Shown here: positions 1 to 64,000 of the stretch, piece by piece
Position numbering within the stretch: the stretch's first letter is position 1
Layout of the letters: the number at the start of each line of letters is the position of its first letter
NCBI GenBank assembly: GCA_010356995.1
Contig: ML996690.1
Coordinates: 809,420 to 873,419, forward strand
From: Trichodelitschia bisporula
Taxonomy: Eukaryota
Length of the DNA stretch: 64,000 bases
Direction: 5' to 3'
The notes under the pieces: generated by a model
What the model was told of the DNA's origin: nothing
The model's input: the letters and a program-made list of their open reading frames with translations, nothing else
Databases searched by the model: none
Made by a program: the position numbers and the translations under genes

Positions 1-1699
1 TACCCATTCTGTTGGAGGAAGTCTTCCTTGATGAGCGTGGCAACGTCCAGGGTGATCTTGTCAGAATCACCAAGCGCCGACTTGCCAACAAGCTGGACGA
101 CTTGGTCCAGGTCCTCAGACGTTGAGAGCAAATTCTTTATCCGCTCTCTCAGCCTCGGGAAATCGGGCTTGTGCTCCTGGTAATACGATTCCAGAGCGGC
201 GTCATATTTGCTGTAGCTGATATTCGTGTTCACGGAGGGGAAGTGCTTGCGTTGCGCCAGCTTCTTGTCCAGTCCCCAGAACACCTGTACGATACCAAGA
301 GTGGCAGACGTAACAGGGTCCGAGAAGTCACCGCCAGGCGGGCTGACGGCGCCGACAATGCTGACACTACCTTTGCGGTCGGGGCTACCGAGGGCGGTAA
401 CACGCCCGGCGCGCTCGTAGAACGACGCCAGCTTCGCACCGAGGTATGCGGGGAAACCCTGATCGGCAGGCATTTCTCCCAGACGGCCCGAAATCTCACG
501 CAGCGCCTCGGCCCACCGCGAGGAGGAGTCCGCCATCATGGCTACGTCCTTGCCTTGGTCGCGGAAGTATTCGGCCACCGTGATACCTGTGTAAATTGAG
601 GCTTCACGAGCTGCGACAGGCATGTTCGAGGTGTTGGCAATGAGCGTCGTGCGCTTCATGATGGGTTCTTCGCGACCATCGACATTGATGGTTAGCTGGG
701 AGAATCAGTATTTTCCACAAAATACCGGGTCGCGACAAACCTCCGGGAACTCCATCAGCACTTCGGCCATCTCATTACCGCGCTCGCCGCATCCAACGTA
801 GATAATGATATCACTGTTAGAGAACTTGGACAAACTCTGACTGATGACCGTCTTGCCACAGCCGAATGCGCCTGGGATGCACACGGTACCGCCCTGGACA
901 CTGGGAAATAGGGCATCAAGCACGCGCTGGCCGACGATGAGGGGCTGGTTCGAGGAAAGCTTCTCCGTAACCGGGCGCGGCACGCGAACGGGCCACTGGT
1001 GCATCATGCTGTACTCGGTCTTCTTGCCATCAAACTCCAGCTCCAGGATCTTCTCGTCCACTGTATAGCTGCCCTTCTCAGCAATCCGCGTGATAGTACC
1101 CCGCGCACGGGGCGGCAGCAGAATCTTGTGATCATTCAACAGTGAATTCTCGAAGACCGAGCCGAAGACATCGCCGCCAGTTATATGGTCCCCGACCTTT
1201 AGCTTGCCCGGGGTGAAGTCCCACTTCTTCTTGCGGTCGAGCGACGGCAAATCGATGCCGCGTGGGATGTAGATGCTGTTGGACATGTCCGCGATGCTTC
1301 GCAGAGGGCGCTGGATACCATCATAGATGGTTTCCATGAGACCAGGCCCCAGTTCAACGGATAACGGCTTTCCGGAGCGCTCGACAGGATCGCCAACGGT
1401 GACACCAGCTATGCGGACATTAGCAGCCTTCGCCGCTACAAAATGCAAGCCTACCAGTTTCCTCGTAGACCTGGATCGTCGCCCTATCGGCCTCGATGCG
1501 AATAACCTCACCGACGAGCTTGTCATGACCAACGCTCACCTACAGCCCGTTAACATTGTCCAAGAAGGGATTTCGAACAACATACGAGCTCGTACATAGC
1601 ACAGCCTATCATGTTCTCGGCGACGATGACGGGTCCCGAGACGGAGAAGACTGAGCCGAACATCTCGTCGGTCGCCTCATCTTTCTTTGCAGGTGCCAT
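1..1699 (-). CDS. VMA1: V-type H+-ATPase catalytic subunit A, 5' part (runs off window start); introns 1540-1585, 1409-1454, 696-740
   Basis: [39 protein letters not shown]-terminus; P-loop [29 protein letters not shown] introns with branch sites restore one continuous frame. Confidence 0.97.
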
Positions 1700-3284
1700 T
1701 GCTGCGGGGTAGGGCGAAGATTCGAGGGACGATGTGCTTGCTGTGGTTGCTGGTGAACCTGGAAGTGATGCCTGGACGGGAGTCCCGTTGTCAGGAGAAG
1801 CGGGGTTGAAGCTGTCGGATGAGTGGCTAGCAATGAGGTCGAGGAGGGACGGACGGGGCTTCAGGCGCGAAGGTTGAAGTCCAAGCATACAAATGCCCTG
1901 TAGTTCTAAAAGCCAGGCGCAAGTTCCTGCGATAACGGTTGGTCCTCTTTAGCAAGGTGGGATGCCCCCAGTCCCTAGCTTTAAGCTCGTCACCAGCCGG
2001 CCGACGGAGCTTGGACACGAGCCAGATACTGGTCCAAGCGCTGTGTGCCGTCAAACATCAAAGTCGTTCAAGAACGGCGCGTTGAAGATCATACATCCGT
2101 ACAGTACATTCGCATGCACTACCATCGGCAAAGTTCAAAATTTAAACGTTAGACGTCAAGCTCTTACTTCTCACAGGGTACGAGAAAAGGCTCCTAGCCA
2201 AACTTTTACTAACATTTCTGTCGCAGAATCATTACTTGCTTGCGAAGCATGCCCGTCGTTAACTACTCTTAACGTCCCCATAAATATTCATCGCACGCCG
2301 TCTTCATGAATCTCCACCGGCCGCCCCCGCCAACCTTCACCCCAGTCATCTATAATTCCACTTTGCCATGAAGCTGCAATTATTGGCAAGCCGAGGAAGC
2401 CCACTGAATTCAATATTTCATGTCTATTGATCAAACTACAGCTTGCTTATACGGGTACCCATTTGTCCTTACCTTTGTCACAGCCCATCTTCCTGTACAT
2501 TCCCTTCGGACGACGATAACTTCTAAGCAAAAGATCACCTCTGCCCCAGGATATGCAGGGCCCCAACTTCTTCATGCTCCGCTCACCACGAATGCGAGGA
2601 CCTCGACACCCACCATCACATATCCAGTCCGAGCAAAGCACTCAAAGGGGATATCAGTCCCCGACCATCAACCTCAGCCGCAGTCGTAGGTGCAGACCAA
2701 TCTGGTTCGCTCAAACACCCACGCTGGGATGGACAGCAAGAATAAGAACAAGAACAAGGAGTTCTGGTATTAGCATTCGGTTCCCGGGTCTGAACAAATT
2801 CTTCTCATCAACCGGGCCGAGTTCCAAGCGGAGTCTTGGTAGGTCTGATATTTGGAGAATAACACGCTACTTTCTCTCAAATCTCAATGCCTGCCCAATC
2901 GTGACCATAGCCATACCTGTGATCTCCTTTGGTTTATATGGACATCTCTCAGCCTTGTATTGTGACATACCAGTTCGTTAATCGTTGTAGCCGTCCCAAG
3001 TTAGACCTGGCTTGCCCACGTAAGCGGCCCGTAGTCGGCAATTTTAATGCCTCAGGCAAATATTACACCCCTGGCATCCTTCTGTCTTGCGATAACTATG
3101 TTGCCATCTGTTAAGCTTCAAGCTTGACATCTGCAGGCAACACCGGACTTCTCAGCCGGTAGCGAATAACTAAGTCGTCTGTGCAACTGCGCGATTCGCT
3201 ATGTGAGAAACTTCGACGCTCGACTTCGGCAACCTCCCTCATGCCTCCTCCACGACCACGCAGACCACTACCAACGCCGCGACA

Positions 3285-6200
3285 ATGGCCGCACGCCAGC
3301 AGAGTCCCCGAGAGAACTTGGAGGCTACTTCGCCCTCAACCCCCACACTGTACTCGGACTCCTACTTTTCAAACCATGACTGGTCCGCACGCCCCCCGAA
3401 TCGATACCAGCCGCGGCGCGGGTCCACCGCAAGCTCCATCAGCTCGATCGGCGGCACCCTGGATATGTCCGCACAAAGTAGGCCGAGTGCGGTGAGAGAC
3501 ACGGGACAGAATGGTATGCTTTGCAGCTGCAGGCGTCTGCCAAAGGCACGTAGCTGACGTGACGATAGCTATTTCCACTCTTCTGCAGCTGCCGATTGTC
3601 CGCACCGGCCTACTGCCACACACCGCAGCGGCATCAACGGCGCATAAGCCTCCCTCCACCCGCGACATACCGCCGGTTACACTCACAAATATACCGCACG
3701 TCGATACGTCGGCATTCCAACCATACCTGCACCAGGTGGGGTCTCTTTTCGAGGCTCGCGCACGCGCTGAAAGTGAAGAAGCTGCAGTCGCACAGTGGGC
3801 AAGGGGCCAGCGAGAGCCAGCAAAGGAAGATGAGCTCCAAAGCTTACCGGAGCATGGCTCACGCGGGGACCAGCAGCGTTCGAGGCCGGGATCGAGACAA
3901 GGGTCATTGTCGACGCTTTCGCCAACGGAACAGCCCCAAGCGAGGAGGAGGTCCAGCGGTGGTGTATCACGGCGAGCACCCCCGGCTGCTACCCCGTTGT
4001 CCATCATACCCCCTATATACTTCGAGGAGAACTTTCGGCTCGAAAACCCGCGGACCTTTGATATCGTGAGCGAACGGTCGGAGGTTGTTAAATCACCTGT
4101 TTTGGCTAGCGATGACTCCAAGCCATCCAATGCCTCGGCGAACGGAACGGCTGCACAGCCGCGCAAAGCACTTGCGACGAACGCTATTCTCCAGGAGAAA
4201 CTGTCGTGGTATCTGGACACTGTGGAAATACACCTCATCTCCTCCATCTCTACCGCCTCCAAATCTTTTTTCGCTGCGCTCGGTTCCTTGAAGGAACTTC
4301 ATTCCGAGGCCGCAGATTCGGTTGCAGAGATCAAAAGGCTCCGTCAGGATCTCGCACAGCTTGACAAAGATATGGCTGTCGGTGGCCTCGAGATCGTGGC
4401 AATGAAGCAGCGGAGGGAAAATCTTCGTAAGCTTACCGACGCCGTCGAACAACTGCGGTGCGTCATTGCTGGAGCATCTCATTGTGAAGAGCTTGTCGAG
4501 CATGGAGAACTCGAAACCGCCATCGACCGAATGGCGGTGCTCGAAGAGTTTACCTGCGGAAAACTCGATAGAAGTACAGTAGGAAACTTTGACTGGCTGG
4601 CATCGGAAGTCCCACGCCAGCTATCAGATCTACGGCGCCTTAAAGCTCTGGATGGCTTTGCTGCGGGGCTTGATCAGCTGCGAGCTCGGGTGGGCAAAGG
4701 GTTCGAGTCGAGGTTTCTGCAAGCGCTTCTGTCGGATCTACGTGGGCACGTCGCTGGAGTCCCGTCCCAGGATACTTTGAAGAGATGGGCCTCGGCTTCT
4801 CAAAGATCGCGAGGCCTCCATTCCGGAGGTCCTTCTATTGTCCCCGCATACCTTCACACCAACCCGCAGCTCAGGCGGAATCTTCACTCAATCCTAACTG
4901 GTTTGAGTCGATCAAAATACACAGTGGCGGCCACCGGCGCCTTAAGGGACGCAATTATGCGGGAAATGAAACAACTGATACGGCAGCATCTACCTAGCTC
5001 GAGCGACGACGATAACGAATCCGTTACCTCGGCCTCGACTAGAGGCGGACGCGGTCTTTCGCAGCAAGACAAATCCGCCATTCTCATTCGGAACCTCTGT
5101 GCGCTCAGCCCCGAAGATGCGGAGTCGATGCTTTCGAGAATCTACTGCGCAGTCGGCGAGGCTCTTCGCCGTCTTCAGGTTCAGGTCAAAATGCTCCTGG
5201 ATGTAACCAGTGGCCAGGCCCTGTCGTCACCGGGAACGCGATCACCCCCAAAGAGTCCCGACATGCGCAGTATCGACTCCGCTGTTTTGAATGGCTCGGC
5301 TCCTCCACCTGGGGATCTCCAGGAGGAACTTATGCAGGCATTAGATCTGTCCAGCCTTTTGGGGCAAGCAGTGGACGTTGCTCAGACGCAGATGATCAAG
5401 GTTCTCAAAGTTCGGACCGAGCAAACCACCCATCTGTCACCGCAACACTTCCTCCGATACTTCACGCTCAATCGACTGTTCGCAGACGAGTGTGAAGCGG
5501 TGTCGGGACGGTCAGGAGCCGCACTGAAAGGCGTCATAAACTCTCAAATCTCGGAGTTTCTCGCTGTTATGGCAGACGACGAGAAGCAGAAGTTAGCCCA
5601 AATCATGGACGCCGACAAATGGGAGGCGAAGGACTTTAGCGACGCTGACGCTATCGTCCTAAATCGTGTCCTGGTCGGCATGACTTCAGATCCTCCTGCG
5701 TGGCTCGCGCAGACTCATATTTGGGAAGATGTCTCTCCCCCGGCCGTAAATGGAAACTCAGCCCCGGATACCGAAAACAATAGCACGCTTGCCAAAGAAA
5801 AAGTTCGCAGTGCAGTTATCGACGAAGAGAAATACATTCTGGTCGAATCCGTCATCTCGGTACTACAAGGCATTGCTCGCTTCCAGTCATTGATGGTGTG
5901 CATACCGTCAATATCCTCCGACGTCTCAGCCGCGCTTCTAGAGTATCTGCGGCTCTTCAACTCCAGGTCCTGCCAACTGGTCCTCGGTGCCGGAGCGACG
6001 CGATCCACCGCTGGCCTAAAGAACATCAACACAAAGCACATGGCCTTAGCCTCGCAGGCGCTCAGCTTCGTCATCGCCCTCATCCCCTACATTCGCGAAT
6101 TCGTACGCCGCAGACCAGGCATGAGCGGCGACAAAACAGCCGAGTTCGACAAGGTGCGACGACTGTGTCAGGACCACCAAGTCAGCATCCACGAGAAGCT

Positions 6201-6710
6201 GGTGGACATCATGAGCACGCGCGCCGGGGCGCATATTTCCTCGATGCGCAAAATCGATTTCGACGCCGATGCCGGCCGGGCAGGCGCCAGCCCGCACATG
6301 GAGACGCTGACTAAGGAGACGGCGACGTTGCACCGCGTGCTGAACCGCAATTTGCCTGAGATCAGCGTGCGCATGATCATGGACCCGGTATTCAGGAGCT
6401 ATCGCGAGCAGTGGGGGAAGGCGTTCCGCGAGACGAATGTGCAGACCGAGGCGGGCAAGGAGAGGTTTGTGCTGCTTCTTTACTCAATGGACTCGAGCTA
6501 ACCTATGACAGGCTTCTCCGCGATGCCGAGGTGTTCAACGCAAAGCTGAGCAAGATCGACGGCGCTGGGGACATAGGCGCATTCCTCACCAACCTCGTCC
6601 GAGAGAAGAACATCGTAAACGGCACGCCGGCAGTCCAGTCACCACCGCTCCCGGCGAATGGGCGAGCTCCAGAGGAGGCAGCGGCGAATGGAAGCGGAGG
6701 GGATGAGTGA
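3285..6710 (+). CDS. VPS54: GARP complex subunit Vps54; introns 3514-3568 and 6465-6511
   Basis: LQEKLSWYLDTVEIHLISSIS and FNSRSCQLVLGAGATRSTAGLKNINTKHMALASQALSF motifs; both introns have GT, CTGAC/CTAAC and AG and join the ORF fragments in frame. Confidence 0.95.
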
Positions 6711-7109
6711 TTCGAGGCTTTGGTTACCGAACTGCAGCTGCTACTATACCCAGTATACCGTCCGTGGCTTTTTCGCGGTCTTTGTAAACGTTTAGGGCAT
6801 GCCTGGTCTTTGTTGTGATACGTGATGCGGAGGTTGGACTGGGCTGGAGTACCATGGTGTCTGTCGTGTGCATAGAGATTGCGCTGGGTTCATGAGATCT
6901 TCATATTCGAGCGGACATGGTTTGAATAGAGAGGATCGTGGTAGTCTTGTGCCTTGCACCTCGTGGGGTCAAAAATGGAGTAGCCTGGTTGCCGATCGCA
7001 CCTAAACTCGGCACATGTGACGCCCGCCTCCTCTCAACCACATCCTGTTCCCCAAAAAAAGGCATGCCCAGCCCCTTCCATCCCTTCTAAAACCAGACAA
7101 AAAGGATGT

Positions 7110-7229
7110 TGACAAGAGTGGGATTCGAACCCACGCCTATTACTAGACCAGCAGATTGGGAGCCGCTTCCACCCGAGGGCTGGATGTGGAACCTGAAGCT
7201 GGCGCCTTAGACCGCTCGGCCATCTTGCC
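7110..7229 (-). tRNA. tRNA-Leu(CAG) with a 38-nt intron (7154-7191)
   Basis: Reverse complement GGCAAGATGGCCGAGCGGTCTAAGGCG-CCAGC-TTCAGG[intron]T-GCTGG...GGTTCGAATCCCACTCTTGTCA: acceptor stem, D-loop GG, anticodon CAG, long variable arm, TTCGA loop; 82-nt mature length; T5 Pol III terminator at 7099-7103. Confidence 0.95.
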
Positions 7230-7932
7230 TATTGATGGAGAGCGAAAGAAGAAAACAGGACATGACCGGACTTAGGAGGGGTGAAGAGATTTCGCGTAGT
7301 GGGGCGGTCGGGAGTTTGAGGGTGGGCAAGGCTGGATGGCTTGGCGCTGGGTGAGGCTGAGGGTGGTGATCGAGACTTGTGAGCCTTCCGGTTCTGGGAG
7401 AGAAACCGGAATTGGGAATATTCCAGGGAAAGAGGCATGAATCTGGCAACCTGGCAAAGATAAATCCACTTGATTACAAAGTGAAGAGAAGATGCGGGTC
7501 GAGGAGTTAGAACTATATGAGAACGTACCACTTGAGCAATACACTACGTGCTCACGAAGTATGATAACCGACCGAGTATAAAATTGCTTTTGTAGCCATC
7601 AGACGCTCCAAGAAAAATATCCACAGATCTAAGCACTACAGATAGCAGCAATACTTTACTTACATCAGACCGATCCAAAACGGAAATACAGATCGAAGGG
7701 CCCAGTCCATCAACGTGCCAGCACAGCCCATCGTAAGCATAGCCAAAGAGACCGAGCACCAGAACAACGCTACCACCCACAACACCAGCGCAAAGTCCAA
7801 AGGGTATCGAGCGAAGCGAAAACACGCGCCGTACATCCCATCAGCATCAGCATCCATCCCAAGCCCAAGCCGAAACACCATCATCTATGCCCATGCCAAA
7901 CCATCCAAACCCAACCCACTCTTCCCAAGCAC

Positions 7933-10805
7933 CTAAAAGAACCCGCCGCTCCCACCTTCCCTCCCATCATTCCCCACCCCCGGTCCAAACCCCAGCCCCA
8001 ACCTCCCCTTAACATCCCCTTGCCCGCCCACAGGCACATCCGGCAGCCGCTGCACGGGCGGTGGTACTACAGGCGACGGCGGAGCCCCGGGACTTCTCCC
8101 AAACCCGCGCTGCTGCGTCCTCACCGGCCCTGTCCTCGCCGGTGCCGCACTCACACCCGTCCCATTAGCCGGCCCCTCTGTCGTCGTCGGGGGGCTCGGC
8201 CCCATGCCCGCCACGCGCTCATACTGATGATTCTCATACGCAGGCGGGGTGAGCACCTCTCCATTCTCGGGGACGCCGCCGCCACCACGCTGCGCACGAG
8301 CCCATGCCGCAGGCGCGCGCCAGCAGTAGCTGCGTTGCTGACAGGCTTCGATCATGAGGGGCGCGGCCTCGGGGGAGCGCCAGCGCGGACAGCCTTCAAG
8401 GGGCGGGCAGAGGTGGTACCGCACCTTTGCCTTGTATTTCAGGCCTGCGGTGTCGACGCTGATGGTGCTCAGAACTTGGAGGATGCCGTAGAGGAGGATC
8501 CAGCGGCCGAGGCGGGCATCCGCCGGGGTGATGTTGGGTGGGAGGACGGTGGTTTTCTCGTAGCTGCCGAGCTCATCGAGGAGGGAGTTGTCTGGAGGAG
8601 TTAGTGGTTGGGAGTGCAACTGGGAAACGACGTACCTTCAAATGAGGATCCGAGGCGGTTGATGTTCGTTGCAGTATTGTAGGCCAAGGCCATTTGATAC
8701 TGCGCCTTCGCATCCAGGGTTGCGGCCGCCTCTTTACTCCTCTTAATGCCAAAGATATTCCTCTTACTAGAGGCTGACTTCGACCCAGAGCTCTTTCCGG
8801 CCGGGAGGAGCGGATACGGGTGGGGGATGTGGTCGTACTTTTGGCTCGAGTCGAAGCCAATCAACATATTCGTCAAGGGCAAGCCCGGAGTGTCTGCCTC
8901 GAAGTTCTCTCCAGGCCGGTTGCATACCATTTCCCATTTTCGTGTCGGTCGTTCCTCATTCGCATCCCAGCGAATATTCCGGTCAACGAGGTAGTCATAC
9001 ATGGCTCCAAAATCGGCCTGTAGACGCTGCACCAGACTGTACGTAAGCCAATGGCCTTGATGGTCCGTTTCTGCGGGCGGCCAGCTCCCATACTCGCTGG
9101 CATAAAAGCAGTACAAAAAGTCGCGGAAAGCCTCGAAGCTGCGCCGGGCAGGGTGATCGCCGGCCACTCCGTCCATTTCCCACATTTCGTTAAAATCGAA
9201 GCGCGAGAGGCGCTCTTCCGCCTCAAGCAGTTTGAGCTGCATGGCATTGTATGCGTGCTGCAGCTTGTGCCGCGTCATTTGCGTGAGGTTCTTGTACTCG
9301 CGCGTTTCCATCGTGCGCTGCGACATGATGCCGACGCAGTGTACGAAGGCTTCCAGATAGCCTGCGTCCCACATGACGTTGGGCTGCTCTGACCACGCCA
9401 ACAGGCCCAGAGCGGCCTGGACGTTACCGCGCACATCATCCAGACCACGTTGGGTCAGGTACTGCACCAAAACTTGAGCGCTATTCCAGCGTTCAGATGG
9501 GTCGTTCAGCTCGTAATATGTGTCGATAACGTTTTGCAGATCGGAAAGCATCTCAAAAAAGTCATTCCCAATGATAGGCAGACCGTACAGCAGCGCAATG
9601 AAGTTTCGCGTCGCCATGTGGTGCCGTCGCTGAATGTCTGCACGCTTGATGTTAGAAGGCGCACGGAACCAGATCTCGTGGGTAATCTCAGTGTGATCCG
9701 GCATGTTGTCAAGGAGATCCCCGTAGTCACTGGATATGCCGGAGAGCTCTGAGGCTTCGGCGACACTAGGTGGCACCCGGAAATTTGGGCGTGGAGTCGT
9801 GCCGTCCGCCGTAGGTGCGCCGGGCGACCAGCACGTCTGATCAGTGGTAGACCACGTATCGCGATTCGAGTTTGAACGAGTGTCGGGAGGCCTCGGAATG
9901 ACGGCCTCACGTCCAGCAGTCTCGGCCAAAAGCTCATCGAGGTTGCCCAGACTCGTTGAGTTCAATGGCCATGGATGATGGCCGTCAGATCCAGCTGAAG
10001 TGGCTCGCGAACGAGGTGGAGGCTGTATTTCCTCGTCCGGAATGATTTCACCATACTTTAAAAGGTTGATGATGAAGGTTGAGCGGGTCTGTTCAAGCAC
10101 ATTGGCGTGCACTCGAAGCATTGGCCGGGGATCTTCCTCTTCCGTCTCTCCACTGAAGAAGATAAGGCAATCACCATCAGAGAGCCACAGGTCATCATCC
10201 TGGAATATTAGTAGGTGCGATTGAGGTGCGGCATAACATACGTGCTCGAACCCCGGGTACGGACGGATCGGCTGTCCACTCCCAGACCAAACCTTCGTGT
10301 GGATCCAGGTCTTCTCGGGTACTGTTGACCTACTGGAAGGCTGCGATGAAGATGATGATGGTCGAGTCTTGTAGTCGAAAGTGCGCGTCACAGGTCGCGA
10401 TACCGACTTCGCGGCGGCAGCCACGGGCACTTTGACAGGAACCCCGCCGCCACGACCGCGCGGGGCTGCGGTCTTCTTTCCGCGTCCTGCATACTTTTCG
10501 TCGCCTAGAGAGAGCTTGGACGACAACTTGGACATGCCACCAGTGGTCTGGGTGGTCTGGCCGCTGCCATTGCTATCCCTCGAAGTTATTGATGCGCTGG
10601 AGCTCACGACCGAAGTGTTGCGCCCTGACAGTACAGCCTGGATGGGTGAGAGGATGGGCGATGTTGGGATCGCGGTACTCCGGCCGCTGACAGGCGAGTG
10701 TAGGTGGTCAAGACGATCTCTGACGGCCTTTTGCTGGTACTTCTTCTCTTCCTTGGTGATCTGCTTCTCGGCAACCTTACGGGACCTGGCGCCTCGGGAA
10801 GCCAT
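7933..10805 (-). CDS. Conserved fungal hypothetical protein (DUF8004-like); introns 10200-10241 and 8592-8635
   Basis: 734-aa and 228-aa ORFs joined by a GTACGT...CTAAC...CAG intron; motifs LWLSDGDCLIFF, HHMATRNFIALLY, YLEAFVHCVG, YGSWPP, DARLGRWILLYGILQVL. Confidence 0.8.
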
Positions 10806-13800
10806 GACTGGCGATCATTCACTCGTCCGTCCGGCCGATAGAAATGAGGGTAGAGACTTGAAAGGAGGTGAGCAGCAGCCGAAGAAAGATGCAAGCGGCA
10901 GCCAGGGAGCGGGATTAAGGCTAGGAATTCAGGTACAACAAGGCCAGGCTCGTAGCATTATCCGATGGCGCAGGCCCAGGATGGACTGGGAAGCTCCAAT
11001 CGAGCTGGCCGCAGAATGGCTTCAAAATGCCGGTCAATCGATATCAGGATCCCAAGAGCGGCAGCCCGCAGTGTCGGGTCGTATTGAGCAGCGGCGGGGA
11101 ACAGCAGAAGCAAAGTCAAGCTAGCTACCGCAGACCGAGACGTGGGTGAGCACCAGCCGACTGTTGACGGGCGCCAACGTGGGGGTGAGGGGGTTGGAGC
11201 GGGGGCAGTCCGGTCTACCAGCTGATGGCGGAAGCTCTAGGAGCGCGCAAGGAACACAAAGGAGCACGATGTGAAAGCCCGAAACTTGAAGATGGAGGGT
11301 AACGGGATGAAAGCCGGCTATATTTTACTTTCCAGCAACTGGCTCATTAGGCAATCCGGTAAGCCCTTGATCCTAGTGAAAGAGCCTCGTCTGGTTGGTG
11401 ACAAGATGGGACGTTTCGACGTCGTCGGGAGCTTTCCATGGGCATGGACCTCTTTGGGGCTTCTGGGGTTGCTGATTAACTGCGCGGACCGACGCAGCCA
11501 AGCGCCTTTTCGAGATGTTTGGGGGACCAAACAGAGGCGGGGAGAGCCCGGGGGCGGAGAGATAAGGGAACGCCTCCACGGTGCGCCTCCGCTTGGACGT
11601 ACTTTACTCAGACCGAGCCGAGGGCTCTCCGTGCCGCAATTCGCTGGGTTTCGACAGTGACAGGCCGACGTTGAGAGGACCGTTTGGCACAAGTCCGGGG
11701 TCTTTTATTTCCTGTGCAACCTACGGAGGATTTAGAGAAATATCGACCGGAGGAATATGGCATGATGGCTGTCCGGCTGCAGTCGTAAAAGGGGTGCAGT
11801 GAAGGGGGCTTCAGGACATCCTCCAGTGCTGCAATGGATAAGCAGCCCCGAGTGGCTTCTGATTCTGCGGCGTCCACAGGGTGGGAGGCCTTGCTGAGCC
11901 ACCTTTGTTCGGGGTTCATCCCACTGTGATGCACAATTGATCGAAGGAAGGCGGCCTTGGGAATAGGGAGTACATCCGTACTCAATACCATCTTGCGGCC
12001 AGTGGTAGCGTGCCGAGCTCAACTGATAGGGCGGGCCGATAACTGGCAGCTACTTACGCGCTAGAAACATGTGATGTTGGGTGAATCACGCCGCAAATAG
12101 TGCCCATCACCTAAAAGCAGCCCCGCGATCACTGTCACCGTCCGATGGAGTTGCCAGGCCAAGACGCTGGGTTGTTTGCCGACTCAAGGAGGCATCGAAA
12201 GTCAAATGGCGCGTCTAAAATTTGGCGCAGCCGCCAGCCTGTGCCAGCTTCCATCAATGCTGGAGCACATACTCCGTATGGGGAGGTCGACCGTATTTGG
12301 AGTAAACTGGAAAGTCAGTACATTGAGGTGCTGACATGAACTGCGAATAAAGTGAGCCTCGAAAGGAAGTGAGGCACAACGGTTGATGGGGAAGGTAGGC
12401 GGAAGAACCTCCGAAAACACCGGGACTGATCACGTGCGTAGCACAGCCATAATGGAACGTCGCAAAGTTGCTGGTTTTAAGAGCAGTCGATGGAAACATG
12501 CTCATAAGTCGATTCTGTCTGATAGCCTCGTGTTACTCTTCTGAATGGTCTCCTAACGTCCTCGTCTTCTGGTCTCACGGTATCAGCAAAAGCCAGTTTG
12601 CGAGCCGGCATGGCGGACAGCGGCCCAGTCAGACCTTCCCTTGAGTGACGTCAAATAGCTTCGAGCGGTCCCGGCGGCACCGGAATCGGCTATCGGGTAG
12701 AGTGTGAGGACTGGAGCCATCTTGCGTCCCTGGATACTACCAAATGCCAATGGTAAGTAGTGGATTTCGGAGACGGACATGAGCCCATGCTCCGTCGGTT
12801 CTATCAGAATCTATACCCCTCGGATTTTCCCTTTGGATGATTAGATCAGATCTTAGCATCTCGATGGCCTTCTAGTAGACGTGTTGTCCGAATCCTGTCG
12901 CGCTTCATCATCTGATGAGGCATGACTGTCTCTCTGATAAGCTTTCCAAAAGCTTCAGGATGCTTTCCTTCAGTGCTCTGGTGCCGACCGCAACTCTGAG
13001 AACTGCTTTTCGGGCCCAAGGTACAGGCACGGGCCGACTACATCCGTAGGTGCATTAGAAGTAGTAGAGGATATTGTTCCCATCCTCTACAAGGCTTCCC
13101 AGAAGCCTTACGAGTCCAAGTCCCCAGGAACCACATGTCGCCTACCTCCCCAGGACCACCCAAAATAAAGTCGTGACCACGCTCGCCGGCAAAACGGCCC
13201 GTGCAGAGCTGCCATGACTTTTCTGAGTAGCCCTTATCATCACGAGCGTCGAAGGCGCAAAACTCAGTTCTCGAGCGAGCTGAACCTCTGTGCAAAATAA
13301 ACGTCTAGAACCGATCACCTCCTCACCCACCCAATCCGCGACATTAACGTGCATGCATTTCCCCCAGCAGCCAATAATTCGCTCAGCGCGACGTGGTCCG
13401 GGAGGCGGGACGAAGTGCGGTTGCGAGGCTGGGGGTGGCTGGGGAACCGGGAGCGGGGCAACCATCTGAAGCTTAAGACCCGGACCCTTCGCACCTCGAC
13501 CGGCCCACGCATGATGTAACGCCAATCACTGTCACAAAACACCCAGTCTCTGCTCTCCCTTCGTTCGGCCTGCAGTTCAAACCTTGCTCTCAAGGTCTAG
13601 AGCTGCTTATTTGTACATCCAGCACTGCGCGCATTTTTCGCTCGCTCGTCCTTCGCTGCTCGATCTCGGCCGCACTGCGATTGTTGCTGTGGCAGCGATA
13701 AGACTTCCCCGCGCTCTTATCGATTGTCGCGAGGCTACCCCCGACACCGGCCACTCAGGCTGCTCCCGCTCGAGTCTCGCAAACCACGACTGGTCTCACC

Positions 13801-13885
13801 TCGACACCACGACACGACATCACCAACTCATTCCAATTCTTTCCCCGCACCACACTCACGTCTCAACCCCCCAACCACCGCAACC

Positions 13886-14570
13886 ATGTTGCCCGGACTC
13901 TTCTTCGGCTTCTGGCGCATCGTCGAGATCATCACCCTAATCCCCATCGTCGGCATGCTAAGCTGGTTTGTCGACGGCTTCACCAAAGCCAACCAGCTCA
14001 CGCCCACCTACATCCTGGTCCTGTTCATCGTGTCCGTCCTCGCCGCCTGCTGGGCCGTCGCCACGCTTTTCATGTACCACCGCGCGCGCGGCGCAGGCGC
14101 CTTCGTCGCCTTCGTCGACCTACTCTTCGTGGGCGCACTCATCGCCGCCGTGTATGAACTCCGCGGCATCACGCGCGAGAGCTGCACGAGCTTCGGCACC
14201 AAGAACAGCAGTCTGTATTTCAGCCTCGGTCCATTCGGCGCCGTCGGGGTCTCGGCGAATAACCACCTCGCAATTCATCTGAACAAGACATGTAGCATGC
14301 TTAAAGCGTGCTTTGCGTTGGGAATTATGAATATTATCTTTTTCTCCTTCACCACGGTAAGTTGAAAGTCAAGCTTTTGAGTGGGGTTTCAAATACTGAT
14401 ACGACCAGTTCCTTGCTCTCTGGGTCGGCCACCACAACCGCGACAAATACCAGGAGCGCCGCGTCTCGCGCCAAACCTCGTATCGCTCTTCAAGCCGCGG
14501 ACATACGAGCCCGCGCCGCTCGCACCACAGCACGCGGCACAGCAGCAGGACGCGGCATGCGTACGTCTAG
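13886..14570 (+). CDS. MARVEL-domain / membrane-associating four-TM protein; intron 14357-14408
   Basis: CAACC-ATG start; four hydrophobic helices (IVEIITLIPIVGMLSWFV, YILVLFIVSVLAACWAVATLF, AFVAFVDLLFVGALIAAVY, CSMLKACFALGIMNIIFF); spliced Arg/Ser/His-rich tail ends at TAG 14568-14570. Confidence 0.85.
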
Positions 14571-16074
14571 TGGCCTCGGGGCGGCTAGTACATGGAACTT
14601 GTCTATAGTGTCTAATGGAGGAGAGGAGGAATGTGTACAGCGCAAAATACGTGGGTATGTCTGCTTTATTCCGATATTTCAAGCGTCGGGGCGGATTCGG
14701 TCGGGTTTTGGAGCGAGAATATCGCTATGGGTTATGGGATACGGGATATTGACGGCTATGGTTCGGGTTCGGGTGGGGGATAGATAGGACGAGCTCTCGA
14801 GAGGCGGGGGCCATTGATACCATCATGATTATGAATTGCGACGGACTGTCTCCACACATGCCAAGTCCATTATGTCATTATGAATGCGACTACTGCCTCC
14901 ACACATGCTATTCTATACACATCATCCTCCGTCTCCGTCTGCGTCTTTAATATCCTACAATATATACAGTATGTCGTGACTCACTCACTCCCGCCACTCC
15001 AATTCTTCACGCAAAGCTCGAATGATCCCGCCAGGGCTTTCTCGCGACACGCCCACCGTCGCGCACGCGGGTCCCGGATCGAGGTTGATGGATGAAGAGC
15101 GTCGTTTGCCGGGGTAGTTGGATTGAGGATGCGGGTCTGGGCCCGAGAGCGAGATGGAGGAGGTGCGCATGGGGAGGGGCATGCTGGATGTGTTGGGGTA
15201 GGGCGTGAGAGTGGGGAAGGCGCGATGAGGTTTGTTGAGCTGAGCTGAGGTAGTAGCGTTCGAGGGTTTGAGGAAGCGGCGATTCAAGGTTGAGGAAGTA
15301 GCGATGGGATGTAAAATGGTACATAGGTACTTCCCAGGGGGAGTCACCTCCGCAAATATATCCCCCCCACACCCCAACCCCAATCGCCATCCCATCCCAC
15401 TCCTGACGTATGCTGGCATTCACTCGCACGATCTCCCCTCCCCTCCTCACCCCAACGGGGGCAACCTAGTGGTGTACCACCACCCCGATAAGGCGAGCAC
15501 GCCAGCGCCCATCAACCAGTGCGACGTAGTAGTCTCTGCTCACCGAACCCAAAAAGGCCTTGCGGGAACGGGATCGACCCCGCGGGAAACACTTGTGGGG
15601 GAAGCGGGCGGAAGGGGTGGGGTCGGTGTGGGGTCGGGGCGGCCGTGCGGGCCGATCATGACGTCCTAGGGGGGATCGGCTAGCGGTGGACCAACGCCGG
15701 ATGCGATTTCGGCGGCAGGATGATGTTCGGAGCGGGATGTATCTTTGAGTCTAGCTCTAGATTTGGGTTCTTCGGGGTGCCTATCAGTTGGCAGGGACTA
15801 GATGGAAGTGGGTGGATTCCGCTCTTGACGTCACTAATTCACGGCACACGAAGCTCAGTCCGTCGTTCAAGACATTAGAATTTCTCCCCCACCAGGCGGA
15901 AAGGCGTCTAACGCTCAGATCACTCGAACGCAAACCCACCATGCAATCAAATGCCCCAAATCCTAGCCCGAAAAAAAAACCCGCGCCAGACACCCGTTCC
16001 CCACTGATAGATCCCCATCAAAAAGTCCCCATGCACAAACTTCCATGTCCCATCGCACTCAAACCACCTCACAT

Positions 16075-17212
16075 CTACCCCTGATGCCTGAAAGGCTCAT
16101 ACGCCGTCTCACGCCCCTTGTAAGGACTGCTTCCACCAGGCATCGCCCCCATCGCATACCCCTGCTGCGGCGTACCATGCGCGCCATTCCCCTCCAGCGG
16201 CTGGTACCCACGGCTGCCCGAACCAAAGGCCGGCATGAGGCCGACGCTCTCGCCCTTCTCCGCAGCGCTCTTCTTCCCGCTCTTCCCGCTCTTGCGGTCC
16301 GACTTGCCGGAGCAGCAGCAGGTAGAAATGGTCCAGAAGAGGCCCGCGCCGAAGGAGAAGGCGAAGGCAATCCAGTCGAGGGCGAGCATCCTCGTGCCAA
16401 CGGTCATGTGGATGTCGTAGTCCTTGAGCGCGGTGTTGAGGGTGCCGACGAGGGTGGAGAAGAGGATTGTGGAGGTCAGGGCGGCGAGGAAGGTGAAGAG
16501 CGAGGCAACCTGAGACCGTCAGTTAGTGATGGCTCCTGGGAGGGGGAGATGGGCACGTACCGAGGCTGCAATCGACGTAACGCAGCTGCCCCAGCGCGAG
16601 AAGATGGCGAACACGCCGGTGAAGACGTTGACGATCGTCGCAATGAGCGCAACGACGTACACAACGAACATCCACGTGCTCGCCTTGGTGTACGCCGCCA
16701 GGCCCTTCTTCACATCGTCGGGGACAACGCTGCTAGCCACCGTGCCGTTCAGGCCCCACACAGCCAGCGGATCGAAGGCGAAGCGCGACTGGCGCGGGCT
16801 GCAGTAGGTGAGCTTCTCCGCACCTATGGTGCCATTGCTGTGCGATCCCGTGCAGTAGTTCCACAGGTAGATGTAGTACTCGTCCGCGAGCTTCTGGTCG
16901 TGGAAAGCTTGCTTGAGGGCGTCGCCTAGCGCGGTAGTGCCGATCTTGTTACCGAGCAGCTTGCCGATTTGTGACCGGTCGTCTGTGATGTTGTTCTTGA
17001 AGGCAGTGAAGTCGGCCTGGGATTGTCTGTTAGCTTTGCGGTTCTCTGAGGATTTAAGGGTGTGGGTGGCGGACCTTGAAGTACCACAGCGACCGCAGGT
17101 TGGCGTCGCCCTTGTTCTGTCCGCCCAGGAAGATAACGACAATGCAGATGAGCGACGCAAGCGTCAGTGCCATAGGCACGAAGATGCACGCGAATCGGCC
17201 AGCTTTCCCCAT
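16075..17212 (-). CDS. SUR7/PalI family membrane protein; introns 17017-17074 and 16510-16560
   Basis: MGKAGRFACIFVPMALTLASLICIVVIFLGG; YYIYLWNYCTG; three further TM segments; FWTISTCCCSG; C-terminal AYEPFRH. Confidence 0.9.
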
Positions 17213-19519
17213 AATGACGGTTGTGTGGATGCTCTCAAGCTTCAAGTTTCTCTCGCTAGGCCGTGGCTTAGGAAATGGTGTTCCGGGAAAAGGGCGGCGA
17301 CGGACACAGCAAACAAAGACTGCAGAGCGAGCCAAGTATAAATCCCACAAACAGTAGTCGTCCGACAACGAAGCAGGCGCCAACAACGAGCGAGGAATGG
17401 TCAAAAAGACGGTAAGCAGCAGGAATATGCAACCCCTCAGGCCCACCCCCGAATATATGTAGCTTACTACCAGTGGAGATTGGCTCCGTAGAGGGCTGAG
17501 GTGAGCCCAGCCGCCTTTTTCCCTTCACCCCTCCCCTCCACTCCGCCCAGCCGCACTAACCAGGCTTGCGGTTAGCCACCACCTTCTGCCCGCAGATGCT
17601 GGCCAACACAGCCACGACCCTGACGTCGGCCCGTTGCACCGCCTCGCTGGGCGTGCCGCTCCTCCATCCTCTATCACCGATAGTTGTGAAGTCCGACAAC
17701 CGCGCAGAAGCACAAGCTCAAAGCCTATAGCAACAGAAAGACCTTCTGAATGAAGCACAAAGTACTGCATTGTGGAACAACGCAGGCAATCAACTATCCT
17801 CTCAAACCCCGCGCAAACTGCATACAATATGCACATTTCAGCCCCTCTGCAAAACTCAGCCCCAGCTGGAACCCCAACACCAACAGCCCCGCCCAGCTCT
17901 CCAAAAACCTACCAGTCCGTCAAACAGAAACGCGCACACGCCCAACCCCACTCCAAGTAAACACTCGACCCAGATGCAGCAGCGATTAACCTCGCGATCC
18001 TCCCGTCACTACGTAAGCAGCCTCTCACTACCGTACAGTAACCCCTCCGCTCTCACAGCGCCGCACAGATGCCAACGCGGCGCCACGCGTGGCTGGGCCT
18101 GCTAGGCTGATGTTCCCGTTACCAACACCCGCGCCAAAAATAGCCGGGGCCAGACCACCATTTGCGCAGTCCTGCACACATCCCACATCCCACATCCCAC
18201 CACGCTCCCTTTCCGCATCCGAGCGCAAGGCTCTCGAGAAAAGAGGCAGACACTGCGCCGAGAAAAGGACCACATTGGGCAAATTAACGGGAAATAACTG
18301 AGCGCCTGGGTGAGAAGGCGGATGACAGGCGTTTGTGAAAGGATGTGATGCCGTCAGCATCACCGTTGGCCTAAGGCGCCCGCTTGCCATTTAGCGGCGG
18401 GAGGGAGCTGAAGATACACGGATTTGATATTATGTACATCCGTACTGTGGTGTCTCTGTGCGGTATCAACTCCGCAGCCCGGTAGGGTGTATCGCCGATG
18501 CTCATTGCCACTTCGGGAAGACCCGTCCGGCTGCCGGCACACCGGCATGAGGCCGAGTGGTTGGGCGAACCGAGACGCCGTGCCAGAGGCGCATATATAT
18601 ACTACCCGAGTCCCCCAGACCCAGATTCTCGACGGAGAAGGCACATTCCCAAGCATCGCAGCAAAATTGTAGGCCAAGAGGTTGAACGGACAAGACTCAG
18701 GAGGCTAAGCAAACGCAAAGCCTCACAAAGCCCACTCAATTGCGCGTGTGGTATATAGCAAACCACCCCCACCCACTCCATTTCATCTTCCCAAGGAAGA
18801 CGGACACTGCCTGAGCCCGACCAACAGAGTATAAATCCAAATGTGCGCCAGATAAATGCCCTAAATACGCCAAATGCCCAAGTCGCTCAGCCGCTGGGTA
18901 TTCACTCCGCACAAACAGCCCGCTCTGAAGCAGGGCCGCTGGGTATCAGCTCCGCACACGCAGTCCTGCCGCCTTGCAGCGAACCTTCCATCTCCAAAGA
19001 TGTTTAAGAAAATGTTCAGCAACGACGTTCATGATGACCAATCATTGAGGACCCCACCTCCCAGCGGCGGCCCTGTCCCAATCGTTTGTAGATTCATTAG
19101 GACGTCGATCAACCATGCCCCTTCATCTCCGCATGTACTTTCAAGATTCGTCGACAAGATCCCCAACTCCGGGTCGCGCTTGATGCCCCAACTCTGGCGA
19201 TGCAGTTGCAATGGTGAACAACAAAAAAAGGGGGTAGCAAGTCGAAGAGCTTCTTTATAGCGGTGCCCGTCGAAGAAATATTTCTCGGTACTCGGTAACG
19301 GCGTCCGCGGCGTGGCGTCGTAACACCAGCAGCACATGGTGAATGATACTGGTGAGACGGGCTGGTAGTCGAGTGCCAATCGGCCTATGGCTGAAAGAAG
19401 CTTCGATCGCAAAGTAATCGATAATAGTTGTGGATAACGGTGGTTCGAAGAAGTGTCTTCAACGTGGATGCTGGTCGTGGGGTCCGCGATTGCGTGGATC
19501 TATATTTGCAGATCTCTGA

Positions 19520-20852
19520 CTACTCGTCTCGCCTGGACCCGTTAGTACCACTCCAGACTTCCAAGACAGACCAAAACATACTATCCTGTTGCGCCTCGGC
19601 CGCCTTTTGCGAACTTGCGTCCGAACTTCCGTCCGAACGCGAGCGAACTGGCATTGTAATCGGCCGCCAGAGGTCCATGCGGCAAATCTGGTCAACCAGA
19701 GCCGTTGTGATGCACCTTCGCAGTTCCACCTGCTCCCGCATGTCCTCGCGCTGCAAGTTGAACTTCTCCTGCTTAGGCAAGTTTTTGCGCAGGTGTGCGC
19801 GAATCTCGGCCAGTATGTAAAGCAGTACAGGCTCGGGACAGCGTTCCCGGGGTAGTCCAAAGCGTGTAAAGTCGCGTACATATTGCGGCGTCACGTCCAT
19901 GACGCCATCGACAGAAAAGGCGATGCAGTAGCCAAGGCGCCAGCCCCAACCTGAGATGTTAGTTCAGCAACGAGAAACGGAGGCGTGAAAACGTACCCTC
20001 GGTGTACATAAGCGGCTGGTTCCACCTGTTCTCAACGGGATCGACATGGATCCAGCGCTTGCGTTGTTGCGAATAGACCTCAAGCCAGAGGTAGTCCTCC
20101 GAGTTCCACACCCAGCGCACACGCGCATTCATTGCTCGGCACAGCATGCCAAAGCAATTTACCCACTCGCCGACACGACCGCGGCGCGCCTCGAGTAGCA
20201 CAAAAGGATTGCCGTAGCGCGGGAAGCGCACATAAGCGGCGCAGTTGACGCACTGGTACAACTCAACGGAAAGAGCGCTTTTTTCCCATTCCGCATCGAG
20301 CGGGGCGGCCTTGCCGACAGGGACAGTCCCGCCGCCGCAGGCCGTGCAGTGCGGGTTGTTGACCCATTGGAAGAACTCCTCCTTGAACCATTTAGATAAC
20401 GCACGGAGGAGGCAGTCCTGGTAGTCCCAGTCGGGCGCCCGGCCATGACCCAGGCTCTGTGCCTCGGCGAGCAGCAACTGCATTTGGTCCTCGGCCTCCT
20501 CGTGGAGTCGCCTCATGGGAACAACATTCAGCGCTTGGTCGAGCAAGCCTGGGTTTTCCCACTCGGACGGAACGGCAGTGCATCCGTGTAGCACACTGCG
20601 GAAGTGTAACGAGCGCCTGTCCTTCGGTGGTGTCGGAATCATGGGAAGGTTGCGAATCGAGGCGGCGTAGGAGGGCGGCGGACCGGATTGCGAGTCCATT
20701 GCGGCCATGTGCCGCTTGTTGCTACCACGTTGCGCCAGTTCATTCATGCGCTTTGTGCTGAGCATGCGACGATACTGTTTTGTGAGCGTGCTGGCCCACG
20801 AGGCGACAGGCACCTGTTCATATTGTGTCGAGCGAGAAGAGGTAGAAGACAT
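19520..20852 (-). CDS. PNG1: Peptide:N-glycanase ortholog (transglutaminase fold) with substituted catalytic residues; intron 19951-19996
   Basis: WENPGLLDQAL, WFKEEFFQWVNNPHCTAC, VELYQCVNC, RFPRY, RRGRVGEWVNCF, WNSEDYLWLEVYS, WIHVDPVE, then spliced GWGWRLGYCIAFSVDGVMDVTPQYVR. Confidence 0.93.
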
Positions 20853-21237
20853 GGTGACCGACGGGATCCGGGTGGTAGTGCGCAGAGAGGCGCCTCCGTT
20901 CGGCCGCGCGGTCGCCGGGTTGAAGTGGAAGTTGTAGGAATGGAGCAGAGTTGAGGTGCGGTGCGAACCGAAGTTTGATTTACAGTCAGGAAGCTGTCGA
21001 CCTGTTACTGAATACGCGGAGTAGGTATGCGCGAAAATGTGGCAAGCAGATGCTAGTAACGTCCAAAGAATATGCAAAAGGGAGCGGATGATATTTTGGT
21101 GAAGGTCCTTGGTTACGGATGGGATGGTTGTAGTGGTGTTTAGGAGGGAGGATGCGCAGAAAGAGAGACGAGACAGCAAGTGGTATGCGTCTTGCACTTC
21201 TCTTTGACCGGGGGTGGGTGGTGGTGGGCGGCGAGGG

Positions 21238-21275
21238 CGAGAGAGAAGAGAGAGAGAGAAGAGAGAGAGAGAGAG
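21238..21275. repeat. Interrupted (GA)n/(TC)n microsatellite upstream of PNG1
   Basis: gagagagaagagagagagagaagagagagagagaga seen directly. Confidence 0.9.
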
Positions 21276-23431
21276 ATGGCGACTCACCATTTTCTTTCTC
21301 ACTCTGCTTGTGCAGCCAAGCGGGCCCATCTCTACGACGCACAGACAACTCCTACGTGCAGTCAAAGTTGTTGCGTCGCAAGCCCCGCGCAAAGGGCAAA
21401 GCGACAAAGTGGCAGGTGCGGCCAGGTGACGCGGCCAAGCTTGGCAGAGAGGTGGAAGGAACGATGCTTGAATTTCGTGGCTCTTGTTGCTTGTCTGCTT
21501 TGGTGGTCGTTCTTTCTGTCTTTCTGACCACGTTCTCTGACCACGTTCCCCAACGCTCCAAGACCCTTATGCGTGTTGTCCCTCAACGGCTTCATGTTCT
21601 CATCGTCAAACCCCCTTCTACATCCGTATTCAGACCTCACAACTTCGTCCCTTCGCATCTCTCCTCTCGAGGAAACATTAACATCATCCATAAGCTCCGC
21701 CCTCCTCCCTCCCCGTCCCCCCCCCCCAGCCCGCAGGGACGCGTGTGCTCTGCCTTGGCAACTAGTCCCGAAGTGGGGAGAGACGGGCTTGGCAGGCTTC
21801 CCGCAGAGGCTCAGCGCGCTCAGCCTGCGACACCAACGAGACCGTGTCTTAATTAACGACGACGACGACGACGAATTAATCTGTTTAATCTCCACAGATG
21901 CATCAAACGAGCTCTGCCCTTGCTTCCATTACTCTCGCAGTGATTGGGAAGACATCTTGTTCAAATTCGACTCCCTCCTCTTCTCAGCTTCGTAGATATC
22001 TCGCGCTCTCTTGTATCCATGTGCCTGTATCGTGGTGGCCGATCCCACCACGTTTTGGTAACGGCTGCGCCCGCCGACCGACTGTTCAAGCTCCACCATC
22101 TACCACAGCATGCGCATACCAGTCTCGAAGACCACGCAACATGCAAAGTACACCAAGTACATGCCCAGCAAAGCATACATATCAATCAACTGCAACCCTC
22201 CTCACTCATATGCAGCACGCAAGCAGTCGTCGTCGCCCTCCACGTCCGCATTTCCCCTCCGCTCTAGCCCGCACCGCGTCATCCTTCCCCCCATTGGTCC
22301 ATTTTCTCCTTCCCTCCACGCCCATGGCCCGACTCCGACATCCGCCCCCAACGGGCCCTTGGCATCTCAAGCCTTACGCCTGCACGCGTTGAATGTCTTG
22401 TCTCACTTTGCACGGACGTCAAAGGCCCTACGTGACGTGCTCTCCACATGTGAGGCTGGATTGCGTGGCCGAGCGCCCGTGGGCTGAACGCGATAATCGA
22501 TAAGCAAAAGACAGCAGATATCAGATATCATGCATCGGCCCTCCCCTCCAGCTTGCCTGCTTGTAGACGTCAGCTGCGAAATGGCTAGATCGAAAGAAGC
22601 TGCTATCAGTCCCCGAGACGCGCAGACACAGTCCCATCGCTGTCCCATCGCTGCCCCATCGCTGCCGCGCAAGTCATGGCCTCGCCATCCGATGATGTAC
22701 GCACGGTAGTACTGTACCCCCAAACTACGTATCCCATCGCACACGCGTAACCTCCGCTCTCCCCCACCCTCCTCGCCGCGTGTGCGCGGCACCAACTTAC
22801 TTACCACGTACCTGCATCCCATCCCCCAGCTCTCGCCTCGAGCCGCGCGACCGCGCGTCCAAACCCCACCGCCCCATCTCGCCTATCAGAATCTCGCCCG
22901 CCACGCAGAAAAAAAGGCGCCGCCATCCCGCACGCTGATCATGGCGTGGGCCGCGACTGCAGGTCGCCATGCCATCGGCACACGGGATTGGGGTGACGAC
23001 CGGGGCGGCCGGGGCGGTCGGGACGACCAGGCCTCGACCCCCGGGATGCTCCCTGGGGCCGGCACTTTGTTCCCGCTGGCTGTTTACCTGTGTTGAGAAG
23101 GAGATGATGCTGCATGGTCTGAGGGGGTGGTCCGTGGCGTGCTGCGATTGATTGCGGCTGGGGAGGGGATACGTACTGTCCAATTCGCGCACGCGCCGAC
23201 TGAGAGTCCGATGCTCGAGATAATTGCTGCATCGAAGGATTTCCGAATTGCACCTACCACGGGCCACGCTTCTAGAACATACGCCGCACGGTCCTGCAGT
23301 CCAGGCCATGATAGCCTGACTGATTGAATGAAGGCACGATAACTGGCCTTATCACCATTTGGCAAGCACAAGTCTCAATGGACACCCATCAATCTATTAC
23401 CTCATCGCCCAACCCTACAGTATCTACCCTC

Positions 23432-26128
23432 CTACCGAGCATGCGTGCCGACAAACCGCTCCGGCAGGTCCAACTCCCACCCGGGCCGCTCAATAAGCAC
23501 CACCTCAACCGCCCGCTCCCGTTTCCTTGGCTGCTTCGGGTCAACCACATCGACAAGCCCCAAAATCGGCCGAAACTTGTGCGTGTACCAAAACTGCAGC
23601 GGGCCGTCCTCGGCATCCGACTCCGCTTCGGCATCCCGATTTGAACCCCGCCGCCGCCGCACCACCGCCGTCTCCCCCTCGCTCTCCAAGCCCGCGCACT
23701 CTTCCGTTTCGTCCTGGCGCCTCCGCTTCACCTCTTTCCCCCCTGCGACTGTTCGCACGTCTTTGATCCCCTTGACCTCGTGTTCCCTTCTACGCCCTCC
23801 GGCGCCACTCTCCTCCCTCTTCCGCTTTCCCCCTACCAGCGGCGCATCATCTTTGGTATGGACGGGAGGAAAGTCCTGCGCCATGTCAAACATGTAAACC
23901 CAGCTCGTACCATACACCCAAAGCCGCTCCCAATCCCGCGTGACATGCCACACAGCACCCATGGCCCGGTCTAAGATCATGCGGAACCGCTGCGGTAGGT
24001 TGCTGCCAGGAGCATTGCGCCGCGACCAGTTGGTCAACCGACCGCCGGCAAGGTCCAGTTCATAAAGGTTGTGTTGTGCAGTCAGTACGACGAGGCGGTA
24101 TGGCAACTCGTCGTCTGGGGCGGAATGTTCATCATCGGAAGTGTCGGACGAGGCTTCATCATGGTCAGCTTCACCATGCCCACAGCATGCGTCGGCGCAG
24201 CGTTTAAAGGGTCGAGGATTGGGCCGGAAGGTCAGAACTAAGGGAGCTGAGTCGAGTTTGGGAAGAAGCTTGGCCGTAGGGTTAAGCGACCAGGAGAGTC
24301 CGAATACGGCGGGTGTGGCAGCGGCATCATCATCCTCATCGTCGCTGTCTTCTTCCTCCTCCTGCTGCTGCAATGTACCGTTGCTTGCAACGGGCGCAAA
24401 CTCTGGGCCCCCGATCTCCTCCCCGCTCATTACCCAGCTGTCAATGTACCCTGACAGATCGCTAGCTGCAAGCATGCATCCATCGGGTGAAAATTGCATC
24501 CTCGTTACCATACGAAGGTAGTCACCCAGAGCGGTGTCGCCACGCTCCTTGCTCGCGGGACGTGTTAGACGGGTAAGGCGGAGAACGTGGGGCACAATCC
24601 GAGTGCCACGCTCTGTGTTGCCCAAGCAGACGAGAGAGATGCCTTTAGGCCCCGCCATGGCGAGCCATCGGACATCAGGAGAAAATTGAACAAGAGAAGC
24701 ACCCGGCAGCGGCACTTCACTCTCCACGCGGCGGACGCGCAGCGAGTCATCAGTTGTCGAGCGTACAGTAAGGCGGAATACTTTGACTTCTGCTGCTGAA
24801 GCAACGGCCAGGAGAGTTCCGTCTGGGGTGATGGCAGCGCTGGTGATACTCTCCTCGCCTTTGAGCGTCATTTGCGCAGCTAGCTTGTGGACTCTGCCCT
24901 CCGTTGTTGCCTTGTGCGGCTTGACATGCCATATGCTGATTTGGCGTTCCCACCAGCTCACAATACAGCGTGCCGAAGAAGCGCTCGCAACGGGAGGTGT
25001 CTGTGGAAGGCCGGAGACTTGACGGTGGTTTTCGAGCCAAATTCCCCGAACAGGGACGATGACGAGGTTCGTATCCAGTCCTGCTAGGGTCAGCCACGAT
25101 CAGGACAGAATGAAACACGCACCTCCTGAAGCCATAATGCTCAACGACTTGCTCTCAAATGTTGCTAATGCCTTCACATCGTGCTCATGGTACACCCTGT
25201 GCGAAGCATGTGCCCACTTCCGCTTTCCGGAGTTGTTGTAGATTGTCGTTCGCCGATCCATGCCTGTACTACAGACGAGCTTCCCATCTTTACTCGTGGC
25301 AATGTCAAGGATATCTGCCTCATGGCCCGCGATGCGTTGGTACTGTGAGTAGTTGCTCCCGTCAAAAAATCGCACCTCGCCGGTGGAGTCTCCAGACACG
25401 ATGTCGCCATTTGGCAAGCATTTGACAGCCCAGACAAGGATATCTCGGGGTCCACCTTTCGGCGCACCACCCAGTGTGACATTCCGTATCAGCGAGCCGT
25501 TTCGAATGTCGTATACGCGAATCGTGCTGTCCGCATATCCTGCAACCACCGTATCGCGGTTTTGGAACGTGATACTGAGCGTCCTGGCTTTCTTCGCTGT
25601 TGGGCGGGCAAGGAACTTTTGGAACACGAGGTCATCGTCTGCTGTCGAGATCACTGCCACAGTCCCATCCGCACAACCGCCCACAAGATTTTGGCCTTGC
25701 CATTCACCCCCCTTCGCTTTGCGCCAGCGCGGCTGTGCGGCCAAACACCAGACCTCGCTGTGGTTGCCGCTAGAGTGTCTCCTCGGGAGGCCGGTACCCA
25801 GGTCCCATTCGGTGACAGTACTCGAGTACCCGATGCTGAACAAGCGCAACGCGCCTGAGCTGGTCTTGCCCTTGCTGTCTATGACATCCTCCTCTTGTAT
25901 CCAAGCTAGACCCTCGACGCTCCGATCCTTGCCGCCGCGGAATGTTGTCTCGTGCACCCAAGCGCCATTCGCGGGGTTCCAAATCTCGATGTCACCGTTG
26001 GCGCGTCCAACCGCAAGACGTAGACTGTTCGTATGGTGGCCGAGCTCTTCTCCCGTAGAATGAGAAAAGGCTAGGGCGTTGATGGCCGAGGAGGGATAGG
26101 GAACGAATCTGGAGCGGTGGACGTCCAT
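23432..26128 (-). CDS. UTP4: U3 snoRNA-associated WD40 protein Utp4 (cirhin); intron 25081-25122
   Basis: MDVHRSRFVPYPSSAINALAFSH...LRLAVGRANGDIEIWNP N-terminus; WD repeats; C-terminal FWYTHKFRPILG...EVVLIERP; intron joins MASG-GLDTNLVIVP in frame. Confidence 0.94.
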
Positions 26129-26418
26129 TGTGGAAATTCCAAGTGGGGAATTAAGCCTTTATGCGACTAAAGGTCATGACAGATCAAGGACCCGGATGAG
26201 GATAGCAAGCGAAGAAGTGCTGGAGCGAATAGGCGTAACAGGGCTGAGGTTGGTTGAGCATCGGGGAGCGCAGAATAATTTCTGGACGCCAAGATTTCGC
26301 GGAAAAATGAGACGGCGGGCGACGCGCTGCGGGAACTTTTTTTCTCAAGGCGCATCCATATCCATACAGCCTTCAACCATTCCCACTCTCTGTCTTCCAA
26401 CATCACATCACCGCTACC
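26129..26418. promoter_or_regulatory. 290-bp bidirectional promoter region, UTP4/NOP7
   Basis: Head-to-head ATGs at 26128 and 26419; GATGAG (PAC core) 26195-26200; GAACTTTTTTT (RRPE-like) from 26333. Confidence 0.7.
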
Positions 26419-28538
26419 ATGGCTAAGATTAAGAAGAAGGGTGTGTATTTAGCCTCCGCCCTTGCGCTCCTACTGACACTGAAAAGGTGCCTCCGGCCAG
26501 GCCAAAAATTACATTACCCGCACCCAGGCTGTGCGCAAGCTTCAGATCTCCCTTCAGGACTTCCGTCGGCTATGTATCTTTAAGGGTATGCCTCCGCTTG
26601 CTCCAGTACGCTGCTTTTGCTAATTGAGCAGGTATCCATCCCCGCGAACCGAGGAACAAGAAGAAGGTTTCGAAGAAGGCCACTCCCGCCACTACCTTTT
26701 ACTACACCCGGGACATTGCGTACCTGCTCCACGAGCCGCTCCTCCAAAAGTTCCGTGATCACAAGGCCACTGCGAAGAAGATTGCGAGGGCACTTGGTCG
26801 TGATGAAGTTTCGGACGCTAAGCGGCTGGAGAATTCTCTCCCGCGCATGAAGCTGGACCACATAGTGAAGGAACGGTACCCCACGTTCGTCGACGCCTTG
26901 CGCGATTTGGACGACGCTCTGTCGATGCTGTTTCTCTTCGCCAACCTCCCTTCTACCACTGCCGTTCCCGCAAAGACTATTGCGCTCTGCCAGCGGCTCT
27001 GCCTCGAGTTCGAACACTACCTCATTGTCAGCCACTCCCTGAAGAAGACCTTTTTGTCTATCAAAGGCATCTACTACCAGGCCACCGTACAGGGTCAGGA
27101 CATCATGTGGCTGGTTCCCTACAGATTTGTGCAGAAGATGACAGGCGACATTGATTTCCGGATCATGGGCACCTTCATCGAGTTTTACACTACCCTCTTG
27201 GGCTTCGTGAACTACAGACTGTACACATCCATTGGGCTGGTATATCCCCCTAAGTTCAACGCTTCTAGCGATGAGAGTGGTGGCGAGCTGGGTGCCATCA
27301 CTTTGGAGAGCAAATCAATATCTGGGCCGCTTGCAATCCAAAATGGCACCTCCGGGAACACCGCGTCGAAAGCTGCATCCGCCGCTGCTCAAGCAGCTGC
27401 TGACAAAGTTGCGCTGCAGAATGGGGACGCTGAGGAGATACCAGCACAGGAAGAACCGAGCGCTGAAGTCGAAGTAGTGGATGACAAAATCGACACCTTC
27501 GAGACCGTAACCGGCGAAGGCGCCGATGTTCTCCCGCAGCCGCAGGTCAGCAACACCGAGGCTGCAACACTCTTCTCGAGCTTTACCTTCTTCCTCTCGC
27601 GTGAGACACCCCGCGCGCCTCTGGAATTTATCCTGAAGGCTTTTGGCTGCAAGCGTGTCGGCTGGGACGCAGTTCTCGGAGACGGTGCCTTCACGACGAA
27701 TGAAAGGGACCCCAATATCACACATCAGATTGTCGACCGCCCCAACCTTCCCCCCAACGCCTTCTCAGCGATCAAGGGCGGTGAGGATGAGGCTGGGGCG
27801 CCCGCCCCGGGTGCCCGTTCCCGCGTTCCTGGCCGCATTTACGTTCAGCCGCAATGGGTCTGGGATTGCGTCAACCAGGGCAAGCTCCTTCGCCCGGATC
27901 TGTACGCTCCAGGTGCGACGCTGCCGCCGCATCTGAGCCCGTGGGTGAAGCCGAAGAAGGGTGCGTACGACCCGACGGCACCGCTCGAGGAGCAGGAGAA
28001 GGAAGGTGAAGCGGAATTGCACGCGGAGGAGGAGGGAGAGGAGAGCGATGCCGAAGAGGTAGAGCACGCCAATGGCGGTCCCTTCGACGCGATCTTCGAT
28101 GACGAAGTCGAGGCCGGCGAGGGCATGGACGTCGACGGCAGTGAGTCTGAGGGCGAGAGTGAAGCAGAAGCAGCCGCTGAAGTGGATGACGAGGAAGAGG
28201 AAGATGATGAAGAGCTTTCGGAGACCGAAGTCGAGCGGCTGCGTTACCAGCGTGAGCTGGAAGCCGAGGCTGCCGGACAACCGTTTGCGACTGCGGACGC
28301 AGGACAGATGCCAGGCAAGAAGCCCGGCGAGGCGAAAAAGAAGGCGGAGCTGAAGAAGCGGGCAGAGAAGGAGGAGCTGGATCGCCAGCGCATGATGCTG
28401 CCCAACAAGAAGCGGAAGTTGTTTGACAAAATGCAGTATGGGAACCAGAAGCGCGAGGCTGAGGCGGAGAAGCTGCGCAAGAAGAGGAGAAAGCTGGAAA
28501 AGGAGAAGTTGGCGGCTCAAGCGGCGAAGGCAAAGTAG
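26419..28538 (+). CDS. NOP7: Pescadillo/Nop7 (PeBoW complex, BRCT domain); introns 26441-26486 and 26586-26631
   Basis: Spliced [84 protein letters not shown]...[16 protein letters not shown]. Confidence 0.97.
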
Positions 28539-29166
28539 TTGGTGTATAGGCATTTACGGCTCGTAATATGGCTCCTTTTTTAGGCTGTGCTCCTGAACCC
28601 ATATATATTTCTGTCACGGTATGACACCCGGTTTCTGTTGCTCCATAGGCTCGCACCATCCCCGGGTTTGTCTGGGGCTTGGCGCTGTGCCAAGCCGCCA
28701 CACTCACACTCGTATACCAGGCCTACCTACCCGCAGTCCCTGACATCTTTACTCCGTAGCTTTACAATCTACGTCTTACCCACATCTTGATCGTGCATGT
28801 GTGATTGTTGACGGTGAAATTTTCACAAAGCTCTGACAATGTATCGCACCCGAAGAAATCCTAGGAAGTCACCATGATGTGTTCAAAACTCCAAAGCCCG
28901 CTGGTTGAATATGTGCACTATGGACGCGCCGTCGTGGATATTCCACGGCAAAGGGGCGAGCCGGATTTGTCGGCTATGCCACTGGTGGGTAAAGGCCGTC
29001 CTCGGCGACTCTTCTACACTGAACGGCCAATCGATTGGGAAACATGTGCGCAAAGGCCGACACTCGACTCCACGATAACCGACAGCTGCACACAAAGAGT
29101 GGTCGGTTCCACTAGATGAACGCACACAAATGGCAGACAAGCTCGCCACCGCTTAGGTCTGTCAGA

Positions 29167-30826
29167 TCACCGCCTTCCCCTGCCTCCACCAGCACCACCC
29201 ATCCCACCTCCCATCATCTTCATGAGAGACGCCATGTCGGGCATGCCACCACCACCGGGGAACCCGGCACCTGGACCGCCACCACCACCGCCAAACATCT
29301 TCATCATGCTAGCAAGGTCGGCGCCACCAGGCATGCCTTGCCCCATACTTTGGAGGCGTTTCTGCGCAGCTTCCATCTGCTGCTTGTTGTTCTTGCCCTG
29401 CATGGCGCCCTGTGCGCGCTGCATGTTCTGGACGCCTCCCTTCATCTTCTTGGCCATGTTGGCCATCATCTTGTGCTGCGTCAGCAAGTCTTCAACCTCG
29501 CGGACTGAGGTTCCCGACCCCCGGGCGATGCGCGTTATCCGGCTAGGCTGCGAGACGAAAACTTTGCCGTCCGAATCAAGCTCCTTATCCGTCATGCTGT
29601 CGCAAATGTAGATCATGCGGCGGAGCTTCGTGCTTCCTTCCTCGTCGTCCATGCCGCCCATCATGTTAGAGAGTCCCGGAATCATGCCCGCCATCTTGGA
29701 AAGCGGACCCATCTTCATTATGTTACTGAGTTGATCGCGCAGATCCCGGACGGTAAAGACGCCTTCAGCGATGTGCTTCATGGTGTCTTTTTGGTCCAGC
29801 TTGAGTGACTGGACGTGCTCCACGAGACCGGCCATATCACCCATGCCAAGAAGTTTGCTCACGAAAGGTTGAGGGGCGAAGCGTTCGAGGTCCAGCATAT
29901 GCTCGCCGGTACCGATGAACACGATAGGCGTATGTGTCGCAGCAACGGCGGAAATGGCACCACCACCGGCGGCAGCACCATCCGTCTTTGTTATAATGAT
30001 GGCTCCAAAGTCCGCGGCCTCCTTGAAGGCCCGAGATTGCTGCTCTGCAGCCTGACCGATGCTGCCGTCCATGACCATGATTGTCTGATCTGGCCGGACC
30101 GCTTGCTGGATCTGCACCATCTCGTCAAACAAGTCTTGCTCCTGCCGATGTCTTCCACTAGTGTCGACGATGATGATCTCAAAGCGTTCCTTCTTGAACT
30201 TCTCCACACCTTCCCTCGCCACGGCTACTGGATCCGTTTGTGTTAAACTACCGAAGTACGGAATCTTTGCCTTGGTCGCATTTTGTTTCAGCTGGTCAAA
30301 AGCACCAGCACGGAAGGTGTCGGCGCAGACGAGGCAGGCCTTGAAGCCACGGGCGGCGTACCATCTGGCGAGCTTGGTGCACGTTGTCGTTTTGCCTGCA
30401 CCCTGCAGGCCAACGAACATGATGACGTTGGATTTCCCCTTCTTCGGTTTAAACGGCTCGGCATGAGGGTCTACGAGCTTAACGAGCTCATCGAACACAG
30501 TCTATACGACATCAGTTCTGGGCGTACAAGTGCAAGGAGTATTGGACCTTCTGAATTAGGCGCTTTTTGTTCACGCCGGGCGCAAGGTCCTTGAAGCTAA
30601 CGGTATTCCGAATCGATTTCCGCAGACCGGCGACAAGCTTCACGTTGACATCCGCTTCTATTAAGGCAGAGCATATCTCCTTTACCATGCCATCGAATGC
30701 CTGGATGTCACATTAGCTGACGTATGACGTCCGTCGGAAGGAACATACCTTCTCGTCAAGGTTGGGAGACCTTGTGAGGTCGGAGACCGCGGCATTGATG
30801 CGCCGCCCTAAATCTTGAAGAACCAT
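29167..30826 (-). CDS. SRP54: Signal recognition particle 54 kDa subunit; introns 30701-30748 and 30502-30547
   Basis: [39 protein letters not shown]; Met-rich M domain with RIARGSG. Confidence 0.97.
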
Positions 30827-31034
30827 GGTGACAGGACGTGCGATGATCTGAGGTGGGGATACGACACGGTTGCGCCCCGCCAAAGTTCGTGGAGAGGCTT
30901 GCCAAGATTGTGGAGGGTCTGTGCACGAGATCTGCTTTTCCGCTCGGCGAAACTTTTTGTGAACCCCAGAACCGACACCAGACAATTCACCAATTCTGCT
31001 TTCACAGCCCACTCTCAGCACAACCACCAGCAAG
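30827..31034. promoter_or_regulatory. 208-bp bidirectional promoter region, SRP54/RRP15
   Basis: Head-to-head ATGs at 30826 and 31035; GAAACTTTTT at 30949-30958; GCGATGAT (PAC-like, one mismatch) at 30840-30847. Confidence 0.65.
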
Positions 31035-31880
31035 ATGCCGATGTCGATCTTAAAGCGCCCGCGGACGGACGAACGGATTAAGTCTCGACCATCGAAGAAA
31101 GCGAGACAGGCGGAGAAGAAAAAGCACTACAATAGCTCAAGCTCGGAAGAAGATAACGGCGAGTCTCCAGATTTTCATGCGGTCAATCTCCAAGATTCTG
31201 AAGACGACAAGCCTGCGGAGGCAAAAAAGCCCGCGAAGAGGGTGCCTAAAGTCCAATTCGAAGCCGCGCCCTCCGAAGCGTCTGCGAGTGAAGGGGAGGA
31301 GGGCGAGGAGGATGATGGTGCGGAGTCCGATATAACCGGCGCATCCTCTGGCTCGGACTCAGAAGGTTCGACAAGCTCCAAGTCAAGGAAAACGCGCAAA
31401 CGAAACGACCCTACTGCATTCGCCACCTCTATCTCCAAAATCCTCTCCTCGAAGCTCACTACCTCCAAGCGCTCCGATCCCGTACTTTCCAGGAGCAAAG
31501 ATGCCGAGAAGGCTGGAAAAGAGCTGGCCGAAGCGCGTCTCGATGCTAAAGCGCGGAATAAGCTCAGGGCGGAAAAGCGCGAGGCGATGGACAGAGGCCG
31601 CGTGCGCGACGTCCTGGGCCTTGAGACCCCGGAGACCTCAACGGCGGCCATCATGGAGCAGGAGCGGAAGCTGAAGAAGACGGCGCAACGTGGTGTGGTA
31701 AAACTTTTCAACGCTGTGCGGGCCGCGCAAGTAAAGGGAGAGATAGCGGCTCGCCAAGTTCAGAAGCAAGGGGTTGTCGGCATTGACAAGAGGGAGGAGA
31801 AGGTCAGCGAGATGAGCAAGCAAGGTTTCTTAGAACTCATTGCGAGCGGGGGCAAGTCGACGGCGACTACCAAGGCATAG
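31035..31880 (+). CDS. RRP15: Rrp15 60S biogenesis factor
   Basis: KRNDPTAFATSISKIL; ERKLKKTAQRGVVKLFNAVRAAQ; VSEMSKQGFLELI; acidic/basic N-terminus. Confidence 0.92.
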   Translation: MPMSILKRPRTDERIKSRPSKKARQAEKKKHYNSSSSEEDNGESPDFHAVNLQDSEDDKPAEAKKPAKRVPKVQFEAAPSEASASEGEEGEEDDGAESDITGASSGSDSEGSTSSKSRKTRKRNDPTAFATSISKILSSKLTTSKRSDPVLSRSKDAEKAGKELAEARLDAKARNKLRAEKREAMDRGRVRDVLGLETPETSTAAIMEQERKLKKTAQRGVVKLFNAVRAAQVKGEIAARQVQKQGVVGIDKREEKVSEMSKQGFLELIASGGKSTATTKA

Positions 31881-31977
31881 AGCTGTTGAGGGTGAAAATT
31901 TGAAGATTTCAGCACCGCATGGAGTTTGATGGTACCTGTTTTTGGGGGGTGGATTACCCTACCGATCTAGCATCCAC

Positions 31978-32895
31978 CTACGCTTCCCGAGTTACAGCTA
32001 TCATGTCGCCGCTGGAGACTTGGCTGGGGTCCAACACGCCGGCCTCTCCAAGAATACGAATGGCCTTGTCAATCACCTTCGGATCCGTGCCCCAGACATC
32101 TTCCGTGAACTTTACTGTCTTCAGCCACTCTTTGGCGTCTTCTGTGGTGTAATCCAACTCGGAGATGATGTACTTTACCGCTTCTTCGTGGTTCTCATTG
32201 AAGTACTGGATGCCTTTGTTGATGCTCTCGCTCATAGAGTTCAGGCGTCCGTCCGTTGGGTCTCGCGCCACAATCTTCCAGCTCGACCAAGGCGTGTAAA
32301 TCTCGCCTATCCGTTTGATCTTTTTGTTGTCCCAGTAGCGCTTCGTGGTGAAGTGCTCCCACATGAAAAAGTCGGCCGTTCCGTCGTTTACGCCTTGCCT
32401 CAGCTTCGCAAACGTATCGAGTGGCACCACCTCAAAGGGCAGCTGTCCAGGTTTCTCGAGCCAGCCTTGCTGGTCCGCCAGTACGAAGCTCATTACGTAG
32501 GATCCGCTCCCGATCCTGCTGACGCCCACTTTCTTATTCCGCAGCGGGTCGACCGACGTAAGGTCCTCGCGCCCAAAGCCGGTGGAAATAGCCCAGCAGA
32601 GCGGAGTCTCGACGTATGTGCCAACAATCTTATAGCCGGCCTTTTCGCGGTGCTTGCCAATACCGGCGACCCAGCCCTCTGTCAAACCAATGGCAACATC
32701 GAGCTCAGCAGCTTGAAGCGATTGAATCATGTGTCCAGTGCCAGAAGGATATGGGACCAGGGAGGCATCGAGTCCAAAGCGTTGCTTAGCAAAGTGGAGC
32801 GGTGTGGAGAAGTGCTCTGCCATACGTTAGAGCCGATGCGACGCCGTTCGGTGAGACGGACCCGGTACATAGCCGATACGCAATGGGCCGTCCAT
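31978..32895 (-). CDS. Periplasmic-binding-protein type 2 fold protein (Ca3427/NMT1-THI5-like); intron 32817-32861
   Basis: Spliced MDGPLRIGYVPEHFSTP; PSGTGHMI; DVAIGLTEG; GVSRIGSGS; DFFMWEHFTTK; YTPWSSW. Confidence 0.88.
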
Positions 32896-35800
32896 CCTAC
32901 AGGCAACTGAGAAGAATCGAGCGGACTGAAATGGGAGTGTACGGCGTGAGCAGAGCCAAGCAAACATTTTTGCGTTGCGCTGGGATTCTCCCGAGGGGAG
33001 CTCTGGTTTCGCGTTGGTGAAGCCGATGCCGGGAGAAGTGATATGCGGAGGTTATCGATAAAGCCGGCTCGGAACGCGTCTAGAATATCATGTGATCTTT
33101 AGCTAGCTGCACGACGGGTAGCTCCTCCCGCTGCACTTCTTCTTCTACGGTAGAGTTGTGCCAACTTCCGCTTACAAGATATGCCACAAAGATGGATGGG
33201 AGTGAGGAGATGACATTGCTAACAAGTTCAGGAGCCGTCGCTGTACAGAGGTAGTGTGCACCTTTTGTCTCGGCCCTTGAGCGCACCGGTGCTGGGAGAC
33301 TGAGGAGCTGTATCGCAAAAGGTAAATCGCAAGTGTAACTCGCCCAGACTTGCATCTTGGCGCCAAGGATGTAGTGATTTCCTGGTTACAGGTTACAATT
33401 CGATGAGCTGTTTATGTTTCCTGGAACGAAATTTGCCAAGACTTGTAGCTTGGCACCATCTCCCCTGCCACAATCGCAGCCCCCCTATAACCACCCCTGC
33501 GCCCCCGGTCATTTCGCCCAAAGCAGTAATGATCTGCAGTTACTGACCTGTAACCTGCGTCGGTGTCCCCCCCCCCACCAACGAGGTTCAAAATCTGTAA
33601 CGATCGTATAGTAGCTCTTACTCTGCTCTTACTCTGAACAGCGTCTCGTAGGTACATCCGGTCAAACAAAGGGTCAAAAGATTTGCCTCGACGAGACAAA
33701 TCCAACGAGCTATATGCTAGCTTTATTTATTCACTCTTCATGAGTGCATCGCCCATTGAAGTTTTGGTGATGAAATTTTTGATGGGGTGACCGGGGCCCC
33801 AGCAATTGTTCTTTTCGCGCAGGGAATATTTCGCGCTAGACATGGCCTCAATTTCTGAATTGCACTTGCGATTTACTTCTGCGATAAAGCTCCTGACTCC
33901 GAGCAGAAAGCTCCTCTAGGTGTGAATCAACTAGCGGGTAGAGTACATCCGTATTTGATGCTTGCAGCTTGTGGTCGTGACAGGCTGAGATTCCAAAGCT
34001 TTACGCCACAATGATGAGATGAAACGAATTCGGAGCTTGCCTCCGGAGCCACTGGCCTGTGCTTTGTGGTCCACTGACGCGGTAATGTTTCCGCGAGTCA
34101 GCCTATCGGCGAGGAGACGCACATTTAATGCATTCAAAGGTACTTATCTCCGTTCGAGCGCGCTACTCGTGGGCCACCTTCGTGCTCTCCGCAAGCCATG
34201 GGGACTGCCATCTCGACATTCGGTTTAAAGAGCCCCGATATGTTCGCATCGTTCTCGGAACTGCGCATGGACTTTATCTGGCCTGCATATGTCAAGGTTG
34301 GGAGAAGGATTCGAACCCATGTCAACAACCACTGTGGGGAAGCTGGATCGTTCCAGCAGTGATCAACGGTGCCTTGTGCGACGTAGTTCTTTCTCCCCTG
34401 GGACTCAACTCCGTTACCCACAACGCCACCGAGGAGGGCACGGTGAATAATGGCGATCTTTCAGCTTAAGTACCGGTATGCGTATACGGTAGTCATGCTC
34501 GTGACGGTTCCTCTTCAGGCACGGATGCGGGGCTCCCGCCTGCATGGCTTTGCGGATCATGGAAGCAAATAATGCTACCCGTAAAAGTTGAAAGGGCTTG
34601 AACTCCTAAATTTCTAGACTGGAATAATGTCGCTGAGCTAAGCTCCACCACGTTGCCCATTGTGGTAAGGATGGTAATGCTGCAGATCATGCATATTCGT
34701 CTGCGTGCATCGTTCATTGGCATTTGGCTCGGCAAGGAAAGTTTAAAATGTGCAGAGAGAGTCATGGGCAAAGTGATAACAATCGAGTCGGCAGGGCCAG
34801 GCTCTTCAAACGTCTCAATCTCACTCCGTTATAGCGTCGCTGGTTCAACCACTCACTGGATGGCGATGGCCATTATTACACGCGGGGAACTCAACTTTAT
34901 GCAGTCTTAGCACGTTCTGGCGCCGTTGTACTGTACGGGGCGATACCGCAGATGATGTCGGTCTGTGAAGCGGCAGGAACCGTAAATTCGACCAATCCCT
35001 GTTCGAGTTCCTGAAGCCGACCAACCCCTTGCGGGCTGAGAAGGACTGATGATCCACTTATCGTGTTCAGCAGGCTTTGGGAAGGGAACGGCACGATCTA
35101 ACCCTAAACTCACCTCTTCCAGGCCTTTTCTAGTAGGATGGAGGCTCATTTGGCTTTGGAAGACGAGCATGATTGGCTCAAGGAACAAGATGTGTGGTTG
35201 GAAACCTTCTTCCAGCCACATGGCTTCGTGCATCGGTAGTGTGGCCCCGAATCAAGCGCCCCACGGCGTTTCCCGTGGGCATTCGAGGTAGCTGCGAAAA
35301 ATGAAATCCTTTGCGAAGCGACAGTTACAATCGCGAACTTAATGGTAGTCGGCACATGCGAAGAAGGCGACCGCTATTCCCGGGTCTGTACAACATCTCT
35401 GAGCGAGCTCAAGATCTTTACAGGTAGAGAAAAACATGGAGAAGGCCTGCAAGGAGGCGAACCGGATCCGAGCTACTGCAACCAAGTCTTCTGTGGCGTT
35501 GCGCGTGCGCAAACGTTTGACAGCCTCCTAAGTCTTTCGGCTGATCCAGCATCGCGCAGAAGGGCCGAAGGCTTGGAAATTCTCATGCTCCTGCAGGCCG
35601 CGGGGCTGGTGTGAGCTTGTGAGTGGCTAGCCAGGAAACTTCGATGCGCGCGAAGCGCACCTCATCGACGGCCGCTGTGGAGTAGTTCGACGCGGCAGGC
35701 CCCCCGCGAGTCAGAAATCAGGATGTGCACCCGTCAGAACATCGCAAGGTCGGGCCCGGCCCTGGGGAGAGGAGGCGGATATGGACCATTCCCCGCCGCC

Positions 35801-35983
35801 TTCTATGCGCACATATAGTCCCTGGTCCCCTCTTCTCCAGATCATCCCCGGATTTTGGCTTCGTTTCTTCGGAATCGGTCCTAACCATACATACGGATTT
35901 TCCTCCTGCGCGACTTCGTCGACGGTTACTGCGTGATCGATCCAAACTCTCCTTCGCCATGAAGTTATAGGAAAACGGTCGTG

Positions 35984-37746
35984 ATGCACATAAACTTAGA
36001 GATCGCTTCGAAGTGGCCAGTCCCGAACTATGTCGACCCGGTGAGAAGGGGCCCGGAACTATGGATCGTCAGTATCATCATGTTGGTGCTGTGTACAATC
36101 GCAGTTGGCACGCGATTGTATAGCAGGATATTTATTCGCCACTGGATTGGGGCCGACGATGCCCTTGTGATCGCAGCCTATGTATGTTCTCCCAAAGTCT
36201 CTGAAGCTTTTGTTAACTTGCCATAGATTTCCACTGTCGCAGTTTCTGCAGTTGTTTTCTATGGCAATGCAAGGTTGCAATGGGATCGCCATGCTTACGA
36301 CATGCGTCTTGACGATGTTGTCCGTGAGTTTATCATTCAGTACCAGGGTGTCGCTGACTTGTCTAGCTGCACTCAAAGCGCTATACGCCTCCAAGATGCT
36401 CTGGGCCGCGTCGTCTTCGTTCACTCGGCTGTCGCTTCTTTGCCTCTTTTACAGACTCCTGGACCATTGTCAGCTTCGGCAATATCGCTGGATCTTGCAT
36501 TCCATAACCAGTTTCGTCATTGGCTTGTTTATTCTGCAGCTGGCCTTGTGCACTCTGCAGTGTAGACCAGTTAGCGCAATCTGGAGCTTTCCGGAAAGGC
36601 CTGGAGAAGTTTGCCTCGATCAACTCCCACTTCAGATGTCAACGGCAGTGTTGAACACCTTCGGAGAACTGGTTGTTGCCGTACTCCCTTTTTTCGTCGT
36701 CTCTAGGCTCCGAATGGACAACAAGCAAAAATGGAACGTCATCAGCTTACTGTCGCTGGGGATCTTTGTGACCATGATTGGCTGCGTCCGCTGCTACTTC
36801 CTCTTTATGACCATCTGGACAGCAGACCCGAATTGGTGGAGCACTCCGCATTGGATTTGTTCCGAGCTCGAGATCGACTCTGCCTTGGTACGTATTCTGA
36901 TAGTCAAGGGAAACTCCGTGCTCACTCGTCCAGATTTGTGCATGCGCCCCGGCCTTGCGCCCACGTATTGTAAGCCTTTGGCGGAGATACAAAAAGAGTC
37001 AGAACAACGCGCCGAAGCCGACGAAGCGAATCACCAGCGACACTGGTGATACGAAACTGACATCCGCTAAAGACCCGGAGGACATGCCGACATGGGGGAC
37101 TACGGTGTTCAGGACCATTGATCTGGAGGGAATCGCCATTGATGGCCTAGGATACACCGTTCGGATATCCGGTCCCTTCTGCAAGAAGAAGAAGAAGAGC
37201 GCAAGGAAGGAGGAGTGGATGGCCAGTATGACTCGTAAGGGTTCGTCGGCGGAGAACCTGGGGATATCTTCCCAGGCTTCCCAGAAGCAGCCTGTCGAAA
37301 TTGTGACAGAAAAGAGTTTTGAGGTGCGGGAGAGCTTCCATGAAAACATACTGGACGAAAACAGCTGGCGGTTTTGGGCTATGTCGCAGCAACGCTCTAA
37401 TGAGGAGGATATGGATATCGAGATTGAGCGCGCTGGTGCGGGGTTGAACGACTGGTCTTTGTTGGACAACCTTCCGACTCCTCAATCACCAGCATCACCA
37501 CCGGACGAGAGGCGAGACGGATCTCTTGAAGGACCACCTAGAATCAGCATCACACATCAGTATTCACCACCCCGTAATGTCGAATCACGGCCACAAGGTG
37601 CCACAACACACCCACCAACACCAGAGATACCCCGCCCGCCACCATTGGCTACAAGTCCGCCGAGATCACCGCGTCGGACTTCTTCTATTACACGACCGCT
37701 GAATTCGTGTCGATTGCTTGATACCAACCACGGGCGAGCGCCGTAG
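35984..37746 (+). CDS. PTH11-like (fungal rhodopsin-domain, non-CFEM) 7-TM protein; introns 36182-36226, 36324-36366, 36888-36933
   Basis: WPVPNYVDP; RLYSR...GADD; WDRHAYD; QCRPVSAIW; LPFFVVSRLRM; SELEIDSAL-ICACAPALRP; all three introns canonical and frame-consistent. Confidence 0.9.
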
Positions 37747-38925
37747 CCATATGTATGTTTAATGAAAGTCTTGAAGGTAACTTTGCCTGTGCTTCTGAAG
37801 CCGAGTGTATGATGACAGGCGTCGTTTCGCTTGGCATGAAGGCCCGGGACGTCGGACAGAAGAGCCAACGGTATCCAGGTTATCTTACGACAGGGTCCCC
37901 ATTAGCCCTACTACTCAGAAGATACAAAGCCCCTGTCGAGATCGCGGTCGGCATTTTGCAGAGAACCAAGGTGAATGGAAATCGGTTCATTAAGATATTT
38001 CCCACGAGGTAAGCCTTGTCCAGGTTTCAAGGTTGACACCCCTCGTATGTAGGTCGAATTTGTTCCTCAATACTTCTTTGCACGGGCAATATGCGGAAGA
38101 AGATGGTGAATTTGATACTTCACGGGGGTAACGTCCAGTTGCCAGCCCTGCTGCCCAAAACGGGTGCAGCAGTCGCCCACAGCATCGGCCCTACCCGCAT
38201 CTTTCCGCGTTTGATGCAAGCAGATACGATATCGGAAAGGACTTTGGTGTATGCAGCACTGCAGCTCCGCTCAAACAAGCAGGTATCTGGCAGAGAAGCA
38301 ACAGATCTCGATCCCTGTGGGAAATAGCCGGGATTAGGCTGAAATACATGAATGGAGTAAGAAACTGCCTCTTGCCGTGGGCGGATGTGGAAACGGAGAG
38401 GAGACTCCAAATCAAATTACGATAAAGCTGTTGGCTGACGGCAAAGGCCCTCCTGCACGTAAAGTCCTTATTCATGAAGTTGGACCTTGTGAGCAGGCTG
38501 AAAGCGAGAGTGGGATGGGGATGGAGGAGGAGCGAGCATTACGTAGTGTCGCTCGCAAACCTTTGGCGAGGAAATTCGCGCACCAAAGACGCTTGGCGGC
38601 GAAGGAGAGGCGCGACGCAGCAAGCAAGCCCTGGACCGGCAAACCCCGTGCTTGCATCAAAAAGGCGACGACTTTCTTGCTCTGTCTCCGAACACCTTTT
38701 GCTCCGTCAAATCCTCTCCTCACTGCGCTCTCGTCCTGCATTGCCTTCTGCCGTTGCTCTCTTATTGATAGTCTCTTCCCTAGCTCTCTTCCAAAAATTG
38801 TGTAAATCTCCGCCTGATCGTCGATCTCCCGGAGCGCGCCTTTGCCCCGACGTCAAAAGGATCCACTTTTCCACCAAAAAATTATTCTCTTGATATTGGC
38901 CACGCGACCGCGAAAGCTTCATCGA

Positions 38926-38949
38926 ATGTACAAACGTGCCTTACTCTGA
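38926..38949 (+). promoter_or_regulatory. Short AUG uORF (MYKRALL*) upstream of AdoMetDC
   Basis: ATG TAC AAA CGT GCC TTA CTC TGA seen directly; whether it lies inside the transcript is unverified. Confidence 0.4.
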
Positions 38950-38982
38950 TCACCACTTCACCTAGCCACTCAGCCTTCTTCC

Positions 38983-39106
38983 ATGCGACGCGAGGATCTG
39001 GTTCGCTTTCTGTCTAAGCCCGCGAAGTGAGTGGCGTTACTGCTTCATTCTCCCACACGAACCGCAAATTCTGACCCCCCCCCCCCCCCCCCCCAGGCCC
39101 AGATAA
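38983..39106 (+). promoter_or_regulatory. Spliced AUG uORF MRREDLVRFLSKPAKPR* spanning leader intron 39027-39096
   Basis: GTGAGT donor at 39027, CTGAC branch at 39071, C20 tract 39075-39094, CAG acceptor ending 39096; spliced frame ends AAG CCC AGA TAA. Confidence 0.65.
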
Positions 39107-39225
39107 CACCAGCTACTTGCGCCCCAAGCCACCAATCTACACACGCATAGCAGATATCCTCGTCTGCTAGACCCGATACTTGTACGGGTATCGGACTCTA
39201 CGGTCGAGGCCCTAGAATAGCCACA

Positions 39226-39276
39226 ATTTCTCCGCACAAGTCCTCTTTCGTCCCGCTTTCGGCCCGCCCGCCCTAG
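39226..39276 (+). promoter_or_regulatory. Candidate AUU-initiated uORF (M)SPHKSSFVPLSARPP*
   Basis: GCCACA-ATT initiation context; 16 sense codons ending CGC CCG CCC TAG. Confidence 0.55.
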
Positions 39277-39411
39277 CACCCCTCCGGGAGACTCTTGATA
39301 CTCCGGTCTGCTGCTGGCAAAAGCCAGCCTCCTCTTTAGCCCCACAGTTCGTGGGCCATTCGGGTGGTCGAGCTTCGTACACTAGCCAGCCTCATCAACA
39401 AACAGCTGGAG

Positions 39412-40929
39412 ATGGTCACCATTGATATCCCCAAGAACTACACAGCCTCGCCGTCGTCCTTTGTAGGGACGCCACATCTCACTATCAATCGCGACGCGAC
39501 TATCGATCTCGACTCTACCAATGCATTCGAGGGCCCTGAGAAACTGCTAGAGGTATGGTTCAGCCCGTCCGCAGCTGCCCTGCCGGCCTCATGCTCGCCG
39601 CTGGGCTTGAAGGTGGTCTCGCAGGATACCTGGAAGGGGATGCTTGATCTCGTCAATTGCCAAGTGCTGTCCGTCATCGAGTCGGAGCATGTTGACGCCT
39701 ACCTCCTGTCCGAATCAAGTATGTTCGTATTCTCGCACAAGCTTGTGCTTAAGACCTGCGGGACGACCACTCTCCTCCTTGGCCTCCCACGCATTCTCGA
39801 GATTGCTGCTCTAGATGCCGGTTTTCCGCATGTTGGCGCCAACCTCATGGCGTGCAATCCCGCTGCCGCTACTCCATACCGTGTCTTCTACAGTCGCAAG
39901 AACTTTCTCTTCCCGAACAAGCAACGCGGTCCGCACCGCAGCTGGCGCGATGAGGTGCGTTTCATGGACCGTCTCTTCTTGAGCGGCAGTGCGTATATGA
40001 TCGGTAAGATGAACGGGGAGCACTGGTATCTGTACATCACCGGGCCGGACACGCGCCTCACCCCTCCTGCGACCCCTGATCACGACATGTCGCCAACGGA
40101 AACGAAGTTCATGTCGCTGCCGGAGCGCCAGCGCGTCGTCGGCTTTTCAGACGCGGCTGAAGATGACGAAACGCTTGAGGTGCTTATGACGGATCTTGAC
40201 GAGCAGAATGCTCGCCAGTTCTACCTGGAGGACGCCAGCGCCGTTGCTGAAGGCCGCTTCTTCCAGAGGGCGCGCGATGCTCGCCACAAGAAGGCCGCGC
40301 TTGCGACCATTGGCGAGGAGAAAGCTACCAGCGATGGCACATTCGACGTTTTCGTACAGACGTCGTCTGACCATGAGGAGTTTTCATCGGAAGATGACAG
40401 CGAAAGTTTCCCGGAGATTACCGAAGGCCACGCTCTTGGCACCGTCGTTTCCGATTCTTGCGGCTTGTCCGACGTCTATCCTGTGTCCAAGTATCCCGAT
40501 GCTCGCATCGACTCGTACCTCTTTTCACCCTGCGGCTTCTCCGCCAACGGCGTCATCCCCGCCCCCGCGGGCACGAAGGCCACACACTACTTCACGGTTC
40601 ACGTGACGCCGGAGCCGCACTGCTCGTACGCGTCCTTCGAGACTAACGTTCCGTCGCGCCAGAGCGGCCGCGAGACGGCAGACCTCGTGGAGCAGGTGGT
40701 ACGCATCTTTAAGCCGGGCCGGTTCACGGTGACGCTGTTTGAGGCGCAGCCAGGCGAGCGGGACGGGCTCGCCGCGGCGAAGCGCTCGGGACGCATGGAT
40801 TCCATCGAGGGCTACAAGCGCATTGACCGCATTGTCCACGACCTCGACGGGTACGATCTCGTGTTCCGGTACTACGAGCGGCTGGACTGGAAGGGCGGGG
40901 CGCCGAGGCTCGGCGAGGTGGAACATTGA
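39412..40929 (+). CDS. SPE2: S-adenosylmethionine decarboxylase proenzyme (intronless CDS)
   Basis: AFEGPEKLLEVWF; self-cleavage motif YLLSE-SSMFV; LKTCGTT; FSPCGFSANG; TVHVTPEPHCSYASFETN. Confidence 0.97.
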   Translation: MVTIDIPKNYTASPSSFVGTPHLTINRDATIDLDSTNAFEGPEKLLEVWFSPSAAALPASCSPLGLKVVSQDTWKGMLDLVNCQVLSVIESEHVDAYLLSESSMFVFSHKLVLKTCGTTTLLLGLPRILEIAALDAGFPHVGANLMACNPAAATPYRVFYSRKNFLFPNKQRGPHRSWRDEVRFMDRLFLSGSAYMIGKMNGEHWYLYITGPDTRLTPPATPDHDMSPTETKFMSLPERQRVVGFSDAAEDDETLEVLMTDLDEQNARQFYLEDASAVAEGRFFQRARDARHKKAALATIGEEKATSDGTFDVFVQTSSDHEEFSSEDDSESFPEITEGHALGTVVSDSCGLSDVYPVSKYPDARIDSYLFSPCGFSANGVIPAPAGTKATHYFTVHVTPEPHCSYASFETNVPSRQSGRETADLVEQVVRIFKPGRFTVTLFEAQPGERDGLAAAKRSGRMDSIEGYKRIDRIVHDLDGYDLVFRYYERLDWKGGAPRLGEVEH

Positions 40930-43776
40930 GGTGGATGGGTTGAATTTGGCACCAAATTGTGATGGAGGGATTGGTGGAGCGATGACTGATGATTGTGATC
41001 ATGCTTGCTGCGTTCGCGTTGAGTGTTTTGCGCTCGTTCCGTGGCCTTTGCGCTTGTTCTGATGATCTGCGTACTCACGATGAATTTGATCCCTATGCCT
41101 GCTTTCGATCGGCCGGATTTCGTGAGTTGCATATCTACTCGCGACCGCGACGTGCGTTAACGACAGTCCGAATCAAGCTGACCGCTGACCTCACGAACAG
41201 CTTCGGACCTTTCCGGACCTCACAGTGTGTACCTATCCTTCCAAGACACTTTTTGGTCCAAAGAAGTGACTGTGAATGGGATTTCTGCCCCCAACCTCTT
41301 GCTGACACGTCAAGATCGGCATAATGCGGGGAAAAATTCCACTCGAGGTCCCAAGAAGATTGGAACTACGAGGTTGAGTCCGGAGAAGCAGCTCCGCAGC
41401 CCCTCACCTTCACAATGAGAACGTTTGCCAGACTTCCTGCGGTCAAGGAGGTTGTTACCAATCTGTTTCTCCAAGCATTTTACGGATCCCTCTCCGCTCC
41501 CTCCCAGGACTTGAGATTGGTCCATTGTGCCGATCGTAATATATGGATTGGACCGCAAGGTCCTGTACGATGCCCTGAGCCGGCCCCACGGGCACCGTCT
41601 GGCTCCTTTCCAAGCTGTCGGCTTCGTCGATGGACCCTGAGCTCTTCTCAACTTTGACATCGAACGCTAATATCTCACGCTAGGCATCCTGACCTCAGTT
41701 TGACATACGTCCTCACCTCCACGGGTTATTTCCCAGATGCGCCAACAAAATGAAACTATCCGCTACCGATCTCAACAACATGGCCCAACCACTTGGGCCT
41801 CCCTTGCACACCTTGCTACTTCACAGCAACACAAGTGGCATGACAGTGTTCATGCAATTCTCGGTTCATTGGCTGTATAAACTGAATCGGAATGTCAAAG
41901 TCCCAAGTCAAGTATGGCTACATGCCGATCAGACCTCCCTAAGCCCGGGTGGTGCCCTCGGACGTGCCTCCGCTGGAGTCCTCACCGTTATGCTTGACAC
42001 CAATGGGGAACTGGACTACTGGAATCTGCGCTTGCTTGTTGATGAGACGAATACGAACAGCATTCTTTAGAATGAACAACCCTTGGATGCTCTCAGCTTG
42101 AATAGACAATCCAGAGTCGTCTATCTCGATGCGGCATACTTTGGCTTCCCCAAGGCATCATTTCCAGTCGTTACCATAAACATAATTTTCCGATTTTACA
42201 TCTTGCCATGATGCAGTTGACTAGACTGCTTCTCATTTCACGGCTGATATGGGCCCTCTGAGCTCAAGGTGCGGTCCGTCCGTTTACTTAAATTAACTAA
42301 CTCTAATAGGCGTAATCTTATGCAGTCCTGTTGTGGTCACAGTTACGCAGTTCGCCACATCAATCTCTTTGTCTAGCTCCGTTGTGTCCTGCGAGTCCAA
42401 CTCATCAACCTTTGCTTTCGTTCCTTCCAGCGACACAACAGCGGCCTTTGAATCTGAGACTTCATCGAGCTCGTCCACGTCCCAAAGTACGGGTATTTCC
42501 TCCTTTCACACCACCTCGTCCACTGCAGCTCTGCTAGCAGGCCTTGCGGCCCCCTTGCCTTTCCGTCACAGCTTGAGCACGTCGTGGAGTTCCTCCGGCC
42601 TCGCGACGGGCTCCACAACATCTGAGCAGTTGTCTGGCTCTTCGGTCGAACCCCTTTCCACTATGCTTTCGCCTTCCAGCTCCCCTGGCCAGAGCTCGGT
42701 TATGGAAGAGTCAGCTTCTAGTTCCCTCACTCAAACATCGTCGAGCATCCCGTCTGCTTCTAGCCCTGAGATCGCGGCCACCCCGTCCTCGTCGGCCAGT
42801 CTGAGCATTTCTGTATTCACGACGAATTCGTCCACAAATGCCTCCGTTTCCATTCCGTCAAGTTCGACGGAACTGGTCTCGAGTAATCCTTTCATCTCTA
42901 GCAGTTCCTTAACCTCGAACGGTGTCTCCGCCTCCTTCAGCCCCGTCTATGACCTGCAGTTCTCCCACCATTAGCAACGCTTCCTTACATAGCAACTCGA
43001 CCTCAAGTGGCGCTTCTACCTCAGATCGCGCTTCGCTCTCAAGTAGCACCTCTACATCTGGCAATGGACCTCCATCAAGCATTCTTTCACACAGTAGCCA
43101 GCCCGCTCCCAGTAGCTCTTCGGTCTCGACAACTATTTCTTCAGCTGGAACTTCCTCAACACAAACTACTTCCTCTGGAACTCCTTCTCTGAGCTCAGCC
43201 TCCGGTAACTTTTCTTCGAGCTCCGCTTCCACGACATCGTCCGTTCCGAGCAGTCCTCTATCAACTAGCAGTTCAATAACTTCCATCTCTCAAACCTCGC
43301 CATCCAGCGGTGCGATATCAATATCCGCGAGTTCACCGGCTGCACCAGTTGGTACTAGCTCTTCGGCCGACGCTTCATCCTCAAGTCAGACTTCAGGTTC
43401 CATTCCGAGCTCCCTCTCGGTGTCGAATACTACACTTTATTCTGCGGATGTTTCAGACCTCTCGAAGTCAGCATTGGATTCCACATCGGCTTCAGTACCG
43501 GCTTCAATGGCCGCATCAGCGTCTACTTGGTCCGGTTCGTCAATCTCAGGCTCTTCCGCTTCATCGATAAGTTTAAGCTCCCCCGTATCCTCCACCAACC
43601 CACAATCATCCACGTCTACCGATAGCGGGTCCGCGTCTACCAGCCCTCTGAGCCTTGGCTCCTCTCTACCGATTTCGCCATCGAGCAACTTGTCCACGAA
43701 CTCCTCCACTCCCGCCTCGTCTTCTCCTAGCAGCATTATCTCCTCTGGTACAACGTCTAGTTCGACAACAGCTACA

Positions 43777-43810
43777 ACCAGTACTACCAGTACTACCAGT
43801 ACTACCAGTG
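43777..43810 (+). repeat. 9-nt tandem repeat (ACCAGTACT) encoding TST
   Basis: accagtactaccagtactaccagtactaccagt seen directly. Confidence 0.85.
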
Positions 43811-44024
43811 CCATCAACGGCACTACATCCTCCGGAGGTTCTTTAGTGTTGAGCTCCTCTGCACCAAACTCTGTTGTATTTTCATCATCCACGTCGAGCA
43901 CTTTTGCGTCACTGACTCCCTCGAGCGCTTCGGTTCCAGACAACCCCACCTCGAGCTCATCTGGATCAATCTCCTCTTCCTCTAGTTCCTCTACATCAAG
44001 CCTTTTTGCATCCAGCTCTAAGTT

Positions 44025-44078
44025 GAGTTCTATATTGAGTTCTATATTGAGTTCTACACTGAGTTCTACAATGAGTTC
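44025..44078 (+). repeat. 12-nt tandem repeat (TGAGTTCTAYAH) encoding LSSI/LSST
   Basis: tgagttctatat tgagttctatat tgagttctacac tgagttctacaa tgagtt. Confidence 0.85.
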
Positions 44079-44099
44079 CTCCGTGTTGAGCGCCTCCAC

Positions 44100-44490
44100 A
44101 TCGAGCTCCTCGGCACCGTGCTCCTCATTACCGAGCTCTTCAGCACCAAGCTCATCTACGATGAGCTCGTCTGTATCCAGCTCTTCAATGACGAGCTCTT
44201 CAGTACCAGGCTCATCTATGGCGAGCCCTTCTGCACCAAGCTCTTCAACCACGAGCTCTTCAGTACCAAGCTCATCTACGGCGAGCTCGTCTGTATTAAG
44301 CTCATCTACGGTAAGCTTGTCTGTATCAAGCTATTCAACGACGAGCTCTTCTGCATTAAGCTTTTCGACGATGAGCTCTTCAGTACCAAGGTCATCTGCG
44401 GCGAGCTCTTCTGTACCAGCTCATCTGCGGCGAGCTCTTCTGTACCAAGCTCTTCTGTATCGAGCTCTTCAACGACTAGCTCTTCTGCAT
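44100..44490 (+). repeat. Degenerate 30-nt minisatellite (about 13 units; two 15-nt halves), consensus ACGAGCTCTTCAGTACCAAGCTCATCTACG encoding TSSSVPSSST
   Basis: Units recur in 30-nt register, e.g. at 44191, 44251, 44281, 44371, 44401. Confidence 0.85.
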
Positions 44491-46224
44491 CAAGCCCTTC
44501 AACGACGAGATCAGCATCAACTTCTTCCACATCGGGCTCTTGGGCACCAAATTCTTAGACTTCAAGCTCTTCGGCATCGAGCTCTTCTTCGCTTAGCTCA
44601 TCCGCAAGTACTCCGACAATCTCCTCGTCAAGCTACACCACAACCACAACTCCCACGGCCTCCGCAAGTGCGCTCTCCTGTCCCGCTTCCAACAACACGG
44701 TTTACGCAGCACGAAGCTCGAATTATGTCACTGAGTGCTACAAAGACTACAGCAACAATTTCGACATTCCCGGTAGTCCTTATTACGATGCCATGCTAGA
44801 GATTTGCATTGCAAACTGCACTGCCACTCCGGGATGCATCGACGTTGCGTACCAGTCTGGTGCATGTTACATGCACACGGCGATTGGTGCTCCCGATTGG
44901 AATGCGCCCTCGGTTTGGGGTGCAAAGCTCCTCGGGCCTATGAGTTCCTCTACCAGTGTCCCCAGTACCCTTGTTACGTCTTCCATCTCGTCATCTTCAC
45001 TCTCTTCGTCTTTGTCTAGTTCTAGTAGTTCAAGTCGCAGCTCGTCAACTTTGTCCAGCAGCTTGTCTTTGTCTAGCAGCTCGTCGTCTTTGTCCAGCAG
45101 TTCGACCCGTAGCTCGTCGGCCAGCCTGTCATCATCAGCCGCCGCCGCGACAACTTCGTGCTCGAATGGCGTATTGGGCAGCGCTGTTCTCATATGCGGC
45201 ATCGTCTAGCGACACCATAACTTGGACGTTGTTTACTCTTGCGTATTCCACGCATCTAGTTTACGGTTCTGAGACTTCAGGGTGTTGACTACTGAAAAAT
45301 TTTGGCTCTTAACGGGAACGTATGAATCTCAGGGAAGGATTGACGGTACCAGGCGCTCTCAGTGCTAGGCTCCAAGGGCAAAGTTATGCAGCGCTCCCAT
45401 TCTCTATTGCAGTTGTGCTATGGGAAGTTTTGACGTCACCGTCGGCTCCATTGAAGACTCTCAGTACTCCCACCATAGTGACTGTCCAAACCAAAACAGA
45501 CCGGTGCTAGCTGTGATTTGGACTAGGCAGGAGCATTGCCATGCAGGAAGGAGCATGGGAGGATGCTTGGCATGGTATATTTACGGATGCAGTCTCGACC
45601 TTCTCTCGACTCTCTATTTCTCTTCTTCTTTTATCAACTCTTCACTTCACACCGTAGCCTTTTGTACGTGTCAAGCCTATGCTTCCATTACCCTGTCTTC
45701 GACTGCTCCGTCCTGTGCATCCTAAGCCTCCCGCAGTTTAGTTGTCCCATGATCTAAGTCGCATTCGAGAAGTCGCCCAAAGGTGTACCGGTTCTTTCGG
45801 TCAGTCGAGTCCTCTTGCGAGTACAATCCTACCCATGCAGATGTTCCGATAAGGTGTATGCTCCTCGGGAACGTTCCCGCCTCGCATGCAGGCAGCTCGC
45901 ATGCAGGCAGCACGGTTGAGATTTCGTCCCCGGTTGGTTCAAGATCTAAAATGCTGGCCAATGAAGTCCTCAAGACAGGTGCCACCAACTCAGCCTTTGG
46001 CGATCAAGGGGCAAGCCACGCCAGCCTCGTGCCCCTCGAGTCCAAAAGCAAAATCTCCGAACCCCGACGACACTCGTTGCTACATATGCGCCCTGCCCCC
46101 CCTTCCTTAAATATGGGACTCCTTCCTCTACCGCAGTCGTGGTTAAGCACATTGCGCTCACGGCTTTTACTCCGTATTCCTTGACATTCGCGTTTGCGGC
46201 ACCCGCATCGACCTCTCCTCCGCA

Positions 46225-47979
46225 ATGGCGCTCATTTCGTGGGACAGCGCCTTCCGCGCTGCTTTTGCGACCGTCGTGGCATATCTTATTCATTTTATCA
46301 TCAAGCTGTTCCGCCATAGGCGCCAGATGATGGGCCTGGTACGCATTTGCCCCGTCTGAAGGTTATTCTAACCGTCCTAGCCCGGTCCGCCCTACCATCC
46401 TATCCTGGGCCACCTCCCAGTCGCAATCGAAATGGCGCGCTCTCTCCCTCCGGATGTACATCCCCATCACTACTGGGCATGGCTGAAGAAGCGCTACAAT
46501 CTCGGCCCCTTCTATTACTTTGACGCGTGGCCCATGGGTCCGCCGACGCTGATTATCTGCGAGCCGGAGGTGGCGGACCATGTCACGGTCAAGCATAACT
46601 TGGATAAGCATCCCATGGTCAAGCAATATCTGAAGCAGCATTTGGGGACCGATAACATGGCTGCTGCAAATGGTATCGTTTGGAAGCGCGCGAGAACAGT
46701 CTATAACCCCGGATTCGCGACGAGCCATCTCATGACCGTGATTGCGAGCATCGTCGATGATGTCGTAACTTTGTCAGAGGTACTGGGTGAGGCTGCAGAC
46801 TCAAGTGAAGTCATCCAGCTGGAAACAGTCGCGATGAAGCTCTCTTTTGATGTTATCGGCCGTTTGGTTCTGTACGTTCTGCACTCCTACCCGGGTCAAC
46901 CCCCTCGCTTACAGCAGCTAGTGGTGTGTCTCTCGGCTCTCAACGCAAGTCCAATGTGCTCGTAGATGCCTTCCGCCGCCAACTGCACTTCCTTTCGTCG
47001 AGCAATACCTGGGCATCGCCGTTAGCCGGCGTAAACCCGCTCCAGCAGTTCTCTATATGGCGAAATGCGCGCGTGATCGATGGATACCTAGGTCGAGAAC
47101 TGGACGAGCGCTTCGCAAAGCAGGACGAAAGCGAAACAACAGCGCGTCCACGCACGATCATCGACGTTGCACTCCGCACATATAACGAAGACCGCGGAAC
47201 CACAGCAGCGAATATGCGGACCATGGACGCAGCCTTCCGGCGATCAGCCATAGACCAGTATTCCCCCCCACCTCACCCGTCCCACGCGCAACTAATCCCA
47301 AGACAGAATCAAAACTTTCGTCTTCGCCGGTCACGACACCATCAGTACCACCATCTCCATGCTCTTTTACTACCTCTCCACCGCGCCACACGCCGTTTCC
47401 ACCCTGCGCGCTGAGCTCTCAACCACTTTCCCGCCCACCACTGCCGAAACCGCAGCCCGCATCCGCGCCGATCCGTACATCCTCAACAGCCTCCCCTACG
47501 CCACCGCCTGCATCAAGGAAACCCTGCGGCTCTTCCCCCCGGCAAATACTGTGCGCATCGGCTCACCCTCCGTCCACATAACCGACCCGGGCACCGGCGC
47601 CACCTACCCCACGCTCCCGCGCCCCGGCACAGTCGTCTGGCCGGATGCCTACGTCCTGGGCCGAGACGACGCGTACTTTCCCCGTGCAACCGAATTCCTG
47701 CCTGAGCGCTGGCTGCCGGAAAGTCCGGTGGCCCAGGCGCCGGTGGGCGCGTGGCGGCCGTTTGAGCGCGGCCCGCGGAATTGTATTGGGAGTGAGTTTG
47801 GCGTGATGGAGGTTAAGGTTGTGGTTGCGTTGTGTGCGCGGGAGTTTGAGTTTGAGGCGGTGTGGCCCGAGGGTGTGGCGGATGTGGATGGTGAGCGGTG
47901 TTATCAAATGTTATTTGGGAGTGCCAAGCCGAAGGGGGGAGTGCCGGGGAGGATGAAGCGTATGGGTAGGAATGGGTAA
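46225..47979 (+). CDS. Cytochrome P450; introns 46339-46380, 46872-46921, 47258-47306
   Basis: N-terminal TM anchor then PGPPYHPILGHL; spliced I-helix DQIKTFVFAGHDT; KETLR (ExxR); PERW; heme motif FERGPRNCIG. Confidence 0.95.
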
Positions 47980-48273
47980 TTTGGTGAGATCCTGGGAGTG
48001 TTGGAATTTTCCTTTTTCTGTGATGGAAGCTCCCGATTGTGGCATTGCTAGATGCGAGTAACCACGCTGCCCCATTTCGCGGCGAGGGTCGCGTGGTGCT
48101 TTGGGGGAGGCCCATCACGGGCCAGCTACGTGCCTACGGCTTTTCTCCGCGGGGAACCCCTACCGCCGCGCTGTACGGACGGAATTGGAGTCGTACAGAT
48201 CGTGCGTGGGGACGAGCAGTTGACCGAGAAGGGTGCGCAACGTATACTGTGGTATCTAAACGAGTACATGCAT

Positions 48274-49757
48274 CTATATCGATCTACGGGTAAGCCTCCT
48301 TCTCACGGGCGCAGGCGCCTTCACCCCCGCCGGTGGCACAGCAACATACACCATCGCCAAGCCCATGACATCCAGCTGCTCGCCATCCGGGTCCTTATTC
48401 CCGGGGTACTGGCCATAGTCATACAGAGCCTGCACCGTCCACCTCTGGCTGCGATCCATGCGTCGCTCTCCAATGCCGGGGTACCAGCACGGCGTCAGGC
48501 TCGAGACATGGTCCGCCGCCCACCGCATGCCACCTGTGATTTCGTTGCGCCGCGTCCGGTGCACGTATTCCTCGCGCTCCGAGTAGCGCGCCTGCGGCGT
48601 GCAGGCCGCACTCTCGTATTTTCCCGACCCGGGGCCCGTGGCGAAGACGCGCAGGCCTGCGGCGCCGTCCGTGATGCCCCCTATCGTACCGACGACTTCG
48701 CCTTCGACGTTGGGCGTCCAGGGCCGTGAGGAAAGGACGAATTTGCCCGTCTCGACGGGTGGGCGCACCTCGCTGGAGCCGCAGTTATCAACGTCGAGCC
48801 ATACCGGCTTGATATCTTGCCACCCGGCGGGCAGCGGGCCATCCAGATAGTCGAAAGTCAACGTAACGTATACGAGACGGTCATTGTGGTTCATGTTGAT
48901 AAGGTCGACGATCAAGCGGAATTGATCTTCGGGGCGGAGGTAGTAACCCGCTTTGGTGCGGCCGGTCGTGACGTTGGAATATGGCCCATCGGACATCACT
49001 CTCGTCGTAGTATTCAGGATGTTCGGAATGTGGGTCAGCTCGGCGGGTGTCCGCTCGTTGCCGGAGTAGAAGAAGCGTTCGGATTGGTACGTGGAGGCGT
49101 TGACGGCGAAGTTAGGGAAGGAGTCAGTGTCGCCTAGACATGTCGGATCCCATCGTGTGGGGCCAACAGTCATGAGGTTGAGCTGGAAAAGTCAGCCTCG
49201 CATGCGATATGAGCTGGCGAACGTACGTGATGCAACCAGACTCCAGTGTCGAAGTTGGCATTTGTGCCATTAGGATACTCAAGTCCCGCAACGACGCGCA
49301 GAACAGTACACTCTTTGCAAGGCTTCTCGGGAGTAAGGTCGGGGTAGTTCCACAGCGAGCCTTGCTCGCCGGTTACTGAGCGGGCTCGTATATTGGGGAC
49401 GCTATAGGGGCCATAGCTATAGCCGTTAGAATCGCTGCTAGCTAGAAACGGAGATGTTCCGGAAGAATTGCCTACCGCATCTTCACACGCTTGGCTCCAG
49501 GGAGCGACTTCAAAGGCAATCCTTGTTTCCGGGGAGTGGCCCCCACGGGATCCGGCATTTTGCCTACCACACCTATGCCCGTTGTCAGATCGATCAGGCA
49601 ACGTTCGAGAAAACTCACTCAACCACCATGGTCCTGGTGTTTGCTCTTTGCTGTGCCTCGCGTAAGGACGGACGCCTTTGTTGCTGGGGTACGATATTAC
49701 GACTGTGGCCTGCACCGTAGCCACGACGGCTATTAAGTAGAAAAGAATGACTTCCAT
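48274..49757 (-). CDS. Secreted protein of a SURNod19/copper type II monooxygenase-like fungal family; introns 49573-49618, 49417-49475, 49183-49226
   Basis: Signal peptide MEVILFYLIAVVATVQA; spliced PGAKRVKMRYGPY, KPCKEC, AGLEYPNG, WLHH, ERFFYSGNERT, VDLINMN, PVWLDVDNCG, DVMGLAMVY. Confidence 0.75.
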
Positions 49758-51180
49758 GCTCAAAGGACAGAAAAAGAGCGACTATCAAAAAGACCGTGTC
49801 GGATGCGCCGCAGGACCCAAAAAAGCATCCCGAAGGTGCCGGACACCCAATCCTTATAAGGCGTGCAGGCTGTGCCGAGTATCGCGCAGACCGACGATTG
49901 ATTGTGGGTACGTAACCGGACAAAAATGCTTTCGTCTAGAACGCATTCGCTGCCAATGGGCATCTGCCCCATAAAATGCTCCTCGACAGGATTACTGACC
50001 GAGGCGACGTTTTATGCGAGACGGCGTATAAAGAACCCCCCCCCCCGGACCGCTACATAGGGTAACAAGGCTACCGCACGCGCCAACGGCACGGCGAAGA
50101 AAGCCCCCGATGATGCCAGATCTGTCGACATGGAGTTAAGTATGGGAAATCTGCATATCAGGTTCCAAGATTCGAGATCGGCGGTAGAGTATGCGGGAGT
50201 GATCACTAACAAAGCTTTTCTTGGTTAGCCTTCCGCGACTGCTGTCCTTTACAGACTGCAGGAGTGGGCACACTTGGTTAGCGAAGAGGCTCCGCGGGCA
50301 CTTCACAAAGTTGGTTAGAGACCCGTCATCTCTGCTTGGATGTGGCCTGGAACTTGCGACGAGCCGAGGGCAGCCGAGAGCATCCTGTCAACATTCACGC
50401 TGGTAGCCACATAAAACGGTCGAACCCATCCGCATGGAAGACAGGGATCCGCAGGAACTCAATCGTTCTCCGGATGTTGCGGGTGATCACGAACTTGTCA
50501 CCTGCCACATGTGGCTCCAACATGGGCTCCGGCCTCTGTCAGCTCTCTCCAAGGTCGGACAAAAGACAGGGGAGGTCGCGATCTTCTAGCAGGTTGAACC
50601 AGTTAGTACTGTGCAACAACAACATGGAGTTGACGGCTGTGGGACAACGAAGAACTGGGAACCCCGCTGTGTTGGGTTGCCGGGAATTCCAAGAGCAGAG
50701 CTACTCGATGGTGCCAGCAATGGATACAGTAGACCTGGCGGGATAAAGATTCGACATTTTCTTCCAGAATGAGATGTTTCGCGCAGACTAGGGCAGCTGT
50801 ACCGTCCATGAGCGGAGATTGGCGTTGATGTTGGGGTAATCAGTCGAAAACACCCAGCCCAAGTCGCATTGACCTCGTGGTGTGAAAAAGAGAGCACTGC
50901 TTGACTGGCTATGTCAGCGAGCGATCTCCATCCCGGCATCCCTCTAGCTTGGATGTCGCGATCTGTCAGATTTGCGAAGCAATTTGAAGAAGAGGAGGTG
51001 AATGAAGTTGGTCAACTAAATGCTGAGCAAATGCACGTGACTGTCTCACGTGCATTCGCCCATCACGACGTCACATGCTCAAGCGCCGGGCTCGCCACGG
51101 CGCGTCACCAGTTCCATGGTCTTACAGCGGTAAGCGTCAACACAGCGTAACCCCACAAAATTCTATCACCACCATCCGTT

Positions 51181-52491
51181 ATGGCTCAAAACGGACTTAA
51201 CCCCCCTCCATCTGATCCCGAAGACCCATTTGCGCAGCTCCGCCGCGCCGTTGAGCGGACTATCACCTCTGCCTTCAGTTTCACAGACTCCATCTACCAG
51301 CGTGGTAGTGAGCGAGGCCGGGAGTTGAGCCAACGATATCAACGTCGTGACACTGAGGCCTCTACATCAAATGATTCATCCTCCCGGGACGCTCCCTGGG
51401 ATGCACCCTCTCTCGGCGCACCATGCCGCGATACGCCATCCCTTGAGGGACCTCGAGATCCGGAGCCGGAGCGGGGGGACTTCCTCGGAGACTGGATGTC
51501 AACAATCATGAAAGACCTACAGCAGGGAGAGAAACGGGCAAAAGAGATGTACGAGTGGTGGCAGCAGAAAGCAGAGACCGACATGGCCGAACATAAAGAC
51601 GAGGCTCGACCCGAAAGGAAGGAGTGGGAATCGAGTGCGGACTGGATGAATGCGAAGAAGGAAGTTCAACAAGTGCTACGGGTAGCAGACGAGGCTTTCA
51701 ACCATATGGAGAAGATGGTGAGAGGGCACGGGGGATGGCCATTTGGCCTCGACGGCGACGACGAGTTATTCCAAGCCCTACCGCGCCTTGCCTCTTTGTC
51801 ACTATTCGGCCGTCCCAGTGTTTTCTATGGCCCGGAAGATCTTTCTTCAACGGAGACCGCTGCGGCATATCTGCTCTACAGTCCCTACTCTCCGATCCAC
51901 CTCGAGCGCGAACCAGGTTTTGATACGACATGGCGGAATCGGTTCGAGGATCTGCTACGCGAGCAAAACGGTCAGAATCCTTTGAGCCAACAAGAGATGG
52001 AAGACAGACAAAACAGCTTCCAGGCCGAATGGATAATGCGTGTCGTGGGCCAACTGAGGGACCGCGACAACTTGCGAAACAGCCAGTGCCCGATCACGAG
52101 CGAAACGGAACGCAAATCCGCCTTTTCCTGGAATTCAGGCTCCAAGGAATCGCAAGATTCAGGTCCGGAATCGGAACTCGACATGTACGAGCGCGCGGGC
52201 GTCGCTCCTTCCCCCGAACGTGGCGTCGCAAGGCCGGCAGCTGCACCTACCGATGCTGCGATTGCGAAGTCCAAAATCTTGTCCACACTGACAAACACTG
52301 AGCGCTACACGGCGCCCGATGGAAGCATAACAACCAAGACAACGCTCAAGAGGCGCTTCGCTGACGGCACTGAGGAGACCTCTGAGACGGTGGAAATGAC
52401 TCCGGCAGGCGGACATCGCTCGCAGGGCGACAACCCTCAGCACGTTGCCTCGAACACCGGCAAAGGGAAGGGGTGGTTCTGGTCGAGTTAG
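51181..52491 (+). CDS. Conserved fungal hypothetical protein, single exon (436 aa)
   Basis: Long ORF with good start context; YLLYSPYSPIHLE, WRNRFEDLL, ILSTLTNTERYTAPDGSITTKTTLKRRFADGTEE, terminal GWFWSS resemble a Pezizomycotina family. Confidence 0.8.
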   Translation: MAQNGLNPPPSDPEDPFAQLRRAVERTITSAFSFTDSIYQRGSERGRELSQRYQRRDTEASTSNDSSSRDAPWDAPSLGAPCRDTPSLEGPRDPEPERGDFLGDWMSTIMKDLQQGEKRAKEMYEWWQQKAETDMAEHKDEARPERKEWESSADWMNAKKEVQQVLRVADEAFNHMEKMVRGHGGWPFGLDGDDELFQALPRLASLSLFGRPSVFYGPEDLSSTETAAAYLLYSPYSPIHLEREPGFDTTWRNRFEDLLREQNGQNPLSQQEMEDRQNSFQAEWIMRVVGQLRDRDNLRNSQCPITSETERKSAFSWNSGSKESQDSGPESELDMYERAGVAPSPERGVARPAAAPTDAAIAKSKILSTLTNTERYTAPDGSITTKTTLKRRFADGTEETSETVEMTPAGGHRSQGDNPQHVASNTGKGKGWFWSS

Positions 52492-54870
52492 GGCTGGCCT
52501 TGAGGTATTTTGCTTGTGCCATGGGTCGTGCATTGGAGTATTGGGTACATGTAGCGTAATGACTCTCAATTTTCGAAGGATTCGGCATGGGTGAGGGGGT
52601 GATGCTTTTTGTAAATGGAGATTTCTCCGCTCTCGTTGCTACCAGTATGTGTCCGTGCGAATTGCACGATCACAATCCCGCCATAAAAAGCCAGCCGCAG
52701 CACGCATACGGGCATATCTTCCGTCATAGCGTTTCATCGATTCCGAATCACCAGCGCCCATCACTACTCCCCAGAAGCCGCCCTCCCTGTCTGACCGGTC
52801 ATATCTGCATCCCCACCCCCCGCATCCACCACTATGCCAGTCCACAAACCCGCATCCATGGCACAAACTCCTTCCATCGGCATATCCCTTCTTCCAGAAG
52901 TTCTCCCGCGCTTCCATGCATACATTCCATGCATTACTTCAATGCAAGCCGCCGATTCGACCTGACGTCGGCGTGCAGAACACGAACGGCAGATTCGGCA
53001 CGGACACTCAACCGATCCGCCCGGAAGCATGCCCAGACGTCCGCGCTGCGCTAAGAGTCGATCTAATGTGCGCGATTGCGGCGGGCCTGTGCGCTATTGA
53101 CGTCTGACGGCCAGGTGACGCCGAGTCAAGTCCGTCCTGCCCTATGCGCGCGGCGTCTGCGCGGCGCTGCCCTACCGTACGCGCGCGGAGCCTCTGCTGA
53201 GTTTGGGGGTGGGGGAGATTATCTTACTCGCGGCGACTTGGCGGAGGTTGCAGCCTTGTTGATTGTTGCTGGCGATGGCGGAGGGAGGGGAGAAAGCAGG
53301 CGCGGGGCTGGGGGCTTAGGTGGGCGGGGCTGGCTGTGCTAGGACACGGACCGTGCGGGCGGGAAGATGAGGCGGTGCAAGGAAGGTGATGGCGTATTGG
53401 GGTCTTCTGGCGGGCCTTCTAGCGGCGTTCTCCCGCGCTTCTATGCGGGTGCAGGGTTCGGGGGTTTGGGATGGATTTTGTGATGAACGAGATGAGGCAT
53501 GCGGGGAAGGGGATGATGAAAGGAGTGAGGCTGTTGATGAGGGGAGGAAGTGTTGAATGCTGGATGTGGAAGTCAGAGAGATAGCGAGAGAATTTTAGTG
53601 GGTTGATTGGCAGGTGTTCTTGAGGGAGCGGAACGGTGTCACGACGATCCGCAGAGCGTTTGAAACATCCCCGCGTCTCTCTCCCTCATCATCCCCTCCA
53701 GCAACCTTCAGCATTCCACCCACCATCAGCATGACATCAGCCAAATGACCTCTCCCTCCCCCCTCCATTATCCGTGCATTCCCCTATCACCCAGGAAACG
53801 ACCACTGACTCGTCCCCCACACCCCCTGCTTCTAGAAAACTTCCACGCAGCTTCTAGCGCCCGCATATGCTCGGCACACGCTAACGTCACAGCTTCGCGC
53901 CCACAAGCGCCCCGATGCTGCGGAATAGATAGCCGCTTTCTCAGAGCGAGTCAGGACAACTCTCCGAATGCAACCACTGCGCTGCTCTGAGCAAGCGGTA
54001 CCGCCTGTTGCTATCCCGAACTCTTAGAACACATCCGCAGTCTTAGGGCACATCTCCGGAGTGCGACAGCGCAAAGGCGTCCCAACGAGCAGCCAAAGAC
54101 GCAAGCGCAATCCGCCCCCAAAGACCCAATCCACTTTGGCGCATACGTGAACCACAGCTCAACCACAGCCGGGTTCAACGCGCCCGGTGACGCACAATCG
54201 TCGGTGGCATCGCACGCTAACCCTACCCTCGCCCTTTTACTGTGTAGTCTCCTTCTAGAAGGCCAAAGGAAGCTGGAAAGAAGCGCCCGTGCACGAGCCC
54301 GAAATTGCCCGACCCCGGCCCCCAGTCCAATTCAAGACGCCCCGCCAAGCCGCCAGGTCCCCTGGTCTGCCAAATGCTCTAACAGCCAATCGTCCCATCT
54401 GCACCCCAGAGCTGCCACGAGGCTGAGACCTGCGGGTGACGACGGCGGGTGCGTTGCGATTGTGGGATTCGCGTCTAACGCCCATTAGAGGGAACAGAAC
54501 GGGGTTTCGTGCATGAGACTTGCGCTGCTCGACGGCGATCGCGTTTACTCTATGCGCTGGCAAAAACGGACGGTGCGAATCAAGGTATGGTTCTGTAGAA
54601 CAGGGTTTTTGAATTTCCGTTTGAGGGGCGCAAAAAAGCGCGCCCCGCGCGCTCCCCCAGCCCCGTATCTCTATGTGCACGCCTGAATTGCTCCTCTAGT
54701 CAAGCCTAACGCCGTCTATGGTGTATACCGCAGTCCCAATCCCAGCCCAGTCCTAAACAGCCCGCAGGCATCTGCGCCGTTACCCCCGTCCCCCAAGCCC
54801 GATCATGACGCCGTGCAAATCTAACCAATCCGTCCCAGTCCAAGCGCCACAAACACCCTCACAACCCAGC

Positions 54871-55875
54871 CTACGCATGCCCCGCCCCCGAAGGTTGCAT
54901 CGCAGGACCCTCGTCCGTAAACAGATGCAGCCCGTTCCATGGGTCCGAGTCCAAGCTCTTGCGCTCGAGGAATAGCATCCAGTCCTCAGACTCGCAGGAG
55001 GGAGTCGGCGAGACCTCCCGTACAGCCTCCAATTCGCCGCCCCATTGGATCACACCCTCCGCCTCCAGCTCCAAGAACATTTCAATGCTGACGGGCGAGC
55101 CGGTGTCGGATATCATCTCCAGGTCGCGTAACACGCCGTCATCATCTCCCATGTTCGCCCACATGCGGTCGTCGCCATCGCTTGTGACGGACGACCAATC
55201 GCTCGAGCTCTCCGACACAGTGGCCGCCCAAGTCATCGTTTCGACGTGGAGTTCTGGGTCGGAGTCGCAGTTTTGCTCGGCTATGGCGCTGTCGGATCGG
55301 CTGCGGTGAGAGAACGAGCGCGGGATGCCGCAGTCACGGCCGTGTCGACCGGGGGGCCAGCAGTAGAGGCCATAGCATGTCGAGTAGTTGTCCTCATAGA
55401 GAGGTGCGCTGTTGGGGTGTTGAAGGGGGTTGGTGGCTGAGTCTATGGGGCTTGGGTGTGCCGGTGGTGTCGTAGGCACCGCGGCCCTTAAGTACGCAAG
55501 CACGTCCTCTGGACGGGTGTTGGGTCTCCGTGTGTCCACAATATCAGAAGCGTGGCGGCAGGAGTCAACTGAAAGCCCAAGACCCACGTTGGAGGTGGTG
55601 AAATCGCAGTCGGGTTCGGGGTCCAAGGACGTGACCATGTCGAGTTCGTCGAAGAGGGATCCGGCGGCCCAAGAGTCGGTAGTAGAGTCGAGGACTTCGT
55701 CGATGGTCTGGAGATGGAGAAATGGGGGTTGGAGAGGAGACTGAAGGGAAGACCGAAAGGTTAACGGTGAGACGGGGTGGGAGGGAGGAGCGTGGACTAG
55801 GCGTACAGAGTAGCGCTGTCCGCCCAAGGTTGGCGAGTCCGGCCGGGGATGCTCAAGGTTGAACGAATAATCCAT
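54871..55875 (-). CDS. Hypothetical acidic, Ser/Asp/Pro-rich protein (about 334 aa)
   Basis: 1-kb uninterrupted ORF from MDYSFNLEHPRPDSPTLG with coding-like composition; no recognised domain. Confidence 0.55.
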   Translation of the reverse strand: MDYSFNLEHPRPDSPTLGGQRYSVRLVHAPPSHPVSPLTFRSSLQSPLQPPFLHLQTIDEVLDSTTDSWAAGSLFDELDMVTSLDPEPDCDFTTSNVGLGLSVDSCRHASDIVDTRRPNTRPEDVLAYLRAAVPTTPPAHPSPIDSATNPLQHPNSAPLYEDNYSTCYGLYCWPPGRHGRDCGIPRSFSHRSRSDSAIAEQNCDSDPELHVETMTWAATVSESSSDWSSVTSDGDDRMWANMGDDDGVLRDLEMISDTGSPVSIEMFLELEAEGVIQWGGELEAVREVSPTPSCESEDWMLFLERKSLDSDPWNGLHLFTDEGPAMQPSGAGHA

Positions 55876-58633
55876 TGATGCGAATAGCAAATAGACATGA
55901 ACTGGATGAGAAATATGTTCAGTGCAGATGAGTTATGTCGAAGTTTAAATGCAGATAACATCGGCAATGGGGAATGCAAGGGTTATAACAGAATGCCCGA
56001 CGCACAACGAGGCAAAGGCATCTGTAGCTGTCAGGCTCTAGTGCAGGCAAGCCAAAGCGCCGCAGCCCATGGAGTGAACGAGGCGTTTGGAGCAAAAGCC
56101 TTGATGTTACGGTATGCACGACGACCGTCAGTTTTTCGCATCGTCCTGCAGTGGACAGGGGAGTGAGCCACAAGGCCGGGACACGGACCACGACGCCGGA
56201 CATACTGGAATACATGCCACCTTACGGGCCCCTGCCCCCCACCATCTCAGCCCCGCATGACTTCAGTACGCCTTGACCTCAACGCATACATTAGGAGCAC
56301 AAACCGGAGATATTGTAGAGCTCCTGATGCAGAATGAATGCCTCGATGTCTGATATTGCTTGAGCGTCAGTAACTTCTCGTCGAAAGAACCGTCGGATCC
56401 GAGCCTCCGTCGAGGCTAACCCAAAGTGATGGCCGACCATGAAGGTGGTGTTCCAAATCTTGAATTGTGTTCTCCAAGAGGTTGGTAGAAGAATCCATCA
56501 GCCGAAGCCGTCAAAAACGATCCTTCGACGATAAGGTAAGGAGGCCGTAAAGAAGGTTTCTTTTTCTCCAACTCTGGATCTGCTGCGTCGAAGTGAGCCG
56601 AGTTAAGGCGGAAATCGATATATCATCTTCAGTAGCCTTTGGCCTTGTTGAAGAGCCAATCCGGCAGCAAAGCGGGGAGACTCGGCGCTGATTGGTAGCG
56701 CAGGACACGCCTTCCCACTGGCCAACAACACGGACTTACCGTACAAGTGAACGGTGAGCGACAAACTCGTGGCCACCGCAACTCTCCAGTCTCCACATTC
56801 AGCTCTTCAGGGTTGTACGGGAATCCACGTTCCGGGCGATTTGCACCCAAGATACGGGCCCCCAGGCATTGAAGTCCAGCCTTGGACGTTCGTAGCGGTC
56901 GAGCTTCGATCCTGCATATTCCCAGAAGCGGAGTGGATCAACGGGGTACTCCAGGCGGGTTTATCCAGATGTACGGTGTACAGTGTGCTCATCTGTTCTC
57001 GCTTGACGCGTAAGCAACCCATGCCGCGAGGACTGAGGCCCGGAAAGAAGCTGGGATGTCGAGACTTGCTGTTGCCTATCTGGACCGGGTGCATCATCTT
57101 AAGAAATGGATTATCAAGGATCCTCGCAGGGACAGGATAGTAGCACTGCAGCGGTGAGTGTGGTTGACTGATGGATTGGTGTGTCTGGTTGGAACTGATG
57201 TTCGTCCTGCCGACCCCGCGATCTTTTGAACCGCTAACGTCACACAAAGCGGTACTGGCTTGGCGAGAGGTATGGCGAGCACGTGAATGCTGTAACTCCG
57301 GTAGATGAGCCTTCAGGACCTTATGGAGCAGGCAAAATCTGTGTCAGTTGCATCTGTGAGTCACTGAAAGTGGGAGAAGAAAGTTGGCACAAGCTGTGCT
57401 GATGTTGGTTGTCGTAGGCTCTCCTAGGTGCGATGATGATCGTCAATCAGCTCGAAGGGTAGTATTCCATGGTAGCTTCTGTTCAGAGAAGGACCAGGAA
57501 GCGCATAAGGAGTAAAGAACGATTGGAAGATGTGCTGTTCGAAGCGTGAGTACTCCGTACAAGGCATCTTCTTTATGTTTGCTCTGCGGACGACTCGAAA
57601 AGAAGTGTTGCATAGCTTCAGAGCTTCAAAGCTTCACCGTTTCGTGGGCAACCGGCACCCGGCAGACCCACCTTTCAAACCACATCATTCGAGATGCCCA
57701 AGGCCAGTCAACTCTCAACAGCACGCCCAATTACGGATGTACAACACACAATCAACATACTTGTAGATTCTATAATCATGTCCCTTCCAACCGATGATCA
57801 AGCGTAAATGAATTGCCATCCGACCCTGCCAGCACGCACTGTGCCACTAAAATGACAATCAAAGCCCTTCCTCCAATCACAGCGTCCATATTTGTCAGAT
57901 CCGATTCTCATGGCCCAACCGAAGAGGCTGGACAGCCGCAAGCACACGGCGCAGAGTGCAGGATGAAACGGAAAACACGGAAAACACGGAACAAGACTCT
58001 GGGCATTGCCTTCCACTTGACACCTCAAGCATCGCTTTCCCCTCCCGATAGCAGTACCGTACCCGCGGCCACTTTGTCGTCTGGTGGTGCCATCTTGAAG
58101 CGGACGTATCAGCGTGGAGGGCGAGGGGCTAATCTGCACCAAAAAGACCCGTTAAAGGCAAGGGACAAGGCAGAAGTCGCGCGAAAAATAGAGTCATATC
58201 ACCCCGATGTTGCGCGCGACATCCCTTTCCCCTCCCTCACGCCATTCAACTCGCCCCATATACCGCCCTCCGTTCCTGATAGTGCTGGTGAAACTGTTAC
58301 TGGTGATATAAAGTCCTGCCCTCGAGGCTGGCCCAGGTTTTGCTCTGCTCCTTCCAGTCCCATCCCATCCCATCTCGCTCAAGACTTGCAGCCCACATCC
58401 CCCGCATGTGAAGCAGCCCCACCATTCATCGACCTTCCCCGCGAAACACCACCACTTTTAGTACCCGTTCCCGCTCCCCGCCAACAGCAACCATACCACG
58501 CGACCACACTTCACTAGCCAAGCCGCGACCTCCGACCGCCGACAACAAGGCATTCACATTTACGTCGCCGACATACATAACCACTCCACCCTCGGCACAT
58601 ATTCTTCAACACACCGCACTCCACACATTCACA

Positions 58634-58942
58634 ATGCGTGCCTCCATTCTCCCTCACCTCGCGTCGCGCACCTTCGCGCGTACTTACGCCCACCGCACGC
58701 CTGTCAATCCGCCTCTCTATCGCCTCAAACTCGCTGTCGTTTCTGGCTACCTGATCGGAGCCTTCACTCTCCCGTTCGTGCCGCCGTACCTGGCTAGCAA
58801 GCGCAGCCGCCAGGACGGGACTTGGGCTACTCGGTATGTCCTCGTTCCCTCGGGACCTCATCGCTTCGGCTCTTTTCGTACACTTATTGACTGATTCATC
58901 CGCAGCCCCCCCCTCAAGTTCTCTTATTGCCCACGCTGCTAG
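58634..58942 (+). CDS. Putative 78-aa mitochondrial single-TM microprotein; intron 58834-58905
   Basis: TTCACA-ATG context; Arg/Ser/Ala-rich acid-free N-terminus; one hydrophobic segment; GTATGT donor, CTGAT branch, CAG acceptor; spliced C-terminus RPPLKFSYCPRC*. Confidence 0.6.
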
Positions 58943-59296
58943 AGGAACTCTGGATTGACATGGATCGGCGTTATAGGGAAGACCACATGAATTGCAAGCA
59001 CAACCCAAACCTTGCATTGACGACTGCTTTACTCTTTGATATTTGAGCGGTGGGGATTCAGCATTACGGATGGGGGAAACGGCGTATGGTGCATCACGAT
59101 TGTTCCTCATAGGACGATATCTGTCTAATAGCCATTCTCACTGCCTTCCGCCTTCAACGCCTCGTTACTGCGAAGCGCAAATCGAAAAGGCTTCATACAT
59201 ATTGTACATTGAAGTCTGAATCGCATGTGTCCTCCGTGACTGACAATTGAGAAACGCCCCTGCTCCGTACAGATTTATGCAGCAACTCCATGCACT

Positions 59297-60136
59297 TCAA
59301 ATGCCCCGCCCACTCTCTCTCATCTTCTGGTACAGCCACTTGTTCGTCAAATGCACCGACGCAGTGCTGCGACTCGGGCTCGGCGTGCCAGACAGACTCA
59401 CCTTGGCGTCATCAAGAAGACTGTTCCCAAACGCCGGGCTGCCGCTCGCACTCCACCGCCGTCCACCCTGCATCGCCTTGCGCACCAGCGGACTGCCACT
59501 CCCAGTAAACGGACTCGAGCTCGCCACACGCGGGCGAGGACTCCCCGACCCGCTCTGCCCCAGCGGACTTGCACTGCTGCGATCCCGAGGACTTGTCCCC
59601 GCCATAGCTGCCCGCGAGCTGTCCGTCAGGGGAGTGCGTGTGAATCGAGGAGGTGTGATGTATGTGCTGCCAGGGGTGGCGGGCGCGGACGCCGGGCCGA
59701 GGCCGAGGAGGTTGCGCTGGTTCGGTGTGAGAGGGATGTCGGAGATGTCGTCGGGGGTGCGCCAGAAGGGTGCCAGGGCGAGAACGATGAGCGCGACGAA
59801 GTAGGCGCGGAGGAGGTTGAGGGGGATCGTCGCGACGTAGGTTGGCGTGGGAATCCACGTGCTATGGATGCGATTAGACGTGCCGGAAGAGGGGACGGAT
59901 AGATCATCATACAGGACTGATGTCGGCAGCATGGGCGGCAAGACGAACGTGGAGGCCAGGAACGCGGCGCTCCACGCGATCTGGCGCAGTTTTTGCTGGT
60001 CGAAGGTCGCGGCTTGCTTGCGACGCGCGATTTCGTCGAGCCGTGGATGGCGCCATGTCCCCACGGGTGGTGTCGGAGCTGGCGGAAGGATTTTCGTTTG
60101 CAGAATAGGAGTTGCAGGAGAGGTCATCGTTGCCAT
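59297..60136 (-). CDS. POM34: Pom34-like transmembrane nucleoporin (NPCC family); probable intron 59862-59912
   Basis: TPPVGTWRHPRLDEIARR; two TM segments; DDISDIPLTPNQRNLLGL; YITPPRF; SVHLTNKWLYQK. Confidence 0.8.
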   Translation of the reverse strand: MATMTSPATPILQTKILPPAPTPPVGTWRHPRLDEIARRKQAATFDQQKLRQIAWSAAFLASTFVLPPMLPTSVLYDDLSVPSSGTSNRIHSTWIPTPTYVATIPLNLLRAYFVALIVLALAPFWRTPDDISDIPLTPNQRNLLGLGPASAPATPGSTYITPPRFTRTPLTDSSRAAMAGTSPRDRSSASPLGQSGSGSPRPRVASSSPFTGSGSPLVRKAMQGGRRWSASGSPAFGNSLLDDAKVSLSGTPSPSRSTASVHLTNKWLYQKMRESGRGI

Positions 60137-60555
60137 GGTGGTTGAGTTGGCAGGTCGAGAAAGGGCTGGCGTTTGGTGTGGAGTTGTCGGGTTACAGTTC
60201 GTCGGCTTTGGAGTCAAAATCCTGCGGGTTAGTAGAAATGGCCAAGACGCCGCTTTAAGGCATGCGTTTGACAGACAGTCTGCGTGGTTAGTATGATTAA
60301 CTGTGTTGTTTGCGGGAGAGTTGAGGTTTGTTTGGACGTGAACGAGGACTCGGAACAACTGTTGTTGCTGCACTGCGAACGGGCCACGAGCTAGGGCCAG
60401 GCATCAGGCGCTTGACACCTGGTTCCGCAGGCATTAGTTCTAATCCCAGCCCCCACCACGGACTACATCATCCACCCTCAACACCCAGCACTACTACACT
60501 CCAGCTTCATGCGTAGCTCTTAGCTTCTCTAACTTCTCTCCCCAAGCTTGTCGCC

Positions 60556-62332
60556 ATGTTTAGCATCTCCGGATTCGTGGACCAGCAGCTGGGACAGCTT
60601 CTGGAAACATGGAATATCTACAGCACGGTCCTCGCGGGCCTCATCGCCGTCATCTTGATTGTCACTGGCGCAATGGCCCAGGAACCTGATACACATCCCA
60701 TGATCTTGCTGCGCCAGTCTCACGCCAGCCAGGTGCGCAACGAAGGTGAATCCGCTGTGTACCGCTCTGCCGATTCTCCACACGGATACCCTCTGCGCAG
60801 CGGATTGAACGTCCGACAGCCCGGTGCACCAGCATACAGCGGCGGTCGCAACGGGGATCTGCGCGACATCTGGCGGCGTGTAAGCGGGGAGATTCCACTA
60901 GAGGCGCCCAGAGACCGGGAAGTATCATCGGCCGGCGGAGAGCAGCCCAAGATCACGACGTTCCACGGCCGGGAAAGCACCGAGGACCACAACATCGGCG
61001 AGGTGACCAAGGATATCCATATCGTGGGCACTGTGCTCCGCAAGAATGGCTCCAAGCGCGTTGCCATCTTCCTTCCCAACTCCATTGAGTTTCTCGAAGC
61101 GCTTTTTGGTGCGTAGGTCGTGGGTTTCTGGATCAGACTGACATCACCAGCCTGCTCGTTTTATGGCCTTACCCCGATCCTCATCCCGCGGGCTGCCAGC
61201 ACCGTGGAAGTAGCCAACCTGCTGCTGCGCACCAAGGCCGACACCCTGATCGCGGAAGCGGGCCTATCGCTTGACGAGCTGATGCACGTATCGACGCTAC
61301 GGCAGGTTATCTGGGTCGTCGAGCGGACCAGCCGGCACGTTGACTGGACCGACGTGCCTGCCGACATCGGCGGCAAGATCGACGTGTCCATGTGGCACCA
61401 GCTGATTCAGGATCATCAGGATATCAAGTCCGCTGATGCGCCGGATCTCAAGGCTAGTGAATTGGGCAACATCATCACAGTGTGGGGAGACGAGACGCCC
61501 AAGCGCGAGATTGTCGAGTTCACACATCAGGTATATCGCTCAGTTCTGTCTCGGCCCCCATCTAACCTAGCAGAATTTCGTCTCCGCCATCGCAGGCCTC
61601 CTCGCCACCCTCCCCGGCAAGCAGCGCCTCAACCCAACCGACCTCTTCCTCGCCGCCGACTCCTGGTCTACACCTTACGCCCTGGTATTAACCTTCGCAG
61701 CACTTTGGTCCCATGCCTCCCTCGCCATCACCTCGCAAGCCATTGCCGGCGTCGACCTCACCGTCGCAACAATGGGCGCCTCACCCACCGTCATCGTCGC
61801 CGATGCCTCCTCCGCCCAAGCCCTGCACGACCGCACCGCCAAGCTGGCCACCGGCCTGCCGCAGCAGCTGGCGCTCTGGTCTGTGCGCCGCGGTCTCGAC
61901 GATGGATATATGCCTAGTGGGTCGCTGCTGGACAGCGTGATCCCGCCGGTGCGTGCGCGCGTGGGCGTTGAGCCGAGCCAGCTCAGGCTGCTATTTGTCA
62001 CCGAGGGTCCTGGGGGCCCGCGACTTTCAGCCGATGCCCTAGCTGATTTGCGTGCGTTTACCCACGCACGGGTCGTGCGTGCGCTAACGGTGCCGACTGT
62101 GGCGGGTGCGGTGGCGCAGACGGGCGTGTTTGATTACCGTCGGGGCGCTGAGCATTACGGTCCGCCGGTGGGGAGTGTCGAGGTTAAGCTTGTGGATAAG
62201 GCGGGACATCGCACTACTGATGAGAAGGCGGAGGGGGAGTTGGTTGTTGTTGGTCCTGCGGTGGCTGGTGGTGAGAGCCGCACGGGTGTGCTTGTGAAAG
62301 TGACGAGGGACTTTACGCTTGCGGTTGTATAG
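60556..62332 (+). CDS. Membrane-anchored AMP-binding (acyl-CoA synthetase-like) protein with degenerate A3 loop; introns 61109-61150 and 61531-61573
   Basis: N-terminal TM; EPDTHPMILLRQS...GESAVYR...PHGYPL; VAIFLPNSIEFL; EFTHQNFVSAIAG; HYGPPVGSVEVKL; GELVVVGPAV. Confidence 0.82.
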
Positions 62333-62458
62333 GGGATGGAAGACGACTTGGGCGGCGGCGGCTGTTTGTAGTTGATTTACGATGATATGTAGCTGCCAAT
62401 CTCGTTCATATCCAATCCCCAACTCTTTAAACCAAACCAAATGCAAACCAAAAACTGA

Positions 62459-64000
62459 CTAACAAAATCCCATCAAACTCACCATGCCCTCCATGCCCTC
62501 CAACCCCACCTCATTAGCCCCCGCCGCCTCGTCAAGCAACGCATCAATACCCTCCTTCTCCTTGATCTCCCAAAACGCCGTAACGCCCCCCACCAACCTT
62601 TGCGCAACGTCCGCCACAACCTTCTTCTCCAACGCCGCAAAGCACACCCGGACATACCCCCACGCCTCCTCCCGCCCCCTAGCGTCAGGCGCAAACATCC
62701 CCCCCGGCGCAACGAGTACCCGCCACGGAGCGTGCGTCCAAAACACCCACAGCGCAAGCCCGAGGTCGGCTAGTTCGAAGGAACCTGAGAGGGGATGTGA
62801 TTCCATATCGAGCGCGAGCCAGGCGAACATCCCACCCGAAGGCGGGAGCACGGTGAGCGGGCGGGTGGACGTGAGCGAAGTCCACCCGTCGGCCGTGGGA
62901 GCCGCCTGGACGATGGCGGGCGCGGATAGGATAGGTTCGATGATAGCGGCCCGCCTGTCTGCGTACTCGGACTGCAGACCGGAGAGCCAGCGCTCGAAGC
63001 CGTGCACGCCCCACCCACTTGTCCCCTTCGGCAGTGCCGCGGCGAAGCAGGCGCAGCATGGGCAGCCGGGGTAGTGCACTGCTGGATCTGGGGTTGGGGT
63101 GGGTGGGACGTGGGTGCCGTGGTCGGCGCAGGGGCCGACGAGGAGCCGGGCGAGGAGGGCTTGCGAGAGCCCGGAGGGCTGGGTTGTGCTGGTTTCGGTG
63201 ACGCGGAGGAGGCGTTCTATGAGTGCGGGTTGGCCGGTTATCCACCCGAGGCGCGCGCCGGGGAAGGCGGTTTTGGAGAAAGTGTCGAGGCGGAGGACGC
63301 GCCCTTCGGTGTCGAGGGTCAGGTAACTGGGCACGAGGGATTTGAAGAAGGATGTGGATGTGGGGGTGGGGTCGGAGGGGTATTGGAGGTACCAGTAGGG
63401 ATCGTCTTCGGCGATGAGGACGTCGAATTTGCAGCATACGTCGTAGACTTCTTCGCGGCGCCAGGTGGGGGCGAGGACGCCCGTCGGGTTCTGGCCCGTC
63501 GGCACGGTGTACAGGATATGCGGACGCGGCCCCTGCGCAGTGTCCCAGTTTTCGAGCACATCGGTCAGACTCCCCGGCCCGGTGGGGAGTATGCCGTGCT
63601 CGTCCATATTGACAGTGACGACGTTCATCCCCCGCGCCAGGGCCGTCTGCACAGCCGTCATGTACGCCCAGCGCTCGACGAGCAGCGTCGGCCGCTCGGC
63701 CGGGTCATCATGTCCCTTATTCCACTCATTTGCGAACGTGGTGATGATCTTGCTGAACCCATCCGTGCTCCCGAGAGTGGGGAGTATTTCAGCGCCGCCT
63801 GCGTAGGGCGGCGGGTGCAAATGCGCGGTGAGGTGCTTGAGCCAGGCCGCGAGGACGGGGATGCCGGTTGCTTGCCCGTATTGTAGTGCGGTGGTGAGGT
63901 CGAGGGAGAGCGGGTCGGCGGGGAGGGGGAGGGTCTTCGGGATCGAGATGGTGGATGTCGATGTTGGCGTGCTGGGCGCTGGGAAGCGGGTCGCGTGCGC
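62459..64000 (-). CDS. Aro8-like aromatic/aminoadipate aminotransferase (class I/II PLP), 3' part; 5' end lies beyond the window
   Basis: LTTALQYGQATG; GSTDG; YTVPTGQNPTG; EDDPYWYLQY; PLP lysine in RLDTFSKTAFPGARLGW; GGMFAW; YVRVCFA. Confidence 0.92.
   Translation of the reverse strand, partial: AHATRFPAPSTPTSTSTISIPKTLPLPADPLSLDLTTALQYGQATGIPVLAAWLKHLTAHLHPPPYAGGAEILPTLGSTDGFSKIITTFANEWNKGHDDPAERPTLLVERWAYMTAVQTALARGMNVVTVNMDEHGILPTGPGSLTDVLENWDTAQGPRPHILYTVPTGQNPTGVLAPTWRREEVYDVCCKFDVLIAEDDPYWYLQYPSDPTPTSTSFFKSLVPSYLTLDTEGRVLRLDTFSKTAFPGARLGWITGQPALIERLLRVTETSTTQPSGLSQALLARLLVGPCADHGTHVPPTPTPDPAVHYPGCPCCACFAAALPKGTSGWGVHGFERWLSGLQSEYADRRAAIIEPILSAPAIVQAAPTADGWTSLTSTRPLTVLPPSGGMFAWLALDMESHPLSGSFELADLGLALWVFWTHAPWRVLVAPGGMFAPDARGREEAWGYVRVCFAALEKKVVADVAQRLVGGVTAFWEIKEKEGIDALLDEAAGANEVGLEGMEGMVSLMGFC

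What the first reader, a model, noticed from the sequence alone, without database searches (positions are those of the whole stretch)
39217..39276. Candidate AUU-initiated uORF ending Arg-Pro-Pro-stop in the AdoMetDC (SPE2) leader
Seen: about 185 nt upstream of the SPE2 AUG, an ATT at 39226 sits in GCCACA context (essentially the fungal CACA-AUG consensus). It opens (M)SPHKSSFVPLSARPP-TAG. An in-frame ATA in A-3/G+4 context at 39217 is an alternative start, and the frame has no AUG back to the stop at 39148. Known: AdoMetDC mRNAs are regulated by uORFs (mammalian MAGDIS, plant uORFs ending Pro-Ser-stop), and antizyme-inhibitor/ODC mRNAs carry AUU-initiated upstream coding regions whose proline motifs stall ribosomes when polyamines inhibit eIF5A. 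I recall that conserved leader elements have been reported for Pezizomycotina AdoMetDC, so this may be partly described. Inference: this is a non-AUG, Pro-Pro-stop polyamine sensor that standard annotation would miss.
Basis: partly seen in the sequence, partly recalled or inferred. Interest (0 to 1): 0.85.

Follow-up and report, generated by a model that had tools for sequence, protein, structure and literature searches.

The report
Conserved AUU-started uORF in fungal AdoMetDC leader
Ahead of a fungal polyamine-synthesis gene lies a tiny second upstream reading frame that starts at AUU instead of AUG and ends Arg-Pro-Pro-stop; it is conserved in nearly all related fungal leaders examined, so it is very likely a real, so far undescribed translational control element.

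Summary
In detail: ATT 39226 in gccacaATT opens ISPHKSSFVPLSARPP-TAG (39226-39276), 186 nt before the AdoMetDC (SPE2) ATG at 39412.

It lies 240 nt further upstream (38983-39026 + 39097-39106, MRREDLVRFLSKPAKPR*). A 70-nt intron splits it, and transcript contigs show that intron removed.

I used that uORF as a probe and fetched 110 metagenomic fungal leaders.
- Start codon: ATT in 58, ATA in 2, never ATC or ATG.
- Context: A at -3 in 60 of 60.
- Stop: TAA in 58 and TAG in 2, followed by C in 57.
- Selection: third positions vary (pN/pS 0.39, against 1.4-1.5 in the other frames), and indels are whole codons.
- AUG depletion: 55 of 60 intercistronic regions contain no ATG at all.

So this is a conserved, non-AUG, peptide-constrained uORF. 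Ten full-text searches found no paper describing it, but several key papers are not held. That it is translated and senses polyamines through eIF5A-dependent Pro-Pro-stop stalling is inferred from AZIN1/ODC and HOL1; it is not shown here.

The alternative ATA start at 39217 is not conserved. Conserved RNA helices flank the uORF.

The parts
38651..39411 (+). 5' leader of the SPE2/AdoMetDC mRNA. It is at least about 690 nt after splicing; the true 5' end is unknown.
   Evidence: Spliced transcript-like contigs of runs X1 and X2 (one sample) start at 38689 and 38651 and run into the coding region (table 8).
38983..39026 (+). uORF1 exon part: ATG ... GCG AA. This is the published Pezizomycotina AdoMetDC uORF. 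Its AUG has T at -3.
   Evidence: The peptide MRREDLVRFLSKPAKPR* is identical to the Pyrenophora, Phaeosphaeria and Cochliobolus rows of PMC2811004 Suppl. Fig. 1A. The -3 base is a pyrimidine in 74 of 74 distinct uORF1 sequences.
39027..39096 (+). 70-nt leader intron inside uORF1 (GTGAGT ... CTGAC ... C20 ... CAG). It falls after the second base of the Lys15 codon.
   Evidence: GT..AG joint 39026->39097 in contigs of X1 and X2 (table 5). The same intron position occurs in 107 of 110 metagenomic loci; the other 3 are already spliced.
39097..39106 (+). uORF1 second exon part: G CCC AGA TAA.
39150..39209 (+). Conserved structured RNA with four helices. S1 is GCAGA 39150-54 with TCTGC 39163-67. 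S2 is CCTCG 39158-62 with CGAGG 39205-09; it crosses S1, so a pseudoknot is possible. A middle helix pairs AGA 39169-71 with TCT 39197-99. The inner hairpin pairs CCGATAC 39173-79 with GTATCGG 39188-94.
   Evidence: 89.4% of cells are paired, against 27-41% when the 3' partners are slid. 11 of 20 pairs change on both sides, and S2 does so at 5 of 5 pairs. (window fold): -27 kcal/mol, z -2.5; that fold contains S1 and the inner hairpin but not S2. Where the S2 3' strand was found by motif, it ends 14-20 nt before the AUU in 47 of 48 leaders.
39220..39228 (+). Initiation context GCCACA plus the AUU start codon (ATT 39226-39228).
   Evidence: C at -4, A at -3 and the AT of ATT are invariant in 53 aligned distinct sequences. 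Start codon: ATT 58, ATA 2, ATC 0 of 60. A at -3 in 60 of 60.
   Evidence: See Best explanation.
39313..39328 (+). Nearly invariant hairpin GCTGGC-AAAA-GCCAGC.
   Evidence: Helix 1 is 99.1% paired across 58 sequences, but it hardly varies, so this shows conservation rather than covariation. Also.
39341..39355 (+). Weaker hairpin CCCAC-AGTTC-GTGGG. The GTGGGCC box is highly conserved.
   Evidence: Helix 2 is 78.6% paired. Also.
39412..40929 (+). Main ORF: S-adenosylmethionine decarboxylase proenzyme, 505 aa, with no intron in the coding region.
   Evidence: Pfam PF01536, E 6.8e-118. The transcript contig is continuous from 39097 to 41151. The main AUG has G at -3 in 54 of 55 and G at +4 in 52 of 55 distinct sequences.

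Best explanation
Positions 39226-39276 are a real, evolutionarily conserved second upstream ORF (uORF2) of the Pezizomycotina AdoMetDC (SPE2) mRNA. It has 15-17 codons, starts at a near-cognate AUU (rarely AUA) in an optimal CA-x-x context, and encodes a constrained peptide, consensus I-P-x-x-K-x-F-F-I-P-L-S-A-R-P-P, that ends Arg-Pro-Pro-UAA-C.

It lies downstream of the published AUG uORF1, whose AUG has a poor context and so should allow leaky scanning. It also lies 14-20 nt downstream of a conserved structured RNA.

Proposed mechanism (inferred, not shown): most scanning 43S complexes pass the weak AUU and reach the SPE2 AUG. The few that initiate must form a Pro-Pro bond and then terminate after Pro, and both steps need eIF5A. 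When spermidine is high, eIF5A function is impaired and the ribosome stalls at Pro-Pro-stop. That blocks the scanning complexes behind it and, through queuing, raises initiation at the AUU. AdoMetDC synthesis falls as a result. This would be a negative feedback loop of the kind described for the AZIN1/ODC upstream conserved coding region and the yeast HOL1 uORF.

My sub-confidences: a conserved coding uORF, about 0.9; AUU is the start, about 0.8; polyamine/eIF5A-dependent stalling is its function, about 0.55.
For: Setting (shown):
- uORF2 lies in the mature mRNA. Spliced transcript contigs cover 38651/38689-41225 without a break from 39097 to 41151.
- Two metatranscript-like loci, L023 and L041, carry spliced uORF1, uORF2 and the SPE2 start on one contig.

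Conservation (shown):
- A uORF1 pattern scan returned 110 loci.
- 72 loci plus the window reach the SPE2 start. That gives 61 distinct intercistronic regions.
- 60 of the 61 hold a frame ending RPP* (LPP* in L012) at the same place.
- 19 of the 38 remaining, mostly truncated, loci also show it.

Coding signature (shown):
- The conservation profile has a 3-nt period across 39226-39276.
- Column entropy at codon positions 1/2/3 is 0.67/0.57/1.22.
- pN/pS is 0.386 in this frame, against 1.44 and 1.55 in the other two.
- All gaps in the MAFFT alignment are 3-nt multiples, and the CC of both Pro codons and the TA of the stop are invariant.
- There are 44 distinct peptides in 30-42 sequence clusters.

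Start codon (shown):
- ATT 58, ATA 2, ATC 0 of 60.
- For comparison, internal Ile codons of the same uORF are 25 ATT and 24 ATC, and the first 40 SPE2 codons use 106 ATC, 66 ATT and 15 ATA.
- A at -3 in 60 of 60.
- No in-frame ATG in any open frame.
- An in-frame stop lies only 5 codons upstream of the ATT in L018.
- 55 of 60 intercistronic regions (305-531 nt) have no ATG in any frame (all).
- The frame upstream of the ATT is not conserved at the peptide level: the structured region is read in two different frames in different species.

Contrasting contexts (shown): the uORF1 AUG has a pyrimidine at -3 in 74 of 74, and the main AUG has G at -3 in 54 of 55.

Termination context (shown): TAA in 58 of 60, and the next base is C in 57 of 60.

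Basis for the mechanism (literature, by analogy):
- PMC2811004 sections 4 and 6. AdoMetDC uORFs nearly always have a penultimate Pro. ODC/AZIN1 upstream conserved coding regions start at conserved AUU in good context, carry adjacent prolines near the C-terminus, and repress in a spermidine-dependent way.
- PMC11550727 (passages only) summarises the PPW and PS-stop stalling-and-queuing model for AZIN1 and HOL1.
Against: - Nothing here shows translation. The only sequencing runs listed are transcript-like contigs, and no ribosome profiling or reporter data could be reached.
- Polyamine responsiveness rests only on analogy.
- AUU is normally a weak start, so the size of the effect is unknown.
- The AUU lies 45 nt from the last Pro codon, which is not an obvious multiple of a ribosome footprint, so simple queuing onto the AUU is not self-evident (my reasoning).
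- Exceptions exist: L004 has no such frame, L065 has ATC and ends RSP*, and L012 ends LPP*.
- The window itself uses TAG rather than TAA, and it lacks a 10-bp hairpin that most other leaders have downstream.
- All loci were selected because they carry a canonical uORF1. They are unnamed metagenome contigs and are not phylogenetically independent (30-42 clusters). Breadth beyond uORF1-bearing leaders is therefore untested, and counts overstate the number of independent lineages.
- The uORF2 frame is also depleted of stops upstream of the AUU. That leaves room for additional or alternative entry into the frame.
Confidence: 0.6

Rival explanations
1. uORF2 is a real, translated, conserved uORF, but it is not a polyamine sensor. 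It could act constitutively as a brake on scanning or a reinitiation spacer. It could also report general start-codon stringency (eIF1/eIF5 balance, eIF2 availability) rather than spermidine.
For: All the conservation evidence is equally compatible with this reading. A conserved near-cognate start in optimal context is also the hallmark of stringency-sensing uORFs such as those of eIF1 and eIF5; those papers appeared only in search listings and were not read. Nothing here measures a polyamine response.
Against: The gene is the committed step of spermidine synthesis. The invariant part of the peptide is exactly the R-P-P-stop end. According to PMC2811004 and PMC11550727, this is the motif class tied to polyamine and eIF5A control in AZIN1, ODC, HOL1 and other AdoMetDC leaders. 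A pure spacer would not need a constrained peptide (pN/pS 0.39).
Confidence: 0.2
2. The conserved frame is translated, but entry is mainly not at the AUU. Ribosomes could enter upstream, either at other near-cognate codons or by readthrough of the uORF1 UAA-C stop. The ATT would then be conserved as an Ile codon or context element for another reason.
For: Stops upstream of the AUU are depleted in the uORF2 frame: 23 against 52 and 48 in the other frames across 42 clusters (Wilcoxon p 2e-4). The AUU shares the uORF1 frame in 23 of 42 clusters (chi-square p 0.013), and the frame is open all the way in 18 of 42.
Against: The window is out of frame with uORF1 and has an in-frame TAG at 39148. L018 has a stop 5 codons before the ATT. 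Peptide-level conservation begins at the ATT, and the region upstream is read in different frames in different species. ATC is never used at this position, although it makes up half of internal Ile codons. C at -4 and A at -3 are invariant, which fits a start site.
Confidence: 0.1
3. The block is conserved as RNA (a structure or a protein-binding site) and is not translated.
For: The leader is rich in conserved RNA helices on both sides of the block, so RNA-level constraint clearly operates in this region.
Against: Conservation has a 3-nt period. pN/pS is low only in this frame. All indels are whole codons. Both the stop and the start are conserved. There are 44 different peptide versions that share the same chemistry. 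An RNA element would not tolerate free third positions while fixing positions 1 and 2.
Confidence: 0.04
4. It is a chance near-cognate ORF in a C-rich leader.
For: In a single sequence, Pro-Pro-stop frames are not rare: 12.3% of shuffles have one.
Against: 60 of 61 distinct orthologous leaders keep it with the same start, length and end.
Confidence: 0.01

Closest known systems
Upstream conserved coding region (uCC) of AZIN1 and ODC homologues (Ivanov, Loughran & Atkins 2008). I read only the account of it in PMC2811004 section 6 and PMC11550727; the original paper is not held.
   Same: Both lie in a polyamine-pathway mRNA leader. Both have a conserved AUU start in good context and no AUG. Peptide conservation is concentrated at the C-terminus, with two adjacent prolines. 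Most ribosomes are expected to scan past the start.
   Different: The host gene here is AdoMetDC, not an ODC homologue. The ORF has 15-17 codons instead of 22-100. The prolines sit directly before the stop (RPP*) rather than in an internal PPW or a ...PS* ending. It is preceded by a separate AUG uORF and a structured RNA. No functional data exist.
Pezizomycotina AdoMetDC uORF, consensus MSPKDLLRFLSKPAKPR* (Ivanov, Atkins & Michael 2010, PMC2811004 Suppl. Fig. 1A).
   Same: It sits in the same leader, in the same fungi, and is of similar size (17 codons). It has a proline near the end (KPR*).
   Different: It is a different element, present in this window at 38983-39106. It starts at AUG in a poor context, encodes an unrelated peptide and is split by a conserved intron. 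The 2010 text and supplement show only this one uORF for fungi. They do not mention an intron, a hairpin or a second uORF.
Nematode AdoMetDC uORF MGPDRKTRILVLYRRPP* (PMC2811004 Suppl. Fig. 1B).
   Same: It lies in an AdoMetDC leader, has 17 codons and ends R-P-P-stop. Compared by eye, with no gaps and no statistics, it lines up with the fungal uORF2 consensus at P2, R4 (frequent), K5, L11, R14, P15 and P16.
   Different: It starts at AUG and is the only uORF shown for those mRNAs. Homology cannot be established for peptides this short and was not tested statistically here.
S. cerevisiae HOL1 uORF (...PS*) and the mammalian AMD1 uORF MAGDIS*. HOL1 I read only through the PMC11550727 passages, because the primary HOL1 paper is not held. 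MAGDIS I read through PMC2811004 section 4.
   Same: Both are short uORFs in polyamine genes whose termination is slowed by polyamines, which blocks scanning to the main ORF.
   Different: They have different peptides. Both start at AUG.

Membership tests
Published Pezizomycotina AdoMetDC uORF (uORF1; PMC2811004 Suppl. Fig. 1A) | AUG-initiated 17-codon ORF with consensus MSPKDLLRFLSKPAKPR* | tested here: not met
The published uORF is a separate element in the window, at 38983-39026 + 39097-39106.
Published Pezizomycotina AdoMetDC uORF (uORF1; PMC2811004 Suppl. Fig. 1A) | Lies in the 5' leader of an AdoMetDC mRNA of a Pezizomycotina fungus | tested here: met
   The main ORF matches PF01536. Transcript contigs include the leader. 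The window's uORF1 peptide is identical to three Pleosporales rows of the supplement.
uCC of ODC/AZIN1 homologues (as described in PMC2811004 section 6) | Located upstream of an ornithine decarboxylase homologue | tested here: not met
   The downstream gene is AdoMetDC.
uCC of ODC/AZIN1 homologues (as described in PMC2811004 section 6) | [quoted passage not shown] | tested here: met
   ATT 58 and ATA 2 of 60. A at -3 in 60 of 60. No in-frame ATG in any. C at -4, A at -3 and the AT of the start are invariant.
uCC of ODC/AZIN1 homologues (as described in PMC2811004 section 6) | Two adjacent prolines near the C-terminus, with conservation concentrated at the C-terminus | tested here: met
   Pro-Pro-stop occurs in 60 of 61 distinct leaders. 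Positions 1 and 2 of the last three sense codons have entropy of about 0-0.2.
uCC of ODC/AZIN1 homologues (as described in PMC2811004 section 6) | Length of 22 to about 100 codons | tested here: not met
   16 codons in 52 leaders, 15 in 5 and 17 in 3.
uCC of ODC/AZIN1 homologues (as described in PMC2811004 section 6) | Spermidine-enhanced repression that depends on the C-terminal peptide and on the non-AUG start | not testable with these tools
   This needs reporters, toeprinting or ribosome profiling.
AdoMetDC uORFs with a penultimate proline (plants ...PS*, nematodes ...RPP*, fungi ...KPR*; PMC2811004 section 4) | uORF in an AdoMetDC leader whose penultimate residue is proline | tested here: met
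   The ending is ...PP* in 60 of 61 distinct leaders. L065 ends ...SP*.
AdoMetDC uORFs with a penultimate proline (plants ...PS*, nematodes ...RPP*, fungi ...KPR*; PMC2811004 section 4) | AUG initiation | tested here: not met
   None of the 60 has an ATG in the frame.
Plant AdoMetDC leader peptide (the Pfam name AdoMetDC_leader PF08132 comes from earlier scan notes, not from a search here) | Sequence match to the family profile | not tested
   The peptide has 16 residues, below the 20-residue minimum of search_protein_families.

The most novel reading that the evidence does not exclude
The Pezizomycotina AdoMetDC leader may be a composite sensor, not just a leader with one more uORF. Three parts could work together: an AUG uORF in weak context, a possibly pseudoknotted RNA that ends 14-20 nt before the start site, and an AUU-initiated Arg-Pro-Pro-stop arrest peptide. 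The uORF2 frame is also kept open upstream and is often in frame with uORF1. Leaky scanning, uORF1 readthrough or other upstream near-cognate starts could therefore all funnel ribosomes into the same polyamine/eIF5A-sensitive stall. In this reading the RPP-stop peptide is homologous to the nematode AdoMetDC uORF (...RRPP*), which would make it an ancient opisthokont arrest peptide that switched from AUG to AUU in filamentous fungi.
Probability: 0.15. Interest if true: 0.85.

Novelty: new member of a known kind. Interest (0 to 1): 0.68.

Why it matters
AdoMetDC is the committed, rate-limiting step of spermidine and spermine synthesis. In animals and plants its translational control by uORFs is a textbook case.

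For filamentous fungi, the only record I could find in print is one AUG uORF listed in a 2010 supplement, with no mechanism attached. A second, AUU-initiated, Pro-Pro-stop uORF that is conserved at least as strongly would matter in several ways:
- It would extend the non-AUG conserved-uORF design known from ODC/AZIN1 to the other key enzyme of the pathway.
- It would give a concrete, mutable target (start codon, two prolines, neighbouring RNA helices) for testing how fungi sense polyamines through eIF5A.
- It shows that standard annotation and AUG-only uORF surveys miss such elements.

The tandem layout is a weak-context AUG uORF, then a structured RNA, then an optimal-context AUU uORF. That makes it a compact natural system for studying start-codon selection.

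Tried and rejected
- **Own genome:** none is held for this window. Conservation had to come from metagenome contigs.
- **Earlier scan notes:** nothing on this genome or on look-alike sequence. The word search returned only notes on other organisms, and none of them shaped this report.
- **Sequencing runs:** no RNA holder is listed as such. Two runs of one sample, marked 'RNA? (a guess)', are held as contigs. They gave splice joints but cannot show start sites, expression level or ribosome occupancy.
- **Rfam:** nothing relevant in 38600-39500. The only hit is a chance lncRNA match at E 0.48, 9.3 bits against a gathering score of 70.
- **RNAalifold on the whole uORF1-to-AUU alignment:** it predicted no structure. 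The helices were found by eye in the alignment and then counted.
- **ATA 39217 as the start:** rejected as not conserved.
- **Reverse-strand ORFs over the site** (39037-39345 and 39212-39382): nothing supports them. The splice joints are GT..AG on the + strand, and the codon periodicity is in the + frame.
- **Papers not held:** PMC7686025 (a PMC id I recalled for the 2020 Annual Review of Genetics article) and that article's DOI. Also PMC5916843 and PMC8500938, whose ids and titles, the AZIN1 ribosome-queuing and yeast HOL1 papers, come from the reference list. Also PMC2481320, the 2008 PNAS paper on ODC-homologue uORFs, whose id and title come from the reference lists. These could mention uORF2, so the novelty claim is limited to what was searchable.
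- **Hairpin just after the uORF2 stop:** present in many leaders (34 of 55 have MFE <= -4 kcal/mol, mean z -1.35). It is absent or weak in others and in the window (z 0.1), so I did not count it as part of the element.
- **Statistical test of the resemblance to the nematode uORF:** not run. The comparison was made by eye only.
Full report
**1. The observation**

- ATT at 39226-39228 follows gccaca.
- The frame reads (I/M)SPHKSSFVPLSARPP and stops at TAG 39274-39276.
- An in-frame ATA sits at 39217, and the previous in-frame stop is TAG 39148-39150.
- The main ATG is at 39412. Its 505-aa ORF is an S-adenosylmethionine decarboxylase (Pfam PF01536, E 6.8e-118).

In the window alone this is only mildly unusual. 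12.3% of 2000 dinucleotide shuffles of the intercistronic region contain a Pro-Pro-stop frame. 1.7% also have an A(-3) near-cognate codon 10-25 codons upstream. Still, ATA 39217 and ATT 39226 are the only A(-3) near-cognate codons between 39107 and 39411, and both are in this frame.

**2.

Ivanov, Atkins and Michael (2010, PMC2811004) report a conserved uORF in Pezizomycotina AdoMetDC leaders. I read section 4, found passages in other sections, and read both parts of supplementary file 1. Supplementary Figure 1A lists 25 species with the consensus MSPKDLLRFLSKPAKPR*.

It runs from ATG 38983 to GCG AA at 39026, and then G CCC AGA TAA at 39097-39106. The spliced peptide is MRREDLVRFLSKPAKPR*, identical to the Pyrenophora, Phaeosphaeria and Cochliobolus rows.

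The split is real. Contigs of two runs of one sample join 39026 to 39097 (70 nt skipped, GT..AG). They run on unbroken to 41151 and then skip a second 49-nt intron in the 3' region. These contigs start at 38651 and 38689, so the spliced leader is at least about 690 nt and contains both uORFs. The 2010 paper's main text does not mention an intron, a hairpin or a second uORF. The supplement, read in full, shows only this one uORF for fungi.

**3. Orthologous leaders**

No genome is held for the window. I therefore scanned metagenome contigs with a degenerate pattern for eleven codons of uORF1.
- The scan returned 110 loci, and all 110 have an in-frame ATG 12 nt upstream.
- 107 continue with GT at exactly the window's intron position. 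The other three are already spliced, so they look like transcripts.
- 72 loci plus the window reach an SPE2 start. The full-length proteins are 57-69% identical to the window's.
- This gives 61 distinct uORF1-to-SPE2 regions of 305-531 nt.

**4.

A MAFFT conservation profile shows a clear 3-nt period across 39226-39276, and the ATT is matched in at least 90% of leaders.

In 60 of 61 distinct regions a frame at the same place ends ...RPP* (LPP* in L012). The consensus is I-P/S-x-x-K-x-F/S-F-I/V-P-L-S-A-R-P-P*.

Over the last 12 codons:
- Column entropy at codon positions 1/2/3 is 0.67/0.57/1.22.
- pN/pS is 0.386, against 1.44 and 1.55 in the two other frames.

In an independent MAFFT alignment of 53 distinct sequences, every gap is a multiple of three. 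The invariant columns are C at -4, A at -3, the AT of the start, the CC of both Pro codons and the TA of the stop. There are 44 different peptides in 30 to 42 sequence clusters.

Of the 38 loci that could not be parsed to an SPE2 start, 19 also show the frame. Most of the rest end within 300 nt of the uORF1 pattern.

Exceptions:
- L004 has no such frame.
- L065 has an ATC start and ends RSP*.
- L055 and L085 use ATA.

**5. The start**

All figures below are unless stated.
- The codon at the head of the conserved peptide is ATT in 58 and ATA in 2 of 60, and it is never ATC.
- Internal Ile codons of the same uORF are 25 ATT and 24 ATC. The first 40 codons of SPE2 use 106 ATC, 66 ATT and 15 ATA.
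- A at -3 is found in 60 of 60.
- No open frame contains an ATG.
- In L018 an in-frame stop lies five codons upstream of the ATT.
- 55 of 60 intercistronic regions have no ATG in any frame, which fits a leader that must be scanned throughout.

Upstream of the ATT the peptide is not conserved. The structured RNA there is read as ...GYRNL... in some species and as ...RVSES... in others.

The contexts contrast. The uORF1 AUG has a pyrimidine at -3 in 74 of 74 distinct sequences. The SPE2 AUG has G at -3 in 54 of 55.

The ATA at 39217 is not conserved.

I conclude that AUU (rarely AUA) is the start, with about 0.8 confidence.

**6. The end**

The stop is TAA in 58 of 60 (TAG in the window and in L012). 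The next base is C in 57 of 60. Many leaders, though not the window, can form a small hairpin that includes the last bases of the stop: 34 of 55 have MFE <= -4 kcal/mol, with mean z -1.35.

**7. Surroundings**

*Upstream structured RNA.* Between uORF1 and the AUU lies a conserved structured RNA, 39150-39209 in the window, with four helices: S1, S2, a middle helix and an inner hairpin. The parts list gives their sequences and coordinates.
- S2 crosses S1, so a pseudoknot is possible.
- On a 56-sequence alignment, 89.4% of cells pair, against 27-41% when the partners are slid.
- 11 of 20 pairs change on both sides, and S2 does so at all five pairs.
- A clade that has deleted the inner hairpin keeps S2.
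- Where the S2 3' strand was found by motif, it ends 14-20 nt before the AUU in 47 of 48 leaders.

*Downstream of uORF2*:
- A nearly invariant GCTGGC-loop-GCCAGC hairpin at 39313-39328.
- A weaker CCCAC...GTGGG hairpin at 39341-39355.
- In most loci but not in the window, a 10-bp hairpin in which five of eight pairs in its main helix co-vary.

Rfam has nothing for the leader.

**8. Mechanism**

Shown: a conserved, peptide-constrained, non-AUG uORF in the mature leader of the committed enzyme of spermidine synthesis.

Inferred: its function. My reasoning runs as follows.
- PMC2811004 states that AdoMetDC uORFs almost always have a penultimate proline.
- It also states that the upstream conserved coding regions of ODC/AZIN1 homologues start at a conserved AUU in good context, carry adjacent prolines near the C-terminus and repress in a spermidine-enhanced way.
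- PMC11550727 (passages only) summarises the model for AZIN1 and yeast HOL1. Polyamines interfere with eIF5A, so the ribosome stalls at PPW or PS-stop. Scanning ribosomes then queue, and initiation at the weak start rises.

By analogy, I propose the following. Most 43S complexes leak past uORF1 and the AUU. The few that initiate at the AUU stall at Pro-Pro-stop when spermidine is high, and AdoMetDC synthesis falls.

Weak points of this proposal:
- There are no translation data.
- AUU is a weak start.
- The 45-nt distance from the AUU to the last Pro codon is not an obvious ribosome multiple.
- The role of the RNA helices is unknown.

**9. An unexplained extra**

The uORF2 frame is depleted of stops upstream of the AUU: 23 against 52 and 48 in the other frames across 42 clusters (Wilcoxon p 2e-4). 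The AUU shares the uORF1 frame in 23 of 42 clusters (p 0.013), and the frame is open throughout in 18. The window is not one of these.

This leaves room for uORF1 readthrough or extra upstream near-cognate starts feeding the same arrest peptide.

By eye, the nematode AdoMetDC uORF of the 2010 supplement (17 codons...RRPP*) lines up without gaps with uORF2 at seven positions. I did not test this statistically.

**10. Novelty and limits**

Ten full-text searches found no description of a second, AUU-initiated uORF in fungal AdoMetDC leaders. Term look-ups in PMC5487733 and its supplements found none either.

Five look-ups for four other relevant papers failed because they are not held, so prior description cannot be excluded.

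The loci were selected by a canonical uORF1. They are unnamed and partly related to one another. Their uORF1 N-termini match those that the supplement lists for several fungal classes, but I did not determine taxonomy.

I file the element as a new member of a known kind: non-AUG, proline-ended, conserved-peptide uORFs of polyamine genes.

Noticed in passing
window 38983-39106; loci L001-L110: The published AdoMetDC uORF1 is interrupted by an intron after the second base of its Lys15 codon. The position is the same in 107 of 110 loci, with parsed intron lengths of 48-265 nt; the other three loci are already spliced. In the window, an unspliced mRNA would end uORF1 two codons early (AAG TGA). 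The main text and supplement of the 2010 paper (PMC2811004) do not mention the intron.
   Followed up: partly
window 39150-39209: A conserved multi-helix RNA, possibly a pseudoknot, lies between uORF1 and the AUU and ends 14-20 nt before the AUU. One clade deleted the inner hairpin but kept the outer CCTCG:CGAGG stem. Rfam has no match for it.
   Followed up: partly
window 39313-39328 and 39341-39355; alignment A2: There are further conserved hairpins between uORF2 and the SPE2 AUG. A 10-bp co-varying hairpin (type CAGGCGAACA...TGTTCGTCTG) is present in most loci but missing from the window, whose uORF2-to-AUG spacer (135 nt) is the shortest seen.
   Followed up: partly
loci L001-L080: The uORF2 frame is kept free of stops upstream of the AUU, and it is in frame with uORF1 more often than chance predicts. 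This does not hold in the window.
   Followed up: partly
window 39107-39411 and orthologous regions: ATG triplets are strongly depleted: 55 of 60 intercistronic regions of 305-531 nt have none in any frame.
   Followed up: yes
window 38926-38949: A further small AUG uORF (MYKRALL*, weak context) lies within the transcript contigs, upstream of uORF1. A similar CGAATG occurs upstream of uORF1 in L003 and L022. Of 87 distinct 150-nt stretches upstream of uORF1, 55 contain at least one ATG. Transcription start sites are unknown.
   Followed up: no
window 39075-39094: A run of 20 C lies inside the leader intron, just before its 3' splice site. The window is the only source for its length. It may be error-prone in assembly.
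   Followed up: no
window 41152-41200: A 49-nt GT..AG intron lies downstream of the SPE2 stop codon (40927-40929). One transcript contig shows it spliced with only 25 nt on the far side; the other run's contigs stop and start at the same two positions.
   Followed up: no
L004, L065/L104, L012, L055/L085: Natural variants of uORF2 exist. It is absent in L004. L065 starts at ATC and ends RSP*; L104 shares L065's uORF1 and intron start but is cut before uORF2. L012 ends LPP*. L055 and L085 start at ATA, and L055's uORF1 ends KYR* rather than KPR*.
   Followed up: partly

Follow-up and report, generated by a model that had tools for sequence, protein, structure and literature searches.

Conserved RNA hairpins around an AUU upstream open reading frame of the Trichodelitschia bisporula SPE2 leader

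The window analysed here, a stretch of 64,000 nucleotides from contig ML996690.1 of Trichodelitschia bisporula, carries an intronless SPE2 gene on its plus strand at positions 39412..40929. The 505-aa translation, a SAM decarboxylase proenzyme, matches S-adenosylmethionine decarboxylase (PF01536) in Pfam with an E-value of 6.8e-118, and its closest named homologues are Dothideomycetes proteins at 73-74% identity. SAM decarboxylase commits SAM to polyamine synthesis, and in animals and plants it is under tight translational feedback. The transcript was traced in contigs from two public runs (X1 and X2) of one sample and one study; the runs are flagged as guessed RNA, and their RNA status is deduced only from the spliced contigs they yield. 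Depth over 38651-41151 was 277-659 versus 4-12 in the flanks. In one contig from each run, position 39026 is joined to 39097, skipping 70 nt bounded by GT..AG; the contigs start at 38689 (X1) and 38651 (X2), and the exon 2 side covers 39097-41151. The mRNA is therefore spliced, with a leader of at least 376 + 315 = 691 nt.

Leader exon 1 occupies 38651..39026 (plus strand), its 5' limit being the start of the longest contig rather than a mapped cap site, and the 5'-UTR intron follows at 39027..39096 (plus strand; 70 nt, GT..AG, with a CTGAC branch-like motif and a run of 17 C). Two AUG upstream open reading frames (uORFs) lie in exon 1, at 38926 and 38983, the second of them spanning the intron; altogether the SPE2 mRNA has three uORFs, the leader intron and an intron in the 3' UTR. 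The RNA stems that are the subject of this study all fall in leader exon 2, 57-264 nt 5' of the SPE2 AUG, and the contigs together with the PF01536 match confirm the initial assignment of these stems to a SAM decarboxylase leader, one that is transcribed and spliced.

The first-pass annotation had described five stems flanking a uORF that begins with AUU at 39226 and ends with UAG at 39274-76, and the five complementary segments are present in the window exactly as drawn, two before the AUU and three after the stop. Stem 1 pairs TAGCAGA (39148-54) with TCTGCTA (39163-69) over 7 bp and folds alone at -10 kcal/mol (z -3.9), while stem 2 joins CCGATACTT (39173-81) and GGGTATCGG (39186-94) through 9 bp, two of them G.U pairs, closed by a GUAC loop (-11.5 kcal/mol alone, z -3.7 against dinucleotide shuffles). 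Stem 3 (39284..39306, plus strand) is formed by CCGGGAG (39284-90) and CTCCGG (39301-06) with one bulge. Stem 4, GCUGGC-AAAA-GCCAGC (39313..39328, plus strand), reaches -11 kcal/mol (z -2.7, 5/200 shuffles as good), and stem 5, CCCAC-AGUUC-GUGGG (39341..39355, plus strand), reaches -7.7 kcal/mol (z -2.27, 4/200 as good). The expectation that these structures fold better than shuffled controls was borne out for stems 1, 2, 4 and 5 taken individually. It failed for stem 3, at -4.3 kcal/mol in a region (39274-39310) with z +0.61 and 137/200 shuffles as good, and for the whole 315 nt of 39097-39411, where the plus strand gave z -0.93 (17/100 as good) and the minus strand z -0.60.

An alignment of 22 SPE2 proteins served to search metagenome contigs for orthologous leaders and gave 80 loci, each with the gene start and upstream DNA; with the window included, these reduce to 70 distinct leaders. 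Placement by N-terminal identity to named proteins was possible only for the Aureobasidium-like L001/26/29/35 and the Cercospora-like L028. Most counts given below refer to 53 leaders, i.e., the 58 that contain the uORF minus the truncated L009 and L039 and the duplicates L029, L051 and L064. The leaders are mutually related, so sequence counts do not equal independent events, and the shuffle controls ignore phylogeny (they are not tree-aware). RNAalifold on raw MAFFT alignments returned no pairs for either the 123-nt upstream stretch or the stop-proximal stretch, because differences in loop length misalign the arms; narrower alignments, a covariance model and per-sequence folding were used instead. 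In MAFFT alignment A4 the 3' ends of the window, L063 and L076 are two columns off, which is put right in the model-based alignment A7; as A7 is itself fitted to the covariance model, an unfitted alignment was also scored. Dinucleotide shuffles underlie the z-scores of the window stems, and mononucleotide shuffles the statistics of the stop-proximal hairpin H3 described below.

The uORF around which the stems are arranged (39226..39276, plus strand) has 16 codons, running from AUU to ARPP-UAG, and is preceded by a 16-nt spacer (39210..39225, plus strand) with the start context GCCACA before AUU. A uORF ending in RPP-stop occurs in 58 of the 70 distinct leaders, and for eight of the 12 without it the available upstream DNA is shorter than 300 nt; the recurring peptide is I[PS]xxKxxFIPLSARPP-stop. 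Wherever the uORF has its 16-codon form (49 leaders), ATT is the first conserved codon and position -3 is an A. Entropies of 0.66, 0.61 and 1.27 at the three codon positions make the third the most variable, at about twice the others. The stop is followed by C in 53/53 leaders (UAA-C in 51, UAG-C in 2). AUG triplets between the AUU and the main AUG number 5 against 157 expected and are absent from 50 of the 53 leaders; upstream of the hairpins, 110 were observed against 143 expected. Judged by its sequence, the frame appears to belong with uORFs of the uCC type: it opens with a conserved near-cognate codon in good context, is under coding constraint and has prolines ahead of its stop. A ribosome-queue register was considered as well and found no support; with assumed footprint sizes, 40S subunits queued behind a ribosome that halts at the stop would stand ~30 and ~60 nt upstream of it and miss the AUU, which is 45 nt upstream. 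Leaders of Pezizomycotina AdoMetDC genes have been reported to carry uORFs with a penultimate proline (Ivanov 2010).

Upstream of the AUU, stem 2 forms the apex of a larger composite hairpin of 52 nt (39158..39209, plus strand), delineated by folding and by covariance model R1. It consists of the basal helix P1 (CCUCG 39158-62 with CGAGG 39205-09), the helix P2 (39164-66 plus 39168-71 with 39197-39203, C39167 being bulged) and the apical helix P3, identical to stem 2 (39173-81 with 39186-94), all on the plus strand. The composite folds at -26 kcal/mol with z -4.51 (0/200 shuffles as good), and its many G.U pairs make the plus strand fold better than the minus strand (-26 vs -21.9 kcal/mol). 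The consensus for the conserved block 5' of the AUU reads (A)AGCAGAU..CCUCG-U-CUGCU(A/G)GA-C-CCGAUACUU-loop-GGGUAUCGG-AA-UCUnnCAG-nn-CGAGG. R1, built on 31 leaders, matches 33 at E < 1e-5 and scores the window, itself one of the building sequences, at 65.7 bits. In A7, 89.3% of 740 cells are paired versus 34-41% with slid partners, and five pairs (8 cells) are changed on both sides, a number of cells reached by 3/500 shuffles; the unfitted alignment gave 88.7% paired and likewise five pairs changed on both sides. The clearest compensations lie in P1, which reads CCUUG/CAAGG in L042, CCUCA/UGAGG in L080 and CCUCU/AGAGG in L063, and the changes in P3 are mostly one-sided wobble.

The modules of this hairpin have been lost separately in different lineages. 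P1 occurs without P3 in L027, L033, L041, L056 and L075, only P3 is kept in at least seven leaders (L011, L014-16, L018, L028 and L060), and P1 is absent in L019 and L031. The distances to the uORF are fixed: 15-20 nt separate the 3' end of P1 from the AUU in 36 leaders, and for P3 the corresponding distance is 30-36 nt in 40 leaders, among them the ones that lack P1 and P2.

Stem 1 has a different standing. Its 5' half is the conserved 5' box AGCAGAU (39149..39155, plus strand), which is complementary to UCUGCU (39163-68), near-invariant in 31-33 leaders and kept wherever its partner is (33/33). UCUGCU is also part of P2, and the 5' strand of P1 lies inside stem 1, so that the two folds are mutually exclusive; as the 5' strand of the composite contains the 3' half of stem 1, stem 1 is outside the minimum-energy fold even when the folded segment takes in its 5' half (39146-39212). 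Folded one by one, 31 of the 33 leaders favoured the composite over stem 1 plus P3, with means of -21.8 and -17.7 kcal/mol, respectively, and the composite was the minimum-energy fold in 32 of the 33. No stem 1 pair is changed on both sides, and the variants L032, L049 and L042 just break the pairing. Stem 1 is the weaker alternative pairing, possibly a conserved one. A long-range partner for the 5' box, the UGCUGCU flank of stem 4, was rejected since this flank changes in L065/67/69/80 with the box unchanged.

The arrangement raises the idea of a two-state switch between stem 1 and P1/P2, in which the 5' box would capture UCUGCU upon a ribosome or polyamine shift, altering the barrier before the AUU and with it the use of the uORF. 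The mutual exclusivity of two folds ~4 kcal/mol apart on average (33 leaders) speaks for such a switch, as does the retention of the box with its partner, and the hairpin base, 15-20 nt from the AUU, would lie at about the trailing edge of a 40S subunit placed there. Against this stand the lack of covariation in stem 1, the three leaders in which its pairing is broken and the near-uniform preference for the composite; moreover, polyamine binding was not seen with the published hairpin (Li & Breaker 2017, PMC5640933). We regard such a switch as quite unlikely.

Downstream of the uORF, stem 3 has no counterpart among the 53 leaders; it is specific to the window and probably of no consequence. 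The relatives have in its place a hairpin, here called H3, which in 40/53 leaders has 4 bp or more and begins no further than 8 nt from the uORF stop, and which is built from at least five different stems (AACGUC/GACGUU, CGAC/GUCG, CCCCU/AGGGG, GACC/GGUC and ACG.CC/GG.CGU). Its mean z is -1.6 against mononucleotide shuffles, and it is more stable than control windows from the same leaders (Mann-Whitney p 7e-7). In the window, a 3-bp CCC/GGG alternative at 39279-39288 takes the place of H3, at -3.2 kcal/mol and z ~0.

Stem 4 corresponds to a hairpin (H4) whose motif GCUGGC-N(3-6)-GCCAGC is present in 53/53 leaders with about 18 different loops. Among 49 distinct rows, each of the six core pairs is unchanged in 47-49, and two compensatory events were observed (U-A to C-G and C-G to U-A). 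Stem 5, or H5, has a nearly invariant 3' strand, GUGGGCC, with a full 5-bp complement 3-9 nt upstream in 32/51 leaders; several further leaders, outside this count, have an H5 reduced to 4 bp and a shorter loop. Most substitutions in the 5' strand replace C by U, and UCCGC, CUCAC, UUUGC and CCUAC still pair via G.U, while in four leaders the 5' half is a purine run. The variation of the H4 loop between 3 and 6 nt also means that no reading frame is kept beyond the uORF stop; a coding interpretation of the H4-H5 block, read from CUG codons, was discarded on this ground, as such loops break any frame. Of the conservation anticipated for the five stems, that of stems 2, 4 and 5 is upheld, as is that of the sequence of both halves of stem 1; stem 3 as drawn is not conserved. 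Covariation is likewise found for H4 and for the basal helix of the composite hairpin, with none in stem 1, and is thin overall because stems 1, 2 and 4 are conserved mostly as sequence.

The best-supported helix of the family is one that the window has lost. Most relatives have, after H5, a hairpin (H6) of 11-12 bp, UCAGGCGGACA-CCGCAU-UGUUCGUCUGG, with strong covariation. Four of the nine H6 pairs recovered by RNAalifold show double changes. Pairing holds in 88.6% of cells, and none of 500 shuffles attained either the 24 cells changed on both sides or the covariation score of 0.337 (shuffled mean 0.279). The corresponding model, R2, has plus-strand matches in 49 of 66 related sources. In the window, ~33 nt are missing at 39356..39363 (plus strand), with both flanks aligning in A11, and R2 found no match in the leader with filters off, its best hit in 37000-41500 being at E 0.2 in the coding region on the minus strand. 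The loss of the best-supported hairpin implies that no single helix is indispensable.

A structured RNA, the SDC motif, has been described in this setting as one small hairpin of variable stem length, typically 11 bp, immediately upstream of the SDC gene (Li & Breaker 2017, PMC5640933); 26 Pezizomycotina species together supplied 34 examples (Li & Breaker 2017, BMC Genomics 18:785). Stem-breaking mutations in the Neurospora crassa element raise reporter expression and compensatory ones restore repression, and the discovery pipeline discarded clusters with coding potential (Li & Breaker 2017, PMC5640933). The stems studied here share the gene, the fungal subphylum (PF01536, Dothideomycetes homologues) and the leader with this motif, which is likewise a small repressive hairpin near uORFs and leader introns. 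They differ from it in number, with at least six conserved helices in the SPE2 leader family against the single 11-bp hairpin in print; moreover, stem 2 of the window has 9 bp, and the 11-12-bp H6 is deleted there. A first-pass suggestion to look for the motif in Rfam led nowhere: Rfam 15 has no match in 38900-39500 even at E <= 10, and the whole window at gathering thresholds gave one tRNA and nothing else. To the extent that a negative search can tell, Rfam 15 does not include the SDC family. Compared by printed description only, H6 is in our judgement probably a better fit to SDC than P3, on account of its stem length, its covariation, its nearness to the main ORF and the exclusion of clusters with coding potential by the pipeline. 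If H6 is the SDC motif, the window is without the published element, and nobody has yet described the composite hairpin, the 5' box or the hairpins H3, H4 and H5. Full-text literature searches found no other papers on structures in the fungal SPE2 leader.

Before a role in translation is considered, it has to be asked whether the inverted repeats act at the RNA level at all. They could be DNA-level sites, or chance, with the RNA folds incidental, and it is true that the symmetric H4 and H5 are just as stable when the minus strand is folded, and that the z-score of the whole leader is unremarkable. This explanation is already disfavoured and we hold it to be highly improbable: on the opposite strand, the G.U pairs of P2, P3, H5 and H6 would turn into A.C mismatches; the spacing of the H4 arms ranges over 3-6 nt, too loose for a dimeric DNA site; R1 reaches no more than 23 bits on the minus strand, where plus-strand scores are 36-86; and the region lies inside a highly covered spliced transcript.

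A second explanation accepts the RNA and shifts the weight from helix stability to recognition. The stems would be docking sites for a sequence-specific factor, be it an RNA-binding protein, eIF3 or SAM decarboxylase itself, and this factor would determine translation or what becomes of the mRNA. Both strands of H4 and of P3, and the 5' box, are near-invariant while loops and flanks drift, and a constraint stronger than base pairing requires suggests that a factor reads the sequence, in preference to a plain barrier; CUGCUGG also recurs in P2 and in the H4 flank. To our knowledge, no factor that binds stems of the SPE2 leader has been described. The compensatory changes in P1, H4 and H6, however, show that pairing itself has been selected, and in the published SDC mutants it is restored pairing that restores repression (Li & Breaker 2017, PMC5640933). 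We consider docking rather unlikely as the main function of these stems.

Two mechanisms proposed at the outset are not supported in this leader. The first was that the stems slow scanning and so favour the near-cognate start. The enhancement of weak starts is said to need structure roughly 14 nt 3' of the start, as Kozak in 1990 and Guenther in 2018 reportedly found, and the idea misfits the geometry because nothing structured lies at ~14 nt 3' of the AUU: the uORF interior (39226-39276) is unstructured, with z +0.86 and no fold better than -3.5 kcal/mol, the closest stem on the 3' side begins 54-58 nt past the AUU, and the other two stems lie 5' of it. The second was that of a ligand-responsive element, for which we found no support. 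The leader matches no known riboswitch class, again with nothing in Rfam at E <= 10, and all its elements are simple hairpins; in-line probing detected no binding of spermidine or spermine by the published SDC hairpin (Li & Breaker 2017, PMC5640933).

Still another possibility is that the helices 3' of the uORF shield the mRNA from nonsense-mediated decay or steer the splicing of the leader, without throttling ribosomes. The three uORFs, the leader intron and the 3'-UTR intron are indeed decay-attracting features, and the N. crassa leader is alternatively spliced (Li & Breaker 2017, PMC5640933). Mutants of the published hairpin nevertheless leave splice-form levels unchanged (Li & Breaker 2017, PMC5640933), and the stems of the window lie 50-260 nt 3' of the intron. 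A protective or splicing role is, in our estimate, very unlikely.

Comparison with known regulatory systems places the leader near, and apart from, several of them. Generic inhibitory hairpins of 5' UTRs, known from the work of Kozak and from yeast leader studies, have to be unwound by scanning subunits. The SPE2 helices resemble them in lying, at -8 to -26 kcal/mol, in a long leader, and they differ in keeping sequence, position and order across deep divergence, between enzymes that are 59-72% identical. A hairpin of the downstream, start-enhancing kind is not represented, as the first 3' stem starts 54-58 nt past the AUU. Antizyme +1 frameshifting is a polyamine-sensing recoding event at a stop codon with RNA structure a few nt 3', and the SPE2 uORF shares with it a putatively polyamine-linked stop codon with structure a few nt 3'. 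Unlike in antizyme, the frames after the stop are not conserved, we see no sign of a frameshift product, and the H3 of the window is weak.

The closest comparators are the polyamine-responsive uORFs. A work by Ivanov from 2018 reportedly treats a polyamine-responsive uORF of the AZIN1/ODC type. The group includes the uCC of AZIN1 and ODC, with its AUU start and Pro-Pro-Trp pause, the MAGDIS uORF of mammalian AMD1 and the small uORF of plant SAMDC (Ivanov 2010). As they are described there, the SPE2 uORF has in common with them that it is a short conserved uORF in a polyamine gene, with a near-cognate AUU in good context, C-terminal prolines and a stall expected at or near the stop. In those systems the peptide and a ribosome queue are considered to act without conserved flanking hairpins; the SPE2 leader, in contrast, has conserved helices at fixed distances 5' of the start and directly after the stop.

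Since most of the stems are conserved beside a conserved AUU uORF, a regulatory role for them appears likely. The specific reading that we prefer, and hold to be somewhat better than an even bet on the sequence comparison, is that a conserved set of small RNA helices brackets the AUU uORF and throttles translation together with a uORF that would sense polyamines. The helices would be barriers that a 40S subunit has to melt when scanning or re-scanning, limiting and tuning the flow to the main AUG. H3-H6 fill the nearly AUG-free stretch from the uORF stop to the main AUG (H3 and H6 in relatives). The Pro-Pro-stop of the uORF, in its invariant weak UAA-C/UAG-C context, would be the likely site of a polyamine-sensitive stall, by analogy with AMD1, plant SAMDC and AZIN1. 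The stop-proximal hairpin, 0-8 nt past the stop, would lie in the mRNA entry channel during decoding of RPP-stop, and this could lengthen the pause. Polyamines stabilise RNA helices, so that a series of hairpins could add a graded feedback that is not specific to any one ligand.

In print, the fungal picture consists of one uORF and a single repressing hairpin, with polyamine sensing as a question posed by the authors. The present comparison adds helices that are deeply conserved as an ordered series and keep fixed distances to a near-cognate start and to a weak stop. P1, P2, P3, the 5' box, H3, H4, H5 and H6 offer mutable targets for studying how helices and uORF cooperate, and natural deletions, i.e., of H6 in the window and of P3 or P1/P2 in other lineages, provide ready comparisons. 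More broadly, and with clear reserve since we think it unlikely as a whole, the Pezizomycotina SPE2 leader might be a multi-part control unit, in which the three-helix hairpin and its competing 5' box would form a ribosome- or polyamine-responsive switch setting entry into the uORF, H3 would prolong the pause at Pro-Pro-stop, and the further hairpins would gate re-scanning. If true, such a unit would be a eukaryotic counterpart of bacterial leader-peptide attenuation, made from scanning ribosomes.

Two AUG uORFs lie 5′ of the hairpins in the SPE2 leader, one of 7 codons (38926–38949) and one of 17 codons that spans an intron (38983–39026 joined to 39097–39106). The UAA stop of the latter falls inside the block CAGAUAACACC (39099–39109), which is also present in five relatives' loci (L020, L027, L056, L058, and L075). 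The 70-nt 5′-UTR intron itself (39027–39096) reads GTGAGT at its donor, followed by CTGAC, a run of 17 C and a terminal CAG, and is spliced out in contigs of both public sequencing runs, X1 and X2. A second CAG, 5 nt downstream of the acceptor (39099–39101), could serve as an alternative acceptor.

Among the relatives, a further hairpin, H6, was found approximately 10–45 nt 3′ of the GUGGGCC box in L003–L080 (for example, L006:2360–2391). H6 is a covarying hairpin of 11–12 bp with a conserved CCGCA loop; an alternative pairing is possible, in which CCGC of the loop pairs with GCGG of the 5′ strand. H6 is missing in the window, in L002, L022, L031 and L076, and in the Aureobasidium-like sequences. 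The relatives carry, 3′ of H6, the block GGGUGGCAGAUAGUGCUUCAC, whose counterpart in the window is the conserved block GGGUGGUCGAGCUUCGUACAC (39362–39382). This block may form a 4-bp hairpin, and in L027 its GGCA/UGCU strands are replaced by GGAA/UUCC. In addition, the leader holds two copies of GCCAGCCTC, the 3′ strand of hairpin H4 with its flank (39323–39331 and 39385–39393); in the window there are four matches, versus 1.1 expected. The second leader copy (39385–39393) could act as an alternative partner for the H4 5′ strand.

In the 3′ UTR, one contig of run X1 skips 49 nt bounded by GT and AG (41152–41200), and two contigs of run X2 respectively end and begin at the borders of the same segment. 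A 3′-UTR intron at this position could mark the transcript for decay.

Elsewhere in the window, the Rfam search returned a single match, a tRNA gene on the minus strand (7110–7229, 47.6 bits). Its anticodon stem is followed by a 41-nt insertion, which makes this an intron-bearing tRNA.

The apical, SDC-like helix P3 of the composite hairpin is absent from one lineage, represented by L027, L033, L041, L056, and L075. These five loci retain the basal helix CCUCG/CGAGG, extended to 7 bp and located approximately 45–20 nt 5′ of the ATT. The P3-less lineage constitutes a natural deletion series for the composite hairpin.
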